Positions 1 through 64,000 of a DNA stretch of 64,000 bases are shown piece after piece. Every line of letters begins with the position of its first letter. The first letter of the stretch is position 1. Both the position numbers and the translations under genes were made by a program. The notes below the pieces were generated by a model. The model searched no databases. It was given only the letters and a program-made list of their open reading frames with translations, and was not told the DNA's origin. Source of the DNA: a virus; the IMG/VR virus record IMGVR_UViG_3300037010_001382, positions 1-64,000 of that record; one strand, written 5' to 3'.

Positions 1-104
1 CTGAACAAAACAAAGCGATGTTTCAATCATTACCATCATCAGAGAAGTTCATGGATACTATCATGAACATTGGTAAGAAACCTGTAGCTGAACAAAAAGC
101 GTAA
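1..104 (+). CDS. 3' end of hypothetical protein (partial)
   Basis: Open frame from the window edge (...EQNKAMFQSLPSSEKFMDTIMNIGKKPVAEQKA) to TAA at 102-104. Confidence 0.6.
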   Translation, partial: EQNKAMFQSLPSSEKFMDTIMNIGKKPVAEQKA

Positions 105-212
105 TCATGTAATGCCTCACGTACGAGCGCATGATATTATAAATACATTAAAGGTGAGCAAGCGACCTGAACGGCTACGTAATCTAATTGTTAATGTTTT
201 AATTGAATTGTT

Positions 213-746
213 ATGAAAATTGTAAATGCAGAGTTGAATCAACTCCAGACTGGTACTGTATTGGAATTTAACGCTCAGGACCTTATTGGTCTGCGTTTCG
301 TTGGTGAGAAAGAAGGTGCTGAACGTAAGGACGGCAAGGATGCTCTCACCTATTATCGTTTCGCATTGGGCAATCGTGTCTTTACCATCGGCAGTGATGA
401 CATGGAAAGTGTTGAACTGCTGCGTGATGCTAAGCGTCGTGCTACTGTAGGTAAGTTGTTGCTTGAAGCGACATCGTTTGAACGTCCTATATTGGATGAA
501 CAACTACAGGACACAGGCGAGAAGGAAACAGCTTATAGCTTCAGGTTCCATGGTGTGGTTGACCTGAATACAGCTAAGCAGCTTGCTACTGCTGCTGGTG
601 AACTTCAGGCTATTGATGCCAAGTTTGCTCCTAAGCCTGTAACTGATAATACTATGTCTCCTGCTGCACTGCAGAAGATGATAGCTGATTCAGTTGCTGC
701 CTTTATGCCAGCTCCTGCTCCTAAGGCAGAGGCTGTTGCTGGCTAG
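213..746 (+). CDS. hypothetical phage protein (177 aa)
   Basis: Long ORF with Ala/Pro-rich tail, followed by a terminator-like hairpin. Confidence 0.8.
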   Translation: MKIVNAELNQLQTGTVLEFNAQDLIGLRFVGEKEGAERKDGKDALTYYRFALGNRVFTIGSDDMESVELLRDAKRRATVGKLLLEATSFERPILDEQLQDTGEKETAYSFRFHGVVDLNTAKQLATAAGELQAIDAKFAPKPVTDNTMSPAALQKMIADSVAAFMPAPAPKAEAVAG

Positions 747-764
747 TGATTAGCGACATGAGAT

Positions 765-818
765 AAGATAGCGTGTGTTATGTGTACTATGTATATGTAG
801 CGCATGCTATCTTTTTTT
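765..818 (+). terminator. long G-U-rich hairpin followed by T tract; probable intrinsic terminator
   Basis: aagatagcgtgtgttatgtgtac / gtatatgtagcgcatgctatctt pair over 23 bp (several G-U), then a T run. Confidence 0.65.
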
Positions 819-1143
819 CTTTATTGCGGCATGAGCAGGTATATCTATCACTAGTCGCTGTTGGTTAATGTGACACAGTCGCTGCAAGTACGAAAGAGTT
901 GTGTAATGTAGCTCATGTGCTGTACTCTTACTAAGTTGTGTGTAGAGGGAATACTTTCTCTTGCTAATATACACTTTTTTGATGATATACACTTTATAAG
1001 TGGTTGATTATCAACAGTTTACGAGAGAAAATTAATGAGTAGAAGTGATATATAATGAAGGTATCATCTATCAATCTTATCTTATCATTTATTCATTCTT
1101 TCAATTTAACAATAATTATTAACCTCTAATATAGCGTTAGCAT

Positions 1144-2136
1144 ATGACAACAATCACATTTGATACACTCACTAAGCAACAACAACTTAATATGCAGGAT
1201 ATTTATCAACTATTAGATAAGCTTAGAGAGTTCTCTAATAAGATGAATGCTAACCTATTAAACTATCTCTTTGGATGTGATAAAACTGCTATCATGCTTA
1301 TGGGTAGATTTGTAACAGTTAATAAGCGAGATGTATTACAATGGTTTGTTTCTCTTACATTAGATCAAAAGGGAATAGTTCTATCTAATATCTATTATAA
1401 TGATGAATTGTATATTCATTGTTACTAGTGATATCTCTTGTCTATTCTATTGCGTTAATTTAAATTTTAAAATAATGATATTCAATTCAGATGAAGAGCT
1501 GATACTTCATTGAGAAAAGTCCTAACGTAATCGTTATTGAATAAAGAAATACATTATGGTAATATCTATTGAACTGGCTCAGCCAGCAAGTACAGATGAT
1601 CTCATACAAATGAGTGATATACTGAAAGAGTTTGGTGCAACAGATGTAAGATGTGCGACTCATACAATATCATGTATGACAACAACAGCATCATATCATA
1701 TTATAGCTGATTATATGGCTGAAACTGAACATTTTTATCAAAAAGTATAAATTCAATTCAATGAGTCCTGAACAGAAAAAACAATTACAAGCTGCTTATG
1801 ACCATATTACTGAATCTAAAGGTTGGGTAAAGAAATTAGCAGAACAATTTCACATTACTGAGCAAGAAGTGCTAGATAATGTTGATCTATAGTCTTAACC
1901 ATTAAACACTCAAAAAAGTGGAAGGAAAGTTATTAAGATGGATACAAGCCATCAATACGCGTAATTCTGTATCTTATAATGAGAGCAGAATGAATGAAAT
2001 GTATAAGACTGTAGAATCTATTGTTGATTTGGATGGTACTTGTATATGGACAGTTGATCAGATAAAGAATAGGTATCAAACTACTAATGATGCAGAATGT
2101 GCATTATTTATGGTTGGATATTTGCAAAAGTTATAA
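1144..2136 (+). other. cluster of small hypothetical ORFs (1144-1428, 1556-1750, 1918-2136)
   Basis: Co-oriented short ORFs with A-rich leaders; no recognisable motifs. Confidence 0.6.
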
Positions 2137-2137
2137 C

Positions 2138-2171
2138 TAAAGCGTCATGTCACGTTACGACAACAATTAAA
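2138..2171 (+). promoter_or_regulatory. conserved leader motif copy 1: TAAAGCGTCA-stem-ACGTTAC-stem-NCAATTAAA-ATG
   Basis: Same motif at 5238 and 4056, with a covarying 4-bp stem. Confidence 0.65.
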
Positions 2172-2477
2172 ATGAAATGTATAATAATTCTGTTATTCGT
2201 ATTTGTATTCTCTATCTGTAGTAGCTATGGACAAGAGATAGTAATGAAATGCAAAGCTACAACAACAACTGGTAAACAGTGTTCACGTAAAGTTGTCAAG
2301 GATGGCTATTGTAAGCAGCATTACCAGCTTCAAACTGGTCAGAGAATACCAAGTAAGCCTAAGATCGATTTGCCTGAAGAATGGCCTTTAATAAGCACAA
2401 ATGAACAGAAGCCCGATCAGATGATCGCTTGGCGTAATCCTGTTACAAATGTGATACATGTAGGATTCAAGCACTAA
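2172..2477 (+). CDS. signal-peptide protein with C-x9-C-x9-C-x2-H zinc-finger-like motif
   Basis: Hydrophobic N-terminus MKCIIILLFVFVFSIC; CKATTTTGKQCSRKVVKDGYCKQH. Confidence 0.6.
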   Translation: MKCIIILLFVFVFSICSSYGQEIVMKCKATTTTGKQCSRKVVKDGYCKQHYQLQTGQRIPSKPKIDLPEEWPLISTNEQKPDQMIAWRNPVTNVIHVGFKH

Positions 2478-2900
2478 GAGTTTACGTAATGAGAAAAATG
2501 AACGGCTGACTGTTTCTACAGTTGGCTTCGTAATGCCCATTCTATCTTCCCAAGAGATAGATATTGTAATATGTGAAAGTCATAGAGGAGTAATCCTACA
2601 GAGCCATAATCGGTCTTTGCAATAGAGTAAAATCTGATTGGAAAATTATCAGATGCAGAGGGAGAAAACTTAGCTGCAGCTAAGGAAAGCTCAGATATAA
2701 GTAACAATCAGTTGTATATGGTGCATGGAATAGTTCCACTGTATATGGCTAACACCCCAGAAGAGGGGAGACATTAAACTGAGGACCCAGTCACCGAGGG
2801 TATAATTGACTTAAAGCTTGTGAGTGGCTATTTATGTTACCTAAGTTCGTAGTACCAAAAGGGAACTGAATTGATGCACATAAATGTGGCAACTCTCCTA
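2478..2900 (+). ncRNA. putative large structured ncRNA (unassigned)
   Basis: ORF-free on +; many hairpins (ggctgactgt/acagttggct, tattgtaa/ttgcaata multiloop, atctgat/atcagat, cttagc/gctaag, cccc/gggg) and a pseudoknot accc/gggt + agtca/tgact at 2785-2811. Confidence 0.55.
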
Positions 2901-2930
2901 TTTAAAACCTAAACAAAATAAAGGTATATT

Positions 2931-3478
2931 ATGCATGTATTAATTTTCTGCGCAGTAGTAGCAGCAATTGTTATTATTATTATTTCTATAATGAAATCTG
3001 AACGTAAGAAACAAGAGATAAAAGACCGTGAAGAACGTGCTCAACAGATTCTTGATCATATAGAGAATGGTAAGCGTTTTGATGCTGAAATGACCGTTTT
3101 ATATGGCAATGAATACAAACATACTAGTGATAGTACAATAGCTCCGTAATGAGGCTAAAAATAGGCAAGAAATTGATTTAACACACATACATCATGGCAG
3201 AATCGCACATTGACACACGTACCCCAGAAGAGATGTACTGGCAAGCGTATAATCGTATAACATCTATTGCTGATAGTATTCTTGCAGTTTTGTCTAAACC
3301 TACGTATTCAACAGATTTTTATTATGTATTTCCTTGGGATTTAAACTCACAGTTCTCTTATACAGGAAAGAATAAAGAAGGGTTGTTTACATTTGTACGT
3401 GCTAAAGATTTCAAAGAAATACAATTAAGTCAGTACAATACTTTATCTCCTGTCGCAAATCGTATTGTATGGGAGTAA
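2931..3478 (+). other. two small hypothetical ORFs (2931-3149 membrane-anchored; 3194-3478)
   Basis: ORF track; N-terminal TM helix in the first. Confidence 0.6.
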
Positions 3479-3540
3479 TGGCAATTATATTTTTTGTATG
3501 TATATTATTATTTATACGAAAGATACTGAAAGGTTAATTT

Positions 3541-3613
3541 ATATTATAGTAAGAAAGAGGTTCGTGTGAAATCCTTAGGTGCGTAACCCCTATGCTCTTT
3601 CTTACTATAATAT
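3541..3613 (+). ncRNA. long-stem element (19-bp perfect stem with structured head)
   Basis: atattatagtaagaaagag / ctctttcttactataatat. Confidence 0.6.
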
Positions 3614-3617
3614 TCTA

Positions 3618-3676
3618 AGTCGTTTGAGCGACTATAAATAGCAGTTTTAGGCTCAAAGCGTTCGAAAGAGGTAACT
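3618..3676 (+). ncRNA. pistol self-cleaving ribozyme
   Basis: P1 agtcg/cgact with loop tttgag pairing to ctcaaa (pseudoknot), ATAAATA linker, P2 agtt/aact, TTAGG...GCG, P3 ttc-gaaa-gag, GT cleavage site at 3671/3672; matches the pistol consensus element by element. Confidence 0.88.
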
Positions 3677-4007
3677 ATTTACGTTCAGCAGTAGCAATAC
3701 GATGGCAATTAGCACATCTAATATCACATTTATCTATTTCTTCTTGTAGTTTTTCTAATGAAGCACTATAAGCTAAAATAGATATATTTGCAGATTTCTC
3801 TCCTCTAACATGGTCGAAGTCTAATGCTCTTGGATCTGAAAATCCACAATCTATACAAGGATGATTTAGTTTATATTCTTGTATATAATTTGAATTGCGA
3901 ATTCTTGTTAATTTTACACGTTCATATGACGCTTTAATGGATTTTTCTCTATTTTCCAAGTAGTATGCTCGCTTTATAGCAGCGCGTTCTTCTTTTGTTT
4001 GTTTCAT
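3675..4007 (-). CDS. HNH homing endonuclease
   Basis: CIDCG...LDFDHV...EIDKCDIRCANCHR; own promoter at 4012-4043. Confidence 0.85.
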   Translation of the reverse strand: MKQTKEERAAIKRAYYLENREKSIKASYERVKLTRIRNSNYIQEYKLNHPCIDCGFSDPRALDFDHVRGEKSANISILAYSASLEKLQEEIDKCDIRCANCHRIATAERK

Positions 4008-4011
4008 GATG

Positions 4012-4043
4012 CAAATATAATGTAAAAAGACCAAATCAACAAA
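4012..4043 (-). promoter_or_regulatory. Bacteroidota sigma-A promoter (TTTG-N20-TATATTTG)
   Basis: Matches the -33/-7 consensus on the minus strand, 4 nt before the HNH ATG. Confidence 0.75.
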
Positions 4044-4055
4044 TATAATTTAACT

Positions 4056-4080
4056 TAAAGCGTTAGCCTACGATACAGCT
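4056..4080 (+). promoter_or_regulatory. conserved leader motif copy 2: TAAAGCGTTA-gcct-ACGATAC-agct
   Basis: Variant of the motif at 2138 and 5238; stem imperfect. Confidence 0.55.
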
Positions 4081-4092
4081 CCTGTTAAAAAT

Positions 4093-5005
4093 ATGACAAA
4101 AGTTACAAAACTTGCATTTGAGTTATTAAAACAACTGCCAACAGATGAAAAATCTCTTACTTATTTACGTATTGTACAAGAGATAATAGAGTGGGAATCA
4201 GCAAAAACATTTAATGTTACAGTTGTTGATCTTGCTATAAGATTTCGTGCATTATGTGATGAGTTAGATGTTATAGCATCAATTGCATTTCTTGATGATA
4301 AAGTAATGATAGGTAAAACTATTAATAAAACAGATGTAGAAATATCATATTATACATACTTTCGCTTTCATCATTATCTCTTGTCAGAAGAATCAAAACT
4401 AAAACTATTATCTAACCTGTAAAAAAGCTAAATCAATTATGGCTGGAAAATTACTAAAGAAAGAACAAACACAAAAGAGAATTATACAATCAGTATTAGC
4501 TCAATCTTTTGTAGGTCAAAAAAAGTTTGTGCTTCGCACAGAATTCACAGCTGAAGGTAAATGCTCAACAGTTATCATTCTCTTCCATAAAAAGAAGAGA
4601 GTAGAAGCTTATTGGGGTTTGGATAAAGCAATTGAAGACTTCAATAAATTGTAACAAATGGATAAGAAAACATTTTATCGTGTATCGCATCAAGATACTC
4701 ATCAAGGACTATGGTATAACTTTGATGGTAAGTTTACAGGTCTTATTCATGATGCTTTTAGCTTTTGTAAGAACACAGAACTAAAGATGGATTTTGATCA
4801 GAGCATTGTTGGATATTTATCTGCTACTCCTGAACTTGATGCATTATATCACTGGTTCACAAAAGAAGACATTTTAAAGTTACAAGAGCATGGTTTCTAC
4901 ATTCATAAATATGAAAGTAGTGATTATTGGTTTTATGAGAAATTTCAACATTTTGTCATTCATCGAGACAGTATGTATTTCGTAGAAAAGATAGTGTTGA
5001 ATTAA
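4093..5005 (+). other. three hypothetical ORFs (4093-4422, 4439-4654, 4658-5005)
   Basis: Tightly packed co-oriented ORFs. Confidence 0.7.
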
Positions 5006-5039
5006 GTTTTTCTCGTTTTCCAAACAAAATGGGAGGTAT

Positions 5040-5113
5040 GTACTTGTAGCTCAGTCCGGTAGAGCAACGGCCTTTTAAGTCGTGAGTCCAGGGTTCAAAT
5101 CCCTGCGGGTACA
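5040..5113 (+). tRNA. tRNA-Lys(TTT)
   Basis: Acceptor gtacttg/cgggtac, D arm gctc/gagc, anticodon acggc-ctTTTaa-gtcgt, T arm caggg-ttcaaat-ccctg. Confidence 0.9.
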
Positions 5114-5237
5114 CTTTTATACTCTACTGATTTAATAAAAACATATTGTAATATTCTAGACACAAATATGGTTCAGTTCTTTAAAGAGGTAGCAGATAGA
5201 CGAGGTAACTCTGTATTTTAAATTATTATTTTTTAAC

Positions 5238-5271
5238 TAAAGCGTCAGAACACGATACGTTCGCAATTAAA
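5238..5271 (+). promoter_or_regulatory. conserved leader motif copy 3: TAAAGCGTCA-gaac-ACGATAC-gttc-GCAATTAAA-ATG
   Basis: Identical spacing to copy 1 (34 nt to ATG). Confidence 0.65.
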
Positions 5272-5619
5272 ATGAGTACTAACAACTCAAAGCCGTACAC
5301 AAAAGATGAGGATGCAATTATCCTCAAAGCTATGTCTGAGCATAAGACTCAAGATGATATAGCGAATGCTGTTCATGGACAAATGGACAGACCTATTAGT
5401 GGTATTAAATACCGAATAGGTATATTGAAAAAGGCAGTTAAGAATACTCTTAAAGATGCCAAGAGTGATCCTAAACCTAAAGCAGATAAAACTGCTGCTC
5501 CTAAGACATCAGCTAATAATAAGCTGCATATGAAAGTAATAGATCTCATCATACCTATATTGTCTGATGAAGAAAGATTACTAATCATTGAAAAACTGTT
5601 ACGATATGAAACAAAGTAA
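5272..5619 (+). CDS. Myb/SANT-like HTH protein
   Basis: KPYTKDEDAIILKAM...RPISGIKYRI resembles a Myb-like repeat; paralog follows. Confidence 0.55.
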   Translation: MSTNNSKPYTKDEDAIILKAMSEHKTQDDIANAVHGQMDRPISGIKYRIGILKKAVKNTLKDAKSDPKPKADKTAAPKTSANNKLHMKVIDLIIPILSDEERLLIIEKLLRYETK

Positions 5620-5944
5620 CAGATTCACCAAAGTAGAAGACGCAATTATTGTACGAGAGATAAAGAATGCTTCTTTAAATCTTACAGTAGCTTTTGAAAG
5701 AGCCGCATCACTATTACCTCTAAGAACAGCTGGAAGTATTGGTAAGCGATGGTATAATTTTCTGCGTTATAGTGAAATAGTTTTTGTTTCAGCATCTGGT
5801 CATTCTGCTATTGAAAATAGAAAGAATGCTCCAAGGAAAATGTTAAAAACAGGAGTAATTAGTGAAGAACTACTTGCTTTATCATTTCCTAAAATGTCAA
5901 ATGCACAACGATTAGAACGTCTTACAGCAATTGTAAAGCGTTAA
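5606..5944 (+). CDS. Myb/SANT-like HTH protein (paralog)
   Basis: RFTKVEDAIIVREI...RTAGSIGKRWY. Confidence 0.55.
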   Translation: MKQSNRFTKVEDAIIVREIKNASLNLTVAFERAASLLPLRTAGSIGKRWYNFLRYSEIVFVSASGHSAIENRKNAPRKMLKTGVISEELLALSFPKMSNAQRLERLTAIVKR

Positions 5945-6587
5945 TAGTATCATTATTCATCATCTTTAGTTACATCTGGCGATTACTTCAAAGGGTGTAA
6001 CTATATTCTAAACTAGCAAATCTTATGGCAATAGTAATTGCATTATTCGTTGTTGGAGCGTGGGTGTGGAACATCTTTGAATGTACTTCTATTTATCCTC
6101 CTATAATTCATGAGGATGAGAAAGAAGTTATTGATCGCCATTATGACGGGGTGATATGAGAATCTTATTAGCAATATTGACAGGTCAACTATTAACATGT
6201 AGTTTGACATACGAAGACATTAGGGAAGAGCAAATTATGTTTCATAATTATCATCGTAATTATGATGATATGGACATTCCATATGCTACATTAAGTGATC
6301 TATGTGATCCCTCAATCTTATCTCTTGTACCTTACAGGCCGTGGACTAACAAATTTAATAAATCTATTTCATCACCAAAAAAGCATTTCTACTATGGATC
6401 TACACCATATTAAGTTATGTATGTAAATCATCAAGTATATGAAACTATTAAATATAATAGGAGTTGTAATACTTATTGGAGCTTTCATACTATTTGTACA
6501 AGAGTTTATTGCTAATATCATAATTGGTATATTAGTATTAGCACTTTTGTTCTTTGGTTCTAGATCCAGATAGTAATAAAATATTTC

Positions 6588-6655
6588 ATCAAAGAGGCAA
6601 GATGTGCGTTTTACTCGGTGTACTTTACCATGAGTTGAGGACTTGCCTCTTTGAT
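6588..6655 (+). ncRNA. long-stem element (14-bp perfect stem)
   Basis: atcaaagaggcaag / cttgcctctttgat enclosing actc-ggt...acc-atgagt. Confidence 0.5.
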
Positions 6656-6833
6656 TCTCATTTCGAAGCAGAAACGACTTCCAAGCGTAGGTTCTGCAAA
6701 AAGGACACGAAAAAGAGTTAATTTATTGATCACCTAATGTGTTAAGAAAGTATCAATGAATGCTGTTCAAAGGCTAATTCAAGTAGTGTCCAAACTTATT
6801 AATTATTTCTAATCTTTTTAATTAGATGATCTA

Positions 6834-7229
6834 ATGAAAAAAATGTTATTTTTATTAACAATGTTCCTAGTGATATTCAGTATCTCTAGTAGAGCTCAGT
6901 ATAAAAAGAAAGTATTAAAAGATGATTCTTTCTTTTTTAATTTGTTCGTGAACGATTCTCTAGCTATTGATGTACAAGTGACAGGAGATAGCTATGATGC
7001 GAAAGACATTAAGAAGAATGTTTTTCATAATGATCAATCTTCTGATAAAACACGTGATGGTGTTTATTTCTGCTTTCACAAGACTTCTTTTAGCATGTAT
7101 TTACCTGATTTACATGCTAAAATCAATGTTATCTCTCGTAACAATACTTCTGTATCTGATCACTTCATTTGGCTATTAACGTCTATTAGAGCAAATCGTA
7201 GGCAATTACAAAAGGAATTTCAATTGTAG
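6834..7229 (+). CDS. hypothetical secreted protein
   Basis: Signal peptide MKKMLFLLTMFLVIFSISSRA-Q (Q at +1 is typical of Bacteroidota). Confidence 0.7.
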   Translation: MKKMLFLLTMFLVIFSISSRAQYKKKVLKDDSFFFNLFVNDSLAIDVQVTGDSYDAKDIKKNVFHNDQSSDKTRDGVYFCFHKTSFSMYLPDLHAKINVISRNNTSVSDHFIWLLTSIRANRRQLQKEFQL

Positions 7230-7234
7230 TATAT

Positions 7235-8020
7235 ATGTATTATAAACAATATAGTGCAGGTTGGTGGGCTTGTAGAATTACTAACGATGAAATAAGAAGA
7301 GAATCTGTTAAAGAGCTTACTAGACAAGGACGTATTGACAAAGTTTTTACAAGCACAAAAGATACAGTATCCAATATTGATTGGGGAATTACTGATAAAC
7401 CTGAGCTTTGGTGGCATTCAGCATATAATAATGTTACTCATAGTCCTGATTTACCAGAACCAAAATATGATATCGATAAACCATGGTATCAATCTCTTAA
7501 AGAGCCCTTTATAGGTAAACGTGTTATACGTACTGCTGCATATGTAAAAGAATATTACGTATCTGCAGAAGCTGCTATGCAAATTGGCACTATTATATCA
7601 TCTGACAATTCTGCAGTTTATATAAATTGGGATAATGGTAAGAAAAATGCTCCTTTGCGTCATTATCATGTACTAGAAGTTATAAGTGAAAATAAAGAAG
7701 CTCAAAAAACAAGCGATATACAAAATGGAAGCACAGGTAAAACAATCTTATCTGCAGTTATTGCAGATGTCAGACAAGGACCGCGATACACAGGAAGTGT
7801 CGTTCACGGTAGAACAAAAAAGCTGCAGTTGCAGTCGGATATCTTAGCAACCAGACAGTCGCTGGGTTCTAAGAAAGCAGACCGCACAAAGATGTTGTTA
7901 TCTAAAGATCTGGACTTTAAGAAGCTCAGTGATCTGGATGATGAGATTGAAGGCCTGGAAAAGGGAATGAAGCGTCTTGAAGAATACAAGACGGAGCTCT
8001 TTCCTGAAGAAATAAAGTAA
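7235..8020 (+). CDS. hypothetical; probably two overlapping genes (7235-~7872 and 7725-8020) fused by an indel in the A6 run at 7816-7821
   Basis: Internal ATG 7725 opens MEAQVKQSYLQLLQMSDKDRDTQEVSFTVEQK, which joins the helical KLQLQSDILAT... tail if one A is added. Confidence 0.55.
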   Translation: MYYKQYSAGWWACRITNDEIRRESVKELTRQGRIDKVFTSTKDTVSNIDWGITDKPELWWHSAYNNVTHSPDLPEPKYDIDKPWYQSLKEPFIGKRVIRTAAYVKEYYVSAEAAMQIGTIISSDNSAVYINWDNGKKNAPLRHYHVLEVISENKEAQKTSDIQNGSTGKTILSAVIADVRQGPRYTGSVVHGRTKKLQLQSDILATRQSLGSKKADRTKMLLSKDLDFKKLSDLDDEIEGLEKGMKRLEEYKTELFPEEIK

Positions 8021-8027
8021 AATAGTT

Positions 8028-8109
8028 TGAATATAGTAGGGAATGTGGCTAACAAGTCAATCGAAAGATGTTGGGGTGTAAATTCCCTGAGCATTCTCTA
8101 CTATATTTA
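8028..8109 (+). ncRNA. long-stem element with GAAA and T-loop-like head
   Basis: tgaatatagtagggaatg / cattctctactatattta; head has atc-gaaa-gat and ggg-gtgtaaatt-ccc. Confidence 0.6.
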
Positions 8110-8119
8110 CAATAAACAA

Positions 8120-8170
8120 GGTTTCTGATGAGTCTTTGAGAATTAAGACGAAACATTTCGATGTCAAACC
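8120..8170 (+). ncRNA. type I hammerhead ribozyme
   Basis: Stem I ggttt/aaacc, CTGATGA, stem II gtctt/aagac, GAAA, stem III cat-ttcg-atg, GTC cleavage after 8165. Confidence 0.9.
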
Positions 8171-8571
8171 ATAAAACGTGTCAATCATGACAAACAATCA
8201 AAGAGTGCTTGTAGCAGGCTTCCTTAGCCAGCTCGCACAAGACAAGAAGAAGTATTCTGCTACAGAGCAGAATGCATTATTTGCTACATCTCACGAATTA
8301 GTGGGTGAAAAGAACAGTGCTGTGAAATATTGTCCTTCTGAGAAGGAAATGGAAGCAGCTGGGTTCCCAGTAATGGAAAATTTTAAGTTAGACACAGGAG
8401 GTATAGCGACAGCTAACATCTCTTCTGCCTCTCCTAACAGTGGTACTGGTAAGCACCTTGCAGGTCGTGAGAAAGATAATATTGAACATGGAGGCGGTCA
8501 CCAACTGCCACAACAATAGTATCTTCTATCTTTAGTTGAATAGTGAAAGAACACACACACGTTGGTTAGTT

Positions 8572-8658
8572 ATAGTCAGATAACGATAGTATGAACTCGT
8601 CCATCATACTTGTTGCTCAGGATTGATACCTTAGAAGGAGAGATCGTTATCTGATTAT
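8572..8658 (+). ncRNA. long-stem element with two-hairpin head
   Basis: atagtcagataacgat / atcgttatctgattat; inner agtatga/tcatact. Confidence 0.5.
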
Positions 8659-8963
8659 TTTTTAAGTAGAAATTGTTAACCCCAATATACAATCTATGCT
8701 GCAGGAGAAAAATGAGTTACCGCAAAAGAAACAATTGCATATATCAAAAATTGCATTTTTTGATTATGCAAAAGATTACAATGAACAAACAGGATTAGAT
8801 CCATTTGAACGAAAACTCAAAGATCCAATGCTGTTAACGCACCCATTTGCTCCATTTACAATTCGATCTCAAGTCGCTCCTAGACCTTACAGTGTCCGAT
8901 TCCTCGGTACGTATATAGAAGAAATTGAGCTGTCATTGAATTAGTAATAAAAGCAGTATACCT

Positions 8964-9009
8964 ATAAGTACAAGAGATAAATCCGAAAGATACGATCTCT
9001 TGTACTTAT
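8964..9009 (+). ncRNA. 15-bp perfect stem element
   Basis: ataagtacaagagat / atctcttgtacttat with atc-cgaaa-gat head. Confidence 0.5.
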
Positions 9010-9420
9010 TCTAAATGCCTATTATCTATTACCATTTTACAAATACATTTCTTAACAAAAAACTAAAACAAGCCTATAAGAAAACAATGAGTAAAAGAGT
9101 GCTTAACGTCACGAGCTCTCTAGATTTATTACTAGTATATGTGACCCAAAAGTTTAATTAAAAAAAAAGAAAACGAAATGCAAACTGAAGAAGCGATTTT
9201 AGCCCGTGAACAATGGGAAAATCATATAGATCAGCGTTTATCTTTTCTTAGGGGAAAAGCAAAGAATTTGGTGCCAGATCCATCGGAAGATGTTGATCCT
9301 GTAATGGCATCTGCATTAAGAGAAGAAAAACGTGAGATTGATGTTCGAATAGAAGAACTAAGTAGATTGAAAAAAGAAATGAGTGAGAACTAACATAGTT
9401 ATCTCTCGTAAAATTATTTA

Positions 9421-9529
9421 AATGTAGTAGGAAGTATCCTAGTCGGGGAGATCGTCAACAAAACTTGCGATTCGTTAGTGGACATAGCCTCCAGATAAGA
9501 GTGACCTACCGAGCACTTCCTACTACATT
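9421..9529 (+). ncRNA. long-stem element with multibranch head
   Basis: aatgtagtaggaagt / acttcctactacatt; inner tcgg/ccga and ggag/ctcc. Confidence 0.6.
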
Positions 9530-9556
9530 AATCATTAAAATTAAACAATTACGCCT

Positions 9557-9994
9557 ATGTGTGGAAGAGTAGTGTATCACAAGAATGTTATTACGCCAGG
9601 TTCATACATGAACTTTATAGGCGTAAAAGGTGAAATTCTAGCAGGAGAATGGGGATTAAGAACATCCAAACCAAAGCAATATCTCGCTAGAATAGAATCC
9701 ATGACAACTACGTGGCAAGGATATATGCCAAATAGAGGACTATTGGAATTAGAAGGATTTTATGAAGGTCCAAATTACTTTTATATGCCTGATCATGTTC
9801 CATTTTATGTTCCTGTACTGTATAGTAAAGATTATGATTTTTTAATACTTACACGTAGTGCAAGTTTACCTGTCTTAGCGGTACATCCAAGACAGCCTTT
9901 AATAATTTACCCAGAACGTGGAGATGAGTGGCTACAAAGAAGTAGATTAACAAAGCCTCCAACTGATCTGACATTTACAGAAGTAACAAAATAA
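9557..9994 (+). CDS. SRAP (YedK/HMCES-like) abasic-site processing protein
   Basis: N-terminal MCGR, ARIES, GFYE and VHPRQPLII motifs. Confidence 0.85.
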   Translation: MCGRVVYHKNVITPGSYMNFIGVKGEILAGEWGLRTSKPKQYLARIESMTTTWQGYMPNRGLLELEGFYEGPNYFYMPDHVPFYVPVLYSKDYDFLILTRSASLPVLAVHPRQPLIIYPERGDEWLQRSRLTKPPTDLTFTEVTK

Positions 9995-10025
9995 ATTAAT
10001 ATTAACACTTAAAAGTTCAAAAGTT

Positions 10026-10934
10026 ATGGCTATTCAATTAGACAAAGAGCTTGAGAAAATCTCTACGAGAGATAATAAGCTTAATGAACCTCTTACTGAG
10101 GTAAAGTTACTTCTGGAAGGCGATCGCCAGAAAGATTTGCATATCATGCGCCACTTGGCAGGATCATCAGAAATGATTCAAAATGAACATGCATTAGGCC
10201 GTAAACTTGAACTTATCAATCTCGAGGAGAAATATGGTCAGATATTTACAGCAACTAATATCCGTGATCTTGCTGTTAAGTATAAGCTCAGACTCCTTAA
10301 TTCTACCAAGTTCAAGGGTAAGATGGACATACAAGCTATATCTAAGCTTAAAACATTTGCTGAAGACTCCGGTCTGTCCATTATGGATGAAGCCACACTT
10401 TCACGCAGATTCTACATTCTTGCACCTGTTGAATCTTTCAGCACCGGCCACAGAACTATAAAATCTGCTAAAGATGAAGAAGCTGAACGTAAGCGCATAG
10501 CTCGCGATCCTATCTTGTTTTATAAGATAGATGAAACTCACTATAGGATGATTCATAAGTGGGGTAATGATTTCTCAGCCACTCGCCGCATTTTAGGCTG
10601 GTATTGGGAGTCTCCTGAGAACTACGTAATGGGCAACAGAATGATGGCAGCAGTAACATCTATATTGGTGTATGCTTTACTTTGGCAGTGGTTCAATACA
10701 TTCTCATTTCACATTGGATCATGCTTTCACTTTGGTGATTGTAAGACCTTAGATATTGCTACAGCGCATCACCTGTTTTTGTTCAGAATATGGGGAATTA
10801 TTTTTGCTATTACAGCTGGAATAATTCAAAGCTCTATAATGTGGAGCAATGTTACAAATTCAGATGGTAAATTTTATAACCAGCTGTTCTCTAAGTTCAA
10901 TTGGAACGACGATACATGTTGGACTATTAAGTAA
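10026..10934 (+). CDS. hypothetical membrane protein (302 aa)
   Basis: DPILFY...IHKWG motif followed by two predicted TM helices. Confidence 0.75.
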   Translation: MAIQLDKELEKISTRDNKLNEPLTEVKLLLEGDRQKDLHIMRHLAGSSEMIQNEHALGRKLELINLEEKYGQIFTATNIRDLAVKYKLRLLNSTKFKGKMDIQAISKLKTFAEDSGLSIMDEATLSRRFYILAPVESFSTGHRTIKSAKDEEAERKRIARDPILFYKIDETHYRMIHKWGNDFSATRRILGWYWESPENYVMGNRMMAAVTSILVYALLWQWFNTFSFHIGSCFHFGDCKTLDIATAHHLFLFRIWGIIFAITAGIIQSSIMWSNVTNSDGKFYNQLFSKFNWNDDTCWTIK

Positions 10935-11146
10935 GAAGCGCGCAGCTAATAAACTATCTCTGGGAATAGATAGTAAAAAGCAAAATCTCGAAGTTCCAGC
11001 TAGAGATGATGTGATAGGTCCGTAAGGAATTCACGCAGTATGAAGAAAAGTCCTGTGAAAGTTAATACGTCTAGTACCTACGACATGTAGTTAGGTAACC
11101 CCGCTCAAGCTACTTCAAAGTGGCACTCCTCACAATGAGCACGTGA
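10935..11146 (+). ncRNA. putative structured ncRNA with kissing loops
   Basis: Loop ctggga of hairpin actatct/agatagt is complementary to loop ttccag of hairpin atctc/gagat; further hairpins follow. Confidence 0.5.
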
Positions 11147-11147
11147 G

Positions 11148-11230
11148 ATATACAGCAGAACAAATCAGGAGAATCGTTATTGGCCATAGTTGACTCTCAG
11201 CGCCCTAACCTCTCCTGATCTGCTGTCTAT
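11148..11230 (+). ncRNA. long irregular hairpin element
   Basis: acagcag + atcaggaga / tctcctgat + ctgctgt. Confidence 0.5.
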
Positions 11231-11268
11231 TTAATTTCGGATGTAATGAAAAATCATCATAAATAAAA

Positions 11269-11631
11269 ATGCAGGAAGAAATACAAAAGCGTCCATTTAC
11301 TGTTGTTTATGACAATGGAGAACGCAAAGAGATATCTGCAGTCGATGTCACACATGTGTATGTACGTGTTTTATCTATGCTATTAGCACTTAAAAAGTCA
11401 TATAGAATAGAAATTATTATAGATGAAGCAAAAGGCATTATCTATGGTGACTTTGAATGGGATTTAGCTTTTGGCGTGAAGGATAAAGCTTATGTTACAG
11501 GAACTCCTTTTGTTTACAATAAGGAAGATATTGAGTATATGGTTTTAGCATATGCACGTTCAATGGGTAGTAGTGAAACGTTTGCTAAGGATTGGTTTGC
11601 TAAGAAAGCAAGAGAATTACAAATTAACTAA
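11269..11631 (+). CDS. hypothetical protein
   Basis: ORF track. Confidence 0.7.
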   Translation: MQEEIQKRPFTVVYDNGERKEISAVDVTHVYVRVLSMLLALKKSYRIEIIIDEAKGIIYGDFEWDLAFGVKDKAYVTGTPFVYNKEDIEYMVLAYARSMGSSETFAKDWFAKKARELQIN

Positions 11632-11637
11632 GATAAA

Positions 11638-11669
11638 TTTGGCATTCTCATAATGTCTTCTTATATTTG
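11638..11669 (+). promoter_or_regulatory. Bacteroidota promoter TTTG-N20-TATATTTG
   Basis: Consensus match 4 nt before the HNH ATG at 11674. Confidence 0.8.
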
Positions 11670-11673
11670 TACA

Positions 11674-12093
11674 ATGAAGACATGTATAGAGTGTAAAATT
11701 GAACAAGAAGATGAATGTTTTAGTTTAAGAGCTAATAGAACTGATAGACGATTAACTTGTAAAAGCTGTACTAATAATGTACAGAGATTATTTCGTCAGA
11801 AGAATAATAAGCAAATATTAGTTAAACTTAAAGAAAAACGTATTAAGGTTAAAGAATATATACATAAAATAAAGCAAGAAAAAGGTTGTATTATATGTAA
11901 GGAAACTGAACCTGTATGTCTAGATTTTCATCACCTTGATCCTAACGAAAAGGAATTCGACCTAGGTAATGGTAATCAATCCAGTATCAAAAAAATCGAT
12001 AACGAAATAGTTAAGTGTGTAGTATTATGTGCAAATTGTCACAGAAAGTTACATGCTGGATTATTACAGTTGTCTAAAAAACAGTTAGAATGA
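11674..12093 (+). CDS. HNH homing endonuclease
   Basis: CIECK..CKSC; GCIICKE...LDFHH...EIVKCVVLCANCHRKLH. Confidence 0.88.
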   Translation: MKTCIECKIEQEDECFSLRANRTDRRLTCKSCTNNVQRLFRQKNNKQILVKLKEKRIKVKEYIHKIKQEKGCIICKETEPVCLDFHHLDPNEKEFDLGNGNQSSIKKIDNEIVKCVVLCANCHRKLHAGLLQLSKKQLE

Positions 12094-12315
12094 GCGGAGA
12101 CGTTTTAGAAGACATGATGACGCCGGAAGAATACGACGCATACATGAGACAACAGCGACACGCATTTAAAGAAAAGCATCGTAAGTATAGCTTAGAAGAA
12201 GTGCATCATTTATTGAACAATTACAGGGTATTTGCTGAAACCGTAGTTTCAGCGCAGTATGAACAACAGATAGTATTACCAAATGCTAAGGATTGGTTTG
12301 CACTTAATGGTTAAC

Positions 12316-12666
12316 AATATTTAAGAACTCATCTTAAGGCCTGAAAGCGCACCGCCGTAAGGTGCGAATCATGAGCTGGAGGGGCTCTCGGTGCCTGTCG
12401 TGGGGGTGATCTGAATACAAAAGGATTAAGGTGGTTCGAACCCAGCTCACTGAACGATATTAGTTGTTTAATAACAACAAATGCTGCTGAGATGCATGTG
12501 CCCGCGATAAGAAACATTATTTATTCACAAAAGCAAAAATAGGTATGCATGCACTACATCCGATCTCCTGGCTCTTAAAATAAAAAAAGAGATAACCGGA
12601 ATATAGAGAAGCCTTTATGGCAAACAATAAAAAAGGGTCGCTGACGCTCAATGTTCAGTAAATATT
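12316..12666 (+). ncRNA. putative ~350-nt structured ncRNA (unassigned)
   Basis: Locally GC-richer and ORF-free; cgcacc/ggtgcg, tgagctgg/ccagctca, actgaac/gttcagt, tgcatg/catgca, tccg/cgga; terminator follows. Confidence 0.5.
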
Positions 12667-12671
12667 ATTAT

Positions 12672-12707
12672 AAAGAGTGTATAGTGTAATTATTATACAC
12701 TCTTTTT
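12672..12707 (+). terminator. intrinsic terminator
   Basis: aaagagtgtatagt / attatacactcttt plus T run. Confidence 0.65.
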
Positions 12708-12712
12708 CAAAT

Positions 12713-12784
12713 GGTTCTTTAGCTCATCGGTAGAGCACTTCACTGTTAATGAAGGGGCGCTTGGTTCGATTCCAAGAAGAACCG
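12713..12784 (+). tRNA. tRNA-Asn(GTT)
   Basis: ggttctt/aagaacc; cttca-ctGTTaa-tgaag; cttgg-ttcgatt-ccaag. Confidence 0.92.
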
Positions 12785-12805
12785 CTTTTTAATCAATAGT
12801 TAAAT

Positions 12806-13126
12806 ATGGCAGTAAAATACCGTCACTTTTGTTGTAAATATTACAAGTATAAAATTTGTTGGAGTTATACAAGATATGTAGAGGCTATGAATGCTGATCA
12901 TAAACATTGTAAAACAATTGTAAATCCACTTGAGTGGCATTCTAAAGCACCTTTGGCTAATAAAGTTGACTTCTTAAGAATGTGGGATATGTCATCATAT
13001 CATCCTTATTGGAAAATGAAAGCTGCTATTATGTCTTATAATAGAGCAGTGCAATCTAAATCTAAAGAGAGATTAGATTATGTCAGGAAATTGTATCGTT
13101 TGAGAATTTATGTCTTTGAAAAATAA
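12806..13126 (+). CDS. hypothetical protein
   Basis: ORF track. Confidence 0.6.
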   Translation: MAVKYRHFCCKYYKYKICWSYTRYVEAMNADHKHCKTIVNPLEWHSKAPLANKVDFLRMWDMSSYHPYWKMKAAIMSYNRAVQSKSKERLDYVRKLYRLRIYVFEK

Positions 13127-13152
13127 GTGAACAATTAAAATTGTCTTTTATC

Positions 13153-14124
13153 ATGCCTGAAGAAGTACAACTGAGAAAAAGTCTCAGCAAGGATGGACTA
13201 TCAATGTCCCAAGCACAAACAGTGTCTAACTTAGCAAATCAAAATGCTACAGCTTTGACGCAAGAAATGTTGCTGTATAATAACGTATCGAAGAAGATAC
13301 AGTACAAAGGACAAGAACTTGTACAAGTAAAACCGAATCCTATTCCTGCTAATATCAGTGAGATGTTAGCGAAGGTAGGTCGCTATTATGCTTTACAAGC
13401 TTTCCTGATGGAAAACATCAAGACGAAAGACAGTTGGCTACAGGAGATAAGAAGAGCGATCTTTGTACCTTCTGAAGAGCTACAAAAAGAACAACCTGAA
13501 GCACCAGATTTGGAAGCGGCAACACTGAAAACTCCTGTTAATGAGGATTGGGGTTGGGCACAGCTATCTCCTGCTGAAATGGCTGAGTATTGGGAAGTGG
13601 AAGCGAAAGCTTCACATCTCGGACAGTTCATTCACAGAGGTGGTAAACTTGATCAGTTGCGCAAAAACCTGCCTACAATTGTAGAGCTAGAATGGCACAC
13701 TACTGGAGGTATGAATGCAGAAAGTTATCCTATTAATGTTATAGCACATCATAACATAAAGGATTTGACTGAAATGCATAATAACTTCGCTAATGAGCAC
13801 AAAACTCTGGAGCAACGTGTGAATTACTTCAAGGCTAAAGTGAAGAATTCAGTTACTGAAGAAAATGCTAACATAGCAAAAGAAAATGGTATTGCAATCG
13901 CAGAAGTTAACAAAGTTAACAATGCTAAGATGGGAGAATACCAGAAGCTGTGTATAGATTACGAAGGTAAGCGTCGTGTTGAAGAAGAAGCGTTTGAAGT
14001 TAAACGTAACGAAGATATGAAGTTCGTAGCCGCACTTCGTATTAAAGTAGATCCTCGTTTTCAGGAAACTGTTGATGAGTTGATGCCGAAAAAGAATGAA
14101 GATGATGAGGTGAAAGTAGGATAG
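13153..14124 (+). CDS. hypothetical coiled-coil phage protein (~323 aa) with downstream structured RNA
   Basis: Long ORF: GLSMSQAQTVSNL, QAFLMENIK, EAKASHLGQFIH, VNYFKAKVKN; helical composition. Confidence 0.85.
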   Translation: MPEEVQLRKSLSKDGLSMSQAQTVSNLANQNATALTQEMLLYNNVSKKIQYKGQELVQVKPNPIPANISEMLAKVGRYYALQAFLMENIKTKDSWLQEIRRAIFVPSEELQKEQPEAPDLEAATLKTPVNEDWGWAQLSPAEMAEYWEVEAKASHLGQFIHRGGKLDQLRKNLPTIVELEWHTTGGMNAESYPINVIAHHNIKDLTEMHNNFANEHKTLEQRVNYFKAKVKNSVTEENANIAKENGIAIAEVNKVNNAKMGEYQKLCIDYEGKRRVEEEAFEVKRNEDMKFVAALRIKVDPRFQETVDELMPKKNEDDEVKVG

Positions 14125-14151
14125 GCATAAGCTGATTCTTATTTTCTTTAA

Positions 14152-14426
14152 GCCCAATAGTTAGGTACAAAAATATGACATAAGTTCGCATTGCGAACAC
14201 CAATCGCTAGAAGACGGTACAGCCGTCATGCTAGCAATCCATTTTTTAGCGGAAAAAATAGAATTATATAATCTTAAATCTGCCTCTCTACAAAACTTTA
14301 AATTTCAAGAAAAGTAATACGTACACGTATTACTCAAGTCTTAGGTTTTGTCTTTGTCTTTGTGTAGAGAGGGTCTTTGATTTTGTTTTTGTTTTTGGTA
14401 TTGTCTATATTACCTAATTATTGGGT
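14152..14426 (+). ncRNA. 275-nt multibranched RNA with (TTTGNN)n repeats
   Basis: 16-bp closing stem gcccaatagttaggta/tacctaattattgggt; internal hairpins; TTTG at 14347/14353/14359 and 14376/14382/14388/14394 (6-nt period). Confidence 0.7.
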
Positions 14427-14450
14427 AACTTATTATTTTATTATTAAAAT

Positions 14451-14536
14451 GCTCTCATGGGGAAACTGGTAGACCCGCAAGACTTAAAATCTTGTTTACA
14501 GGAATGTGAGTGCAGGTTCGATTCCTGCTGGGAGCA
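14451..14536 (+). tRNA. tRNA-Leu(TAA)
   Basis: gctctca/tgggagc; caaga-ctTAAaa-tcttg; long variable arm; gcagg-ttcgatt-cctgc. Confidence 0.92.
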
Positions 14537-14544
14537 CAATTGTT

Positions 14545-15357
14545 ATGAAGAAAGAGGATGTATTATCTGTATTTGTTAGACGCATGAAGAAATTAAACAT
14601 AAACTTATCTCTTGTAGGTAATTTTCCATGGATATACATTGATGCAATTAACGGACAGAAAGTAAAAGAGAAATTTCGAGGAAATAATGGGTTTACAATA
14701 GCTTTCTATCCTATAAGAATAGGACAAGAGATGAAATTGACAGACATAAGTGAAATTATTAAACTTATTAAAAAGTATGTATGCCAGAAATAATACCACA
14801 AGACATTCAAGACAACGCTAATAAAATACTTCCTATAAATATAGTAAGTAAACATATTGGTGCAACATCTGATTTTGTACATACTTATGATGAAAATCGT
14901 ATTAAACGAGAAATATACATAAAAGGACGTACAGATGAAAGAGCGATTTGGATTCCAAGTCCTGAATACAAACAAATTACTGGTCATGATAATGTTAAGT
15001 TACATGTTGCATATGACGAAGGTTATAGACATCATGAAATGGTAATGATGAAATGGATTAGTGATTGGGACGGTCACACTAATAGTGCATTAGGTGCATT
15101 ATTAGATGAAGTATTTAAAAAATTAAAGAAAAATGCCTAAAGCAAAAAGTAGAAAGATGAAGCCATACGCTTGGACTCCAGATGGGAAAACTCCATGGAA
15201 GAAAGATGGTGGAGCTTCTGGCGAAGATGCTGTTGGACTTTCTTATAAGCGAAATAAAAAACTTAGGAAAGAAGCACAACGTCTTAATCAGATTGAAAAT
15301 AAGCGTGCAAGAAAGTATTATAAGAATCAACTCAAGAAAGAGTTAAAAGACATGTAA
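14545..15357 (+). other. three overlapping hypothetical ORFs (14545-14793, 14781-15140, 15133-15357)
   Basis: Coupled start/stop overlaps. Confidence 0.7.
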
Positions 15358-15433
15358 GAAGGTTAATGCTTTTCCATCAACAAAGCAAGCAGATGAAATG
15401 GCGGGGCACTGTATAAAAAGTCATGCTCCAAAT

Positions 15434-15504
15434 ACGTTGATGGTGTAACGGTAGCACCACAGTTTTTGGTACTATTTGTCTAGGTTCGAATCCTGGTCAG
15501 CGTG
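15434..15504 (+). tRNA. tRNA-Gln(TTG)
   Basis: acgttga/tcagcgt; D arm gtgt/gcac; loop ttTTGgt (one stem mismatch); ctagg-ttcgaat-cctgg. Confidence 0.8.
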
Positions 15505-15939
15505 CAAACCAATAGATACTTTTTTATCTATGCAGTTAAGAATATGGAAGAATATTCAATCTTTATTTATTGGAGTAACATATCCTAAGAAGAAAAATGA
15601 TTGTGCTATTTGTCATAAAGATGAAGGTAAGCATTTATTGAAGGATATGACAAATTTATGTTGTGAAGCTTGCTGGCGCAAAGCGAACATACGTAAAAAC
15701 AGAGGTTCAAGGTACTAACAAAAAAAAAGAGAAAAAGACGAAAGACATGAACAAAACACTCCCTACAAGAGCACCAAGTGGTTACTATGGTATTGCTTTC
15801 AGAAAGACAAAGGAAGAAAAAGCTGCATTAAAAGAAGCAAAGCGTTTGCACAAAGCAGAAATTGACCAGAAGTATGGTCTCGAATTTAGCGCTGCACAAA
15901 GAAAGAAAATCTTGAATCCTTAGTGATTCATTTTTTATA

Positions 15940-16160
15940 AAGACCTGTGAAATATACAAAGACAGGCACCCTAATGTGACTCGACAGAGTAATATGTAGA
16001 TAGTGGAATTAATATTCGTCACAGTTCAACGCTCGGTTAATTTATTTAACCGACCAGAGACATCGACACGCTTAATACGTATAGACATTTTTGATCTGAA
16101 GTAGGTGAATACTTTAAGTATCACACATTAGAAGAGTGCAGGGGATCACTTATATCCCCA
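15940..16160 (+). ncRNA. putative structured ncRNA upstream of tRNA-Arg
   Basis: cctgt/acagg; ctaatgtg/cacattag enclosing actc-gaca-gagt and cggttaa/ttaaccg; gggga/tcccc. Confidence 0.45.
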
Positions 16161-16164
16161 CTAT

Positions 16165-16238
16165 GTCTTCGTAGCTCAACTGCATAGAGCAACAACCTTC
16201 TAAGTTGTAGGTTACAGGTTGGAATCCTGTCGGGGGCA
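16165..16238 (+). tRNA. tRNA-Arg(TCT)
   Basis: gtcttcg/cgggggc; acaac-ctTCTaa-gttgt; T loop TTGGAAT with D loop GC (C19-G56 swap). Confidence 0.88.
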
Positions 16239-16255
16239 CTTTATTTTAATAGAGT

Positions 16256-18185
16256 ATGGGTTGTCACACTTGGTGTGCTATCAAAGTTGAAAGATCTATC
16301 GAAGAAGCACGTGCTATCTGGATAGAGAAAAGAAGAGCTTGGATAGAGGATTGGGAAGAATATTTATTGAAGAAAAGCAATGGTGAGAAATTAGAGATAT
16401 TTGATGAATACTCTATAGAAACTTTTGTTCATTTATTAGAAGTGTTTCAAAGACAATTGCGAATGGTTGAAAAAGGATTATGCAATGTTGCAGTAATGAA
16501 TGATCAGCCAGAGCATAGTTATTACAAAGAAGGACATGGATTCTTTGTAAATAGTGATTTTCATGATGTTTTTAGAGTGTACGGGTATCCTAATGATTGG
16601 TTGTATTCTAAAGAAGAGACTTTAGCATATATTGAGAAATGGGAGAAAGATCATCCTGAAGATGAACCGTTAAAGTTTTGGAAGTTTACTGAAGGTCCAT
16701 ATAAAGGACGAACAGGTCTTGATGTCTTTTGGGAGTTACATCCTAATGGATCTATACATTTTGGTTAATATTTCTTTATTTATAAATTTACTTATGTCTC
16801 ACAAGAAACAGAAGAAAGGTCCTAAAGTGACCAGAAACAAAGAGCGCAAGGCTAATCGTGCCGCGCAACAGCAGGATCGTTTGAGAGCAGTAATAGCTCA
16901 AGAAAGAGAGATGCAAGAAAAACAGAATCAGGTAGTAAAATCTGATGATGGTAAGAAGTACAAACATGTGATCAAGACAAGGTCTGTGCAATCACGCAGA
17001 GAACGAGCTTTGGGCAGGATGACAGAGAGCCTGCATACTCACACAACAAAACCATTCTTATCTCCTGTACAAGAAGTGAGAATGAAGAAGGAAGTTAAGA
17101 TCCTTAAAGAACGTCTTAACATAGCAGCGTAGTATTTTATTTTTCACCCCCTAATAGTCATTAACAATGGCAGATCCAAAAGATCCGAAAGTAGCAATTG
17201 CTACTAAACAAATCAACACAGAAGTGGTTGTAGGTGCTGCAGCAGCAGACCTTAAAAAAGGCATTATCGCGTTAGGCTTAATGATGGAAGGTATCAACAA
17301 ATTGCCTGAAGAGGTTGAAAAGTTGGAACTGAAGATCTCAGCTAAGCGTACTGAACTGACAGGTCTTGAGCAGCAGTTTACAGAATCTGAGCGTCAGCGT
17401 ACAGTTGAGTTGGATATCAATATGAAGGAAAAAGGCATCAAAGCTGCAGATGATTTGTTGGAGAAAGCCGGCAAAGTATCTATAGCGAAAGATGAGTTGG
17501 CAACCTTGAAGAAGGAACTGTCTGATCTTAAAGCCAGCTATCAGAGCGATCTGAAGGAAGGTGTACAGGATGCTCGTAACTCTCTGACTATTGAACATGA
17601 CAACAAGACTGCCCTTGCTGATGCCCTGCATAAGCAGAATGAAGCGCAGAACACTGCTAAGATTACCGGCCTAGAATTCCAGATTGAACAACTGAAATCA
17701 ACAAATGAAATGCTTATCAAGCAATTGGATGCAGAACGTGAAGCTGGTATCAAGCGTGCTGAAGCAGCAAAACCAGCTCCTATACAGATAGGACAGCCGG
17801 GTCAGCGTTAATAGCTGAAAAAAGAAGTATTGACGCTTAAAAGTTCAAAAGTATTATGGCAGACATTATTAGCCAAAATCAGGTGATTCACGAAGGTGAT
17901 GAAACTTTTACTAACATGGATGAGTTGTTAGCTAGTGTTTATGGGTTGTTAAATTCTCGTAACATTGGTAATACTCCTGAAGATCCTTCAGTAGCAATAT
18001 TGATTCGTACAACAGGAAAGTTCACAAACGAAGAGGCAGAAATGTCTGTTGTTGTTTATGAGAACTTTACTGAAGAACAGATTGCTACACATATGACTGA
18101 ACAATCATTAGCTCCTGCAGATCAGGTTGTGGATGAGGCACCAGTTGTGGTGAAGGGTAAGTTTGGTGGAAAGCACTCAGCCTAA
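16256..18185 (+). other. hypothetical ORFs (16256-16768, ~16794-17132 basic, 17167-17811 coiled-coil, 17856-18185)
   Basis: ORF track; heptad-rich 214-aa protein. Confidence 0.75.
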
Positions 18186-18229
18186 AGGTAAAAAGTAAGT
18201 TAACAAATAGTAAAAAAGAACACTAAGAT

Positions 18230-18871
18230 ATGAAACAATTCATATTTGCAATGTTACTGGTATTCTCTACGGGAATTGCCACAATTTCTTGTAATCGTTC
18301 TGCTCCTTATCAGGGGTATGACGTAATGACTGGACCAGGTGGTCAGCAACAAGTGATGTTTTATGATAATGGTACTCAGCGCGTTATGGAGTATGCAATG
18401 TTCATGTCTTTAATGAATAATGGTGGTTACAGTAATGTAATTCATCATTATCGTGAACCAAGATATGCTTCAAGACCATATTTTAGCAATGATTATCGTT
18501 CATGGAATCATGTAGGTACAACTACTGCTCCAAGGCAACCAGTTGTTAATAGTCCAACTGTTGCTCAGTCTACTGGGGCATTTGGAAATGGCGCATATAA
18601 ACGCGATGGTGTAATTACAACTAATTCAACACAACCTCAAGTAAGTATAATTACTAATAGTAATACTCCTGCTAAAGTTGATGGTTGGAATAGTAAAGTT
18701 ACACAACAGGCATTGCCACGTACTCCTCAACCAGTACAAACTGCAGGTTGGAAATCAACTACCACTGCTCCAGCTCCATCTCCTGTCGCAACAGGTTCAG
18801 TATGGAAAACAAAAACAAGCAGCAGCTCTTCAACAAAATCCTCATTTGGAGGAAGAAAACGTGTGCGTTAG
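18230..18871 (+). CDS. putative lipoprotein with S/T/P-rich tail
   Basis: Signal ending TISC (lipobox-like); low-complexity C-terminus SSSSTKSSFGGRKRVR. Confidence 0.7.
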   Translation: MKQFIFAMLLVFSTGIATISCNRSAPYQGYDVMTGPGGQQQVMFYDNGTQRVMEYAMFMSLMNNGGYSNVIHHYREPRYASRPYFSNDYRSWNHVGTTTAPRQPVVNSPTVAQSTGAFGNGAYKRDGVITTNSTQPQVSIITNSNTPAKVDGWNSKVTQQALPRTPQPVQTAGWKSTTTAPAPSPVATGSVWKTKTSSSSSTKSSFGGRKRVR

Positions 18872-19127
18872 TAATAACGTTTATGTTAACAAAAGAAATG
18901 TTGCAAGAGTTTTGTCTTCAAAAAGGATGGATATACAACTACTCCGGGAAGAGTGGAGGAGTATATATTGATCCTAAAGATAAGCTTATAACAATTGATA
19001 ATATCGAATGTGCTATAGTTCAGCACTTTGGTATCTTCCCTGATTTCAGTATTTTTAGATCTTAGTAATAGAAAGCATTATTGGATATCAACCTAACGAT
19101 TTTATTAAGCGAAAATTCATTAGACAC

Positions 19128-19568
19128 ATGGAACAAAAGTCTCTATCAAAAGAAGAGCAGCACAAAATCAAGATCCTAACGCTACGACAAGAGCTCGAGC
19201 AAGCGATACTAAAGGTGAATTTTCACTTCCATAGCGGCTACGAAAAAAAGGATGAGAGACTACCTGTATCAATCTTTATGAACTTCTTAAAAAAAGGAGT
19301 TGCAACGATTCACAGTGCATATCTTATGCGTTTAAAGAATAGAGATGTACATTTAATAATAGATGAAGATTTCTTCATTACTAATGTACGTTTTACAGAT
19401 TTGCATTGGTCAAGTTGGGATAAACTTTCAATGTTAATCTCTGATCTTAATGAAGCCGCTAGAGAGCTAGACTATGATGATTTACGTTCTAGGACTAATA
19501 CCATAGATAAATTTTATCAGTTAGCTGATAAAGATATCGATTTTTTGCGATCATTTAAGTTTAGTTGA
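19128..19568 (+). CDS. hypothetical protein
   Basis: ORF track. Confidence 0.7.
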   Translation: MEQKSLSKEEQHKIKILTLRQELEQAILKVNFHFHSGYEKKDERLPVSIFMNFLKKGVATIHSAYLMRLKNRDVHLIIDEDFFITNVRFTDLHWSSWDKLSMLISDLNEAARELDYDDLRSRTNTIDKFYQLADKDIDFLRSFKFS

Positions 19569-19580
19569 ATTTAAAATAAA

Positions 19581-19612
19581 TTTGGTAGTTTAAATTCTAT
19601 TTCGTATCTTTG
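19581..19612 (+). promoter_or_regulatory. Bacteroidota promoter TTTG-N20-TATCTTTG
   Basis: Consensus match 5 nt before the HNH ATG. Confidence 0.8.
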
Positions 19613-19617
19613 CAGAT

Positions 19618-20148
19618 ATGGGAAAGATTAAAAAGATTATTTGTGAAGAATGTGGCATTGAAAAAGAAACTGCTGCAATTAAATTCTGCTCTATTAAGTG
19701 TAGAGAAACAAACAAATCAAGAAAACATTATCAGAGTTATTTAGAAGACAGTTCGTCATTTAAATATACTAATCTTCAGCCTTTAAAAGCTGAATTTCTA
19801 AAGGAACAGAATTGTAAATGTGCTATTTGTGGAATTAATAATAAGTGGGAAGATAAAGATTTAATCTTTATATTGGATCATATAGATAGTAAAGCTAATA
19901 ATAGTAATAGAGATAATCTTAGATTACTTTGTCCAAATTGTGATTCACAACTTAATACTTATAAAAGTAAAAATCACTCTTCGGAAAGAAGAGGAGATAT
20001 TCCCTATTTAGGGCATTCAAAGAAAGTTAATAAAGAGATGCTTGATGAGATTATTAAAATGAGAACTGAAAATTATACTTTAAAAGAAATTGCAGAGAAG
20101 TACAATATCAGTTATTCAGCAGTCTGGTATAGATTAAAACATTTATAA
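19618..20148 (+). CDS. HNH homing endonuclease with C-terminal HTH
   Basis: CAICG...LDHIDS...NNSNRDNLRLLCPNC; TLKEIAEKYNISYSAV. Confidence 0.88.
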   Translation: MGKIKKIICEECGIEKETAAIKFCSIKCRETNKSRKHYQSYLEDSSSFKYTNLQPLKAEFLKEQNCKCAICGINNKWEDKDLIFILDHIDSKANNSNRDNLRLLCPNCDSQLNTYKSKNHSSERRGDIPYLGHSKKVNKEMLDEIIKMRTENYTLKEIAEKYNISYSAVWYRLKHL

Positions 20149-20167
20149 AACTTCAAATTTAGCTAAA

Positions 20168-22471
20168 GTGGACAACATCCAGAACAACAACAACGACAAT
20201 TTACCACAGGGTAACAATGAACAACAAAACGGTAATAAGGACCATAAGAACTTCCTTACAGTTGTAGCACAAGTATTTTCTCTCATTGGCCCAGGTGCTG
20301 ATCCTGAAAAAGGAGCGAAGAATGCTATCTTTAGCAACAAAGTAGCTAACGATCAGGTGTCTGCTGTTATGGAAAAGCTTGCCGGCCGTCGCCAGGAAAA
20401 AGCCATAGAAGGTTTTACTGAAGATATGGACAAATTGCTTGACCGCTATGCTGAATTTACGCGCGAATCGACAAAGCGTAAGAAGGCTTTCGAAGAAGCT
20501 GAATTGGCTAAAGAAAAAGAATTCACCAAGGAAGCGCAGGCTGTATTGGCAAAAGTGCAGGATATAGGTTCTTATTTTGGTGCATACCAGAAAGGCCTTG
20601 CTGCGTTAGCTAACGTGCCGGCTGCCAATAACAACCAGTAAAAAGTTGATTGGATCACCGCTAAGTAAAGACGATATTCTTGACATAAAGGTTCCTTCTG
20701 AAGGAGACCCTGTATTGTATGTAGTATATGATACATTTGATAAGCAATATCGATCTCAAGTAGGTATTATAATGCGAGAAGTAGGAGACGATCATGTGAT
20801 TATTAGTGGAGTTAAGTGGGAAAGAGAACAAGTTCTCTATGTTCTTACTAGCGAAGGTTTTATGAAACAGAAGCGTATCACTAACAGACTTGCACTATAA
20901 TACCTGCTTATCAAAAGAAGACAAATTAAGGACTTTACAACACATTAAATGTCTTATACTATGGGCAGGAGTAATCGCCGTGGTAAGAATAAGAATAAGC
21001 ATGTGAATGTTGTGCCTGTCCATTCGAAAAAAGTAATCGTAAGTTCTAATCCCTCTGAAAAGACGATTGAGTACTACGAACAGTTGCTCGTTAGCGGGAA
21101 AAACCCAAAAGGTAAAATTCTCACTAATAATGAAATAACAAAACTGCATAATACGATTGCCGACCTAGAGCATATCTTAGGTATCAAACATGAGTAATAT
21201 GAATAATTCGAATGGAAGGACATGTTCCCAAGACCATTAAAAGGTCACCAGCAGATTTAAGGGCTTCAGCTGATGCCTACCTTACAAATGGTCGTTATGA
21301 CCCAAGGAAGAGCGCTATGATAGCAGAAGAGTACAGAAAAAAAAGATTGTCAATTGAAGACAGGCGTGCAGTCCGTGCTAAAGAGACAGTTACACTTTTC
21401 AACAATGTATCTGAACTTATTAAAACTAAGGTAAGGTACTAATACAATAAAACAATGTCAAAGCCAGGAACAGTAGTAATTAAGTGCGGCGGTGAGAACA
21501 GAGCGTCACTGAAGAGAGATGGAGCAGAAGTTCCATTGGGTGGAGGTCAGCCTATGAAAGTAGTGCGTATCTTCAAATGTGACTCTGAATATCAGGACGG
21601 ACTATATGGTAAGGATATGCGCGTAGCGAATCATGCACCTTCGAAAGGAGCTGCAGAAAATCGCTACAGATGTGCTACTTGCTTAAAAGAACACATTGTC
21701 AACTAAGAAGGCTCTTATTGCCAAAGTGCGCGAGTTCCATTTATTGTGCTGGCTTTTCGGACACTCTTATGGCAAGCCCGAACCTTTTCTCAATACAGCG
21801 AGAACAGGATTCGTAGGGACTGTTAAGACGTGTAAACATTGCCTTGCAAAGGTTAAAGAATACAATGATTAATGAAAGTAAAGCATTTGAAAATCGTTAA
21901 TCATACGACTGTAAGAGACGCTGTTGGAGCTATGCTACATCATAGATCAGGTCAATGGTGGAATGCTCGTCAAATGCAAGCTTTTCTGTATCAAATAGGC
22001 GCGAAGGTTTCTGAAGAATATGCTGCAGGCGTTATGGAAGACATATACGACGAGGCAAGAGACATTCCTTTCATAGTCTATGAAAAGCGTACTGAACATA
22101 AAGTTCGGTATATGTGTCAAACAATGTTTGATAGAGCATCCTCTAATTAGTAAAAAATAAAACATCGTATGTTTAAAGCATTACTGGAAGTTGGGCTCAT
22201 CATTCTTATAATACTTATGGTAATAACACAAGTATTGATACCTATGTTTATTAACGATTTAGAGCTATTCTGGCTCTTTAAATCATCGAAGAAGTATAAC
22301 TCTTTCCCAACCTCGAAAGAGGGGCAGGAAGGGCATACTTCTCTCGATGATAATCTCAATGAATTAGGAACGAATGCTGAACTTCAAACAAACGCTCTCA
22401 AGTCTACTTTGAGCAAGGTGGATAAGAGTATTGAAAAGCTCAATGAAGTCAAGCGTAACGTACGCATTTAA
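20168..22471 (+). other. run of small hypothetical ORFs (20168-20641, 20646-20900, 20949-21197, 21212-21442, 21455-21706, 21872-22150, 22169-22471)
   Basis: Packed co-oriented ORFs; the last has a TM helix and coiled coil. Confidence 0.7.
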
Positions 22472-22506
22472 CAATTAACAATTACAAAAACAAGCAAGCC
22501 ATTAAC

Positions 22507-23727
22507 ATGGGACAATTGAATCCAAAGAAGCTCATTTTCGGAGCAGTAATAACAATTTTAGCCATTATTGGCTTATCTATGATTGGCAGCATGTTTGAAG
22601 AGGTGGATGCTGGTGAGATAGTTGTAATACAACATCTTAGCGGCAAGTTGAGTGTGTATGATCAGCCGACCAGCTTTGCATGGCAAGGTTTTGGTAAAGT
22701 AACGCATTATAAGCGTTCTAATCAGTTTACGTTCTTATTACCTAAAGATAAGGATAGTAAGGATGAATCTATTGAAGTGAAATGGAATGATGGCGGTCAC
22801 GCTAATATTTCAGGTTCAGTGCGATATGATTTACCTACTAATCACGAGTCGATGATTGCCATCCATAAAGCATTCAGATCCCAGGAAGGAATAGAAGATC
22901 ACTTAATTTCTACTAACGTAGCAAAAGCGATATTCATGACCGGCCCGCTGATGACCTCTAAGGAATCTTATGCTGAAAGGCGTAATGATCTGATATTTTA
23001 CATTGAAGATCAGGCAAAGTTTGGTGTCTACAAGACTAAACAGGTAGAAACAGAACAAATTGATCCTTTAGATGGCACTAAGAAAATGGTGATGCGTGTT
23101 GAGATCCAGAAAGATGATAAAGGTAATACTGCCAGACAGGAATCTTCGCCTATTGGTGATGAAAAGATTCGGTTGTATAACTTAACCATCAATAAGATCA
23201 AGTATGATGGTATTGTTGAGAAGCAAATCGCTACCCAGCAAGAGAGTATTATGAAGGTGCAAACAGCTATAGCAGCTGGTGTTGCCGCAACACAACAAGC
23301 ATTAACTACCGCCAAAGAAGGTGAAGCTGAAGCTGCAAAAGCTAAGTGGGAACAGGAAGTTATTAAGGCCAGGACTGTAACTGAAGCTGAATCAAGGAAA
23401 GCTGTAGCAACATTAGATGTGCAAACAGCAGAACTGAAGAAGAAGAAGGACATATTAGAAGGTGAAGGTGAAGGAGCTAAGAAACGTGCGTCAATGCAAG
23501 CGAATGGTGCCCTGGAACAGAAGCTGGATGCATATGTTAAGGTTCAGGAAATGTGGTCAAATGCATTTGCTGCCTATACAGGATCTTTAGTACCTTCTTA
23601 CATATCTGGAGGAAGTGTAGGTGGTACAAACGCAGGTACTCAATTCATGGAATTGATGAATATGAAAACTATGCGTGATTTAGGCCTGGATATCAATCCT
23701 GGTGGAACCAATAGTAAAAGAAAGTAA
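22507..23727 (+). CDS. SPFH/band 7 (prohibitin-like) membrane protein
   Basis: N-terminal TM, EEVDAGEIVVIQ, SPFH core, Ala/Glu-rich coiled coil (EGEAEAAKAK). Confidence 0.85.
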   Translation: MGQLNPKKLIFGAVITILAIIGLSMIGSMFEEVDAGEIVVIQHLSGKLSVYDQPTSFAWQGFGKVTHYKRSNQFTFLLPKDKDSKDESIEVKWNDGGHANISGSVRYDLPTNHESMIAIHKAFRSQEGIEDHLISTNVAKAIFMTGPLMTSKESYAERRNDLIFYIEDQAKFGVYKTKQVETEQIDPLDGTKKMVMRVEIQKDDKGNTARQESSPIGDEKIRLYNLTINKIKYDGIVEKQIATQQESIMKVQTAIAAGVAATQQALTTAKEGEAEAAKAKWEQEVIKARTVTEAESRKAVATLDVQTAELKKKKDILEGEGEGAKKRASMQANGALEQKLDAYVKVQEMWSNAFAAYTGSLVPSYISGGSVGGTNAGTQFMELMNMKTMRDLGLDINPGGTNSKRK

Positions 23728-23985
23728 AGCATATGTGGGTATTACATCTCATACTGTTTGTCTTTGGTGGATCCTTCATAGGATTAATGATCGGCGTGTT
23801 GTACAAAATAGGAACTTATCCTACTAAGCTTGTAAAAGGCTTTGATAGCGAAGGTAACGAAATAACACGTAGAGTCGATGATCCCGACTATCATTACAAA
23901 GACGAAGAATTAGTGCAATCATTTAAGTATGGACGTATGCACGAAATTCATTATTAAATCATTTGGTCCCAGTCAGACTAATGGG

Positions 23986-24058
23986 AATGAGTTAGCTCAG
24001 TTGGTTAGAGCAAGCTCTTAACCGGGCGAGGTCGGGGGTTTGAATCCCTTACTCATTA
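23986..24058 (+). tRNA. degenerate tRNA (anticodon undetermined; probable pseudo-tRNA)
   Basis: aatgagt/actcatt acceptor, canonical D arm, T loop tttgaat, anticodon arm gctc-ttaacc-gggc with a 6-nt loop. Confidence 0.65.
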
Positions 24059-24202
24059 CGAACATTAAATTTAGAATAATTATGAGGAACTTTTTAGCAC
24101 TCATTTATTGGGCTTTGATAGCTCCAAGAAGAAGGCGTAGACTGAATAGGATTGCCTCTAAGAATCGTAAATATTAATTTTTTAACAATTCAAAATAACC
24201 TA

Positions 24203-24673
24203 ATGGCAGAAGTAAAGAAGGCTCATGTGCCTATTAAGCGCCCAGGAGGCGGCATTGCAGCAGCTAAGAAAGTTGCTCCAGCAAAAGTTGCACCAAGACC
24301 AGTAGTAAAGCCAAAGGATGTTTGGACAACAGAAATGCGTAATGAAACAATACACTTCATGAAGAATGGACGTTCTGCTTCATCTTTCAATTGTGACATT
24401 GATGGTGTAAACTGCTCATGTGGTACACAGTCTATAAGTGGTATCACGCAATTTCCAATAGGAGATCGTTTTGGTATTCCGGAAGAAGTATTGATAGAAG
24501 GATTGAAAAAATGGATAGCAGTAATCAAAGCTGAGTACCAGGCTGCATTCCTTCTTGCATCGAACAACAAAACAGAACTTATCAATGCAATCTTCTCAAA
24601 AGTTTGCCTTAATGAGACTGAGTACAAACAGAGCCCTAAGACTCAGGAAATGATAAAAATCTGGGTTCTGTAG
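24203..24673 (+). CDS. hypothetical protein (possible GNAT-like fold)
   Basis: Basic Pro/Ala N-tail; CSCG motif; similar to 26120-26608. Confidence 0.6.
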   Translation: MAEVKKAHVPIKRPGGGIAAAKKVAPAKVAPRPVVKPKDVWTTEMRNETIHFMKNGRSASSFNCDIDGVNCSCGTQSISGITQFPIGDRFGIPEEVLIEGLKKWIAVIKAEYQAAFLLASNNKTELINAIFSKVCLNETEYKQSPKTQEMIKIWVL

Positions 24674-24684
24674 AGGAACAATTA

Positions 24685-25077
24685 ATGATTAAAAGAAAAG
24701 AAAAACAATGTGGACTGTGTGGAGACTTATGCTTCTTATGGAGTAGAGGTCTCTGCAAGCCATGTTGGACTAAGATGTATGGAAAAGGAGTTAATAGAAA
24801 GGCTCGTAAGAAGATAGCTTGGCAGAGTGATATTTATAAAGATCGTATGCGTAAATATAAAGAGCTACGAGAGATCTATCTGAAGGAGCATGAATTCTGT
24901 GAAGTTTGTAAAATTAAACCTGCAACAGAAATACATCACATTGAAAAAAGGGTTGGAGATAATTTGTTTAAGCATTTTCTAGCAGTGGACAGAGACTGTC
25001 ACATGAAAATTGAAGAGAATCCTGAATGGGCGTATGCTCAAGGATATAGTCGATCACATTTAAAAAAAAGAAGATGA
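24685..25077 (+). CDS. HNH-family nuclease
   Basis: CGLCG..CKPC; CEVC...ATEIHH...FLAVDRDCHMKI. Confidence 0.75.
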   Translation: MIKRKEKQCGLCGDLCFLWSRGLCKPCWTKMYGKGVNRKARKKIAWQSDIYKDRMRKYKELREIYLKEHEFCEVCKIKPATEIHHIEKRVGDNLFKHFLAVDRDCHMKIEENPEWAYAQGYSRSHLKKRR

Positions 25078-25288
25078 CTCTAGCGAAGAAAATAAAAATA
25101 ATAGTTCTTAGCATCATTGCATTAGTTTATTTCGTATATTTGTATGAGTTCCAAGATGCAGCTAACATGGGAATGCGTCAATGGCTGCAGATCATCTTGT
25201 TAGAAGTACCTATTGGTTTAATTTTACATTATATCAAAGGATACAAAAAGAACAATGTTATTGATACTTAAAATTAAATTGAATACTT

Positions 25289-25320
25289 TTTGGTGATCTC
25301 GGTTTTTATTTGTACATTTG
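25289..25320 (+). promoter_or_regulatory. Bacteroidota promoter TTTG-N20-TACATTTG
   Basis: Consensus match 4 nt before ATG 25325. Confidence 0.8.
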
Positions 25321-25324
25321 TGGT

Positions 25325-25837
25325 ATGAATAATATAAAAAGAACATTTTCAGAAGATCTTAGTAAAAAGATTTGTCCAAAATGTAATGAAGAAAAGAGAT
25401 TATCAGAATTCCATGTTTCTAAAAGTAAAACTTGTAAAGTTCAATTGTATTGTAAACTTTGTCATAAAGGAATGAGAGATGTTACAATATTAAAATCTAA
25501 AGAAAATGGAACTCATTATTCTGAAATGAGATTAGCAAAATTTAAACATAAAGCTAAGAAAAATAATATTCCATTTAATTTAGATATTGAAGATATGATC
25601 ATTCCTGAAAAATGTCCTATTTTAGGAACTAAATTAACTAAAGGCATAATAAATAGTAAAGATTTATATGCTCCATCTTTAGATAGGATAATTCCTGAAT
25701 TAGGATATGTGAAAGGAAATGTTATGTGGATGTCTCGTAAAGCAAATACAATGAAATGTAATGCTACAAAAGATGAATTATTGAATTTTGCAAATTATAT
25801 AATTGAAAATGCAAGTATTTTTGGAAAAAAGGAATAA
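25325..25837 (+). CDS. HNH-type homing endonuclease
   Basis: CPKC..CKLC; PEKCPILG...PSLDRIIPELGYVKGNV..MSRKANTMK. Confidence 0.88.
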   Translation: MNNIKRTFSEDLSKKICPKCNEEKRLSEFHVSKSKTCKVQLYCKLCHKGMRDVTILKSKENGTHYSEMRLAKFKHKAKKNNIPFNLDIEDMIIPEKCPILGTKLTKGIINSKDLYAPSLDRIIPELGYVKGNVMWMSRKANTMKCNATKDELLNFANYIIENASIFGKKE

Positions 25838-26119
25838 TATTATTCCTAAAGAATTTATTGAAACTATTGATCAATTAGAAGGTAAATATCTTATCTCTAT
25901 AAGATCTTTAGATAATAAAACACTTGATGATTTTAGAGCAAATTATTTCGCTTTAATTGATTCTGTACGCGATGTTACTGGTAATAGTAGATATACTATT
26001 CACGAAGATTTTAAAAGAGAACGCAAAATAGAAACTACAAAAGATTTTGATTTTCAAAATTGGATTAATTTTCTTGAGGCGTTTCGATGGTATTACTTTG
26101 CAAAATTAGATTTAATCCT

Positions 26120-26608
26120 ATGATGGATCATTATACAATTGAACACATGGTTCAGTTAGTCACGAAAGCTCTTAATGAGCAAAACATTGTATTTAATAAA
26201 GTGAATGCAACTGTAAAATCAGAAACTCCACATCATATGAACGTGAGTATTTCTGTTACATTTCCGCCAAGAGCAGATAAGCATAATTATCCATATGAAT
26301 CTCAAGCAGCTATCAACTTTAAAGGTGCTCCTACAGGATGTGGATTAGTAATAATGCATGGTCATGCATATTTTGCTGGTACACATAATGAAGATTCTAT
26401 GATAGTTGTAGCTAAGGCTATAATGCAACATTACAAAAAAGATGGTGCAGGCACAGTTATGGCAAGTCAAGGTGGCAAACAGTACGAAAAGTGTCCTGTT
26501 TTAGAAAAGTTGGGATTCGTGAATGTAACTACATATGACAATTTGGCTCATTCTTATGCGAATGATAAGCAGTCAATATGGGTTCATTCATTCAAAAGAG
26601 GAGAATAA
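26120..26608 (+). CDS. hypothetical protein (possible GNAT-like fold)
   Basis: GCG motif; VLEKLGF motif; ends with IWV like 24203. Confidence 0.55.
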   Translation: MMDHYTIEHMVQLVTKALNEQNIVFNKVNATVKSETPHHMNVSISVTFPPRADKHNYPYESQAAINFKGAPTGCGLVIMHGHAYFAGTHNEDSMIVVAKAIMQHYKKDGAGTVMASQGGKQYEKCPVLEKLGFVNVTTYDNLAHSYANDKQSIWVHSFKRGE

Positions 26609-26850
26609 TGAAAAGTCAAATTATAGAGGTTAATGCTAAAACTCCAATTGATTGGAGTAAGAAGCAAATGGTTACTAATGTGACTAAGGTTATTTTGTTA
26701 ACAAGTGGTGATTTCGGTGAAAATAGTTTCAAAGGTACTGTTATATTTCCTGGAGATAGCATGTATATCGTAGGATATCATACTAGTTTCCTTAAGGAAC
26801 ATTTTCGTTTGGTAGATACGCCTATTACAATTAAATTTGAAAACTAAAGC

Positions 26851-27201
26851 ATGTATTTAATTATTTTATTTATTCATTGGGTAGCAGACTTTGTGTGTCA
26901 AACACATTGGCAAGCTACAAACAAAAGTAAGGATAACGAAGCTTTAACATGGCACGTTATATATTACTCAACAATTTGGCTGATCTCTTGTACAATCTAT
27001 TGTATGATTACTGGAAATTGGCTTATGATACTATTTCCTCTAATTACATTTATTTGTCATTGGATAACAGATTACTTTACAAGTAGACTGAACAGTAAAT
27101 TGTGGGCTAAAGGAGACGTACATAACTTTTTTGTTAGTGTAGGTTTCGATCAATTTTTACATTTCGCACAGTTATTTTTAACATTTCAGCTTTTAGCGTA
27201 A
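26851..27201 (+). CDS. DUF3307-like membrane protein
   Basis: HWVADFVCQ...H...HWITD...GFDQFLH. Confidence 0.8.
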   Translation: MYLIILFIHWVADFVCQTHWQATNKSKDNEALTWHVIYYSTIWLISCTIYCMITGNWLMILFPLITFICHWITDYFTSRLNSKLWAKGDVHNFFVSVGFDQFLHFAQLFLTFQLLA

Positions 27202-27902
27202 TGACTAAGCAGTACAAAGGAGTGATATTTCAAAGCGGAGCGTTTAATCCTATTCATAGGCAGCATATGAAAATTGCTGATGACGCTATTGCTAAATTTC
27301 CTGATCATAAACATCTCATGACGCTGTCTTCAGACACATGTGATAAAGGTATTATTCCTGAATCAGAACTATTGCGTAGAGCTGAATTAATAAAATCTCA
27401 TAACTATGACGTTCTTATTAAAAAGAGCGGAATGTTTATAGAAGATATTAAAACTATACGTAATACTGATGAACTTAAGGACCTACAGATAGTCTTTGCT
27501 TGTGGCGAAGATACAATTTACAGATTCTTCAGAGATTGGGAAGAATACTACACAGAACATAGTGAGTATCCTGAAGAGAGGTATGATGATTATAAAAAGC
27601 ATTTTACAAATGTACTTTGGTATGTAACAAGACGTAATTGTCCTGAAAAGGAAAAATATGAAACTGTTGCAGCGAAGTATTTTGCACATCACAATAATAT
27701 TATCTGGAGTACGCTCGAACCAGATAATATATCGTCAACAGCGATAAGAAACAAAGAGCAAGAACGTGAGTTTGATTTCCGTTTTAAGGCAGCTTCCTTG
27801 GCATTTGGAAGTGGTTGGGATGCAGTACGCAAACTAGTCGATTTAGTGCCACTAGACGTCTTAAAACGCGAGTATCCTCATTTAAACAATGAAGAGGAAT
27901 AG
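27201..27902 (+). CDS. NadD/NMNAT-like nucleotidyltransferase
   Basis: GAFNPIHRQH (HxGH-like), GED and ISSTAIR motifs. Confidence 0.75.
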   Translation: MTKQYKGVIFQSGAFNPIHRQHMKIADDAIAKFPDHKHLMTLSSDTCDKGIIPESELLRRAELIKSHNYDVLIKKSGMFIEDIKTIRNTDELKDLQIVFACGEDTIYRFFRDWEEYYTEHSEYPEERYDDYKKHFTNVLWYVTRRNCPEKEKYETVAAKYFAHHNNIIWSTLEPDNISSTAIRNKEQEREFDFRFKAASLAFGSGWDAVRKLVDLVPLDVLKREYPHLNNEEE

Positions 27903-28090
27903 TGGAAGATGATTACGAATTAATATTCGAGTTGAGAGAAACTATAAAGGAACTTAAGTCAAGAATTGCTGACCTTGAATTTCAAGCTATGGAAAAGGAT
28001 TCAGAAATTATGCATCTAAAGATATTTGGTGCAAATAATGAATACAGAAATCTTGGCGAAGATGATACATGGTAGAGTAAAGGAGGGCAA

Positions 28091-29037
28091 ATGGCTTTAT
28101 GGGTATATGACTGGGAAACGATGTACAACCTTGCGGAAGTATCGTTTCTTAGTTATGAAAATGATGAGTGTCATACATTTAAAATAGATGATGACACGGG
28201 TGAGAATGACAGAGAAGCGTTAATAAAGTTTATTAAGGGTCAAACCTTAGTAGGGTATAATAATAAAACGTTTGATGATATAGTTACTAATTTTGTTGTA
28301 CGTCATAGCGACGCAACAGCATTAGAATTACATCGTCTTGCTAGTAAGATTATTAATGGGCAAAAAGACGAAGGATTTAATTTGTATAAGGAACTTCAAC
28401 CTTATCTCAAGTCTGATCTGTACAAATCTATTGATTTGATGCGTTTATTGTTCAGTAAGAAATTACGTGTTGGTCTAAAAGAATTAGAATGTAGTTTACA
28501 TCATGATAATGTAGAAGAACTACCTTATGCTTATGACAAAGTTTTAACTTCTGAAGAGAAGCAACAAGTGATAGAGTATAATATTAATGATTGCAGAGCA
28601 ACAAAATTAGTCTTACAGAAATCTATGGAAGCTTTGCAGCTTCGACGATGGATGATGAAGACGTATGGCATTGACGCTTATTCTATGGATGGGGTTAATG
28701 GTGGAGTAAAAATACTTGAAATATTATACGAAAAACAAATTGGAAATTCTGACTTTAAGAAAGAAACCAGTATGCGTGAGTATATTCATATCAAAGATAT
28801 TATACTTCCACAAGTAAAATTTAAAACAAAAGCTTTTAAAGAAGTATTAAAAGTATATCAGAACCATACTTGGTACAGTAAACACTTTGATGAAAATTTA
28901 TCTGAAGATAGTAAACTTAAGTATGAACCGCTCATAGGCGATTTCCGTTTCAAGTTCTCTCTTGGAGGCTTGCATGGATTCACTCAACCTGGAATATGGG
29001 AGAGTAATGATGAGTATGAAGTAATGTCAATAGACGT
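28091..29037 (+). CDS. polB: family B DNA polymerase, exon 1 (exonuclease domain to motif A)
   Basis: YDWET, GYNNKTFD, YNINDC exonuclease motifs; GGLHG; ends SID-V(GT) at the 5' splice site. Confidence 0.9.
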
Positions 29038-29089
29038 AAAGTAAAAGCTGCGTCTTAACCTTTCTAATTGACTGGAAAGCTAAATAAAT

Positions 29090-29182
29090 GTAGGTAAGGG
29101 AAGCTGGGAAATCTGCTTCAGATGAGAAGTAATTAATCTCTATACAACTGAGGAGTGGCGGGTTCGATTCCCGTTACCCACA
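29090..29182 (+). ncRNA. tRNA-like cloverleaf with expanded anticodon arm, inside intron P5
   Basis: gtaggta/tacccac (6/7), D-loop-like gctggga, cttcag/ctgagg, T arm gcggg-TTCGATT-cccgt. Confidence 0.7.
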
Positions 29183-29307
29183 CATTTACAAGCTAATCAG
29201 CAGCGAAGCCCCGAAGGGGAACGTTCAGAGACTATCGAAAACACACAGTAATGTGGAAGTGAGTAGAGTAGGGGGAGATCCCGAAACGGAAGGCAATTCA
29301 AAATAGA

Positions 29308-29339
29308 TTTGGAATTATGGATAATATGTTGTATCTTTG
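29308..29339 (+). promoter_or_regulatory. intron-internal Bacteroidota promoter TTTG-N20-TATCTTTG
   Basis: Consensus match upstream of ATG 29351. Confidence 0.8.
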
Positions 29340-29350
29340 TGGATAATACC

Positions 29351-30016
29351 ATGAAATATAACAGAAATGACTTGGGAAAGTCTGGAATCTATCTAATCAG
29401 GAATACTACAAACAATAAGATTTATGTTGGTAAAGCTAAATGTATACTCAAGAGAATGAGACAACATGTAACTCTACTTAATAGAAAGTCTAAAGATGAG
29501 AATCCACACCTTATAAATGCTTGGCATAAGTATGGCAGAAATTCATTTGAATACGTTGTTTTAGAGTACCTAGAGATAGATCTACTTGCAGAAAGAGAAC
29601 TATTCTGGATAACTAGCTTAAACGCTTTAGATTCAGAAGTAGGATATAATCTAAGATTAGATTCATCTACTGGTATGATTACTAGTGATGAAACCAGACA
29701 GAAACTCTCAGAAGCTTATAAGCTACGTAAAGAGAAATTTCCAGAATTGAGTAAACAGAATGCAGAACATATAAGTAACTACTGGAGGAACAACCCGGAA
29801 GAGAAAGAAGTAATGCGTAGTAAACTCAAGAAGTTAAAGCAGAAGTATAGATTTCTACAGTATGATAAACAGAAGAACCTAATAAAGGTTTGGGATACTA
29901 TAGAAGACATTATAGCTGCTAATCCAGAGTACAAATGGCAAAACATATATGCAGTATGCAATGGTTACAAACCAAGCATTTACGGTTATGTGTGGGCTAA
30001 AGAATTGAAGATATAG
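29351..30016 (+). CDS. intron-encoded GIY-YIG homing endonuclease
   Basis: SGIYLIRN...IYVGKA..R..H...E...GYN; NUMOD-like tail; lies in L8 with its stop inside the S element. Confidence 0.92.
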   Translation: MKYNRNDLGKSGIYLIRNTTNNKIYVGKAKCILKRMRQHVTLLNRKSKDENPHLINAWHKYGRNSFEYVVLEYLEIDLLAERELFWITSLNALDSEVGYNLRLDSSTGMITSDETRQKLSEAYKLRKEKFPELSKQNAEHISNYWRNNPEEKEVMRSKLKKLKQKYRFLQYDKQKNLIKVWDTIEDIIAANPEYKWQNIYAVCNGYKPSIYGYVWAKELKI

Positions 30017-30053
30017 TCCGATCCTGATCGAAAGATCAGAAAATGTAGCTAAG

Positions 30054-30993
30054 GGCTAGCTACTATCCGAGTATGGTATTAAAACATCGTTTTTGCCCTG
30101 AACACTTAAACACAGATATATTCTTAAATGTATATGGAGGTGTAAAAGAAGAAAGAATGCAGGCAAAAGCTGCAGGAGATAAATTGAAAGATGCTACTTT
30201 AAAGCTATCAATTAATGGATCTTTTGGTATGTTTGGTAATCGTTATAGCTGGTTATTTGATCATAAAGTAAGACTGCAGATATGTGTTAATGGTCAGTTG
30301 ATGCTTGCAATGTTAATTGAAGAATTAATGTTGGAAGGAATACAGATTATAGATGCCAATACTGATGGTGTTTATGTTTATGTTCACAAGAGTAAAAAGT
30401 TGCGCTATGAAGAAATAGTGAAAGAATGGGAGAAGACAACTCTAATGGAAATGGAGCATACGAAATTTGAAAGTTTGTGGTTTGTAAATACTGCAGATTA
30501 TTTTGGTACTTATAAAGCATGGGATAAAAAACTAGCTAAAGAAGTAGTCAAAGTTAAAGAGAAAGGTATGTTTCAATCTGAAGTACAACTTGGTAAAGGT
30601 ATGGAGTTTCCTATCGTTGCTAAGTCTATTAAAGATTATTTTCTAAAAGGAGTTCCATTTGAACAGACAATTAAATCATCAGAAAACATTTTAGACTTTT
30701 GTTCTTATAAGAAGCTAAGTAGAGATACAGAATGTTGGCATGGTGGAGTTAAAGGTCAAAAGACGAATCGTTTCTACGCTTGTATTTCTGGTGCATATTT
30801 GTACAGGAGATCGCGTAATGCAGAAACAGGTAAATGGGGTAATATGGAGCACCTTCTTAAGGAATCTCCTGTTATCTTATACAATAAGTTTGATGATAAG
30901 CCTATCTCTCAGAGAAGGATAAATTATGGCTTTTATATGGCAGCAGCAAGAGCAGCAATTTATGCTATAGAAGGACAACCGAAACTATTTTAA
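30054..30993 (+). CDS. polB: family B DNA polymerase, exon 2 (spliced product 628 aa)
   Basis: ASYYPS, KLSINGSFG (motif B), ANTDG (motif C). Confidence 0.9.
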
Positions 30994-31002
30994 GAAAAAA
31001 GA

Positions 31003-31512
31003 ATGTCTGTTCAAAAAAAGAAGCTTACAAGAAAGCAATTGGATCAAAAAGTTTTGTATTTCGCATATGGTAGTAATATGCACCAACCTCGTTTGGAAGA
31101 ACGTGTTGGACGTGTTAATTTGATAGGCCCATATGTCTTACAAGACTATAAGCTTACTTTTGATACAGGTAATTTCGTATGTTCATATGCAAATGTGGAT
31201 CGTGAAGAAGGAGAAACGTGTGAAGGAGTAATCTATGAGATGACATATGCTCAACTCAGGATGCTTGATCGTTTTGAAGCTTTGTATGTACGTGTGAAAG
31301 AGGAATATAATGGCAGAAGTTTGCACATTTATATTTCTGATCATTACCGTCAACCTGAGAAACCTATAGATTTAACTATAGAATATCACACTTTACTACT
31401 CCTTGGTTGTAGAACTCATCGTTTGAATAAATCGTTAGCGATTATTCAAGCTATTGAGCCGATGCCGATGGAAATTTACTGGAAAAGAGAGATGTATTTT
31501 AGTGCTTATTGA
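31003..31512 (+). CDS. gamma-glutamylcyclotransferase family protein
   Basis: YFAYGSNM, EGVIY, LDRFE. Confidence 0.85.
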   Translation: MSVQKKKLTRKQLDQKVLYFAYGSNMHQPRLEERVGRVNLIGPYVLQDYKLTFDTGNFVCSYANVDREEGETCEGVIYEMTYAQLRMLDRFEALYVRVKEEYNGRSLHIYISDHYRQPEKPIDLTIEYHTLLLLGCRTHRLNKSLAIIQAIEPMPMEIYWKREMYFSAY

Positions 31513-31550
31513 GACTAAAGATACAAAAGATAAATAATATTATTTTATTA

Positions 31551-32297
31551 ATGAGTGAAGAGAGAAAAGAGGATAGTTACGTAAATATTCAATTCAATAT
31601 TGCGATAATACAGAGATTCAAAGAAGCCAAAATAGAAATGGATTTAATGGGTTCTGTTATGCTTATATTGTTTGGATTATTTGAAGGTAAAGAGGATTTG
31701 TTAGATTATGCAGATGATGCTAATAAAGCAAAGAGAATGGCTATACTGTATCGATATTTATGTCATAAAGGATTACTAGAAGAAGAGAAGGAAGGAAAGT
31801 TTACTTTCAAGCTTTCTAAGAACGGTACAGACTTTACTACATTTTTGAAGAATCAATATAGTGAAATGGGACTTGTAATGAGTGCCGAAGTTTTGAAACC
31901 TGTAGTTACAATAAAAGATGAGGAAGATAAGCTTGAACTAGCAGTTGGTACATGGATTGATAAATATTCAGCATTATTTCCATCGCGTGAAGATGCAGGG
32001 AAGATGTTAAGAGTACATCCTATTAGTTTAATACCAAAGATGAAAACGTTTGTTAAAAAGTATAATTATTCAGAAGAAATTATACTGAAAGCAACACGAA
32101 TCTATCTCGCGGAGCAAGAGTCCAGTCCTGATGGTTATAAATATACGCGAAGAGCTGATTATTTTATATCAAAAGATGCTGGAGAAAAATACATTTCTGA
32201 TTTGGCTACATGGTGTCAAAAAGTAGTAGACATGGAAGAAGCAGGTCTTGATCTCTCGTCAGAGAAATTAGATGGTTCATTCATGGACATAATGTAA
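31551..32297 (+). CDS. hypothetical replication-module protein
   Basis: wHTH-like N-terminal half; lies between the polymerase and the helicase. Confidence 0.65.
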   Translation: MSEERKEDSYVNIQFNIAIIQRFKEAKIEMDLMGSVMLILFGLFEGKEDLLDYADDANKAKRMAILYRYLCHKGLLEEEKEGKFTFKLSKNGTDFTTFLKNQYSEMGLVMSAEVLKPVVTIKDEEDKLELAVGTWIDKYSALFPSREDAGKMLRVHPISLIPKMKTFVKKYNYSEEIILKATRIYLAEQESSPDGYKYTRRADYFISKDAGEKYISDLATWCQKVVDMEEAGLDLSSEKLDGSFMDIM

Positions 32298-32577
32298 AAG
32301 AATATTAGTGAAACCAACAAAAAGTAATGACAAAAGTAAATACATTATATGCTTATTAGTAATGATGTATATATCTTGTTGTCTTATAGGAGGATGCAAT
32401 TAATGGAAAGTGTAAAAAACAACATTCACCCACAAGATTGGAGTAATCAGGAATTATGTGATTATGTAATTGCTGAAGGAATTTTTACAGTTGATCAATT
32501 AATGGCTTTAGCGCCAACAAAAGATCAATTAGTTAGAATTGTACTCTTGGATGAAATTGACAAAGAGTAAGTAATTA

Positions 32578-33666
32578 TTGGAGGAAGTATTAGTGAGTTT
32601 ATATGATGATGTGCTTCGTGAGATCGAAGAAAAAAAGGAAAGGAAAGAGAAGGGACTCTTCAATGGTATACCATTTCCGTACCCAAAGTGGAGGGATTAT
32701 ATTCCCTCTATAGATAAAGGTATGTATTTAGGATTACTGGCTCCTTCAGGCGTTGGTAAGAGTAGGTTTATTAGGAAAACGTTCGTCTACGATCTCTATG
32801 AGTTTTCGAAGAAGAACAAATATCCTATAAAAATACTATATTTCGCATTAGAAGATGCAAAAGTACCTGTATACAAGAAGATGATATGCCATTACTTATG
32901 GGAGAGACATCAATTTGACATAAGTCCTACACAACTTGATTCTAAGTATGTAGGATTTGATGATAGATATCTTGACATAATGAAACGTGATAAACGTTTT
33001 TTTGAAGAATTTGAGACTGATGTTGCAATAGTAAATACTTGTAGCACACCTCAAGAGATCGTTGATTACTGTAAAAGACAACATGAAAGATTTGGTGATA
33101 GCCATCATATCATTGTTATTATAGACAACTATAGTAATGTGACTAAAGATCCGCATCACAAAACAGAGTGGGAAGCAGTAAGAGAATTATCAAGGAATCA
33201 CATAAGATTAGACTTATGTAAGAAACTTAATATGACAGTGATCGCAGTTCTGCAAACAGACGTTGAATCTGACAAGAATACGTTCAGAAATTCAGACAAA
33301 GCTGCAATATCAACATTAGAGCCGAATACCGCATCTATTGGTGATATTAAAGTAATTGTACGAGATTTCTATTTATTGCTTGGCTTATTCCATCCTTGGA
33401 AATATGAGATCCCTAAATATCCTTACAAGGACGGTTATGACACTAGCATCTTAAGGAACAGATTTCGTTCTTTATTAATGTTAAAGAATAACGAGGGTGA
33501 AATGGCTCCAAGGTTGCCGTTGCTATTTGATGGTAAACATGAGCATTTTTCAGAAATGCCAACATTAGCAGAGAAAGACGCGCTTGACAAATTGTATGCG
33601 CGAATAATGAAAGAGGAGACTGAAAAGAGAGAGATGATCGCAAGAAAAGGACTATTTAATGACTAA
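32578..33666 (+). CDS. DnaB-like replicative helicase
   Basis: Walker A APSGVGKS, YFALE, IIDN, VLQ, KN-arginine-finger region. Confidence 0.85.
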   Translation: MEEVLVSLYDDVLREIEEKKERKEKGLFNGIPFPYPKWRDYIPSIDKGMYLGLLAPSGVGKSRFIRKTFVYDLYEFSKKNKYPIKILYFALEDAKVPVYKKMICHYLWERHQFDISPTQLDSKYVGFDDRYLDIMKRDKRFFEEFETDVAIVNTCSTPQEIVDYCKRQHERFGDSHHIIVIIDNYSNVTKDPHHKTEWEAVRELSRNHIRLDLCKKLNMTVIAVLQTDVESDKNTFRNSDKAAISTLEPNTASIGDIKVIVRDFYLLLGLFHPWKYEIPKYPYKDGYDTSILRNRFRSLLMLKNNEGEMAPRLPLLFDGKHEHFSEMPTLAEKDALDKLYARIMKEETEKREMIARKGLFND

Positions 33667-33671
33667 TTAAT

Positions 33672-33703
33672 TTTGGTTATGTTCTGATTATTTCGTACCT
33701 TTG
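33672..33703 (+). promoter_or_regulatory. Bacteroidota promoter TTTG-N20-TACCTTTG
   Basis: Consensus match. Confidence 0.8.
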
Positions 33704-33726
33704 CAGTAGAATAGTGAAGAGAAAGA

Positions 33727-34464
33727 ATGGGTAAAAGTGTATTAGTATTAGGAGAGAGTGGCTCAGGTAAATCCACTTCGATTGAAGGTTTAGATCCTAC
33801 AAAGACAACAGTGTTTAGTGCATTAGGCAAAGGTTTACCTTTTGCAAAGTCGCGAAAGCATTATACAGTCTGGAATAAAGATACAAATCCTTCAGGGAAC
33901 TTGATATTAACGTCGTCAAGTAAAGCAATTGCACAGTGGTTGCAGCATATTAACAAGAATATGTTGCACGTTACTACAGTCGTAGTAGACGATAATACGT
34001 TTCTGTCTTCTAAGGAATTAGATAGACGTAGAGATGAGACTGGCTTTGTGAAGTTTAATGATATTGCACATGACTTTTTGGTTTTGAGTGAGATAGCGAA
34101 TACATTGAGAGAAGATCTTAATGTGTACTTTATGCATCACGTACAAACTGAAGGTGATGGTATATTAGAAAACAAGACGTTTAAAGCAATGTCTAGCGGC
34201 AAAATGATTAATGAAAAACTTGGGTCTGTAGAGGCACAGTTTGAAATTGTATTATTTGCATGTAAGATGGATGGTGATGGTGAAGAAATTCTTTACAAGT
34301 TCAAGACAAGAGATAAGTATAGTACTGCTAAGACGCCTAAGGGTATGTTCACAGAGCAGTATATCGATAATGACTTGTCGATCGTTAATAAAGCAATAAA
34401 GTGCTTTTATAATGATGATTGTGAAGAAGAAGTGGTTAAAGTAATTAACAATAAAAGTAAGTAA
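33727..34464 (+). CDS. AAA_24 / Sak4-like ATPase
   Basis: GESGSGKST, VVDD, AKTPKGMF..IDNDL. Confidence 0.85.
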   Translation: MGKSVLVLGESGSGKSTSIEGLDPTKTTVFSALGKGLPFAKSRKHYTVWNKDTNPSGNLILTSSSKAIAQWLQHINKNMLHVTTVVVDDNTFLSSKELDRRRDETGFVKFNDIAHDFLVLSEIANTLREDLNVYFMHHVQTEGDGILENKTFKAMSSGKMINEKLGSVEAQFEIVLFACKMDGDGEEILYKFKTRDKYSTAKTPKGMFTEQYIDNDLSIVNKAIKCFYNDDCEEEVVKVINNKSK

Positions 34465-34472
34465 GTAAGAAA

Positions 34473-35096
34473 ATGGGTAAAGAAGTATTTAATTTTAAGG
34501 ATGTTGAAGTAATTAAGAATAATGGCTATTTGAAGCCTGGTCAGTATGTACTAGGTATTAAAGAAGCTAAGTTTGTAAAGCCAGATGGTAAAAAGCCAGA
34601 TGGTTCTGCTAAGACTCCTTATTTGGATATAAAATTTGGTGGTGAGCAAGGTGAAGTTTCTGCAAAGATGTATATCACTGTGAAAGCAGTTGATAGAATA
34701 CAGACTCTGTATGCTGAGTGGTTCGGTGAACGTTGTTCTAAGAGCTTTGAAGGTACAGATGCTGTAGGTGCGTTCTTTGAAATGGCATTTAGCTCTGAAA
34801 AGGCGAAGAAAGTAACAAAGTGTATTCTTGTTGAAGGGCGTCAAGCTCCTGATGGTAAGATTTATGCTGAGGTTCCTTATTCTAAGTTTATCATTGGTGA
34901 CAATGTTGAAGGTTTCAAGGAAGGACCATTTGAACCAGGTACAGGTCAGTACGTTTTCCATGTTAGGATGACTGCTCCAAATCCTTCTACGAACACAGAT
35001 GATTTAATGATTCCAGGTATGATGAGCTCTGCTCCTACTACTAACAAATCGTCTTCTGTGAATAGTAATGATATGGACGACGATTTGCCCTTCTAA
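34473..35096 (+). CDS. putative single-stranded DNA-binding protein
   Basis: LKPGQY start of a beta-rich domain; acidic tail DDDLPF; follows the Sak4-like gene. Confidence 0.7.
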   Translation: MGKEVFNFKDVEVIKNNGYLKPGQYVLGIKEAKFVKPDGKKPDGSAKTPYLDIKFGGEQGEVSAKMYITVKAVDRIQTLYAEWFGERCSKSFEGTDAVGAFFEMAFSSEKAKKVTKCILVEGRQAPDGKIYAEVPYSKFIIGDNVEGFKEGPFEPGTGQYVFHVRMTAPNPSTNTDDLMIPGMMSSAPTTNKSSSVNSNDMDDDLPF

Positions 35097-35120
35097 TAAT
35101 TTCAATAAAAAAGTGTTAAT

Positions 35121-35154
35121 AAGCGTGTATACTTAATTGTGTACACGCTTTTTT
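35121..35154 (+). terminator. intrinsic terminator
   Basis: aagcgtgtatac / gtgtacacgctt plus T run. Confidence 0.75.
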
Positions 35155-35161
35155 ATTATCT

Positions 35162-36181
35162 ATGACATATGATTTTAATCAAGTTACACCTTTAGTTAAC
35201 TTGACGCCTAATTGGATATTATCAAGAGTGAGCGATGCTCAAATCTTTTATAATTACCATGGACGTTTTAAACTAGGTGTAGCTTGTAAATCATCTCTAG
35301 ACAAAGATGAGAAACCAAGTGTTACTTTTTTTGTCGGAGATTCAGGAAGACTTATTTATTGGGATTTTAGGTATGATCGTGGATTAGATTGTTTTGCATA
35401 CATAATGAAACTTAACAATTGTAGCTTCAAACGTGCGCTTGAAATTATAGCGGAAGACTTTGGGCTGATTGATAAGAAGACTTTGTGTGTATCTGATACA
35501 GTAATGAAGGAAGCTTCAGAACTTGATTTAGATGTAAAGAAACGAACACTTATTCAGTTTACCACTAAGCCTTGGGAAACTGGTCTTGGAAAGAACTTAG
35601 CGTTCTGGAACATGTACGAGATAGACCAAGAAGAATTAGAAAAAGAGCATATTTATCCTGTTGATAGGCTCTTCTTAAACAAACAGGAAATCACTAATAC
35701 TGTAGGACATCTTCGATTTGCAAAAGTTGAGCAATATTCTGGTGGTAAAGGTGTGAAAATTTACAGTCCATTCGATTCTAAAATGAAATGGCTCAGTTCA
35801 ATTCCTTTAAATGTTCCATTTGGTTATGAGGATCTTCAGTACGAAAGTAATGAGATTATTATAACTAAATCGTTTAAAGATTTGATCATTTTGAAGAAGC
35901 TTTTTTCTGACGTAATAGCGTGTCAGAATGAATCTGAGGCAGCATTACCTGCAGATATCATTAGTACGTTAGATCGTAGATTTGACAGAAAGTTGATTAT
36001 CTTTGATAATGATGAAACAGGGCTTTCTAGCGCTTCTAAATTTAGAGATAAAGGGTTTAATACTTTTGCTATTCCTGAGACATTTAGGGCTAGATTTGGT
36101 ATTAAAGATCCAAGTGATTTTGTGAAGATATATGGGCTTGAGGCGTTTAAAGAACTTTTAAAGAAAGAAAACTTGCTGTAA
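35162..36181 (+). CDS. DnaG-like (TOPRIM) primase, crAss-type
   Basis: D.KPS..F, DF...GLDCF, ITKSFKD, FDNDETG, KDPSDF. Confidence 0.85.
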   Translation: MTYDFNQVTPLVNLTPNWILSRVSDAQIFYNYHGRFKLGVACKSSLDKDEKPSVTFFVGDSGRLIYWDFRYDRGLDCFAYIMKLNNCSFKRALEIIAEDFGLIDKKTLCVSDTVMKEASELDLDVKKRTLIQFTTKPWETGLGKNLAFWNMYEIDQEELEKEHIYPVDRLFLNKQEITNTVGHLRFAKVEQYSGGKGVKIYSPFDSKMKWLSSIPLNVPFGYEDLQYESNEIIITKSFKDLIILKKLFSDVIACQNESEAALPADIISTLDRRFDRKLIIFDNDETGLSSASKFRDKGFNTFAIPETFRARFGIKDPSDFVKIYGLEAFKELLKKENLL

Positions 36182-36524
36182 TGAGTGACTATATCACAAA
36201 CAAAATTGTCAAAACTTATTTTGACGCGATAGTGCATTTTAATTTATTGGAGAAGGAAGTAACAAGCGTTAAACGTAAGGGTAGCGTTGTTATTATTAAC
36301 ACAGAAAAAAAGAGTTTTTTTAAAACATTGATCTAATATGAAATTCATTAAAGCGATTGAAAAAAAGGATGCTAATGGTAATGTTATACCTAAGCGTAAA
36401 TTACTTGTAAAAGTAACACGCGTAGCTAACAGGAAAGTTAGTAATTTGAAGAACCGCAGCTTCGAAGCTTAATCCTTATCTGCAGTAAAAAAAGTAAAAT
36501 AAAAAAGAAAATACAAAAACAAGT

Positions 36525-37025
36525 ATGTCTAAGAAACCAACAGTCAAGAATGTTACCGCTAACGAATTAGTTCATATCTTAAAAGCTATAAAAGGTGCTA
36601 AGATTGCTACCATTGTTACTGAAACAGATGCGAACCTGCTTAAGACTGGTAATGATTTGGGTCATGTTAGAAAACATATGACCATGAATATTATCATGAA
36701 TTTTAACTATCGCACAGCACTTGACAAGGCTTTGATAAAACAGGGTTTAGCACCTTCAAATCGTCCTGTACGTGCTCGCACGTGGGGAGAGAGAGTTCCT
36801 AATTCTCCATTTATAACGCATAAAGATGCGTTGTATCTCGAAGTGAAGTTGAACGGCAAGAAACCACGCCAAACAGTCTATAAAGTTACTAATACGCCGG
36901 TTGAAGACGCAAGGGTTGCACCTTTTGTTCCTAAATTCAAGCCACCATTGGTACACATGTATGACTTCAAGATTGAGAACGTTAAGGAAGTTCGTACTAA
37001 CGGCTTCCGTTACATAGTAGGCTAA
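36525..37025 (+). CDS. hypothetical protein
   Basis: ORF track. Confidence 0.75.
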   Translation: MSKKPTVKNVTANELVHILKAIKGAKIATIVTETDANLLKTGNDLGHVRKHMTMNIIMNFNYRTALDKALIKQGLAPSNRPVRARTWGERVPNSPFITHKDALYLEVKLNGKKPRQTVYKVTNTPVEDARVAPFVPKFKPPLVHMYDFKIENVKEVRTNGFRYIVG

Positions 37026-37030
37026 GAAGT

Positions 37031-37765
37031 ATGCAGCACGAAGAGGTATATATTAAACATTTTGGAAAAGAGTGGGCTGCAGTATTGCGTCCACTCTTTT
37101 TATCCAAGCCGTATAAGGAAGTGGGTCTTGCCCTGGCGAAGTTAAAGAAGGATGGCGCTCATATAACTCCTGGATATAAAAATATATTCCGAGCGTTTAA
37201 AGAATGTCCTCTTCATTCGTTACATACTATTATTATTTCTGATGATATTTATTCTGGTCTTACTTCTCAAAAGGAATGTTTGGCAGATGGAATAGCTTAT
37301 AGTTCTAATGTTAGTACAGATACCCCTCCACCCCTGAATAGCATTTTCGAAGCTATTGATTATGATGTTTTTGACTCTGAATACGTTCCTACATCAGTAT
37401 GGAAGTATGAATGGCAGGAAGCAGTTTGGGACCTGAAAACTTGGGCGAATCAAGGCATTTTAATGCTCAACAGATCGCTAACGACTCTTATTGGTACTCC
37501 ACATGCTCACACAGATTTATGGGCTCCTATTATAGATTATATTGTTTACGATACTACGTCTCGTACTCAGAATCTAGGAATTATACTTATGGGTGATCGT
37601 GTACAAGAGATAGGTAAGAGGATTAATGGCAAATCACATTTAATTCTTAAGTGTGAGAGTCCAGTAGACGCAATCGAAAGAAAGCGTTCATTCCAACACA
37701 ATCAAGTCTTTAGTGAAGTTACTAAATTTCATAAGACTATAAACAACATTAAAGTAAAATGGTAA
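37031..37765 (+). CDS. uracil-DNA glycosylase family 1-like protein with altered catalytic motifs
   Basis: NIFRAF, ADGIAYS, PPPL.SIF, WANQGILMLN.SLT, H..LW; GQDPY replaced by SDDIY and HPSP by ESPV. Confidence 0.75.
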   Translation: MQHEEVYIKHFGKEWAAVLRPLFLSKPYKEVGLALAKLKKDGAHITPGYKNIFRAFKECPLHSLHTIIISDDIYSGLTSQKECLADGIAYSSNVSTDTPPPLNSIFEAIDYDVFDSEYVPTSVWKYEWQEAVWDLKTWANQGILMLNRSLTTLIGTPHAHTDLWAPIIDYIVYDTTSRTQNLGIILMGDRVQEIGKRINGKSHLILKCESPVDAIERKRSFQHNQVFSEVTKFHKTINNIKVKW

Positions 37766-38212
37766 CACGATCAATAGTATTGATTTTGATATGCTGTGTA
37801 TTACTGAGTTCTTGTAAAGTAATGTTTGTTATCTCTGGTTTTGATATTATGTTTGCACTATTAGTGCTAGCTATTATCATATTTGTATTGTATCTTAAGT
37901 ACAAATATCGTAACAGAAAATAAGAATAGCTTATGTCATTATTATTACAGCCACCTACCATTAATGTTGCACGAGAAGTACATATGAAGTTTGGTGACTT
38001 CAAAGGCGCTTGCTGTCTGATAGTTTTGAAGGTGAAGTATGCAAAAGAAAAAGACTGGATTGTTCAACGATTATGGATGATTCCGGGATGGGAACAACAG
38101 GACATTTGGCAGAAAGCTTATAAGTGGATCTGGAAAGACATCAAAAAAAGGGATTATCTCATATCAGAGATTGAAGAAGCAAAATTTGACAGCTTTAAAT
38201 TAGTTTAACATT

Positions 38213-38671
38213 ATGAATGAAGTAGCGAAAGGTAAGCTGCCTGTAGAAAACCTAAGGGTTGAGATTACAGAACAAACTCCTGAAGTGTTGATGTGCGTTT
38301 ATGGTACATTACGTCAAGGAGAAGGTAACTGGGGTCGTCACTTAAGGAACACTAATAGTGAATACTTAGGTACGTACAAGACTGAGCCAAAGTTCACCCT
38401 GTATGGGCGTCGTATGCCTTTTCCTTCACTCGCACCACATGGTAATACTTCTGTTGTATATGAAGTGTTTAAGGTAAAGGATAAGAGGGTTCTGGAAGGT
38501 CTACACAACTTAGAAGGTTGTACAGGCGTTCCTGGACACAATGACAATTGGTATGACATCATACCTATTGAAACACCTCATGGTCAGGGTTGGATTTACG
38601 TCCACCATGCTGAGAGGGAATCACCAGAAGTAGTAATCGTTTCTGGCGATTGGAAGAATAAAAGTGTTTAA
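38213..38671 (+). CDS. gamma-glutamylcyclotransferase (AIG2-like)
   Basis: VYGTLRQGEGN, FPSL, VVYEVF, LEG, IVSGDW. Confidence 0.88.
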   Translation: MNEVAKGKLPVENLRVEITEQTPEVLMCVYGTLRQGEGNWGRHLRNTNSEYLGTYKTEPKFTLYGRRMPFPSLAPHGNTSVVYEVFKVKDKRVLEGLHNLEGCTGVPGHNDNWYDIIPIETPHGQGWIYVHHAERESPEVVIVSGDWKNKSV

Positions 38672-39951
38672 TGGCTCAACGAATTGATAGTGATGGAAAG
38701 GAAATAAACGTAGGAGATCGTGTTATTGTTGTTGGATTCAACACAGTAGTAGGAGAAACCTTTGTTCGTTCTTTTCTGAGAGAGAGAAAAGTTTACGGGA
38801 TAGTACTAGGTGAAGAAGTGCGTGTACGTAAGTATGTCGGAGCATCATCTGAAGTGATTGATTTTACAAAAGTAATAAAAGATCATTTTAAGAATGAGCT
38901 ACTAAATGAGTACTCGTTTTCTATGAAACATCTGAAGGTGTTAGATCCTAAAGATTATGCAGAGTATGATTTATATGCTGAACAAGCAAATGATTATATG
39001 ACTGCGCACATGAAGACAGTTGAAAACCTAGAAAAGTTACCATTACCCACAGAAAGTTATATGAATAGAAGCTTTGTTCACAAGGATATCAATCTCTTGT
39101 CGACAAAGTTAAATTGTGTAGCTGAAGGAGAATGGAATAAAGACGATAACACTTTTAAAAATGATCGTATCGCTTATCTTGTGACATGTTGTGCATTTAC
39201 GAAAACAAAACACGATTTAGAGGTATATATACCTGAATTATGGCTACGCTATTATAAGTACACAATGTACGATTTAGGCGAATGGTTAAAATTCCTTGCT
39301 AAATGTGGTATTGGTTTTGAATATGTATTATGTGGACCAAGTAAGCTTCATAATGTATTTTATGAAAACTTTGAAAAACCAATAGATGATGGATATTACA
39401 AAAAAGTAAGTCCTAAAGCTCTTGGCTCTCTTATGTATCCTAATGGACCAAGCGGTTACATTAAGTTACGTATGAAAGGATGTAAGGATGACCCAATGAT
39501 AACGTATCTGAGATTTATATGCCTAAGGTATATTTATAATCAGGCGTATTGGACAATTCCAGGACATGCAATGCAGATAAAGCGATCTCTAGGTAACGCA
39601 GTTACTTATTGGCAAGCTTTACTCATGGCACATCTATATAAGACTTATGATGGTTATTATTCTCTTGCGAATCAACATGATTTCGATCCACAGAAGCCTT
39701 ATCAGGCAGATCGAGCATTTCCGTTTAGTACAAGTAGTAACTATGATAGGCACATCAATCCTTTCCAAAGTAGAGAAGATGTTTTTAAAAGATTGAATAC
39801 ACCTCTTGCATCAATGAATCGAGCTTTTAGCTATTCATGTGACGCTTTCAAACGTGAAGATTTAAACAAGTTCTTCATTGAGAAAGATTACGTTGGCTTG
39901 TTTAAATACATAAGAGATCAAGTAGGTAAATCAAAAGTAATCGTTAAGTAG
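38671..39951 (+). CDS. hypothetical protein of the amidoligase cluster
   Basis: Coupled to GGCT; C-terminal half resembles 40827-41537. Confidence 0.8.
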   Translation: MAQRIDSDGKEINVGDRVIVVGFNTVVGETFVRSFLRERKVYGIVLGEEVRVRKYVGASSEVIDFTKVIKDHFKNELLNEYSFSMKHLKVLDPKDYAEYDLYAEQANDYMTAHMKTVENLEKLPLPTESYMNRSFVHKDINLLSTKLNCVAEGEWNKDDNTFKNDRIAYLVTCCAFTKTKHDLEVYIPELWLRYYKYTMYDLGEWLKFLAKCGIGFEYVLCGPSKLHNVFYENFEKPIDDGYYKKVSPKALGSLMYPNGPSGYIKLRMKGCKDDPMITYLRFICLRYIYNQAYWTIPGHAMQIKRSLGNAVTYWQALLMAHLYKTYDGYYSLANQHDFDPQKPYQADRAFPFSTSSNYDRHINPFQSREDVFKRLNTPLASMNRAFSYSCDAFKREDLNKFFIEKDYVGLFKYIRDQVGKSKVIVK

Positions 39952-39980
39952 TAATAATAAAAAGCAGTTAGGCTCCCAAA

Positions 39981-40799
39981 ATGGCAGTTAAAGTATTAAA
40001 GGAAGAAGTAGGTAGTTATTTAATTGGTAGTGACGTTGAATTCTTTTTGAAGAGAAAAGATTCAGAAGAAATAGTTAGTGCTGAAGGATTAATTCAGGGT
40101 ACTAAAAAGGAGCCTTTTAAGTTTGATAAAGATGAACCGTTTTTTGCGACATCTTTGGACAATGTTATGGCAGAGGGTAATATCCCTCCAGCAAGAACTC
40201 CCGCAGAGTTTTATGCTTATGTGGAAAAGTTGCGTAATTACATTGACGCAACGATACCACAAGATTTAATGACAGTAGCAATTCCATCTGCAAGATTAGG
40301 CTTTGAACACCTAATGACAGAGAATTCTCAGGTTTTTGGATGTGATCCATCTCTTAATTGTTGGACAGGTGAGCAGGTAATACCTCAGCCTAGTGGTGAC
40401 AATTTAAGAAGTGCAGGATTTCACATCCACGTTGGTTATGAAGGTCCTAATGCTGATACAAACAGGAAAATTGCGAAAGCAATGGACTTGTTCCTTGGCG
40501 TACCTTCAATTTTGATGGAACCGGAGAATGAAAGAAAAGTTGTTGGCTATGGTTGCGCAGGTAACTATAGAGATCAGAAGCATGGCATGGAGTATCGCTC
40601 GTTGTCATCGCACTTTTCTTCTGAAGAGCGCTTAGTAAAGTGGTGTTTTGAAAGCACTGAAAAAGCTATTGCGTTTGTTAATGATAATAAGATAGAATCT
40701 ATCGATGAGTTAGGTGATACCTTACAGAACATTATTAATACAGAAGATAAGGAGCAGGCAGCGAAGATCGTAGCAGATTTCAATTTGCAGTTAGCGTAA
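39981..40799 (+). CDS. phiEco32-like COOH-NH2 ligase type 2
   Basis: GSDVEFF, DNVMAE, FGCDP, RSAGFHIHVG, YG.AG.YR, EYRSLS. Confidence 0.88.
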   Translation: MAVKVLKEEVGSYLIGSDVEFFLKRKDSEEIVSAEGLIQGTKKEPFKFDKDEPFFATSLDNVMAEGNIPPARTPAEFYAYVEKLRNYIDATIPQDLMTVAIPSARLGFEHLMTENSQVFGCDPSLNCWTGEQVIPQPSGDNLRSAGFHIHVGYEGPNADTNRKIAKAMDLFLGVPSILMEPENERKVVGYGCAGNYRDQKHGMEYRSLSSHFSSEERLVKWCFESTEKAIAFVNDNKIESIDELGDTLQNIINTEDKEQAAKIVADFNLQLA

Positions 40800-40826
40800 A
40801 AGAAGAAAAAAACAGTATTTTTATCA

Positions 40827-41537
40827 ATGATTACTTACAGTATTACTGATTTGGCTGGTCGTAAAGTGCGTCTCGAAAGAGCTGCATGTTACGCCAACCA
40901 TTATTCAAGATTGAAACAATTTAAGGAGTGTGTTGTAGAGGTTCCCGTAATCCATCTGCAGCATCAATACGACAAGGCGATCACATTCACAGAAGAAGAT
41001 TTTGTGGAATATGTTCGTTTGTTGAACGTTATGGGATTCAAGTTCTCTATGAAAAAAGAGAATAATGTCTTCTTATTTACTGTTAATTTTATAGAGAATA
41101 AGAATATTGCAAACAAGATAATCTTGAATGCTATTCGTTATTTGTCTGAAGATTATCTACCTTATGTACCATACTTCTTCTTGAAGTTTGCGAAAGGTAA
41201 GATGTTTGGTGTCAATTTATGGACCAGATTCATGATGGCGCATTATGCCCATGATAATTTCTCTAATAACGGTCATACAATATGCAATGGCGCATGTTTG
41301 CCTAAGATTCTTACCAATGCTATCTTCAAGGAGAAAATATTGGATAATGACGCAGAAATGTATGCATCATCAGTGATACCTCATGGTACTAAACCTATTA
41401 TGGGTTATAATCCTAATTTGCCAGCCGTAGAACGTCACCTTAATTACACAAAGGATTACAAAACATTAATAAAACAAGATGGCCTTTTTAAGGACATTTT
41501 CAAAGAATACAAAGCAGTATGCGTAAGATTTATGTAG
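40827..41537 (+). CDS. hypothetical protein of the amidoligase cluster
   Basis: Paralog of the 38671 C-terminal half. Confidence 0.75.
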   Translation: MITYSITDLAGRKVRLERAACYANHYSRLKQFKECVVEVPVIHLQHQYDKAITFTEEDFVEYVRLLNVMGFKFSMKKENNVFLFTVNFIENKNIANKIILNAIRYLSEDYLPYVPYFFLKFAKGKMFGVNLWTRFMMAHYAHDNFSNNGHTICNGACLPKILTNAIFKEKILDNDAEMYASSVIPHGTKPIMGYNPNLPAVERHLNYTKDYKTLIKQDGLFKDIFKEYKAVCVRFM

Positions 41538-42175
41538 TAGGATCTGTCAATAATTATGCCAGATGGATGGAAGGTGCAATTGTTCAGGATTTAGAAGATG
41601 CTGACCTTGTAGTGTTCACAGGTGGTGAGGATGTACATCCTGACTTCTATGGACAACCTTCTCATCCGCAAACGTACTCGAATAAACAACGAGATCGTTA
41701 TGAAATGAAAATTTACGAAGCTGCAATACAAAAAGGCAAACATATAATTGGGATCTGTCGTGGATCCCAATTTTTATGTGTTGCGAATGGTGGGCATTTG
41801 GTGCAGCACCAAGATAATCCACATTACATTCACCCTATCAATATGTTGGATGGCACTGTGTTAGATATTACATCTACACATCATCAAGCAGCATATCCGT
41901 TTGTTTTGCCTAAAGATGAATATCATATCTTAGGCTGGACAGAAGGAATTTCTCCGTTTCATGAGGATGGCAATAAAACGGAGTTAAATCCTGAAAAGGA
42001 ATGTGAAATTGTTTATTATCCTAAGAGTAAATGCTTAGGAATACAAGGACACCCCGAATCAATGCCTACTTCCCATGAAACAATTGCGTATTTGCGCAAG
42101 TTATTAAATGCCTTTTTAATCAACAAAATTGATATTTATGTCACCAAGGAAGAAAGCAGCGCCCGTAGCAATTAA
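41519..42175 (+). CDS. class I glutamine amidotransferase (peptidase C26-like)
   Basis: TGGEDV.P..YG, RD..E, GICRGSQ, STHHQ, QGHPE. Confidence 0.9.
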   Translation: MRKIYVVGSVNNYARWMEGAIVQDLEDADLVVFTGGEDVHPDFYGQPSHPQTYSNKQRDRYEMKIYEAAIQKGKHIIGICRGSQFLCVANGGHLVQHQDNPHYIHPINMLDGTVLDITSTHHQAAYPFVLPKDEYHILGWTEGISPFHEDGNKTELNPEKECEIVYYPKSKCLGIQGHPESMPTSHETIAYLRKLLNAFLINKIDIYVTKEESSARSN

Positions 42176-43121
42176 AAGACCTCGTAAGGCAGCACCAGCA
42201 GCACCTATCACATTCAGGCCGAAGATTCGTTCTCGTCATCCTTCTCATGGTCATCTGAGAGGCCATTTACCAATGTTACCAGTTCAATCTGTGATCCGCT
42301 TAGGCAGTTCTACACCAATTGAAGGTACTGTTGCGTTAGGTGGTAGGATAATAGAGATCAATACTATCGCAGCAATTGCTAACTCAGCTAATAAAAAGCT
42401 GATGAAACAATGCTTCGATCATGCCGGCGTTATGTCTGCAGATTGGTTCATACGTGATCGTCAAGGTAATTTCTATTTGCAGCAAGGAATAGGAGTAGAT
42501 CCTATACTTACACCGATAGCAGAATTACCTTATCCTTTACTGGCTAAAGGCCATATGGGATCTCGCGGTCGCATGAACCATAAGTTCGAGAACCAGGCAG
42601 AACTGGAAGCTTGGATGCCTCATAAAGATACAAGTATCTATATCTTTGAGAAGTATTACAACTTCACACGTGAGTATCGCCTTCATGTAACAGCTGAAGG
42701 TTGTTTTTACACATGTCGCAAGATGCTTAAGAGAGATGCTGAAAAAGCAGGTGCTTGGCAGCGTCATGATGACAATTGTGTATGGTTTTTGGAGACCAAT
42801 CCTGGTTTCGACAAACCTGCTAATTGGGATGAAATCGTTGAAAATTGTAAAGAAGCATTGCTTTCTACAGAGCTTGATATTGCTTCTTTTGATGTTCGCG
42901 TTCAATCCGCAAGAGATGCGCAGCAGCGTGTTCGTGAAAGATGTGAATTCATCATTATCGAGTGCAATAGCGCAAGCAGCTTAGGTGAATACAGACCAGG
43001 GCAACCTAGTGTTGTAGCAACTAAGTATGTTGAAGTCCTTCCAAGAGTAATATTGAAGAAGGCAAGAGAATACGGTATGATACCTGCAGAAGTAGTTGCT
43101 CCTGTGGCCGTGCCAGCATAG
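42138..43121 (+). CDS. ATP-grasp ligase (RimK-like)
   Basis: ANKKLMK, P.LAK...GSRGR, EKY...REYRLHV, IIECNSA. Confidence 0.85.
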   Translation: MSPRKKAAPVAIKRPRKAAPAAPITFRPKIRSRHPSHGHLRGHLPMLPVQSVIRLGSSTPIEGTVALGGRIIEINTIAAIANSANKKLMKQCFDHAGVMSADWFIRDRQGNFYLQQGIGVDPILTPIAELPYPLLAKGHMGSRGRMNHKFENQAELEAWMPHKDTSIYIFEKYYNFTREYRLHVTAEGCFYTCRKMLKRDAEKAGAWQRHDDNCVWFLETNPGFDKPANWDEIVENCKEALLSTELDIASFDVRVQSARDAQQRVRERCEFIIIECNSASSLGEYRPGQPSVVATKYVEVLPRVILKKAREYGMIPAEVVAPVAVPA

Positions 43122-43141
43122 TAAATTAAAGAAGAAAGAGC

Positions 43142-45580
43142 ATGTGCGGAATCGCAGGTTTCTCAGGCCATAAGGCCCTGACAAAAGAACAAGCAAAAAT
43201 TGCAGTCAACAAAATGAAGATCCTTGGATTGTTTAATCAATCTAGGGGCACTCATGGCTGTGGTTTGTATATCAATGGGACGATAATCAAGGGGATTGAG
43301 GATCTTGTAGCGAAGAAGAATACTAAAGAATTTGCAAAGTTCATTAGCGATCCTGACTTCATATGGCCTGATTTTGATGTTACTAAGGGTAATGTAATGA
43401 TATTACATACTCGTATGGCAACTCACGGAGCACATACAGAAGCAAATACTCACCCCTTTTTTATAAAATCAGAGAACCCAGTCAATAACCTTGTAGGTGT
43501 GCATAATGGTACACTTGACAATGCCTGGGAACTACTGAAAAAGTATGACGTCGATGCTGTAAAAGAGCACATTCATGTGGATAGTAAAGCGCTGTACACA
43601 CTAATTGACCGAGTTGGTCTTAATATTCTTGAAGAATATAAAGGTGCAGCTGCGTTAGTGTGGAGTAAGCCTTCAGATCCTCGTACATTGTATGCGTTTC
43701 ATGGTTCTTATTATAAGGATCGTAAAGACAAACAATTGTACGAAGAACGTCCTATGCACTGGATGAAGACGGCAGAAGGTATATACTTCTCGAGTATGCC
43801 GGAATCGCTTTTTGCGATAAGAGAAAGTGATAAACAAGAAGTTGAAACTCTTGAGTACAATACAGTATTCAAAGTTACTAATGGTAAGTTTACTACTACA
43901 AAAGTTGAGATAAAAAGAGAGAATACTAACTTAAAGCCAGAGTACACTCCTGTACCTGCTAGAGCACAAGTAATCCCTTTCAACGAGCAGCAGACTACTC
44001 CGATGAGTTCCCGCAACGCAAGAACAATCGTAGAAGACACAGAACGCACAGAGCGTATGATCCGCATGAGGAATGCGACTGCAGATAAGAAAGATAAGTT
44101 GCTTAATGTACCTAAATCTTCTCTTGTTTGGCGTGAAACAAAGCCTGCTAAAAGTGTCTCAGTACGTTTGGATGAAATTGTATATTTCTGGAAAGGACGT
44201 TATCACAGAAGTTCTGGTGATAAGTTCTGTAACGGACTGTTATACATTGCTGATCGCGGCGTAATTACAACAGATGCTGATAAAGTAGCAAGTAAGTTCT
44301 ACTTCTATGAAGGCGTACTTATGAAGAATGCTACAGCATGGGAAGCATTAGTACAAGAAGCAAACATGAAAGATTCATGGGTACATGATCTCTCGTCGAT
44401 GTATGCCTATAATATTAGTCGTTTCTCACAACATCCAGTAACCCACTTAGATTCTGAGTGTGTAGATGGCGAAGATTACTTCAGATACAGTTGGTATTTG
44501 GATGAACGTAGAGTAACATCTAAGTATCGTCCATTATTCTCTGGTCGTTGTTATCATATCGATGATGGCTTCTTAGTTACTATCATTCCTAGTAATGGGG
44601 ATGAAAAGAAAACTATAGAAGGCGATCTTGATGATATAGTTACAGCTTTGGAAAACAAGTTCACTGTATTACCTGGAGATGTTTGTTGTACTACACCTGT
44701 AGGATATACTCAAACAAGCGTATTTGACATAGTTTTTAATGATGTACCAACATTGTTTGAAACTTTGAACTATGAGGAAATGGAAGCATTATCACGCTTT
44801 GCGCATGATAAACTGTTAAACGAAAACAAGAGTAACGATCTTGAATGCGTACAGGCTGAAGTTCATTTAACCATTAAGAACGGTGTTGCTTCAAAGAAAA
44901 CAATCAGAGAAGCATTCAACGATCAGGATCATTTACTCAATGGATATTTAAAAGTTATCCTCGATGAGAAAGTTGATACTGTAGAAGCATTAGATGTTGT
45001 TAATACAACTGCTCCATTTAACACAAATGAAGACGATGATATTGATGATGATCAAGTTGGCGATTTGACTCCTGAAGAGCAAAAAGCTGCTGATGATGCA
45101 TGGGCTAAATGGGGTAATTTTCGTGGTGTAGGTTCTGGTAGGCCAAAAGGTAGTGAGGACAGACCAGGAGCTTTGGTCGATGCGGAAAGTCCCTTTCCCA
45201 ACTTGCTCGACGACGACGTTGAAACACAAAACTTTCACGTTGCCCAATTCCTCGGAACTAATGGTGACGAAGAAAAAGAAGACCACTTTGTGGAACACTT
45301 TGAAGCAGACATGGAGCGAGCTTTGGAGTTAAAGAAAATAAAACAACAAATAGCTTTTCTGAAAAGTGATAGTGATAAGGTGGAAGAAGTGATTGATGAC
45401 TTAGGTGAGATTGAGCTTAAAGCGGATGAACTTCGCTTGAGTAAAACTGATCTTGGTAAAGATTGTTCCTTTCATATTTACAAAGGATTAAGTATGCTTA
45501 AACATGCGTTGTCAAATGTGTGTGAAATACATTTTCAGGACGACTTGGTAAAGAAGTTAAATTTAGTAATACGCGCTTAA
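43142..45580 (+). CDS. class II (Ntn) glutamine amidotransferase with long C-terminal extension
   Basis: MCGIAG, RG...G, HTRMATHG, NTHPF, HNGTL, VDS, ERP. Confidence 0.9.
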   Translation: MCGIAGFSGHKALTKEQAKIAVNKMKILGLFNQSRGTHGCGLYINGTIIKGIEDLVAKKNTKEFAKFISDPDFIWPDFDVTKGNVMILHTRMATHGAHTEANTHPFFIKSENPVNNLVGVHNGTLDNAWELLKKYDVDAVKEHIHVDSKALYTLIDRVGLNILEEYKGAAALVWSKPSDPRTLYAFHGSYYKDRKDKQLYEERPMHWMKTAEGIYFSSMPESLFAIRESDKQEVETLEYNTVFKVTNGKFTTTKVEIKRENTNLKPEYTPVPARAQVIPFNEQQTTPMSSRNARTIVEDTERTERMIRMRNATADKKDKLLNVPKSSLVWRETKPAKSVSVRLDEIVYFWKGRYHRSSGDKFCNGLLYIADRGVITTDADKVASKFYFYEGVLMKNATAWEALVQEANMKDSWVHDLSSMYAYNISRFSQHPVTHLDSECVDGEDYFRYSWYLDERRVTSKYRPLFSGRCYHIDDGFLVTIIPSNGDEKKTIEGDLDDIVTALENKFTVLPGDVCCTTPVGYTQTSVFDIVFNDVPTLFETLNYEEMEALSRFAHDKLLNENKSNDLECVQAEVHLTIKNGVASKKTIREAFNDQDHLLNGYLKVILDEKVDTVEALDVVNTTAPFNTNEDDDIDDDQVGDLTPEEQKAADDAWAKWGNFRGVGSGRPKGSEDRPGALVDAESPFPNLLDDDVETQNFHVAQFLGTNGDEEKEDHFVEHFEADMERALELKKIKQQIAFLKSDSDKVEEVIDDLGEIELKADELRLSKTDLGKDCSFHIYKGLSMLKHALSNVCEIHFQDDLVKKLNLVIRA

Positions 45581-45585
45581 TAAGA

Positions 45586-47100
45586 ATGATTTCATATAAA
45601 GACGATCCGAAGCTTAAGCTTCAGGTTGTAACGACAGTTACAGGAGATAAGGAATATCGTAGGAATTGCAAGAATATTGGGCAGAAGTACTACGTAATAG
45701 ATAAGGACTGTTTCTTAGTCGAGGGAAAATGGTACAGGGTGGAGTCAGGCAAGATTGAGTTTGACCACGAAAAAAAAGTGTGGCATTTGAAGACCAAGAA
45801 TAACCTGTCAAAAGGTGTTGTTGGTATAGGCCCACTTGGGGCTTTTGTTTATGGGCAGTTCACACCAAACATTTACAACAATTGTAAAGTGTATGATAGA
45901 CTTACAGGTAACAATGTACTTGCTATTAATAGTGAAGTGTTGCAAACGAATGGCTATTTTGAAGATATCGCAACCAATATCTGGTATTATTCTAAGGAGA
46001 TGACTTCCAATCAGATTAAGAAGATGCAGAGTATCAGAAATGAAGTAAACTTTCAAAATAAAGGTTACAACATTGAAGACAATGCTGTTGAATTTGATCA
46101 GAAGAAGGAGTCATACGCGAATTTTCCAACAGTTATAAGTAAGGAAGCCCGAGCTTATGGTAAACTGCTTGGTGATACAACATTTGGTGCTGAAATAGAA
46201 ACTTCGGAGGGTAACCTTCCTAATTCTGCTCAGTACCGAATGGGATTAGTAGGTTGTCGTGATGGTAGCATTAATTCAGCGGAATGGGTAACTGTTCCTA
46301 TGGCTGGTGCTAAAGGTGTACAAAATCTTGTTGATGTTTCAGAAGTTGTTTCGGCACGTTGTAACATTGACATTAATTGTTCATTACATTATCACTTCGG
46401 TAACATACCAAAGTCGAGAGAATATCTGGTAGCATTGTATACGCTTGCGTATAAGATGCAGGATGATGTATTTAAGATGTTTCCGTACTTTAAAACGGAT
46501 CATCGTGGGATCAAAAAGAAGAATTATTGCCAGAAGTTAAAGAAGATGAGTATTTATGTTTGTAAAGATCTGTCAAAGGAAGGATACGACACTTACATCA
46601 ATGAAATGTATGTAAGGATATTTACTTTTTTATCTGATGGTACTCCGCCAGGTGAGAATGCTAATAGGAAGCGTCAACAACATCCTATTCAGAATAAGTG
46701 GGATCGCAAGTCTCGTTATTTCTGGCTGAATCTGCAGAACATGATCTTTAGTGAACGTGAGACAGCAGAGTTCAGATTGCATACTGCCACTACGAATAAA
46801 GTAAAAATGATCAGTTGGTTGTTTATGTGTAATGCAATCGTTAAGTATGCGGAAGCAAATCTTAAAGAAATCATAACCAACCCTGATAAGATTTCTTTTA
46901 CGAAAGTATTAAAGTATTATGAAAGTCACTTTCCTGATAATAAAATAGCTAAATACTTAAGCGATTATTTGATTTCGTACTACGAGAGCAGATGTGTTGT
47001 ATTTGCTAAGGATTTTGAAAGAAGTGACTTCCTGAGTGAGCATGATATTAAGAGTGATAAGAAGTTTGATTTCGTCTATGACGGTCTTAAGTTGTTATAA
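45586..47100 (+). CDS. putative amidoligase (Amidoligase_2-like)
   Basis: TFGAEIE, DGSI..AEWVT, CSLHYHF, RY..LN, TAEFR. Confidence 0.85.
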   Translation: MISYKDDPKLKLQVVTTVTGDKEYRRNCKNIGQKYYVIDKDCFLVEGKWYRVESGKIEFDHEKKVWHLKTKNNLSKGVVGIGPLGAFVYGQFTPNIYNNCKVYDRLTGNNVLAINSEVLQTNGYFEDIATNIWYYSKEMTSNQIKKMQSIRNEVNFQNKGYNIEDNAVEFDQKKESYANFPTVISKEARAYGKLLGDTTFGAEIETSEGNLPNSAQYRMGLVGCRDGSINSAEWVTVPMAGAKGVQNLVDVSEVVSARCNIDINCSLHYHFGNIPKSREYLVALYTLAYKMQDDVFKMFPYFKTDHRGIKKKNYCQKLKKMSIYVCKDLSKEGYDTYINEMYVRIFTFLSDGTPPGENANRKRQQHPIQNKWDRKSRYFWLNLQNMIFSERETAEFRLHTATTNKVKMISWLFMCNAIVKYAEANLKEIITNPDKISFTKVLKYYESHFPDNKIAKYLSDYLISYYESRCVVFAKDFERSDFLSEHDIKSDKKFDFVYDGLKLL

Positions 47101-47158
47101 AGAAGCCGAGAGTGGATTGGTGTAATGCTGTAAAGCGAGCATGCTCTCACATTCTTTA

Positions 47159-47190
47159 TTTGTTTTTATCATTATTTATTCGTACCTTTG
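47159..47190 (+). promoter_or_regulatory. Bacteroidota promoter TTTG-N20-TACCTTTG
   Basis: Consensus match 6 nt before ATG 47197. Confidence 0.8.
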
Positions 47191-47196
47191 TATCCT

Positions 47197-47682
47197 ATGT
47201 GGATATATAAAGGACAAATAATAGAATCGGCTGAAGATTTACCTAGAGATGTTGTTGGTTTCATTTATGTGATGACTAACAAAGAATCTGGACGTAGATA
47301 TATAGGCAAGAAATACATTTACTCAGAACGTAAGAAATCACTTACGAAAAAAGAGATTGCATTACTTGAGAATAAAAGACTCAAGAAATGGAAAACAGTA
47401 ATTACAGAATCTGATTGGCTTACTTATACTTCATCCTCTAAAGATGTTAATGAAGAAATTAAGAATGGTCAAGAATTCTATAGGGAAATTATCGAATTTA
47501 CTTATAGCAAGATTCAAACTACATATTTAGAAGTAAAACTTCAGTTTGTTTATAATGTTTTGGAATCTGATGAATGGTATAATGGTAACATTAATCATCA
47601 TTGGTTCAAGGGCAACATCGGAATGGATCATGACACCAGAGAGCGTGGAAGAGATCCTCTTACAGATGAAAATCACGCGTAG
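47197..47682 (+). CDS. free-standing GIY-YIG endonuclease
   Basis: GFIYVMTN...YIGKK, ESDW..Y.SS, YLE, YNGNI. Confidence 0.8.
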   Translation: MWIYKGQIIESAEDLPRDVVGFIYVMTNKESGRRYIGKKYIYSERKKSLTKKEIALLENKRLKKWKTVITESDWLTYTSSSKDVNEEIKNGQEFYREIIEFTYSKIQTTYLEVKLQFVYNVLESDEWYNGNINHHWFKGNIGMDHDTRERGRDPLTDENHA

Positions 47683-47839
47683 TGATGCTGTAGAGGATAT
47701 TTATTTAGCAGGAGAAAGGCCACTTATCAGCAATGAGGAAATAAGTGGCTTACAGTTTGAAGATTTAGTCGAGGAGCTTGAAGAAGCTGAGGGGATTATT
47801 TTCAACATTTAAGAAGAAAACAACACAGGAATAATATAA

Positions 47840-48979
47840 ATGCAGGATAGTGAGTATAGGAAAAGGTGGGGCATTAGTCAGAGTGCAATAAAAGACTTCC
47901 AATTTAAGTCACCGAAAAAGTGGAAGAGTATCTGGATCGATCTCAAGTACGATCTAGACAAGAATGAAGATACATTTGTTATGGGTAGTTTAATAGATAC
48001 TCTATTATTTACGCCTAGAGATATGGATTTACGTTTTTATATAGGTGAAGAAAAGTTACCATCAAAAGCAATTGCTTCAATTATTAGAGATTATTATAAT
48101 TCTATAATAAAAGAGAATTTGCTTATAGATGAGATGAATAAAGCAATACCAGTAGAATTACCACATCTCAATTTTGAGTCGGCAATAGGATTACTAGAGC
48201 AATGCGCTAATAGATATTCTTATAAAGATGGTGATGAAGAGAAAGTAGGTTGGAATACTGGTTGGAAAGCAGAAACACGCGTGAGAACGCTGCTCGAAAA
48301 GGGAGCTGATTATTATGCTTCACTTAAGGCATCAAAGGGACGAAAGATCATATCTGCAGAGATGAATCTAGAAGCAGCACAAATATGTGAAATTCTAAGA
48401 GCAGATCCTAAGGTAAGAGATTACTTTGTTCCTAATGAGGATAATCATCTCATGTTCCAATTAGAATTGTATACAACTTATCCATTAATCAATGGACAGA
48501 ATATGCCTCTAAAAGGAGCTTTAGATATCGTTAGGTTTAATCACAAGGATAAAACTGCACAGATTATAGATTTTAAGAGTTCATACTCAGCATTTGGATT
48601 TGTTAGTAGCATTAGACAATTCGGTTATTGTGACCAATTGAGCTATTACGATTTCTTATTAAGAGAATGGATGATTGAAGCTTGTGAAGGTAAATATTGT
48701 GATTATAAAGTATTACCTCCAATGAATATAGTAATAGATATTGCGGATCGAATTCCGTATGTTTATGAATATCAGTGGAGAGATATTGCATTGGCAGCTG
48801 ATGGTAATCGAGAATTCTTATTCAATTTATTTCAAACTCATGACCACAATGTCAAGATTAAGAAAGGATGGAAGAAGTTACTTGACGAAATTGGATGGCA
48901 CTGGCAGAACGATCTCTGGGATAAGCCAAAAGAGTTGTATGAAAACGACAAAATAACAGTTAACTTGCTGAATAACTAA
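47840..48979 (+). CDS. PD-(D/E)xK exonuclease (RecE/Cas4-like)
   Basis: ISQSAIK, GSLID, Q.E, KGALD, IIDFKS, Y..QLSYY. Confidence 0.85.
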   Translation: MQDSEYRKRWGISQSAIKDFQFKSPKKWKSIWIDLKYDLDKNEDTFVMGSLIDTLLFTPRDMDLRFYIGEEKLPSKAIASIIRDYYNSIIKENLLIDEMNKAIPVELPHLNFESAIGLLEQCANRYSYKDGDEEKVGWNTGWKAETRVRTLLEKGADYYASLKASKGRKIISAEMNLEAAQICEILRADPKVRDYFVPNEDNHLMFQLELYTTYPLINGQNMPLKGALDIVRFNHKDKTAQIIDFKSSYSAFGFVSSIRQFGYCDQLSYYDFLLREWMIEACEGKYCDYKVLPPMNIVIDIADRIPYVYEYQWRDIALAADGNREFLFNLFQTHDHNVKIKKGWKKLLDEIGWHWQNDLWDKPKELYENDKITVNLLNN

Positions 48980-48980
48980 G

Positions 48981-49643
48981 ATGATAAGAAACGATGTTGA
49001 TATAAATTCAACTGTTTCTGAATACTACAAAGAAAACATAACGGAATACACTGTTGGGAGGCTGAATAAGACCTCCCATTTTGTTTTGCCTATGATTGAT
49101 CTAAGTACAACAGGAGCGGTTATATCAAGGTATTTAAGGAATGCATTCTTGGACGATGAAGGTATAGAGCATGATTTTACAAGACCAGTGTTCTTATTAT
49201 TCAGAGTTAAGAATCCTAAAGATAAACCATGGACAGATTTCTGCAAAGCCAGTGTAAACAGAGATGCTTACATTACAGACTATTACGTTGGACGCGATAG
49301 TGACAATGCAGATCTGATCATGTTTGTTTTTCAGGTTCCTGAAAAGTGGAGTGACGACTTTGAATTTTACAAGATAGGTCGTTATTCATTGACTTCTAAA
49401 GAGTATAAGAATAAGTTTCCAGAGTTTGTGTTTACTCCATCTGGAGCAAAACGTGAAACTAGAGCTTGGGGAATACTCAATAAAAGTGAGACTCTTAAGG
49501 ATGAAGTAGTAAAACATTTCATTAATCCTGGAACTTCTAAGCCTGAAGATGTCATTTCTCTGCGACGAGAGATGAATACGTGGGATGAGATTTGGGATAA
49601 ACCGATGGAGAAAGAAGAGATATTTCGTTATATCGCAAAGTAA
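48981..49643 (+). CDS. hypothetical protein
   Basis: ORF track; NKT..F.LP and G.YS motifs. Confidence 0.75.
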   Translation: MIRNDVDINSTVSEYYKENITEYTVGRLNKTSHFVLPMIDLSTTGAVISRYLRNAFLDDEGIEHDFTRPVFLLFRVKNPKDKPWTDFCKASVNRDAYITDYYVGRDSDNADLIMFVFQVPEKWSDDFEFYKIGRYSLTSKEYKNKFPEFVFTPSGAKRETRAWGILNKSETLKDEVVKHFINPGTSKPEDVISLRREMNTWDEIWDKPMEKEEIFRYIAK

Positions 49644-49910
49644 AAAATAATATTAAACAATGCAACAGGGCATAATAATAAATTTCCCGTCTTTTAAACC
49701 TGAAAAAGGTATGACTATTAGACCTAGAAGTGGTGCACGAGTTCCATCTGTAGTTAAATACGGATGGAGTACTGCTATAATCTTAAAGGTCGCTGATTGT
49801 ACCTTTGATAAAGGTGTCAAAGAGCTTCGCATTGGAGGTATAGCAAATGGTAAAGAATTTGTCTGTTTAGAATATTCTGATAACATTGAAGAAAAACCAA
49901 TAAATGCGTA

Positions 49911-50669
49911 ATGGCTAGAGTTTTAGCAGTTGGTGACATTCGTGGTAATCACGAAATAGTTACTCAAGCGTTCGATAAGTTTTTGAGAGAAGACTACGAC
50001 AAAATCATATTTATTGGCAATTTTGCAGATAGCTTAACAAGAGAGGATAAGGATATCATAAGAGCGTTTCACGTTGCTTTAGCTGTCAAACAAACTTATC
50101 CTGATAGAGTTATACTGCTACGAGGACAAGCAGATGAAGCTTATTTTCATCATGATGCTTATGGCTATCGTGCTAAGACGTTCAGACCGTCTTTACATCG
50201 TGCTTTAAGCCACATACTCATACCTAAGGATGATTCTTTTAAGCATGCTTATAATATGGGTAATTTTTTATTTACGCATGGTGGTATTTCACTTAAATGG
50301 TTTCTGAAACATTACACTACAATACTTACTTGGGCAAATCATATGGGTCTTGATCCAGAAGAGCCAAGAGATATAGCATCGCTAATTAATGGTATAGCCA
50401 AAACTGCAGATCGAAAGATTTTGCATGAGAAGGCTGCAACTTATGGCGGTTACGAAAGTGATTTAGGAGGACCATTATGGTGTGATAAATCAGAATTAAT
50501 GATTGGACCGTTATATGGAGTTAATCAGGTTGTTGGTAACAGTCCTGAGAACTTTATATATCGTTTTCATCGTTTTGCTGATGATAAGCATAGAGAAAAC
50601 ACAAGCGTAACATTCATTGATGTTCTTGATAGAAGAACTCAATTTTTAACATTAGATATAAAAGGATAA
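49911..50669 (+). CDS. calcineurin-like metallophosphoesterase with degenerate metal ligands
   Basis: GDIRG, GNFAD, GQAD, THGG, GGPLW.D, QVVGNS. Confidence 0.7.
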   Translation: MARVLAVGDIRGNHEIVTQAFDKFLREDYDKIIFIGNFADSLTREDKDIIRAFHVALAVKQTYPDRVILLRGQADEAYFHHDAYGYRAKTFRPSLHRALSHILIPKDDSFKHAYNMGNFLFTHGGISLKWFLKHYTTILTWANHMGLDPEEPRDIASLINGIAKTADRKILHEKAATYGGYESDLGGPLWCDKSELMIGPLYGVNQVVGNSPENFIYRFHRFADDKHRENTSVTFIDVLDRRTQFLTLDIKG

Positions 50670-50676
50670 AAAGAAA

Positions 50677-51060
50677 TTGGAAGACGAAGTATTAGTAATA
50701 CCGCAAGGTGTAGAAATTATAACAAGGGAACAGGTATTGGAAGATAAAGAACTCTTGTATCAATACATGGCACAGAACAATACGTTTGAGTTCAATATGA
50801 ACAAAGCGTTGGAAGAATGTGTCGAGTTTATGGAGGTTTTAATAAAACTTCAGACAAAGAGTAAAGCAAATCCACGCTGTCCTAGTCCAATAGATGCGAT
50901 CCATGAATTTGCTGATGTAATGTTGCGTGGATCAATAGCACTTATGTCTTTATTTCCTAATGATAAAGAGTTTGATGAAGAATTAACTCGTTATTTGGAA
51001 GAAAAAGAAGGTAAGTTGTTAGGTTGGCTTGAAGCAGGAACTTATCATAAAGGTCTGTAA
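50677..51060 (+). CDS. MazG-like NTP pyrophosphatase
   Basis: EECVE...HEFADV acidic helices. Confidence 0.65.
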   Translation: MEDEVLVIPQGVEIITREQVLEDKELLYQYMAQNNTFEFNMNKALEECVEFMEVLIKLQTKSKANPRCPSPIDAIHEFADVMLRGSIALMSLFPNDKEFDEELTRYLEEKEGKLLGWLEAGTYHKGL

Positions 51061-51095
51061 TAAGTAAAGTAGAAAAGTAGTAAATTTAAGTAGTA

Positions 51096-52673
51096 ATGCC
51101 AGGGGAAGATAGACTAATAGGTCAGGCTCAAGAAGCTGTTGTAGATAATAATTTATTGGAACATAATGTAAATCGTCCTGTGGAATTGCAAATCATGGAT
51201 TTTGAGGACGAAGAACAAATGCAAGACGATCATGATGATCTTTTGGATGAACCAGAAGAACAGCCAGGATTACGTTGGGAAGATGCAGGTCAGGCTCCTG
51301 CTAATCATGCTGCAGAAATGTGGGCAAGATTAGCTGCTCAAGATCCAAATCCTCCAAGAGCAATGGCAGGAGTGGATCCATTTCAGCCGATACGTTTTAA
51401 CGTGAATCCGTTCGAAGAACCAATACGTCAGGTTCCAAATGCACAACCTGCTGGACAGGAATTTAATGCTGCACAAGAACTTGATCGTCAGATAAATCAA
51501 TTAAGACAGCAGCAACGAGCTCGTAGACCGAGACAAAGAGGCGCTGCTAGAGTAGAAGATGATAATGGTAGACACCTACCATATAATATCAATCCTCCAC
51601 AAAAGCCGCAAGCTGCAAGACCACAATTAAGAAATAATAACAACGTGAAACAAGTAATAGTAGAAGCACCAAAATACATTGATGGTGGGCATGTTCACAG
51701 AGGTTATACGTTCAGTAGAAAACTTCATTCTAAAGAAGATACGTGGTTACGTACATTTGGTTATGCATCTGTATTGGATCAATATCCAGACTTGAAGTAT
51801 GTTGAGATAGAGCAGCCGTTAAATGAAGAAGAAGAATGCATCATTGTTCTTTCTGAATTAGCAGACGCACTTGCAACTGAAGAGTGTACTAGGACAATCT
51901 CTGGTTTTTGCATTAAAACGCATAATAAGGAGTATCAAACTGTTTATAAGAAGCACATCAAAACAATAAGCTCTTTTAAGAGAATAAAGAATGGGTAAAA
52001 AAGCAATGGTTACAGTTAGAGCTTTTAGGACGTTTAAGTATCCTAAAAGTGCGCTGGACAAGGTACAATTTATCGGTGATGCCACTTATAAGGCACAACA
52101 TGATCTGCAGGTAATTATTAATGAAATTCTTGTTAATGACCATGCTGAAGTAAACGTTGCTGCATTATTTGAATTTGAAGCTATAGAAGATGTAGCTTAT
52201 AAATTCAGAAAGAGGCAGATTGAAGTGGATCGTCCTGGAGATTTTGTTGGTCGTAATAAAGCTGCAAAAGCTCTTACGAATCACAAGATGGAACAGAAAT
52301 ATGGTCCATTAAATCATGAGCAGAATCCAGGATTATATGAGCTTGACCCGGAAATAAGAGATCCGCAAGGAGATTTGTTAAGGGAAGCTACCTGGTACAT
52401 GCGTGAAGAAATTGAGCGTGAATACTATCAGTATTACGATGATTTTCGTGAAATACTTAGAGCTGCAGCAAACTAATGGATGAAGATGATGATGATGTAT
52501 TAGAAGCTTCATCTTTAACAGAATTACAAGAGTATGCTCAATCTATTTATGATAGGTTTAAAGCGACAGGAGATAAAGCTGTGAGAAAAGTTCTAAGAAA
52601 GCGATGGAAAGAAATTGTAACTAATTATAATAAGCGCGTTAACTTCGATGCTTATTATGAGGATTTAAGCTAA
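51096..52673 (+). other. hypothetical ORFs (51096-51998 low-complexity, 51991-52476, 52476-52673)
   Basis: Coupled ORFs; P/Q/N/D/E-rich, likely disordered N-terminus in the first. Confidence 0.7.
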
Positions 52674-52674
52674 T

Positions 52675-52714
52675 AAAAAAAGGGATATGACGCAAATCAT
52701 ATCCCTTTTCTTTT
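52675..52714. terminator. bidirectional intrinsic terminator
   Basis: A run, agggatatga/tcatatccct, T run, between convergent genes. Confidence 0.8.
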
Positions 52715-52724
52715 ATACTGTAAA

Positions 52725-53003
52725 TTAGTCCTTTTTCATTGATGCTACCATATCTTCAGCGTATTGCTTTAACATTTCATCAATAGTTTCTCTGGTTAGA
52801 GGATTACCATCCAAATCCTCATATTTAATAGTAATTTTACCACTGTCGAGTCCATCTGTAAAGACCGATTCTAAAGCAGTGATGAAAGGCGTATAAGCCT
52901 TAAACATGTCTTGAATTGCATTAAGTTGTTTTCCTGTAATGTTAAATGTTTCATCTTCACTCCATACTGGAGTCTGACGAAATGGTGTAAATTGTATACT
53001 CAT
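52725..53003 (-). CDS. hypothetical protein (92 aa), counter-oriented
   Basis: Own promoter at 53028-53059 and a terminator. Confidence 0.75.
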   Translation of the reverse strand: MSIQFTPFRQTPVWSEDETFNITGKQLNAIQDMFKAYTPFITALESVFTDGLDSGKITIKYEDLDGNPLTRETIDEMLKQYAEDMVASMKKD

Positions 53004-53027
53004 ATATTTGTTCTTAACTTTGAATTA

Positions 53028-53096
53028 CAAAGGTACAACAAATGTATGATTTTACCAAATAAAATTTGTGTAAGTGCAGAAATAATTCTATTTTTG
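53028..53096. promoter_or_regulatory. back-to-back Bacteroidota promoters (minus 53028-53059; plus 53065-53096)
   Basis: Both match TTTG-N20-TAnnTTTG. Confidence 0.75.
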
Positions 53097-53110
53097 CACA
53101 AAGAAAAGTG

Positions 53111-55720
53111 ATGATAGAAAACGAAGAATTATTAAAGTATTTTGACAATGACGAACTTGCCGCAGATGTGTGGAAGTCAAAATACCAAGTGAAGAATGAT
53201 AAAGGTGAAGCTCTGGAACGTACACCAGACGAAATGCACAAACGACTTGCGAAGGAGTTTGCGCAAAAAGAGTATGATAACTTACAAAAAGATCGTGTTA
53301 GTGATAACTTGTCTACTTTTGGACAAGTAATTCAAAAGAAAATAGGTTCGAAATCACTAGTTGATTTAGAGCAAATGTTCTTTGAATATTTTGATAAGTT
53401 CTCACAGATAGTGCCTCAGGGCTCTATAATGTCAATTCTAGGACATCCGACTAAGGTTGGTAGTTTGAGTAATTGCTTTGTAGTTCCTGCCCCACATGAC
53501 TCGTATGGTGGCATTATGAAGACTGATGAACACTTGTCTCAGCTGATGAAGCGAAGAGGTGGAGTTGGTACAAATTTGAATGGGTTACGTCCATCTAAAA
53601 CGTTAGTATCTAATGCAGCAGGCACTTCTACAGGAGCTGTCTCGTTTATGCCTAGATATAGTAATACAACAAGAGAAGTAGCACAGGATGGTCGTAGAGG
53701 AGCATTAATGCTACTTTTACACTGTTTACATCCAGATATATTTGATTTTGTAAAGATCAAGAAAGATAGAACAAAAGTAACAGGTGCTAATATTAGTGTT
53801 CTGCTTACTGATACTTTTATGTCAGCTGCTAAAGCTGATGAGGATTTTTACTGCAGATTTCCTATAGATCAATCTATAGGTGGATTTGAGCCACCAGAAT
53901 ACAATACTTTAGTGGAAACATCTAAAGGAAAGTATATAATGAGAATTAAAGCTAAGGAGCTTTTTGATCTTATTATTGAGATGGCACATGAAAATGCAGA
54001 ACCAGGTATAGCATTTATAGATCGCATTATAGACTTCTCACCTGATGGAGTTTATGAGATGTATAAGGCTATTGCTAGTAATCCTTGTGGTGAGCAATGG
54101 TTACAAGCATATGATTCTTGCAGATTGCTAGCAATTAACTTATTCTGTGTCGTTAAGAATCCTTTCACTGAAAGAGCATTTGTAGATTATGAAAAGTTAT
54201 ATGAAGTAGCATATATGCAACAGCGATTAGCAGATACACTTGTAGACCTAGAGATAGAGTATGTAGGTCGTATTATTGCTAAGATTGATTTAGATCCAGA
54301 ACCTGAAGATGTTAAGCGTGTTGAGAAAGAATTATGGCAGAATGTACTAAAGACAGCGCAAGCAGGTCGTAGAACAGGATGTGGATTTACAGCACTTGCA
54401 GATATGTTAGCAGCATTGAATCTTAAGTACGATAGTAAACAAGGTATTGAAATCATTGAGGAAGTATGCAAAGTAAAAATGTGTGCTGAATTAGATTGCT
54501 CTATCGACTTAGCTATCTTAAGAGGAGCTTTTGAAGGTTGGGATCCTAAAAAAGAATTTGAATTTAAAGGTCTGCAAAAGAATGGTAAACATTATTCTGG
54601 AAAGAATAAGTTTTATCAGATGTTAATAGACAATTTTCAAGAACAAGTACTTAGGATGTACGCTTATGGACGTCGTAATGTATCTTGGTCTACTGTAGCT
54701 CCTACAGGAACAGTGTCGATTATGACACAAACATCAAGTGGACTCGAGCCGCTCTTCTTACCATACTATATGCGTAGGAAGAAAATTAATCCTTCTGATA
54801 AACACTCACGTGTAGATTTTACGGATCAGAATGGCGATCAATGGCAAGAGTTTCCAATAATGCATCCTAAATTCAAGGAATGGATAGAAATGCGCCTTGG
54901 TACACAATCAAAGATTGAAGATCAAACAAAAGATGATCTTGATAATCTTTTCAAGATATCGCCTTGGTATGCATCAACTGCAAATGATATTGACTGGACA
55001 AAGCGTGTAGAAATACAAGCTATTATTCAGAAATATACAACTAATGCAATATCATCAACTATTAATTTACCAAATAATGTCACGAAAGAAGAAGTTGCGA
55101 GCATTTATTGGAGGGCTTGGGAGTTGGGGCTCAAAGGAGTTACTGTTTATCGAGATGGATGTCGTACTGGTGTATTGGTCTCTAATGAAGCATCATCCGT
55201 TACGAAAGAAGTTGCGTTCTCTCAAAAAGACGCAGCGAAAAGGCCTACGTCGCTTGATTGTGAAATACATGCAGTCAAGGTCAAAGGAGTAAGTTACTCT
55301 GTTATTGTATCAGTATTAAATGATCATCCTTACGAGGTTTTCATTTTGTCTGATATGGTACTTGCTTGTTCTAAAGGCGTTGTTACTAAGGAAAAGAAAG
55401 GTTTATACAATTTATATAATGTAGATGGATCTTTATGTTCATCAGATATAGGTAGTAAAATAACAGAAGAAGAAGCAGCTATTACAAGATTACTTTCTAC
55501 GAGCCTGAGACATGGTACGAATGTTAGATTCTTGGTTGAGCAGCTAAACAAAACAGAAGGTTTGATGGTAGGATTTAGTAAGGCAATTGCACGTTGTCTT
55601 AAGAAATATATACCAGAAGGCACTACTTCGAAAGAAGAATGTCCTGAATGTAAGCAACCAGCGATGGTTTACGAAGAAGGATGTAAGAAGTGTAAGAATT
55701 GCGGTTATTCAAAATGCTAA
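53111..55720 (+). CDS. nrdJ: class II (AdoCbl-dependent) ribonucleotide reductase
   Basis: LSNCFV, RRGGVG, GRRGA, NPCGEQ, APTGTVS, GLKGVTVYRDG; C-terminal Zn ribbon; no beta subunit nearby. Confidence 0.88.
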   Translation: MIENEELLKYFDNDELAADVWKSKYQVKNDKGEALERTPDEMHKRLAKEFAQKEYDNLQKDRVSDNLSTFGQVIQKKIGSKSLVDLEQMFFEYFDKFSQIVPQGSIMSILGHPTKVGSLSNCFVVPAPHDSYGGIMKTDEHLSQLMKRRGGVGTNLNGLRPSKTLVSNAAGTSTGAVSFMPRYSNTTREVAQDGRRGALMLLLHCLHPDIFDFVKIKKDRTKVTGANISVLLTDTFMSAAKADEDFYCRFPIDQSIGGFEPPEYNTLVETSKGKYIMRIKAKELFDLIIEMAHENAEPGIAFIDRIIDFSPDGVYEMYKAIASNPCGEQWLQAYDSCRLLAINLFCVVKNPFTERAFVDYEKLYEVAYMQQRLADTLVDLEIEYVGRIIAKIDLDPEPEDVKRVEKELWQNVLKTAQAGRRTGCGFTALADMLAALNLKYDSKQGIEIIEEVCKVKMCAELDCSIDLAILRGAFEGWDPKKEFEFKGLQKNGKHYSGKNKFYQMLIDNFQEQVLRMYAYGRRNVSWSTVAPTGTVSIMTQTSSGLEPLFLPYYMRRKKINPSDKHSRVDFTDQNGDQWQEFPIMHPKFKEWIEMRLGTQSKIEDQTKDDLDNLFKISPWYASTANDIDWTKRVEIQAIIQKYTTNAISSTINLPNNVTKEEVASIYWRAWELGLKGVTVYRDGCRTGVLVSNEASSVTKEVAFSQKDAAKRPTSLDCEIHAVKVKGVSYSVIVSVLNDHPYEVFILSDMVLACSKGVVTKEKKGLYNLYNVDGSLCSSDIGSKITEEEAAITRLLSTSLRHGTNVRFLVEQLNKTEGLMVGFSKAIARCLKKYIPEGTTSKEECPECKQPAMVYEEGCKKCKNCGYSKC

Positions 55721-55729
55721 AAATAAGAT

Positions 55730-56421
55730 ATGAAAAATTACAAATTATATGGAGCTATCTTGGGAGATTTAGCTGGTCAACCATATGAATTTCCTCCAAT
55801 GAAAGGTCCATATAATAATGTAGATCTTCATAATCCTAAAGCGCATATTACTGATGATACTATTATGACTTTAGCTTCTGCAGATCATATCATGTATGGC
55901 GAGAGAGATAAATTATCTATATCTCAATACTATAAATGGTGGGGTAACATGTATCCAGAAGCAGGCTATGGTAAAGGCTTAATGTAGTTGGTACATCTTG
56001 GGGCAATGGATGTTTGATGCGTGCATCTCCATTTATTTGGTCTAATGATCTGCAGGCACTGATAAGATCAGTTCAATCAAGTCATAATCACCAATATAGT
56101 TTAGAAGCAGCTTTCGAGTTGTGGAAAGCTTATAAATCAAGAAAATCGAATTTGTTTGTATCTCCTTGTGATTTTGAAGAATTTAAAGTAGATGCGAAGT
56201 CTACGATGGATTTTTGCCTGCAGATGTTCTATCATCCAGGTTCATTACAAAGAGCTATTATTAAGACGATAGAATGTGGTGGTGATACAGATACTAATGC
56301 GTCAATTGTAGGTGAATATTTCAACTATCAAATGGGCGGTATTACTAAACAAGATGCTGAGTACGTAGAATCAAAGCTGGATAAGCGTCAATTAAACATA
56401 CTTTTAAAATTCAATAAGTAA
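55730..56421 (+). pseudogene. ADP-ribosylglycohydrolase (DraG/ARH) interrupted by a frameshift near 55980
   Basis: GAILGDLAG, TDDT, AGYG | SWGNG..MRASP, SHN, GGDTDTNASIVG in two frames. Confidence 0.8.
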
Positions 56422-56426
56422 CCGTT

Positions 56427-57314
56427 ATGCGCACATTAAACCTGGCACATGCAGATAAAGGCGATATACCCTACAAGGTTATCGCCTTTTCTGATAGCCA
56501 AAAACTCATTAACCTTGATGGCATTTATGCTAAAGGTAATACAAACATCGAGAAATCTGTTCAGATTACATCTCGCATGACATGGGAAGATGTTCAACTG
56601 ATTATATGTGCTAAAAAGGCTTTGGAAGAAGCTGGATTTAAGGAGATACATTTGTATGTTCCTTATTTCTTAGGTGCAAGATCAGATCGCAAATTCCAAA
56701 ATGGAAGTATTAACTATCTTAAGCATTTAATATGTCCAATTATAAATAACTTACAGTTTAAATCTGTGACTGTTTATGATCCACATAGTTTTTGCCTAGA
56801 GATGGGTTTAGAGAACTTCAAATGTATTAATAGTTCTAATTTGATTAGGCACTTTCTCGAGCAGGAGAAATCTAATCTTAAGAATGCAATGTGGTTAATT
56901 CCTGATAAAGGAGCTTCTGCAAAAGCTAAAGAATTAATAATAGATTCTAATTACGATGATCAGCTTGGAGAAGTCGTTGTTTGTGATAAAATCAGAGACA
57001 TACCTACAGGCAAGATTATAAAAACAGTAGTGCCTGTGATGGAATTTCATGGCAGGGACGCATTCATCGTAGACGACATATGCGATGGAGGAGGAACATT
57101 TATAGAGATTGCTAAAGTATGTAAACAACATAATGTTGGCAACATGTACTTAGTAGTTTCTCACGGTATCTTCAGTAAAGGTCTTGGCGAACTCGCACAG
57201 TACTTCCAGGGAATATATTGCACAAATTCAATAAACGATTTGAGTAAGGGTGATTCTATAAATGTCAATAACAAGGACGGCAAACTACTTGTAAAACAAT
57301 TGCCGATAGTATAA
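56427..57314 (+). CDS. PRPP synthetase-like protein (candidate ADPR-PP synthetase)
   Basis: PYFLGARSDR, DPHS, PDKGA, K.RD, IVDDICDGGGTF, VSHGIFS. Confidence 0.9.
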   Translation: MRTLNLAHADKGDIPYKVIAFSDSQKLINLDGIYAKGNTNIEKSVQITSRMTWEDVQLIICAKKALEEAGFKEIHLYVPYFLGARSDRKFQNGSINYLKHLICPIINNLQFKSVTVYDPHSFCLEMGLENFKCINSSNLIRHFLEQEKSNLKNAMWLIPDKGASAKAKELIIDSNYDDQLGEVVVCDKIRDIPTGKIIKTVVPVMEFHGRDAFIVDDICDGGGTFIEIAKVCKQHNVGNMYLVVSHGIFSKGLGELAQYFQGIYCTNSINDLSKGDSINVNNKDGKLLVKQLPIV

Positions 57315-57316
57315 TT

Positions 57317-57889
57317 ATGTGGAATCCATTTAAGAAGAAAACTCCTTTACCTTCAGTGAACGATCTGAAGCGAGTACAGGAGAAAGAGCCTATTGACTTT
57401 TGGAGTTCAAGACACCGATTTGCTGAAGAGCAGTATAAGGTGCCTGATAATGACAATTGGAAAGGTAATAAGTATGCAGAAAGACTCATTAAAGAGTGGT
57501 TAGAACATGGTAAGATTGTTTTAGCTGTCGACTTCGATGACACCATCTATGGATGGGGATTCAAAGATTTCAAATCTAATGTGATGTTTAGTAAGACGAT
57601 ACAAATCATAAAGATGGCTCAAAAGCTTGGATGTTACGTATCAATTTGGAGCGCATGTGCGCCAGACAGGTATGACGAAATACGTAATTATGCAAAGTTT
57701 AACCAGTTTGTTATTGATAGTATCAATGAAAATCCTATCCCATTACCTTACGGTAATAACCGTAAAATGTATTACAATCATCTATTAGATGATAGAGCAG
57801 GTCTTGAACAGGCATTGTCTGTACTTGAATATTGTTGTTATCGTGTGATGAGTGATCGTAAGGTCAAAACAGACAATTTCGAAGTTTAA
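57317..57889 (+). CDS. HAD-superfamily hydrolase-like protein
   Basis: AVDFDDTI, WSA, INEN, K.Y...LDDRAG. Confidence 0.75.
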   Translation: MWNPFKKKTPLPSVNDLKRVQEKEPIDFWSSRHRFAEEQYKVPDNDNWKGNKYAERLIKEWLEHGKIVLAVDFDDTIYGWGFKDFKSNVMFSKTIQIIKMAQKLGCYVSIWSACAPDRYDEIRNYAKFNQFVIDSINENPIPLPYGNNRKMYYNHLLDDRAGLEQALSVLEYCCYRVMSDRKVKTDNFEV

Positions 57890-58190
57890 AAAGTAAGAAT
57901 GAAAAAGTTAACAATGTTTTTCCGAGTGATACTCGGAATAAAGCAATCTGCGGTAATTGAGATGCAGAAGAAGAGTAATAACGTTTTTAACGTTTTCACA
58001 AAGACTCTTAACGATCTCAAGGAAATAAACGGGATGATTGAATCCTATAAACAAGTCAAGCTTGACGTGATAGCAGCTGCACAAGTTGAACATGACGACT
58101 TGCATTCTCAGCTTGAAACTAACAACAAAATGGTTGTCAAGCTTGAGGATTTTGTAAAATAATCCTTAACAAAAAAAACAAATAAAAAGA

Positions 58191-59987
58191 GTGAGACAGA
58201 TCCAAGTATTGAATCAAACTGACTTCTACAAAGTAGGTCACCATCCTATGTACCCTGGAGGTACTACTAGGATTTATAGTAATTTAACCCCGCGCAAATC
58301 GAGAGAGAAAGGTGTAAATGAAGTAGTTGTTTTTGGGATTCAATACTTCGTTCTGGAGTATTTGATTGAACAATGGAACTCCAACTTCTTTCACACGCCA
58401 TTAGGCCACATTGCGAAGGAAGTGAAACAGCAGAGGCTGGCCCGTTATAAACGTATGATGGATAATACTCTCGGAAAAGATACTGTGAAAACAGAACATA
58501 TTGAGAAGCTTTGGGATTTAGGTTATATGCCTCTTAAGATTAAGGCTCTAGCTGAAGGTACTCTATGTCCGATAGGAATTCCTTGTTTAACTATTACGAA
58601 TACTGTAGATCATGCATTTTGGTTGGTAAATTATCTGGAAACTATTCTGTCTTGTACAGTATGGCAACCGATGACTTCAGCTACAAAAGCATTACAGTAT
58701 CGTAAGATACTCGAAAAATATGCATTACAAACTACAGGATCTATTCAAGGAGTTCAATGGCAAGGTCATGACTTTTCTATGCGTGGCATGTCTAGTCTTG
58801 AGTCTGCTTGCACGAGCGGAGCTGGGCATTTGCTTTCTTTTACTGGGACCGATATAATACCTGCTATTGAATTTCTTGAGCAGTATTACGGTGCAAATGT
58901 GGAAGAAGATCTTGTTGGAGCTTCTGTTCCTGCTACTGAACATTCCGTTATGTGTATGGGTCTTAAGGATGGGGAAATAAATACATTTGAGCGTTTGCTT
59001 GATTTGTATCCTACAGGTATCTTATCTGTAGTCTCTGATACTTGGGATTTGTGGAACGTAGTAAAGAAAGGTGGTATTTGCGACCAGTTAAAAAGTAAGA
59101 TCTTAGCTAGAAATGGCAAGCTTGTAATTCGTCCTGATTCAGGAGATCCTGTTGATATCATTTGTGGACAAGAGATAGATGATATAAAAGCAGAAGATAT
59201 TGATTCTGCAAAACTTTGGATGAAAGATTTACTAAGGCAAAAAGTGAGAGAGGAAACTCCTCATGGAGAAGCCGGTGATCCAAATCCTAGTGCTACTTAC
59301 AAGTTTCAAGGTAAGTACTACAAGATCACACTGGAAATTGAATGGAATCGCTATGATAAGCAATTTTACTTTATAGATGGATGTACCATAAAATCATTTG
59401 AAGAAGTTGAAGCTACACCTGCAATGAAGGGTGTAATTGAATGCTTATATGATGTGTTTGGCGGTACAAGATCGACTGAAGGATATATTGAGCTGATTGA
59501 TAAAATTGGCGCTATATATGGCGATTCTATAACTGAAGACAGAGCAGAACGTATCTGTAGTCGCTTAATGGCTAAAGGCTATGCTTCTACTAATGTTGTG
59601 TTCGGCATAGGTTCATTTACTTACCAGCATAATACTCGCGATACTTTTGGTTTTGCCATGAAGGCTACCTATGGTGAAGTTGCTATTGAATGTGGATGTG
59701 GAGAGGGTTATCAAAATCCTACCTGCTTACAGAATGGTAATGGTCGCATCTGTACTGAAGCTCGTGAGATCTTCAAGGATCCTATCACTGATTCAGGCGA
59801 AAAGAAGTCTGCACGTGGCTTGTTGCGTGTAGATCGTAATGAGGAGGGTAAAGTTACTCTCTACCAACAGCAGACGAAAGAACAAGAGGAAGGTGGTTTA
59901 TTACAGACTATATTCCTTGACGGTAAAATGGTTAAAACATTTACGTTAACAGAGGTTCGTGAGAATCTCAAAAATGCTACAAAATAA
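58191..59987 (+). CDS. nicotinamide phosphoribosyltransferase-like protein (NAMPT/Namat)
   Basis: TDFYKVGH, HDFSMRG, PATEHS, SVVSDTWD, IRPDSGDP, IYGDSIT, FGIGS, KKSARG. Confidence 0.92.
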   Translation: MRQIQVLNQTDFYKVGHHPMYPGGTTRIYSNLTPRKSREKGVNEVVVFGIQYFVLEYLIEQWNSNFFHTPLGHIAKEVKQQRLARYKRMMDNTLGKDTVKTEHIEKLWDLGYMPLKIKALAEGTLCPIGIPCLTITNTVDHAFWLVNYLETILSCTVWQPMTSATKALQYRKILEKYALQTTGSIQGVQWQGHDFSMRGMSSLESACTSGAGHLLSFTGTDIIPAIEFLEQYYGANVEEDLVGASVPATEHSVMCMGLKDGEINTFERLLDLYPTGILSVVSDTWDLWNVVKKGGICDQLKSKILARNGKLVIRPDSGDPVDIICGQEIDDIKAEDIDSAKLWMKDLLRQKVREETPHGEAGDPNPSATYKFQGKYYKITLEIEWNRYDKQFYFIDGCTIKSFEEVEATPAMKGVIECLYDVFGGTRSTEGYIELIDKIGAIYGDSITEDRAERICSRLMAKGYASTNVVFGIGSFTYQHNTRDTFGFAMKATYGEVAIECGCGEGYQNPTCLQNGNGRICTEAREIFKDPITDSGEKKSARGLLRVDRNEEGKVTLYQQQTKEQEEGGLLQTIFLDGKMVKTFTLTEVRENLKNATK

Positions 59988-59988
59988 C

Positions 59989-60450
59989 ATGAAAGAGCAG
60001 AAAGAAGTAAAACCACGGCGGCCTGAAGGGCCACTAAAAGAAGGCGAGTATTTGTGTACTTTCAGATTCTACGACGGTAAAGGACGTAGACTGACTATCT
60101 GTGCTACACAGACAGGCGATACATTAAATGTAGTAGTATTGACATTGTCAGAACTACCAGATCCGGAAACAAGCATGCATGATGTTTTCTCGCGTAAAGC
60201 AGGAAGAGAGATTTATGAAGCTAATTGCAAGGGTAAGGAACTTATGGACAACTGTAAAGGACAGCGCTTCACAGTGCCGGTACTTAATGGCGAGCCACGT
60301 ACAAGTTTCTTCGCCTGGACTAACAGAACCTTTTATAAGTTGGAAACAACTCAGATTTTGGTTCCACAGGAAGTTGTTTATCTGGTTAAGGCTGACAAGC
60401 GTAAGGTTAAGAGCCGTAAGCTTATAAAAACAGTCCATAAGGAGAAATAA
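59989..60450 (+). CDS. hypothetical protein
   Basis: ORF track; DVFSRKAGR motif. Confidence 0.7.
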   Translation: MKEQKEVKPRRPEGPLKEGEYLCTFRFYDGKGRRLTICATQTGDTLNVVVLTLSELPDPETSMHDVFSRKAGREIYEANCKGKELMDNCKGQRFTVPVLNGEPRTSFFAWTNRTFYKLETTQILVPQEVVYLVKADKRKVKSRKLIKTVHKEK

Positions 60451-60879
60451 TTGAAAGTAAAAATAAAAAAACTGTATAGTGAAGCTGTGATTCCTTCCTA
60501 TGCAAAAGAAGGAGATGCAGGATTAGATTTGACTGCTGTTTGGCATGAGGATCATATGGACCTTGGAGAGGGAAAAGTTGGATACCAAGAATATGGTACT
60601 GGTTTAGCACTAGAGATACCGAAAGGATTTTTAGGGTTCTTATTACCAAGGTCGAGTATTACTACTAAAGATATGATACTAAAGAATAGCATTGGCTTAA
60701 TAGATTCTGGATATAGAGGCGAACTGAAACTTCGTTTTATGGGTTCAGCAGATTATAAGGTTGGTGAAAGAGTAGGTCAGTTAGTAATAATGCCATTTCC
60801 TGAAATTGAATTGGAAGAAGTTGATGAACTTGAAGGCTCTGAAAGGGGTATTGGAGGTCATGGTAGCACAGGCAGTTAA
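60451..60879 (+). CDS. dut: trimeric dUTPase
   Basis: GDAGLDL, PRSS, GLIDSGYRGE, GQL, RGIGGHGSTG. Confidence 0.95.
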   Translation: MKVKIKKLYSEAVIPSYAKEGDAGLDLTAVWHEDHMDLGEGKVGYQEYGTGLALEIPKGFLGFLLPRSSITTKDMILKNSIGLIDSGYRGELKLRFMGSADYKVGERVGQLVIMPFPEIELEEVDELEGSERGIGGHGSTGS

Positions 60880-60930
60880 AAAGAGTAAAGTTTAGATATA
60901 TCAACATATTAGGTAAGTTTTCAATAAAAA

Positions 60931-60962
60931 GTTGGAAATTTACTTAATATGTTGTATCTTTG
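60931..60962 (+). promoter_or_regulatory. Bacteroidota promoter GTTG-N20-TATCTTTG within an inverted repeat
   Basis: Near-consensus match upstream of ATG 60972. Confidence 0.65.
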
Positions 60963-60971
60963 CATATATTG

Positions 60972-61447
60972 ATGAGAAAAGAAATGTTCATTGACATAGA
61001 AACAACAGGGTTAGACTTTGTTAATGATTCTATAGTACAATTAAGTTACATTTATCGTGTTGGAGGAAAGATTATTAGAACAGGAGATATTAAGAGAGAT
61101 ATTTACAGTACATTTGTAGATCATCTTGATACTTTGGTTAATAGATTTGATAAAGAAGATAAGATCTACTTTATTGCTTATAATGCAGGTTTTGATAATC
61201 AGTTTGTAAGGAATTTATTCTTACAAAACAATAATAAGTTTTTTGGAAGTTATTTTATTCACCTTTTGTGTGTGTGATGCAAATTGCAGCATTTAAGTAT
61301 ATGAGAAAGAATATGCGTCCTGAAAACTTTAAATTATCTACAGTTTGTAGAGATTTCGGGTTACGAGTAGATGAAGATAGGCTTCATGATGGTATGTATG
61401 ACATAACCTTGACAAAAAACCTATATAACAAATTATTAAAATTCTAA
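60972..61447 (+). pseudogene. DEDDh 3'-5' exonuclease with a -1 frameshift near 61255
   Basis: DIETTG, AYNAGFD | FKLSTVC, LHDGMYD in the -1 frame. Confidence 0.8.
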
Positions 61448-61456
61448 GAGAGAAAA

Positions 61457-61672
61457 GTGAAGTTTGAAATTGAGAAGGGTATAGAGATACCTAAAGAAAG
61501 AGGAAATAAGATTAACATGTATCCATTTGCAGAAATGGAAGTTGGTGATAGCTTTTTAACAGAAGTAACGCATGTCACTGGCAGTGTTGCGAATTTTCAT
61601 AAGCAGAATCCGGAGAAAAAGTTTACCACTAGAAAGGTAGAAGGAGGAATAAGAGTATGGAGAATACAATAA
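61457..61672 (+). CDS. small phage protein
   Basis: IEKGIEIP...YPFAEMEVGDSF...GIRVWR pattern. Confidence 0.7.
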   Translation: MKFEIEKGIEIPKERGNKINMYPFAEMEVGDSFLTEVTHVTGSVANFHKQNPEKKFTTRKVEGGIRVWRIQ

Positions 61673-61783
61673 GGCATTTGCCTAATGGTGATTTTGAGGT
61701 GGAATATGTAGAACCAAGAACTACTTGGTTTGCTAAGCCATATGAGTTTGCAAGAGATAGAAGAGTAGAGGAAGAGATAGCAA

Positions 61784-62788
61784 ATGAAAAGCAAAGAAGA
61801 GAAACTGAAGCTAGCGGTGGAGGTAAGAGCGAAGACAAACAAGGATCTAGGCAAAGGAACAGTCATGTCCCTGGGTCAGAGTGGGGACATGGACATTGAT
61901 GTCATTCCTACTGGCTCATTAGGGCTTGATATAGCCCTTGGAAGAGGTGGACTGCCTAGAGGTAGGATCGTTGAGATATATGGTCCAGAATCGTCTGGAA
62001 AGACCACTCTAGCTATACATGTTATGGCGGAAGCTCAAAGACTTGGTGGGTTATGTGCAGTTATTGATGCTGAGCATGCGTTTGATAAGGAATATGCACG
62101 ATCTTTAGGTGTAGATGTTGATGAATTAGAGTTTTGCCAACCTGACAATGGAGACATTGGATTAGAAGTAGCAGACAGATTAATTAGCTCTGGAGCTTAT
62201 GATGTTGTACTTATTGATAGTGTTTCAGCCTTAGTACCTAAAGCAGAACTTGAAGGTGAAATGGGTGAAAGTAAAATGGGTTTACATGCAAGATTAATGT
62301 CACAAGCATGTAGAAAAATAGTTGGTGCAACTGCTAAGACTGGTACTTTAGTTATCTTCATTAATCAACTTCGAGAGAAGATTGGTGTAATGTTTGGTAG
62401 TCCTGAAACTACTACTGGCGGTAATGCGCTTAAGTTTTATGCATCTGTTCGTTTAGATGTTAGAAGATCATTAACAGCTGCAAATGCAGTTATGGATGGT
62501 GAACTTAAGATTGGTAATCAAACAACTGTTAAGGTCATAAAGAATAAAATTGCACCTCCTTTTGGAAAGTGTGAATTTGATATTCTATATGGTAAAGGTG
62601 TAGATAAGTTAGGTGAGATACTAGAGATAGGAGTTGAGCTTGATATTATTAACAAAGCAGGTTCTTGGTTCACTTATGGAGATGCTTTTAGAATTCAAGG
62701 GAAAGAGGCTGTAAAGCAATTTCTTGCTGATAATGAAGGCTTATTACGTGAAATAGAGAATTCTATAAGAGCAAGAATGATACATTGA
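61784..62788 (+). CDS. recA: RecA recombinase
   Basis: [77 protein letters not shown]. Confidence 0.97.
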
Positions 62789-63035
62789 TATTAGAGAATT
62801 TAAAAGCATTATTTCCAAAAGCTTTTTCTCTTTATTTAAATAATGAACCATTAACAAGAGATACGATTATACAATTTCTTGATGATAATGATTTATTTGT
62901 TTGTGTATCTACAGATGCTGAAGGAATTAACTGGTTTGTGGAAATAAGCGGAATACCTTTGACATTCTGTAATAGTAGAAATAATGCTATGGATTATGGA
63001 ATATTAGAAGGATTATCAATTTTAGAAACGTTTTA

Positions 63036-63404
63036 GTGATAGAAATAAGAAAAGAAGTAATACAAGATAAACCTGCATATCGTTTGAATGCAGGAAAAAC
63101 AAGATTTGATTTGTTAGAACCTTTTGCAATTGAGCAACTTGCAAAAGTATTTACAGCAGGTGCTGCTAAATATGCAGATCATAACTGGTTAAAAGGAGAT
63201 GGGTTAAAATGGTCTGCCTATCTCTCGTCGCTACATAGGCATTTAAATGCTTTTGAACAAGGTGTGGATTATGATGAAGAAACGAAGTTATTACATATGG
63301 CACATGTTGCATGGAATGCTATGGCGCTTGTATCTGGTACAAAATTGTTTCCAAAGAATGATGATCGCCTACATAAGATCTTAGAAATACAGAATGAAAC
63401 TTAA
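63036..63404 (+). CDS. dATP/dGTP diphosphohydrolase-like protein (DUF5664)
   Basis: GKTRFDLL, GAAKY..HNW.KG, RHL, D.ET.LLH.AH.AWNA. Confidence 0.85.
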   Translation: MIEIRKEVIQDKPAYRLNAGKTRFDLLEPFAIEQLAKVFTAGAAKYADHNWLKGDGLKWSAYLSSLHRHLNAFEQGVDYDEETKLLHMAHVAWNAMALVSGTKLFPKNDDRLHKILEIQNET

Positions 63405-63662
63405 GAAGAAGGTTTATACCTATGAAGAGGTATTAGGACAATTTCAGGGACAGGTTGAACGCTTTAAAAATGACTCAGCAAGAGTTCCTTCTAGGAATGC
63501 TTCTGCAGAGGACATTGAAAAGTATGCTGTCAAATTACACAGAGAAGAATTCAAAGATGCTCTTAATCCGAGCGTTATTGATCAATATAAAGCACACAAG
63601 TGATAATAACTTGGTTACTCTTACTAGTAGTAATTATTATAGTGAGAAAGAGGAGATGAAGA

Positions 63663-64000
63663 ATGGGATATAAGTTATTTCTTGACGATTATCGTCAACC
63701 TAAAGAATGTGCATTGTATATGTACAAGAGAATAGGTGCTGAAAATCTAATATATCTTGATAAGGACTGGGTAGTTGTAAAAAACTATCCAGACTTTATT
63801 GCTTATATAATGGATCATGGTATACCTGATCTCGTGTCGTTCGATCATGATTTGGCTGATGGTCATTATCATAAGAATATGCAAGAAGGGAAATTAAATT
63901 ATGATGCAGAGAGTTTCAAAAGTGATGATTATAATAAAACAGGATATCACTGTGCGTTATGGTTAAGAAACTTATGTTACTTTAATCTTGTTCCGTTACC
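63663..64000 (+). CDS. cyclic-phosphate-processing receiver-like domain protein (partial)
   Basis: LFLDDYRQP...WVVVKNY..F...G.PD.VSFDHDL...TGY.CA.WL; runs off the window. Confidence 0.7.
   Translation, partial: MGYKLFLDDYRQPKECALYMYKRIGAENLIYLDKDWVVVKNYPDFIAYIMDHGIPDLVSFDHDLADGHYHKNMQEGKLNYDAESFKSDDYNKTGYHCALWLRNLCYFNLVPL

Follow-up and report, generated by a model that had tools for sequence, protein, structure and literature searches.

A phage gene for a helical protein, here called gene X, is followed on the same strand by a compact, branched fold whose 3′ side carries TTTG motifs at an exact 6-nt period. The locus thus raises the question of whether gene and fold constitute a protein–RNA system and, if so, what such a system might do. 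It lies in a 64,000-nt stretch of viral DNA, which was analyzed as a whole and is referred to below as the window. A preliminary description of the locus listed an open reading frame (ORF), a 16-bp closing stem, several inner hairpins, the positions of the TTTG units, a final ATTG and an intervening TAG, and all of these are present in the sequence (Table 1).

A structured RNA downstream of gene X

The region 14112–14430 (+) of the window corresponds to a ~320-nt structured non-coding RNA; the size of the RNA elements ranges from 320 to 420 nt. The minimum free energy (MFE) of the window RNA is −86.7 kcal/mol compared to −57.2 ± 4.7 kcal/mol in 100 shuffled sequences (z = −6.3), none of which equalled it. 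The strand is not settled by folding alone because good folding is likewise seen for the minus strand (z = −7.3). Among 39 relatives, 93.3% of the cells in paired columns can pair versus 40.8–51.3% when partners are slid, changes are found on both sides at 42 of 44 pairs, and the covariation score of 0.738 (0.145–0.211 for slid partners) was reached by none of 500 shuffles. The pairs in these relatives include 137 G-U or U-G combinations and 18 A-C or C-A combinations, and this excess of G-U over A-C therefore identifies the element as a plus-strand RNA. At least five helices covary. These data confirm that the element is a real, conserved structured RNA.

Table 1 Features of the X–RNA locus, in window coordinates.
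Feature	Position	Strand	Description
Gene X	13153..14124	+	323-aa helical protein from ATG; partner gene of the RNA
P1 hairpin	14112..14146	+	10-bp stem 14112-14121/14137-14146; loop AUAGGCAUAAGCUGAU conserved
P1 inner helix	14125-14126/14131-14132	+	2 bp, GC/GC, within loop AUAGGCAUAAGCUGAU
P2 closing stem	14152..14167 / 14411..14426	+	16 bp; MFE fold and covariation
Variable region	14184..14235	+	Two plain hairpins in the window phage: 14184-14198, 14205-14235
P5 5′ strand	14283..14292	+	CCUCUCUACA; pairs with 14363-14372 (cctctctaca/tgtagagagg)
P5 3′ strand	14363..14372	+	UGUAGAGAGG; between the two repeat tracks
P7 hairpin	14313..14334	+	AGUAAUACG-UACA-CGUAUUACU; agtaatacg/cgtattact; sequence and MFE fold
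Track 1	14335..14362	+	CAAGUCUUAG, then three UUUG units starting at 14347, 14353, 14359; period exactly 6 nt
Track 2	14373..14410	+	GUC, four UUUG units (14376, 14382, 14388, 14394), AUUG (14400), conserved GUCUAUAU
tRNA-Leu(UAA)	14451..14537	+	24 nt past P2; neighbor, not a conserved part of the element

The multibranched element originally described is therefore real, and only its extent required revision since P1, a hairpin that encloses the gene X stop codon (14122–14124), also belongs to it. Compensatory changes are evident at 12 of 12 P1 pairs in 39 sequences, and P1 travels with the RNA wherever an ORF has been inserted between X and the RNA. P1 is thus part of the RNA, making the element larger than first described. 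In the same set of 39 sequences, all 15 aligned pairs of P2 are compensatory (92.7% of cells pair), as are 8 of 9 in P5 (96.9% of cells pair) and 7 of 8 in the family helix at the position of P7; MAFFT misaligned the window row at P5, for which the window pairing was taken from the sequence and the MFE fold. The variable region consists in the window phage of the hairpins gttcgc/gcgaac (14184–14198) and cgctag..gacgg/ccgtc..gctagc (14205–14235), which in two of 98 relatives (L002 and L136) are replaced by a tRNA-like branch.

Does the element belong to a described class? When the region 13900–14700 was compared with Rfam 15 at E ≤ 10, only a tRNA and chance-level rows were returned, and Rfam 15 gave no match on the element in 20 related phage loci or 9 bacterial loci. 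The published full texts covered by our search contain no account of the RNA or of protein X; the supplementary tables of one study (PMC10690425), with 8,495 candidate RNAs from IMG/VR, lie outside that coverage and may include the element. Within the libraries and literature searched, the X–RNA pair is best read as an undescribed RNA–protein particle.

Phased six-base repeat tracks

An unusual feature of the RNA is a set of six-base units, each consisting of UUUR followed by 2 nt, arranged as three units in track 1 and five in track 2, with both unpaired tracks flanking the 3′ strand of P5. The tracks run without a gap in all 98 distinct RNAs, and at every one of the eight units the central U is retained in 95–98 of them. 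The fourth base is a purine in 97–98 of the 98 RNAs in track 1 and in 96–98 over the five units of track 2, and the C-U-A of the CUAU in track 2 is found in 98 of 98. The periodicity first noticed in the window is hence a property of the family, and this pattern of conservation supports strong selection on the 6-nt periodicity of UUUG. In the 64-kb window, the pattern TTTRNNTTTRNNTTTR occurs three times, all within the element, where 0.43 occurrences are expected; three occurrences were reached by 1 of 100 shuffles. No covarying partner was found for any track column in a column-pair scan of the 98 RNAs, a weak result given that their HMM-based alignment missed even P5 and P7. The window MFE fold does pair track 2 with an A-rich segment (~14254–14266), but we treat this pairing as incidental because the partner is not conserved in relatives.

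The repeats might instead be translated into a short peptide in which hydrophobic residues alternate (Phe-X repeats), given that track 2 is open in every sequence with TTT as a codon, which would make the invariant T a second codon position. Such openness is, however, a trivial consequence of TTTR. Moreover, in 61 of the 98 sequences a start codon (ATG, GTG or TTG) is missing from the interval that separates the track from the in-frame stop upstream of it, indels of 1–3 bases part the two tracks and also come after track 2, and the flanks covary as RNA helices. In the window, a TAG (14365–14367) lies between the two TTTG runs. The probability of a coding function is close to nil, in keeping with the initial assignment of this stretch as non-coding.

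Coupling of the RNA to protein X

The preliminary reading withstood the comparative check set for it, as homologues of gene X do carry the downstream stem and repeats, with strong covariation. All 65 distinct phage loci with sufficient sequence have the RNA downstream of X. A reverse test, in which a DNA pattern was derived from the RNA alone, yielded 80 loci, comprising 10 chance matches and 70 real elements; X lies upstream in 69 of the latter (adjacent in 68 and 5 kb off in one) and the remaining locus is at a contig edge. Distant homologues of X, sharing 21–24% sequence identity, are encoded in Moraxella, Capnocytophaga, Tannerella and an Ignavibacteriota MAG. In the first three of these, X is followed by an RNA of the same architecture in which P1 and P5 covary, and in Capnocytophaga and Moraxella the X–RNA pair is a resident chromosomal gene. 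These findings support a genetic tie between the RNA and the adjacent protein X, as the same protein gene accompanies the element both in phages and on the chromosomes of bacteria from two phyla.

This linkage bears on the possibility that the element functions as DNA, for example as a replication origin, a single-strand initiation site, an iteron or promoter array, or a decoy for sigma factor or RNA polymerase (RNAP). Both strands fold well, T-rich phased repeats recall iterons, and TTTG is the promoter core of Bacteroidota. Yet the 137 to 18 ratio of G-U to A-C pairs indicates that pairing is selected on the plus strand only, a 6-nt period is at odds with the helical repeat of DNA, the element is tied to one protein gene, and promoter-like sites in the region (11) are not above those in shuffled sequences (8.0 ± 3.1). 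We consider a DNA-level role very improbable. The sigma/RNAP decoy, which had been raised on the basis of the TTTG core, is further disfavored by the retention of the tracks in Moraxella, a member of the Pseudomonadota, and by the lack of a 6S-type open-promoter mimic (no Rfam match).

Spaced loci provide insight into the independence of the RNA from the X reading frame. Some 110–590 nt separate the X stop codon from the RNA in six loci (L012, L014, L027, L030, L049 and L061, with L049 and L061 giving identical matches), in four of which an inserted ORF is evident, and in all six the whole RNA including P1 shifts as one unit. In locus L117, the RNA is located 5 kb from X with other ORFs between them. 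These loci argue against the RNA being merely a cis-acting 3′ UTR of the X mRNA, that is, a stabilizer, a 3′-end processing signal or an operator for feedback by X, with no role in trans. Also arguing against such a function is the size of the element, as an RNA of 320–420 nt that has eight invariant phased repeats and five or more covarying helices far exceeds the needs of known stabilizers. A 3′ UTR would fit the location of the RNA, which, these displaced loci aside, is always directly downstream on the same strand, as well as the overlap of P1 with the stop codon in the window, and the tight X–RNA linkage suits it equally well. It would also fit the lack of a separate promoter-like site. 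Overall, we judge a purely cis-acting 3′ UTR to be unlikely. The RNA is the obligate genetic partner of the upstream X gene, and we favor a model in which the two would be transcribed together. In support of co-transcription, the window sequence separating X from the RNA contains neither a promoter-like nor a terminator-like site, and in Capnocytophaga stomatis a hairpin with a T run behind it, as read from the sequence, is seen only 3′ of the RNA.

Protein X belongs to a large and uncharacterized family. The ORF (13141–14124 in its TTG-started form) has at least 1428 homologues at E ≤ 0.001, all listed ones being unnamed or annotated as “hypothetical protein”, and at least 209 viral contigs carry X. 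No Pfam, PHROG or NCBIfam family matches X at curated cut-offs; at E ≤ 1 the only Pfam hits are LMP and crAss001_48, both under cut-off, and when 26 family members were compared with Pfam at E ≤ 5, neither TROVE nor DUF7873 was among the best 25 of 64 families. No sequence profile match to X was found in the PDB below E = 0.1. A profile search at E ≤ 0.001 also revealed no fused X among longer proteins (567–2000 aa), which is weak evidence. The AF2 model of X and a model of its C. ochracea homologue have pLDDT values of 84.7 and 91.5, respectively. As full chains, neither the window model (Foldseek PDB, Foldseek BFVD and VIA-align wide) nor the C. ochracea model (Foldseek PDB) gave a fold match; the fold searches returned generic helical or coiled-coil rows (best Z, 7.4; best E, 0.016), the BFVD search one uncharacterized homologue, and in the ESM Atlas TM ≥ 0.4 was reached by “hypothetical protein” clusters alone. 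Hence no RNA-binding domain or fold is recognizable in X by Pfam or by fold searches of the full-chain models. The early impression that the locus represents no described family is borne out by Rfam, Pfam, PHROG, NCBIfam and the fold searches alike.

The preliminary description proposed that the periodic motifs could bind an oligomer, possibly the adjacent protein, and suggested oligomer prediction. A two-copy model of X scored 0.44 versus 0.13 for the best of three controls. Of proteins solved as one-chain pairs, 20 of 30 reached that mark, as did 1 of 23 solved as single chains. At least 97% of contacts are shared between runs, with a partner pLDDT of 84 or higher. X thus models as a symmetric dimer, and the modeling supports this pairing, short of demonstrating it. 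Several of the residues conserved across the family (150–159) are located in the modeled dimer interface and therefore need not be RNA contacts. We suggest that X, as a symmetric dimer or higher oligomer, may hold the RNA, and that the two single-stranded UUUR tracks beside P5 may be the phased sites contacted by X or by a client that it presents.

Genomic neighborhood and proposed role in RNA repair

tRNA genes are found within 2.5 kb in 45 of 64 distinct phage loci, 217 in total and all on the same strand. The tRNA that adjoins the element in the window was considered as a conserved maker of the RNA 3′ end and rejected, because in only 3 of 62 relatives does a tRNA begin no more than 80 nt past the end of the RNA. 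The tRNA-cluster context is not specific to this element, since other phage RNAs of unknown role also sit there.

RNA-repair enzymes adjoin the pair in two settings; neither these nor the tRNA clusters figure in the preliminary description. One setting is a phage clade (11 of the 81 loci, several being near-identical) where a metallophosphoesterase gene comes after the RNA; the six loci of that clade with enough flank continue with genes for a P-loop kinase (AAA_33) and for an RNA ligase (PF21189 OB plus PF09414). The other is Moraxella, in which 10 of 12 loci encode, just upstream, a ligase of the T4 Rnl1 type (PF09511) along with a homologous phosphoesterase. In the 126-kb genome of the window phage, none of the linked enzyme types (RNA ligase, kinase, phosphoesterase) was detected by searches with PF09511, with the phage phosphoesterase and by tblastn of all linked enzymes; the PF09511 result says little because 14 of 14 control genomes also gave none. 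This absence, the confinement of the repair link to one phage clade and one bacterial genus, and the location of the pair among housekeeping genes in Capnocytophaga weigh against a repair role. No reverse transcriptase is present among recurrent neighbors, or in the 29 neighboring ORFs scanned against Pfam or PHROGs, which disfavors the earlier suggestion that the repeats act as a template.

We propose, with a probability of about one half, that X and its RNA form a ribonucleoprotein that serves tRNA or RNA repair, analogous but unrelated to the Ro60–Y RNA system. Such a particle would act in tRNA and RNA maintenance during infection, possibly as an accessory platform for RNA end healing and sealing. 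Should this reading hold, a widespread RNA class and its protein family would join the few large non-coding RNAs of bacteria and phages that have a dedicated partner. The location of the pair in tRNA clusters, together with two independent ligase/kinase/phosphoesterase settings, relates it to the question of how tRNAs are guarded or mended by phages and bacteria during attack by ribotoxins.

The analogy to Ro60 rests on organization. We know of no Y RNAs with phased hexamer tracks. Ro60 (Rsr) and Y RNA/YrlA, as in the rsr-yrlBA-rtcBA operon, likewise comprise a protein gene and a dedicated structured RNA, adjacent and on the same strand, in bacteria and phages, and linkage to RNA-repair genes is common to both systems. 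In 254 bacterial species and 22 phages, YrlA is reported to lie no farther than 4 kb from Ro60 (PMC4201824), and the Ro60–Y RNA system is described as associated with RNA ligase and repair genes (PMC7824862). X is, however, not a TROVE/Ro60 protein (no Pfam match), the X-linked RNA does not match the YrlA model (RF02553), and the T-arm-like hairpin or tRNA-like domain of YrlA is absent from the window RNA and present only in L002 and L136 among the 98 family RNAs.

In the alternative, the RNA itself would be the active agent upon a host factor, either as a UUUR sponge or decoy for a U-rich single-strand binder or nuclease or as an RNA-only assembly like GOLLD and ROOL, and X would be a mere chaperone or co-expressed protein. 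Phased single-stranded motifs indeed recall multi-site sponges such as CsrB and the TRAP leader. GOLLD and ROOL are described as large, ornate RNAs of phages and prophages that have unknown functions and often reside near tRNA islands (PMC12286853), a phage-borne, tRNA-near setting shared by the X-linked RNA; in the related locus L010, GOLLD itself is located 1.7 kb downstream (Rfam, 306 bits). The X-linked RNA is nevertheless much smaller, matches neither GOLLD (RF02032) nor ROOL in Rfam, and is always coupled to X, while GOLLD and ROOL are RNA-only cages with no identified protein partner. That X and RNA stay paired at 21–24% protein identity across phyla argues for a direct functional tie, and a phage counter-defense decoy would be less sensible in the Capnocytophaga and Moraxella chromosomes where the pair is resident. 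We consider this alternative rather unlikely.

If X or its client reads the tracks, precedents exist for such recognition. In the trp leader, which contains 9–11 (G/U)AG triplets with 2–3-nt spacers and is bound by TRAP (MtrB), and in CsrB-type RNAs, short single-stranded motifs at fixed spacing are read by an oligomeric protein. Short phased single-stranded motifs are common to these RNAs and to the X-linked RNA, which differs in its UUUR motif, its strict 6-nt period and the placement of its repeats inside a large structured RNA rather than a leader; X has no family match to TRAP or CsrA. In type III toxin–antitoxin systems (ToxIN-like), RNA repeats of ~36 nt are arranged in tandem, and the gene for an endoribonuclease toxin lies downstream of them. 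The X-linked RNA is instead downstream, with 6-nt repeats inside a structured RNA, and X matches no such family.

The neighboring enzymes invite comparison with the T4 Rnl1/Pnkp and bacterial Pnkp systems, which to our knowledge contain no dedicated structured RNA or X-like protein. The phosphoesterase, kinase and ligase of the phage clade and the Rnl1-type ligase and phosphoesterase of Moraxella are of the end-healing and sealing kind, whereas the window phage lacks them. A review likewise presents end healing and sealing with neither a dedicated structured RNA nor an X-like protein (PMC7824862).

A more specific and distinctly doubtful idea is that the pair represents a ribonucleoprotein of a new kind, whose protein oligomer would gauge single-stranded RNA in exact six-base steps. 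Here, UUUR would copy the U33-U34-U35-R36 face of the tRNA-Lys(UUU) and tRNA-Gln(UUG) anticodon loops, and the track would either bait host anticodon nucleases or align broken tRNA ends for the neighboring healing and sealing enzymes. If true, this would constitute a Ro60-independent RNA-repair or counter-defense platform common to phages and bacteria. The eight exactly phased units offer a direct biochemical handle in the form of point mutants that change one U per unit. As Capnocytophaga and Moraxella include cultivable carriers, the hypothesis is testable by ordinary genetics.

Coupling of gene X to a downstream RNA

Homologues of X, the 323-aa ORF preceding the repeats, numbered 1428 at E ≤ 0.001 in a large protein collection, where all those listed are unnamed or called "hypothetical protein", and relatives of X are encoded in 209 viral-contig stretches. 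As phage loci we took the best 80 of these 209 stretches plus one from another search, and the DNA 3' of each X stop codon was scanned with a profile seeded by the window RNA. This profile search found the full-length element in 64 of 65 distinct sequences downstream of X; in the 65th (L049, identical to L061) it lies ~590 nt further downstream, beyond an inserted ORF, and three contigs that end early (L022, L077 and L082) contain its beginning. Reciprocally, a pattern made from the invariant bases of track 2 alone, the second of two runs of six-base repeats, was scanned over viral contigs and matched at least 119 stretches. Among the 80 matches listed, 10 were chance hits lacking an RNA-profile match and 70 were real RNAs. 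X immediately precedes 68 of the 70, with 241–461 nt, and 854 nt in one case, separating track 2 from the point where the protein match ends. One RNA begins at a contig edge (L124), and L117 is the only case among the matches listed in which X and RNA are separated: here other ORFs (including a 193-aa ORF) precede the RNA, and the X homologue, encoded on the same strand, lies 5 kb upstream of it. We regard it as nearly certain that the element is a real, conserved RNA coupled to X. Its place just 3' of X would also suit a purely cis-acting 3' UTR, a reading that we consider quite unlikely.

The preliminary description recognised no described family, and Rfam 15 likewise had no match at the element in the window, 20 related loci and 9 bacterial loci. 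Full-text literature searches found no description of this RNA or of X. The closest working analogue is Ro60–Y RNA, a protein gene with an adjoining RNA in bacteria and phages (PMC4201824). Like the element, GOLLD and ROOL are found in tRNA islands, but they have no known protein partner, unlike the X-coupled RNA (PMC12286853).

Architecture and strand of the element

Direct reading of the sequence confirmed the ORF, closing stem, four inner hairpins and TTTG units exactly as the preliminary description had placed them. Folding of window positions 14125–14450 gave −86.7 kcal/mol versus −57.2 ± 4.7 in shuffles (z = −6.3), and the opposite strand also folds well (z = −7.3), so that the strand had to be settled by other evidence. 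The structure was taken from alignment A2 (39 relatives) and a consensus fold; A2 misaligns the window row at helices P5 and P7, and the window coordinates of both were taken by direct reading.

Across the 44 pairs of P1, P2, P5 and P7, standard pairs fill 93.3% of 1704 cells in A2, compared with 40.8–51.3% when partners are slid by 1–3 columns, and both sides have changed in 42 of the pairs. The covariation score was 0.738 versus 0.145–0.211 when slid, and none of 500 shuffles matched any measure; the counts derive from a MAFFT alignment of related sequences, and of the two controls the one with slid partners deserves more trust. This strong covariation, together with the presence of the element in DNA downstream of X homologues, bears out the structured RNA proposed initially. 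G-U or U-G occupies 137 cells in A2, far above the 18 with A-C or C-A, and the strand on which pairing was selected is therefore that of gene X. The same excess speaks against a DNA-level element, including the sigma decoy once entertained, which we judge very improbable. On the sequence evidence the element is an RNA or, formally, a plus-strand single-stranded nucleic acid.

This plus-strand RNA has at least five covarying helices, and two invariant, phased, apparently unpaired tracks flank P5. Each of the eight units keeps its central U in all 39 sequences and in 95–98 of 98 distinct RNAs; among the latter, 96–98 have a purine as fourth base, G never occupies the second spacer base, and both tracks are free of gaps, while the length of the spacer from track 1 to P5 varies by 1–3 nt. 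A column-pair scan, itself a weak one, found no covarying partner for any track column. Within the 64 kb, TTTRNNTTTRNNTTTR is confined to the element (3 overlapping matches versus 0.43 expected). A coding reading of the tracks was rejected, in agreement with the preliminary description: in 61 of the 98 RNAs the single open frame has no start codon, and this frame is broken between and after the tracks, leaving a negligible chance that the tracks encode a peptide.

Two of the 98 RNAs (L002 and L136) carry a tRNA-like branch with a T arm, a loop-capped acceptor stem and a D arm, attached via the anticodon stem. At two further loci (L008 and L003), ARAGORN made odd tRNA-like calls with unreadable anticodons, whose starts fall within the RNA profile, 3–4 nt from its end.

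Parts of the element and other features in the window and related loci
Feature	Description	Coordinates	Strand	Basis
P1	10-bp hairpin; conserved loop AUA-(A/G)GC-ANAA-GCU-GAU containing 2-bp inner helix; spans X stop codon in window			A2 consensus
Linker	CUUUA(U/A), between P1 and P2			A2 consensus
P2	Closing stem, 15–16 bp	window 14152-14167/14411-14426	+	A2 consensus; direct reading
Variable region	One to three hairpins, 3' of P2 5' strand			A2 consensus
P5	Consensus CGCUUCUCUUC/GAAGAGAAGG, after variable region			
Small hairpin	UGAGAUAGAACUCA, between P5 5' strand and P7			most members
P7	5' of 3'-side tracks			A2 consensus
Track 1	GAGACUUAG-(NNUUUG)x3, then P5 3' strand			
Track 2	GUC-(UUUGNN)x5-CUAUAU, between P5 3' strand and P2 3' strand			
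TTTG units, first run		window 14347, 14353, 14359	+	direct reading
TTTG units, second run	Followed by ATTG at 14400	window 14376, 14382, 14388, 14394	+	direct reading
tRNA-like branch	In variable region of RNA; acceptor stem capped by triloop, as in L136	L002 ~3500-3590		
Compact RNA	P2, P5 and both tracks kept; no P6/P7-like hairpins	L117 790-1050	-	
GOLLD	Full match; ~1.7 kb downstream of X-RNA pair, tRNAs around	L010 5028-5442	+	306 bits
Hatchet ribozyme	~375 nt upstream of X start	L051 1990-2126	+	81.5 bits
DUF805 RNA motif	RF03081; ~1.1 kb upstream of Tannerella X homologue	L090 1274-1344	+	62.6 bits
Pistol ribozyme	Self-cleaving	window 3618-3676	+	53.6 bits vs gathering score 34.5
HNH endonuclease ORF	Among small unknown ORFs, just 5' of tRNA-Asn and gene X	window 11653-12093	+	phrog_2255, E = 3e-34
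tRNA-like gene	No anticodon named ("aa" at position 35)	window 23986-24059	+	ARAGORN; Rfam tRNA 46.1 bits
Glutamine amidotransferase-domain protein (812 aa), then Amidoligase_2 protein (504 aa)		window 43142-47100	+	
Ribonucleotide reductase	Class-II-like	window 53066-55720		
Phosphoribosyltransferase	NAMPT-type	window 58191-59987		

Protein X and its bacterial homologues

No family in Pfam, PHROG or NCBIfam, Pfam DUF7873 included, matched X, and no relative was found by sequence in the PDB. The AF2 model (pLDDT 84.7) is helical, with a helix/beta-hairpin/long-helix unit occurring twice plus a C-terminal helical hairpin, and agrees with that of the C. ochracea homologue (pLDDT 91.5); fold searches of the X models with Foldseek and VIA-align returned generic helical matches only. 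Among the residues that stay the same from phages to bacteria are E150, A153, G157, F159, I160, H161, R170, H216, N224, K227 and A228 (window numbering). The oligomer suggested at the outset finds a counterpart in the two-copy model of X, which scored 0.44 versus 0.13 for the best control and passes the tool's mark, which 20 of 30 solved homodimers attained, as against 1 of 23 solved monomers. Contact agreement between runs was at least 97%, with pLDDT of at least 84, and residues 140–159 and 192–200 form part of the modelled interface, which is symmetric. The modelling supports, without proving, pairing of X as a homodimer.

Distant X homologues, at 21–24% identity to the window protein (alignment A3), occur in genome contigs, comprising twelve Moraxella loci, five Capnocytophaga, a Tannerella MAG, an Ignavibacteriota MAG and others; this bacterial subfamily extends across named Capnocytophaga and Moraxella species and is always annotated "hypothetical" or "uncharacterised". 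The phage RNA profile found the track region 3' of X in nine bacterial loci. Read by eye, these RNAs show the whole plan: a P1 whose GACCUAU loop is invariant, covariation in both P2 and P5, and a track 1 of four units; track 2 has about three and ends in CUGCG. In Capnocytophaga stomatis the X homologue, the RNA and a terminator-like hairpin lie between genes for a peptidase S46 and a phosphoglycerate-mutase-type protein, and the pair is therefore not in a prophage.

The X homologue of Moraxella lacunata NCTC10359 (L099) has one in-frame stop at 2666–2668, which could reflect a strain pseudogene, a sequencing error or read-through; M. oblonga and M. macacae have an uninterrupted gene, and intact forms of 290–292 aa are on record in M. 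lacunata and M. bovis. The Ignavibacteriota MAG (L103) encodes tandem X paralogues (2–694 and 858–1703) followed by a 600-nt gap in which the phage RNA profile scored nothing.

Gene neighbourhood and a proposed RNA-protein particle

The most frequent protein neighbour is common to no more than 24 of 81 phage loci, and the conserved unit is therefore X plus RNA. tRNA genes lie in the 2.5-kb flanks of 45 of 64 distinct loci (217 in all, every one on the same strand); the window has five between 5040 and 16239, and two phage loci of the set have a tRNA with the suppressor-type anticodon UUA. A calcineurin-type phosphoesterase lies 3' of the RNA in a single phage clade that comprises 11 of the 81 loci, several of them near-identical; in the 6 loci with long enough flanks, an AAA_33 P-loop kinase and an RNA ligase come next. 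This ligase (376–389 aa; N-terminal OB domain PF21189 plus nucleotidyltransferase domain PF09414) was matched in 2 of 5 records searched; two of the other three loci lie close to or at the end of a contig, and the third, in a complete genome, lacks the ligase. In 10 of 12 Moraxella loci, X closely follows genes for a T4 Rnl1-type ligase (PF09511) and for a phosphoesterase 33–37% identical to that of the phages. The pair is therefore linked to ligases of two families, each in a different lineage and gene order. None of the linked ligase, kinase and phosphoesterase types was found in the window's complete 126-kb genome, and the RNA-repair link is clade-limited.

Linkage to X is obligate across phyla, and tRNA and RNA-repair neighbourhoods recur. 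We favour, at a probability of about one half for the whole, a reading in which X and the RNA would arise from one transcript, X would bind the RNA as a dimer, the tracks may serve as phased contact sites, with a track for each protomer or a unit for each subunit, and the particle would help repair or protect tRNA or other RNA. The RNA could instead act on a host factor and X serve as its helper, which we hold to be unlikely. RNA elements are abundant in the early region of the window.
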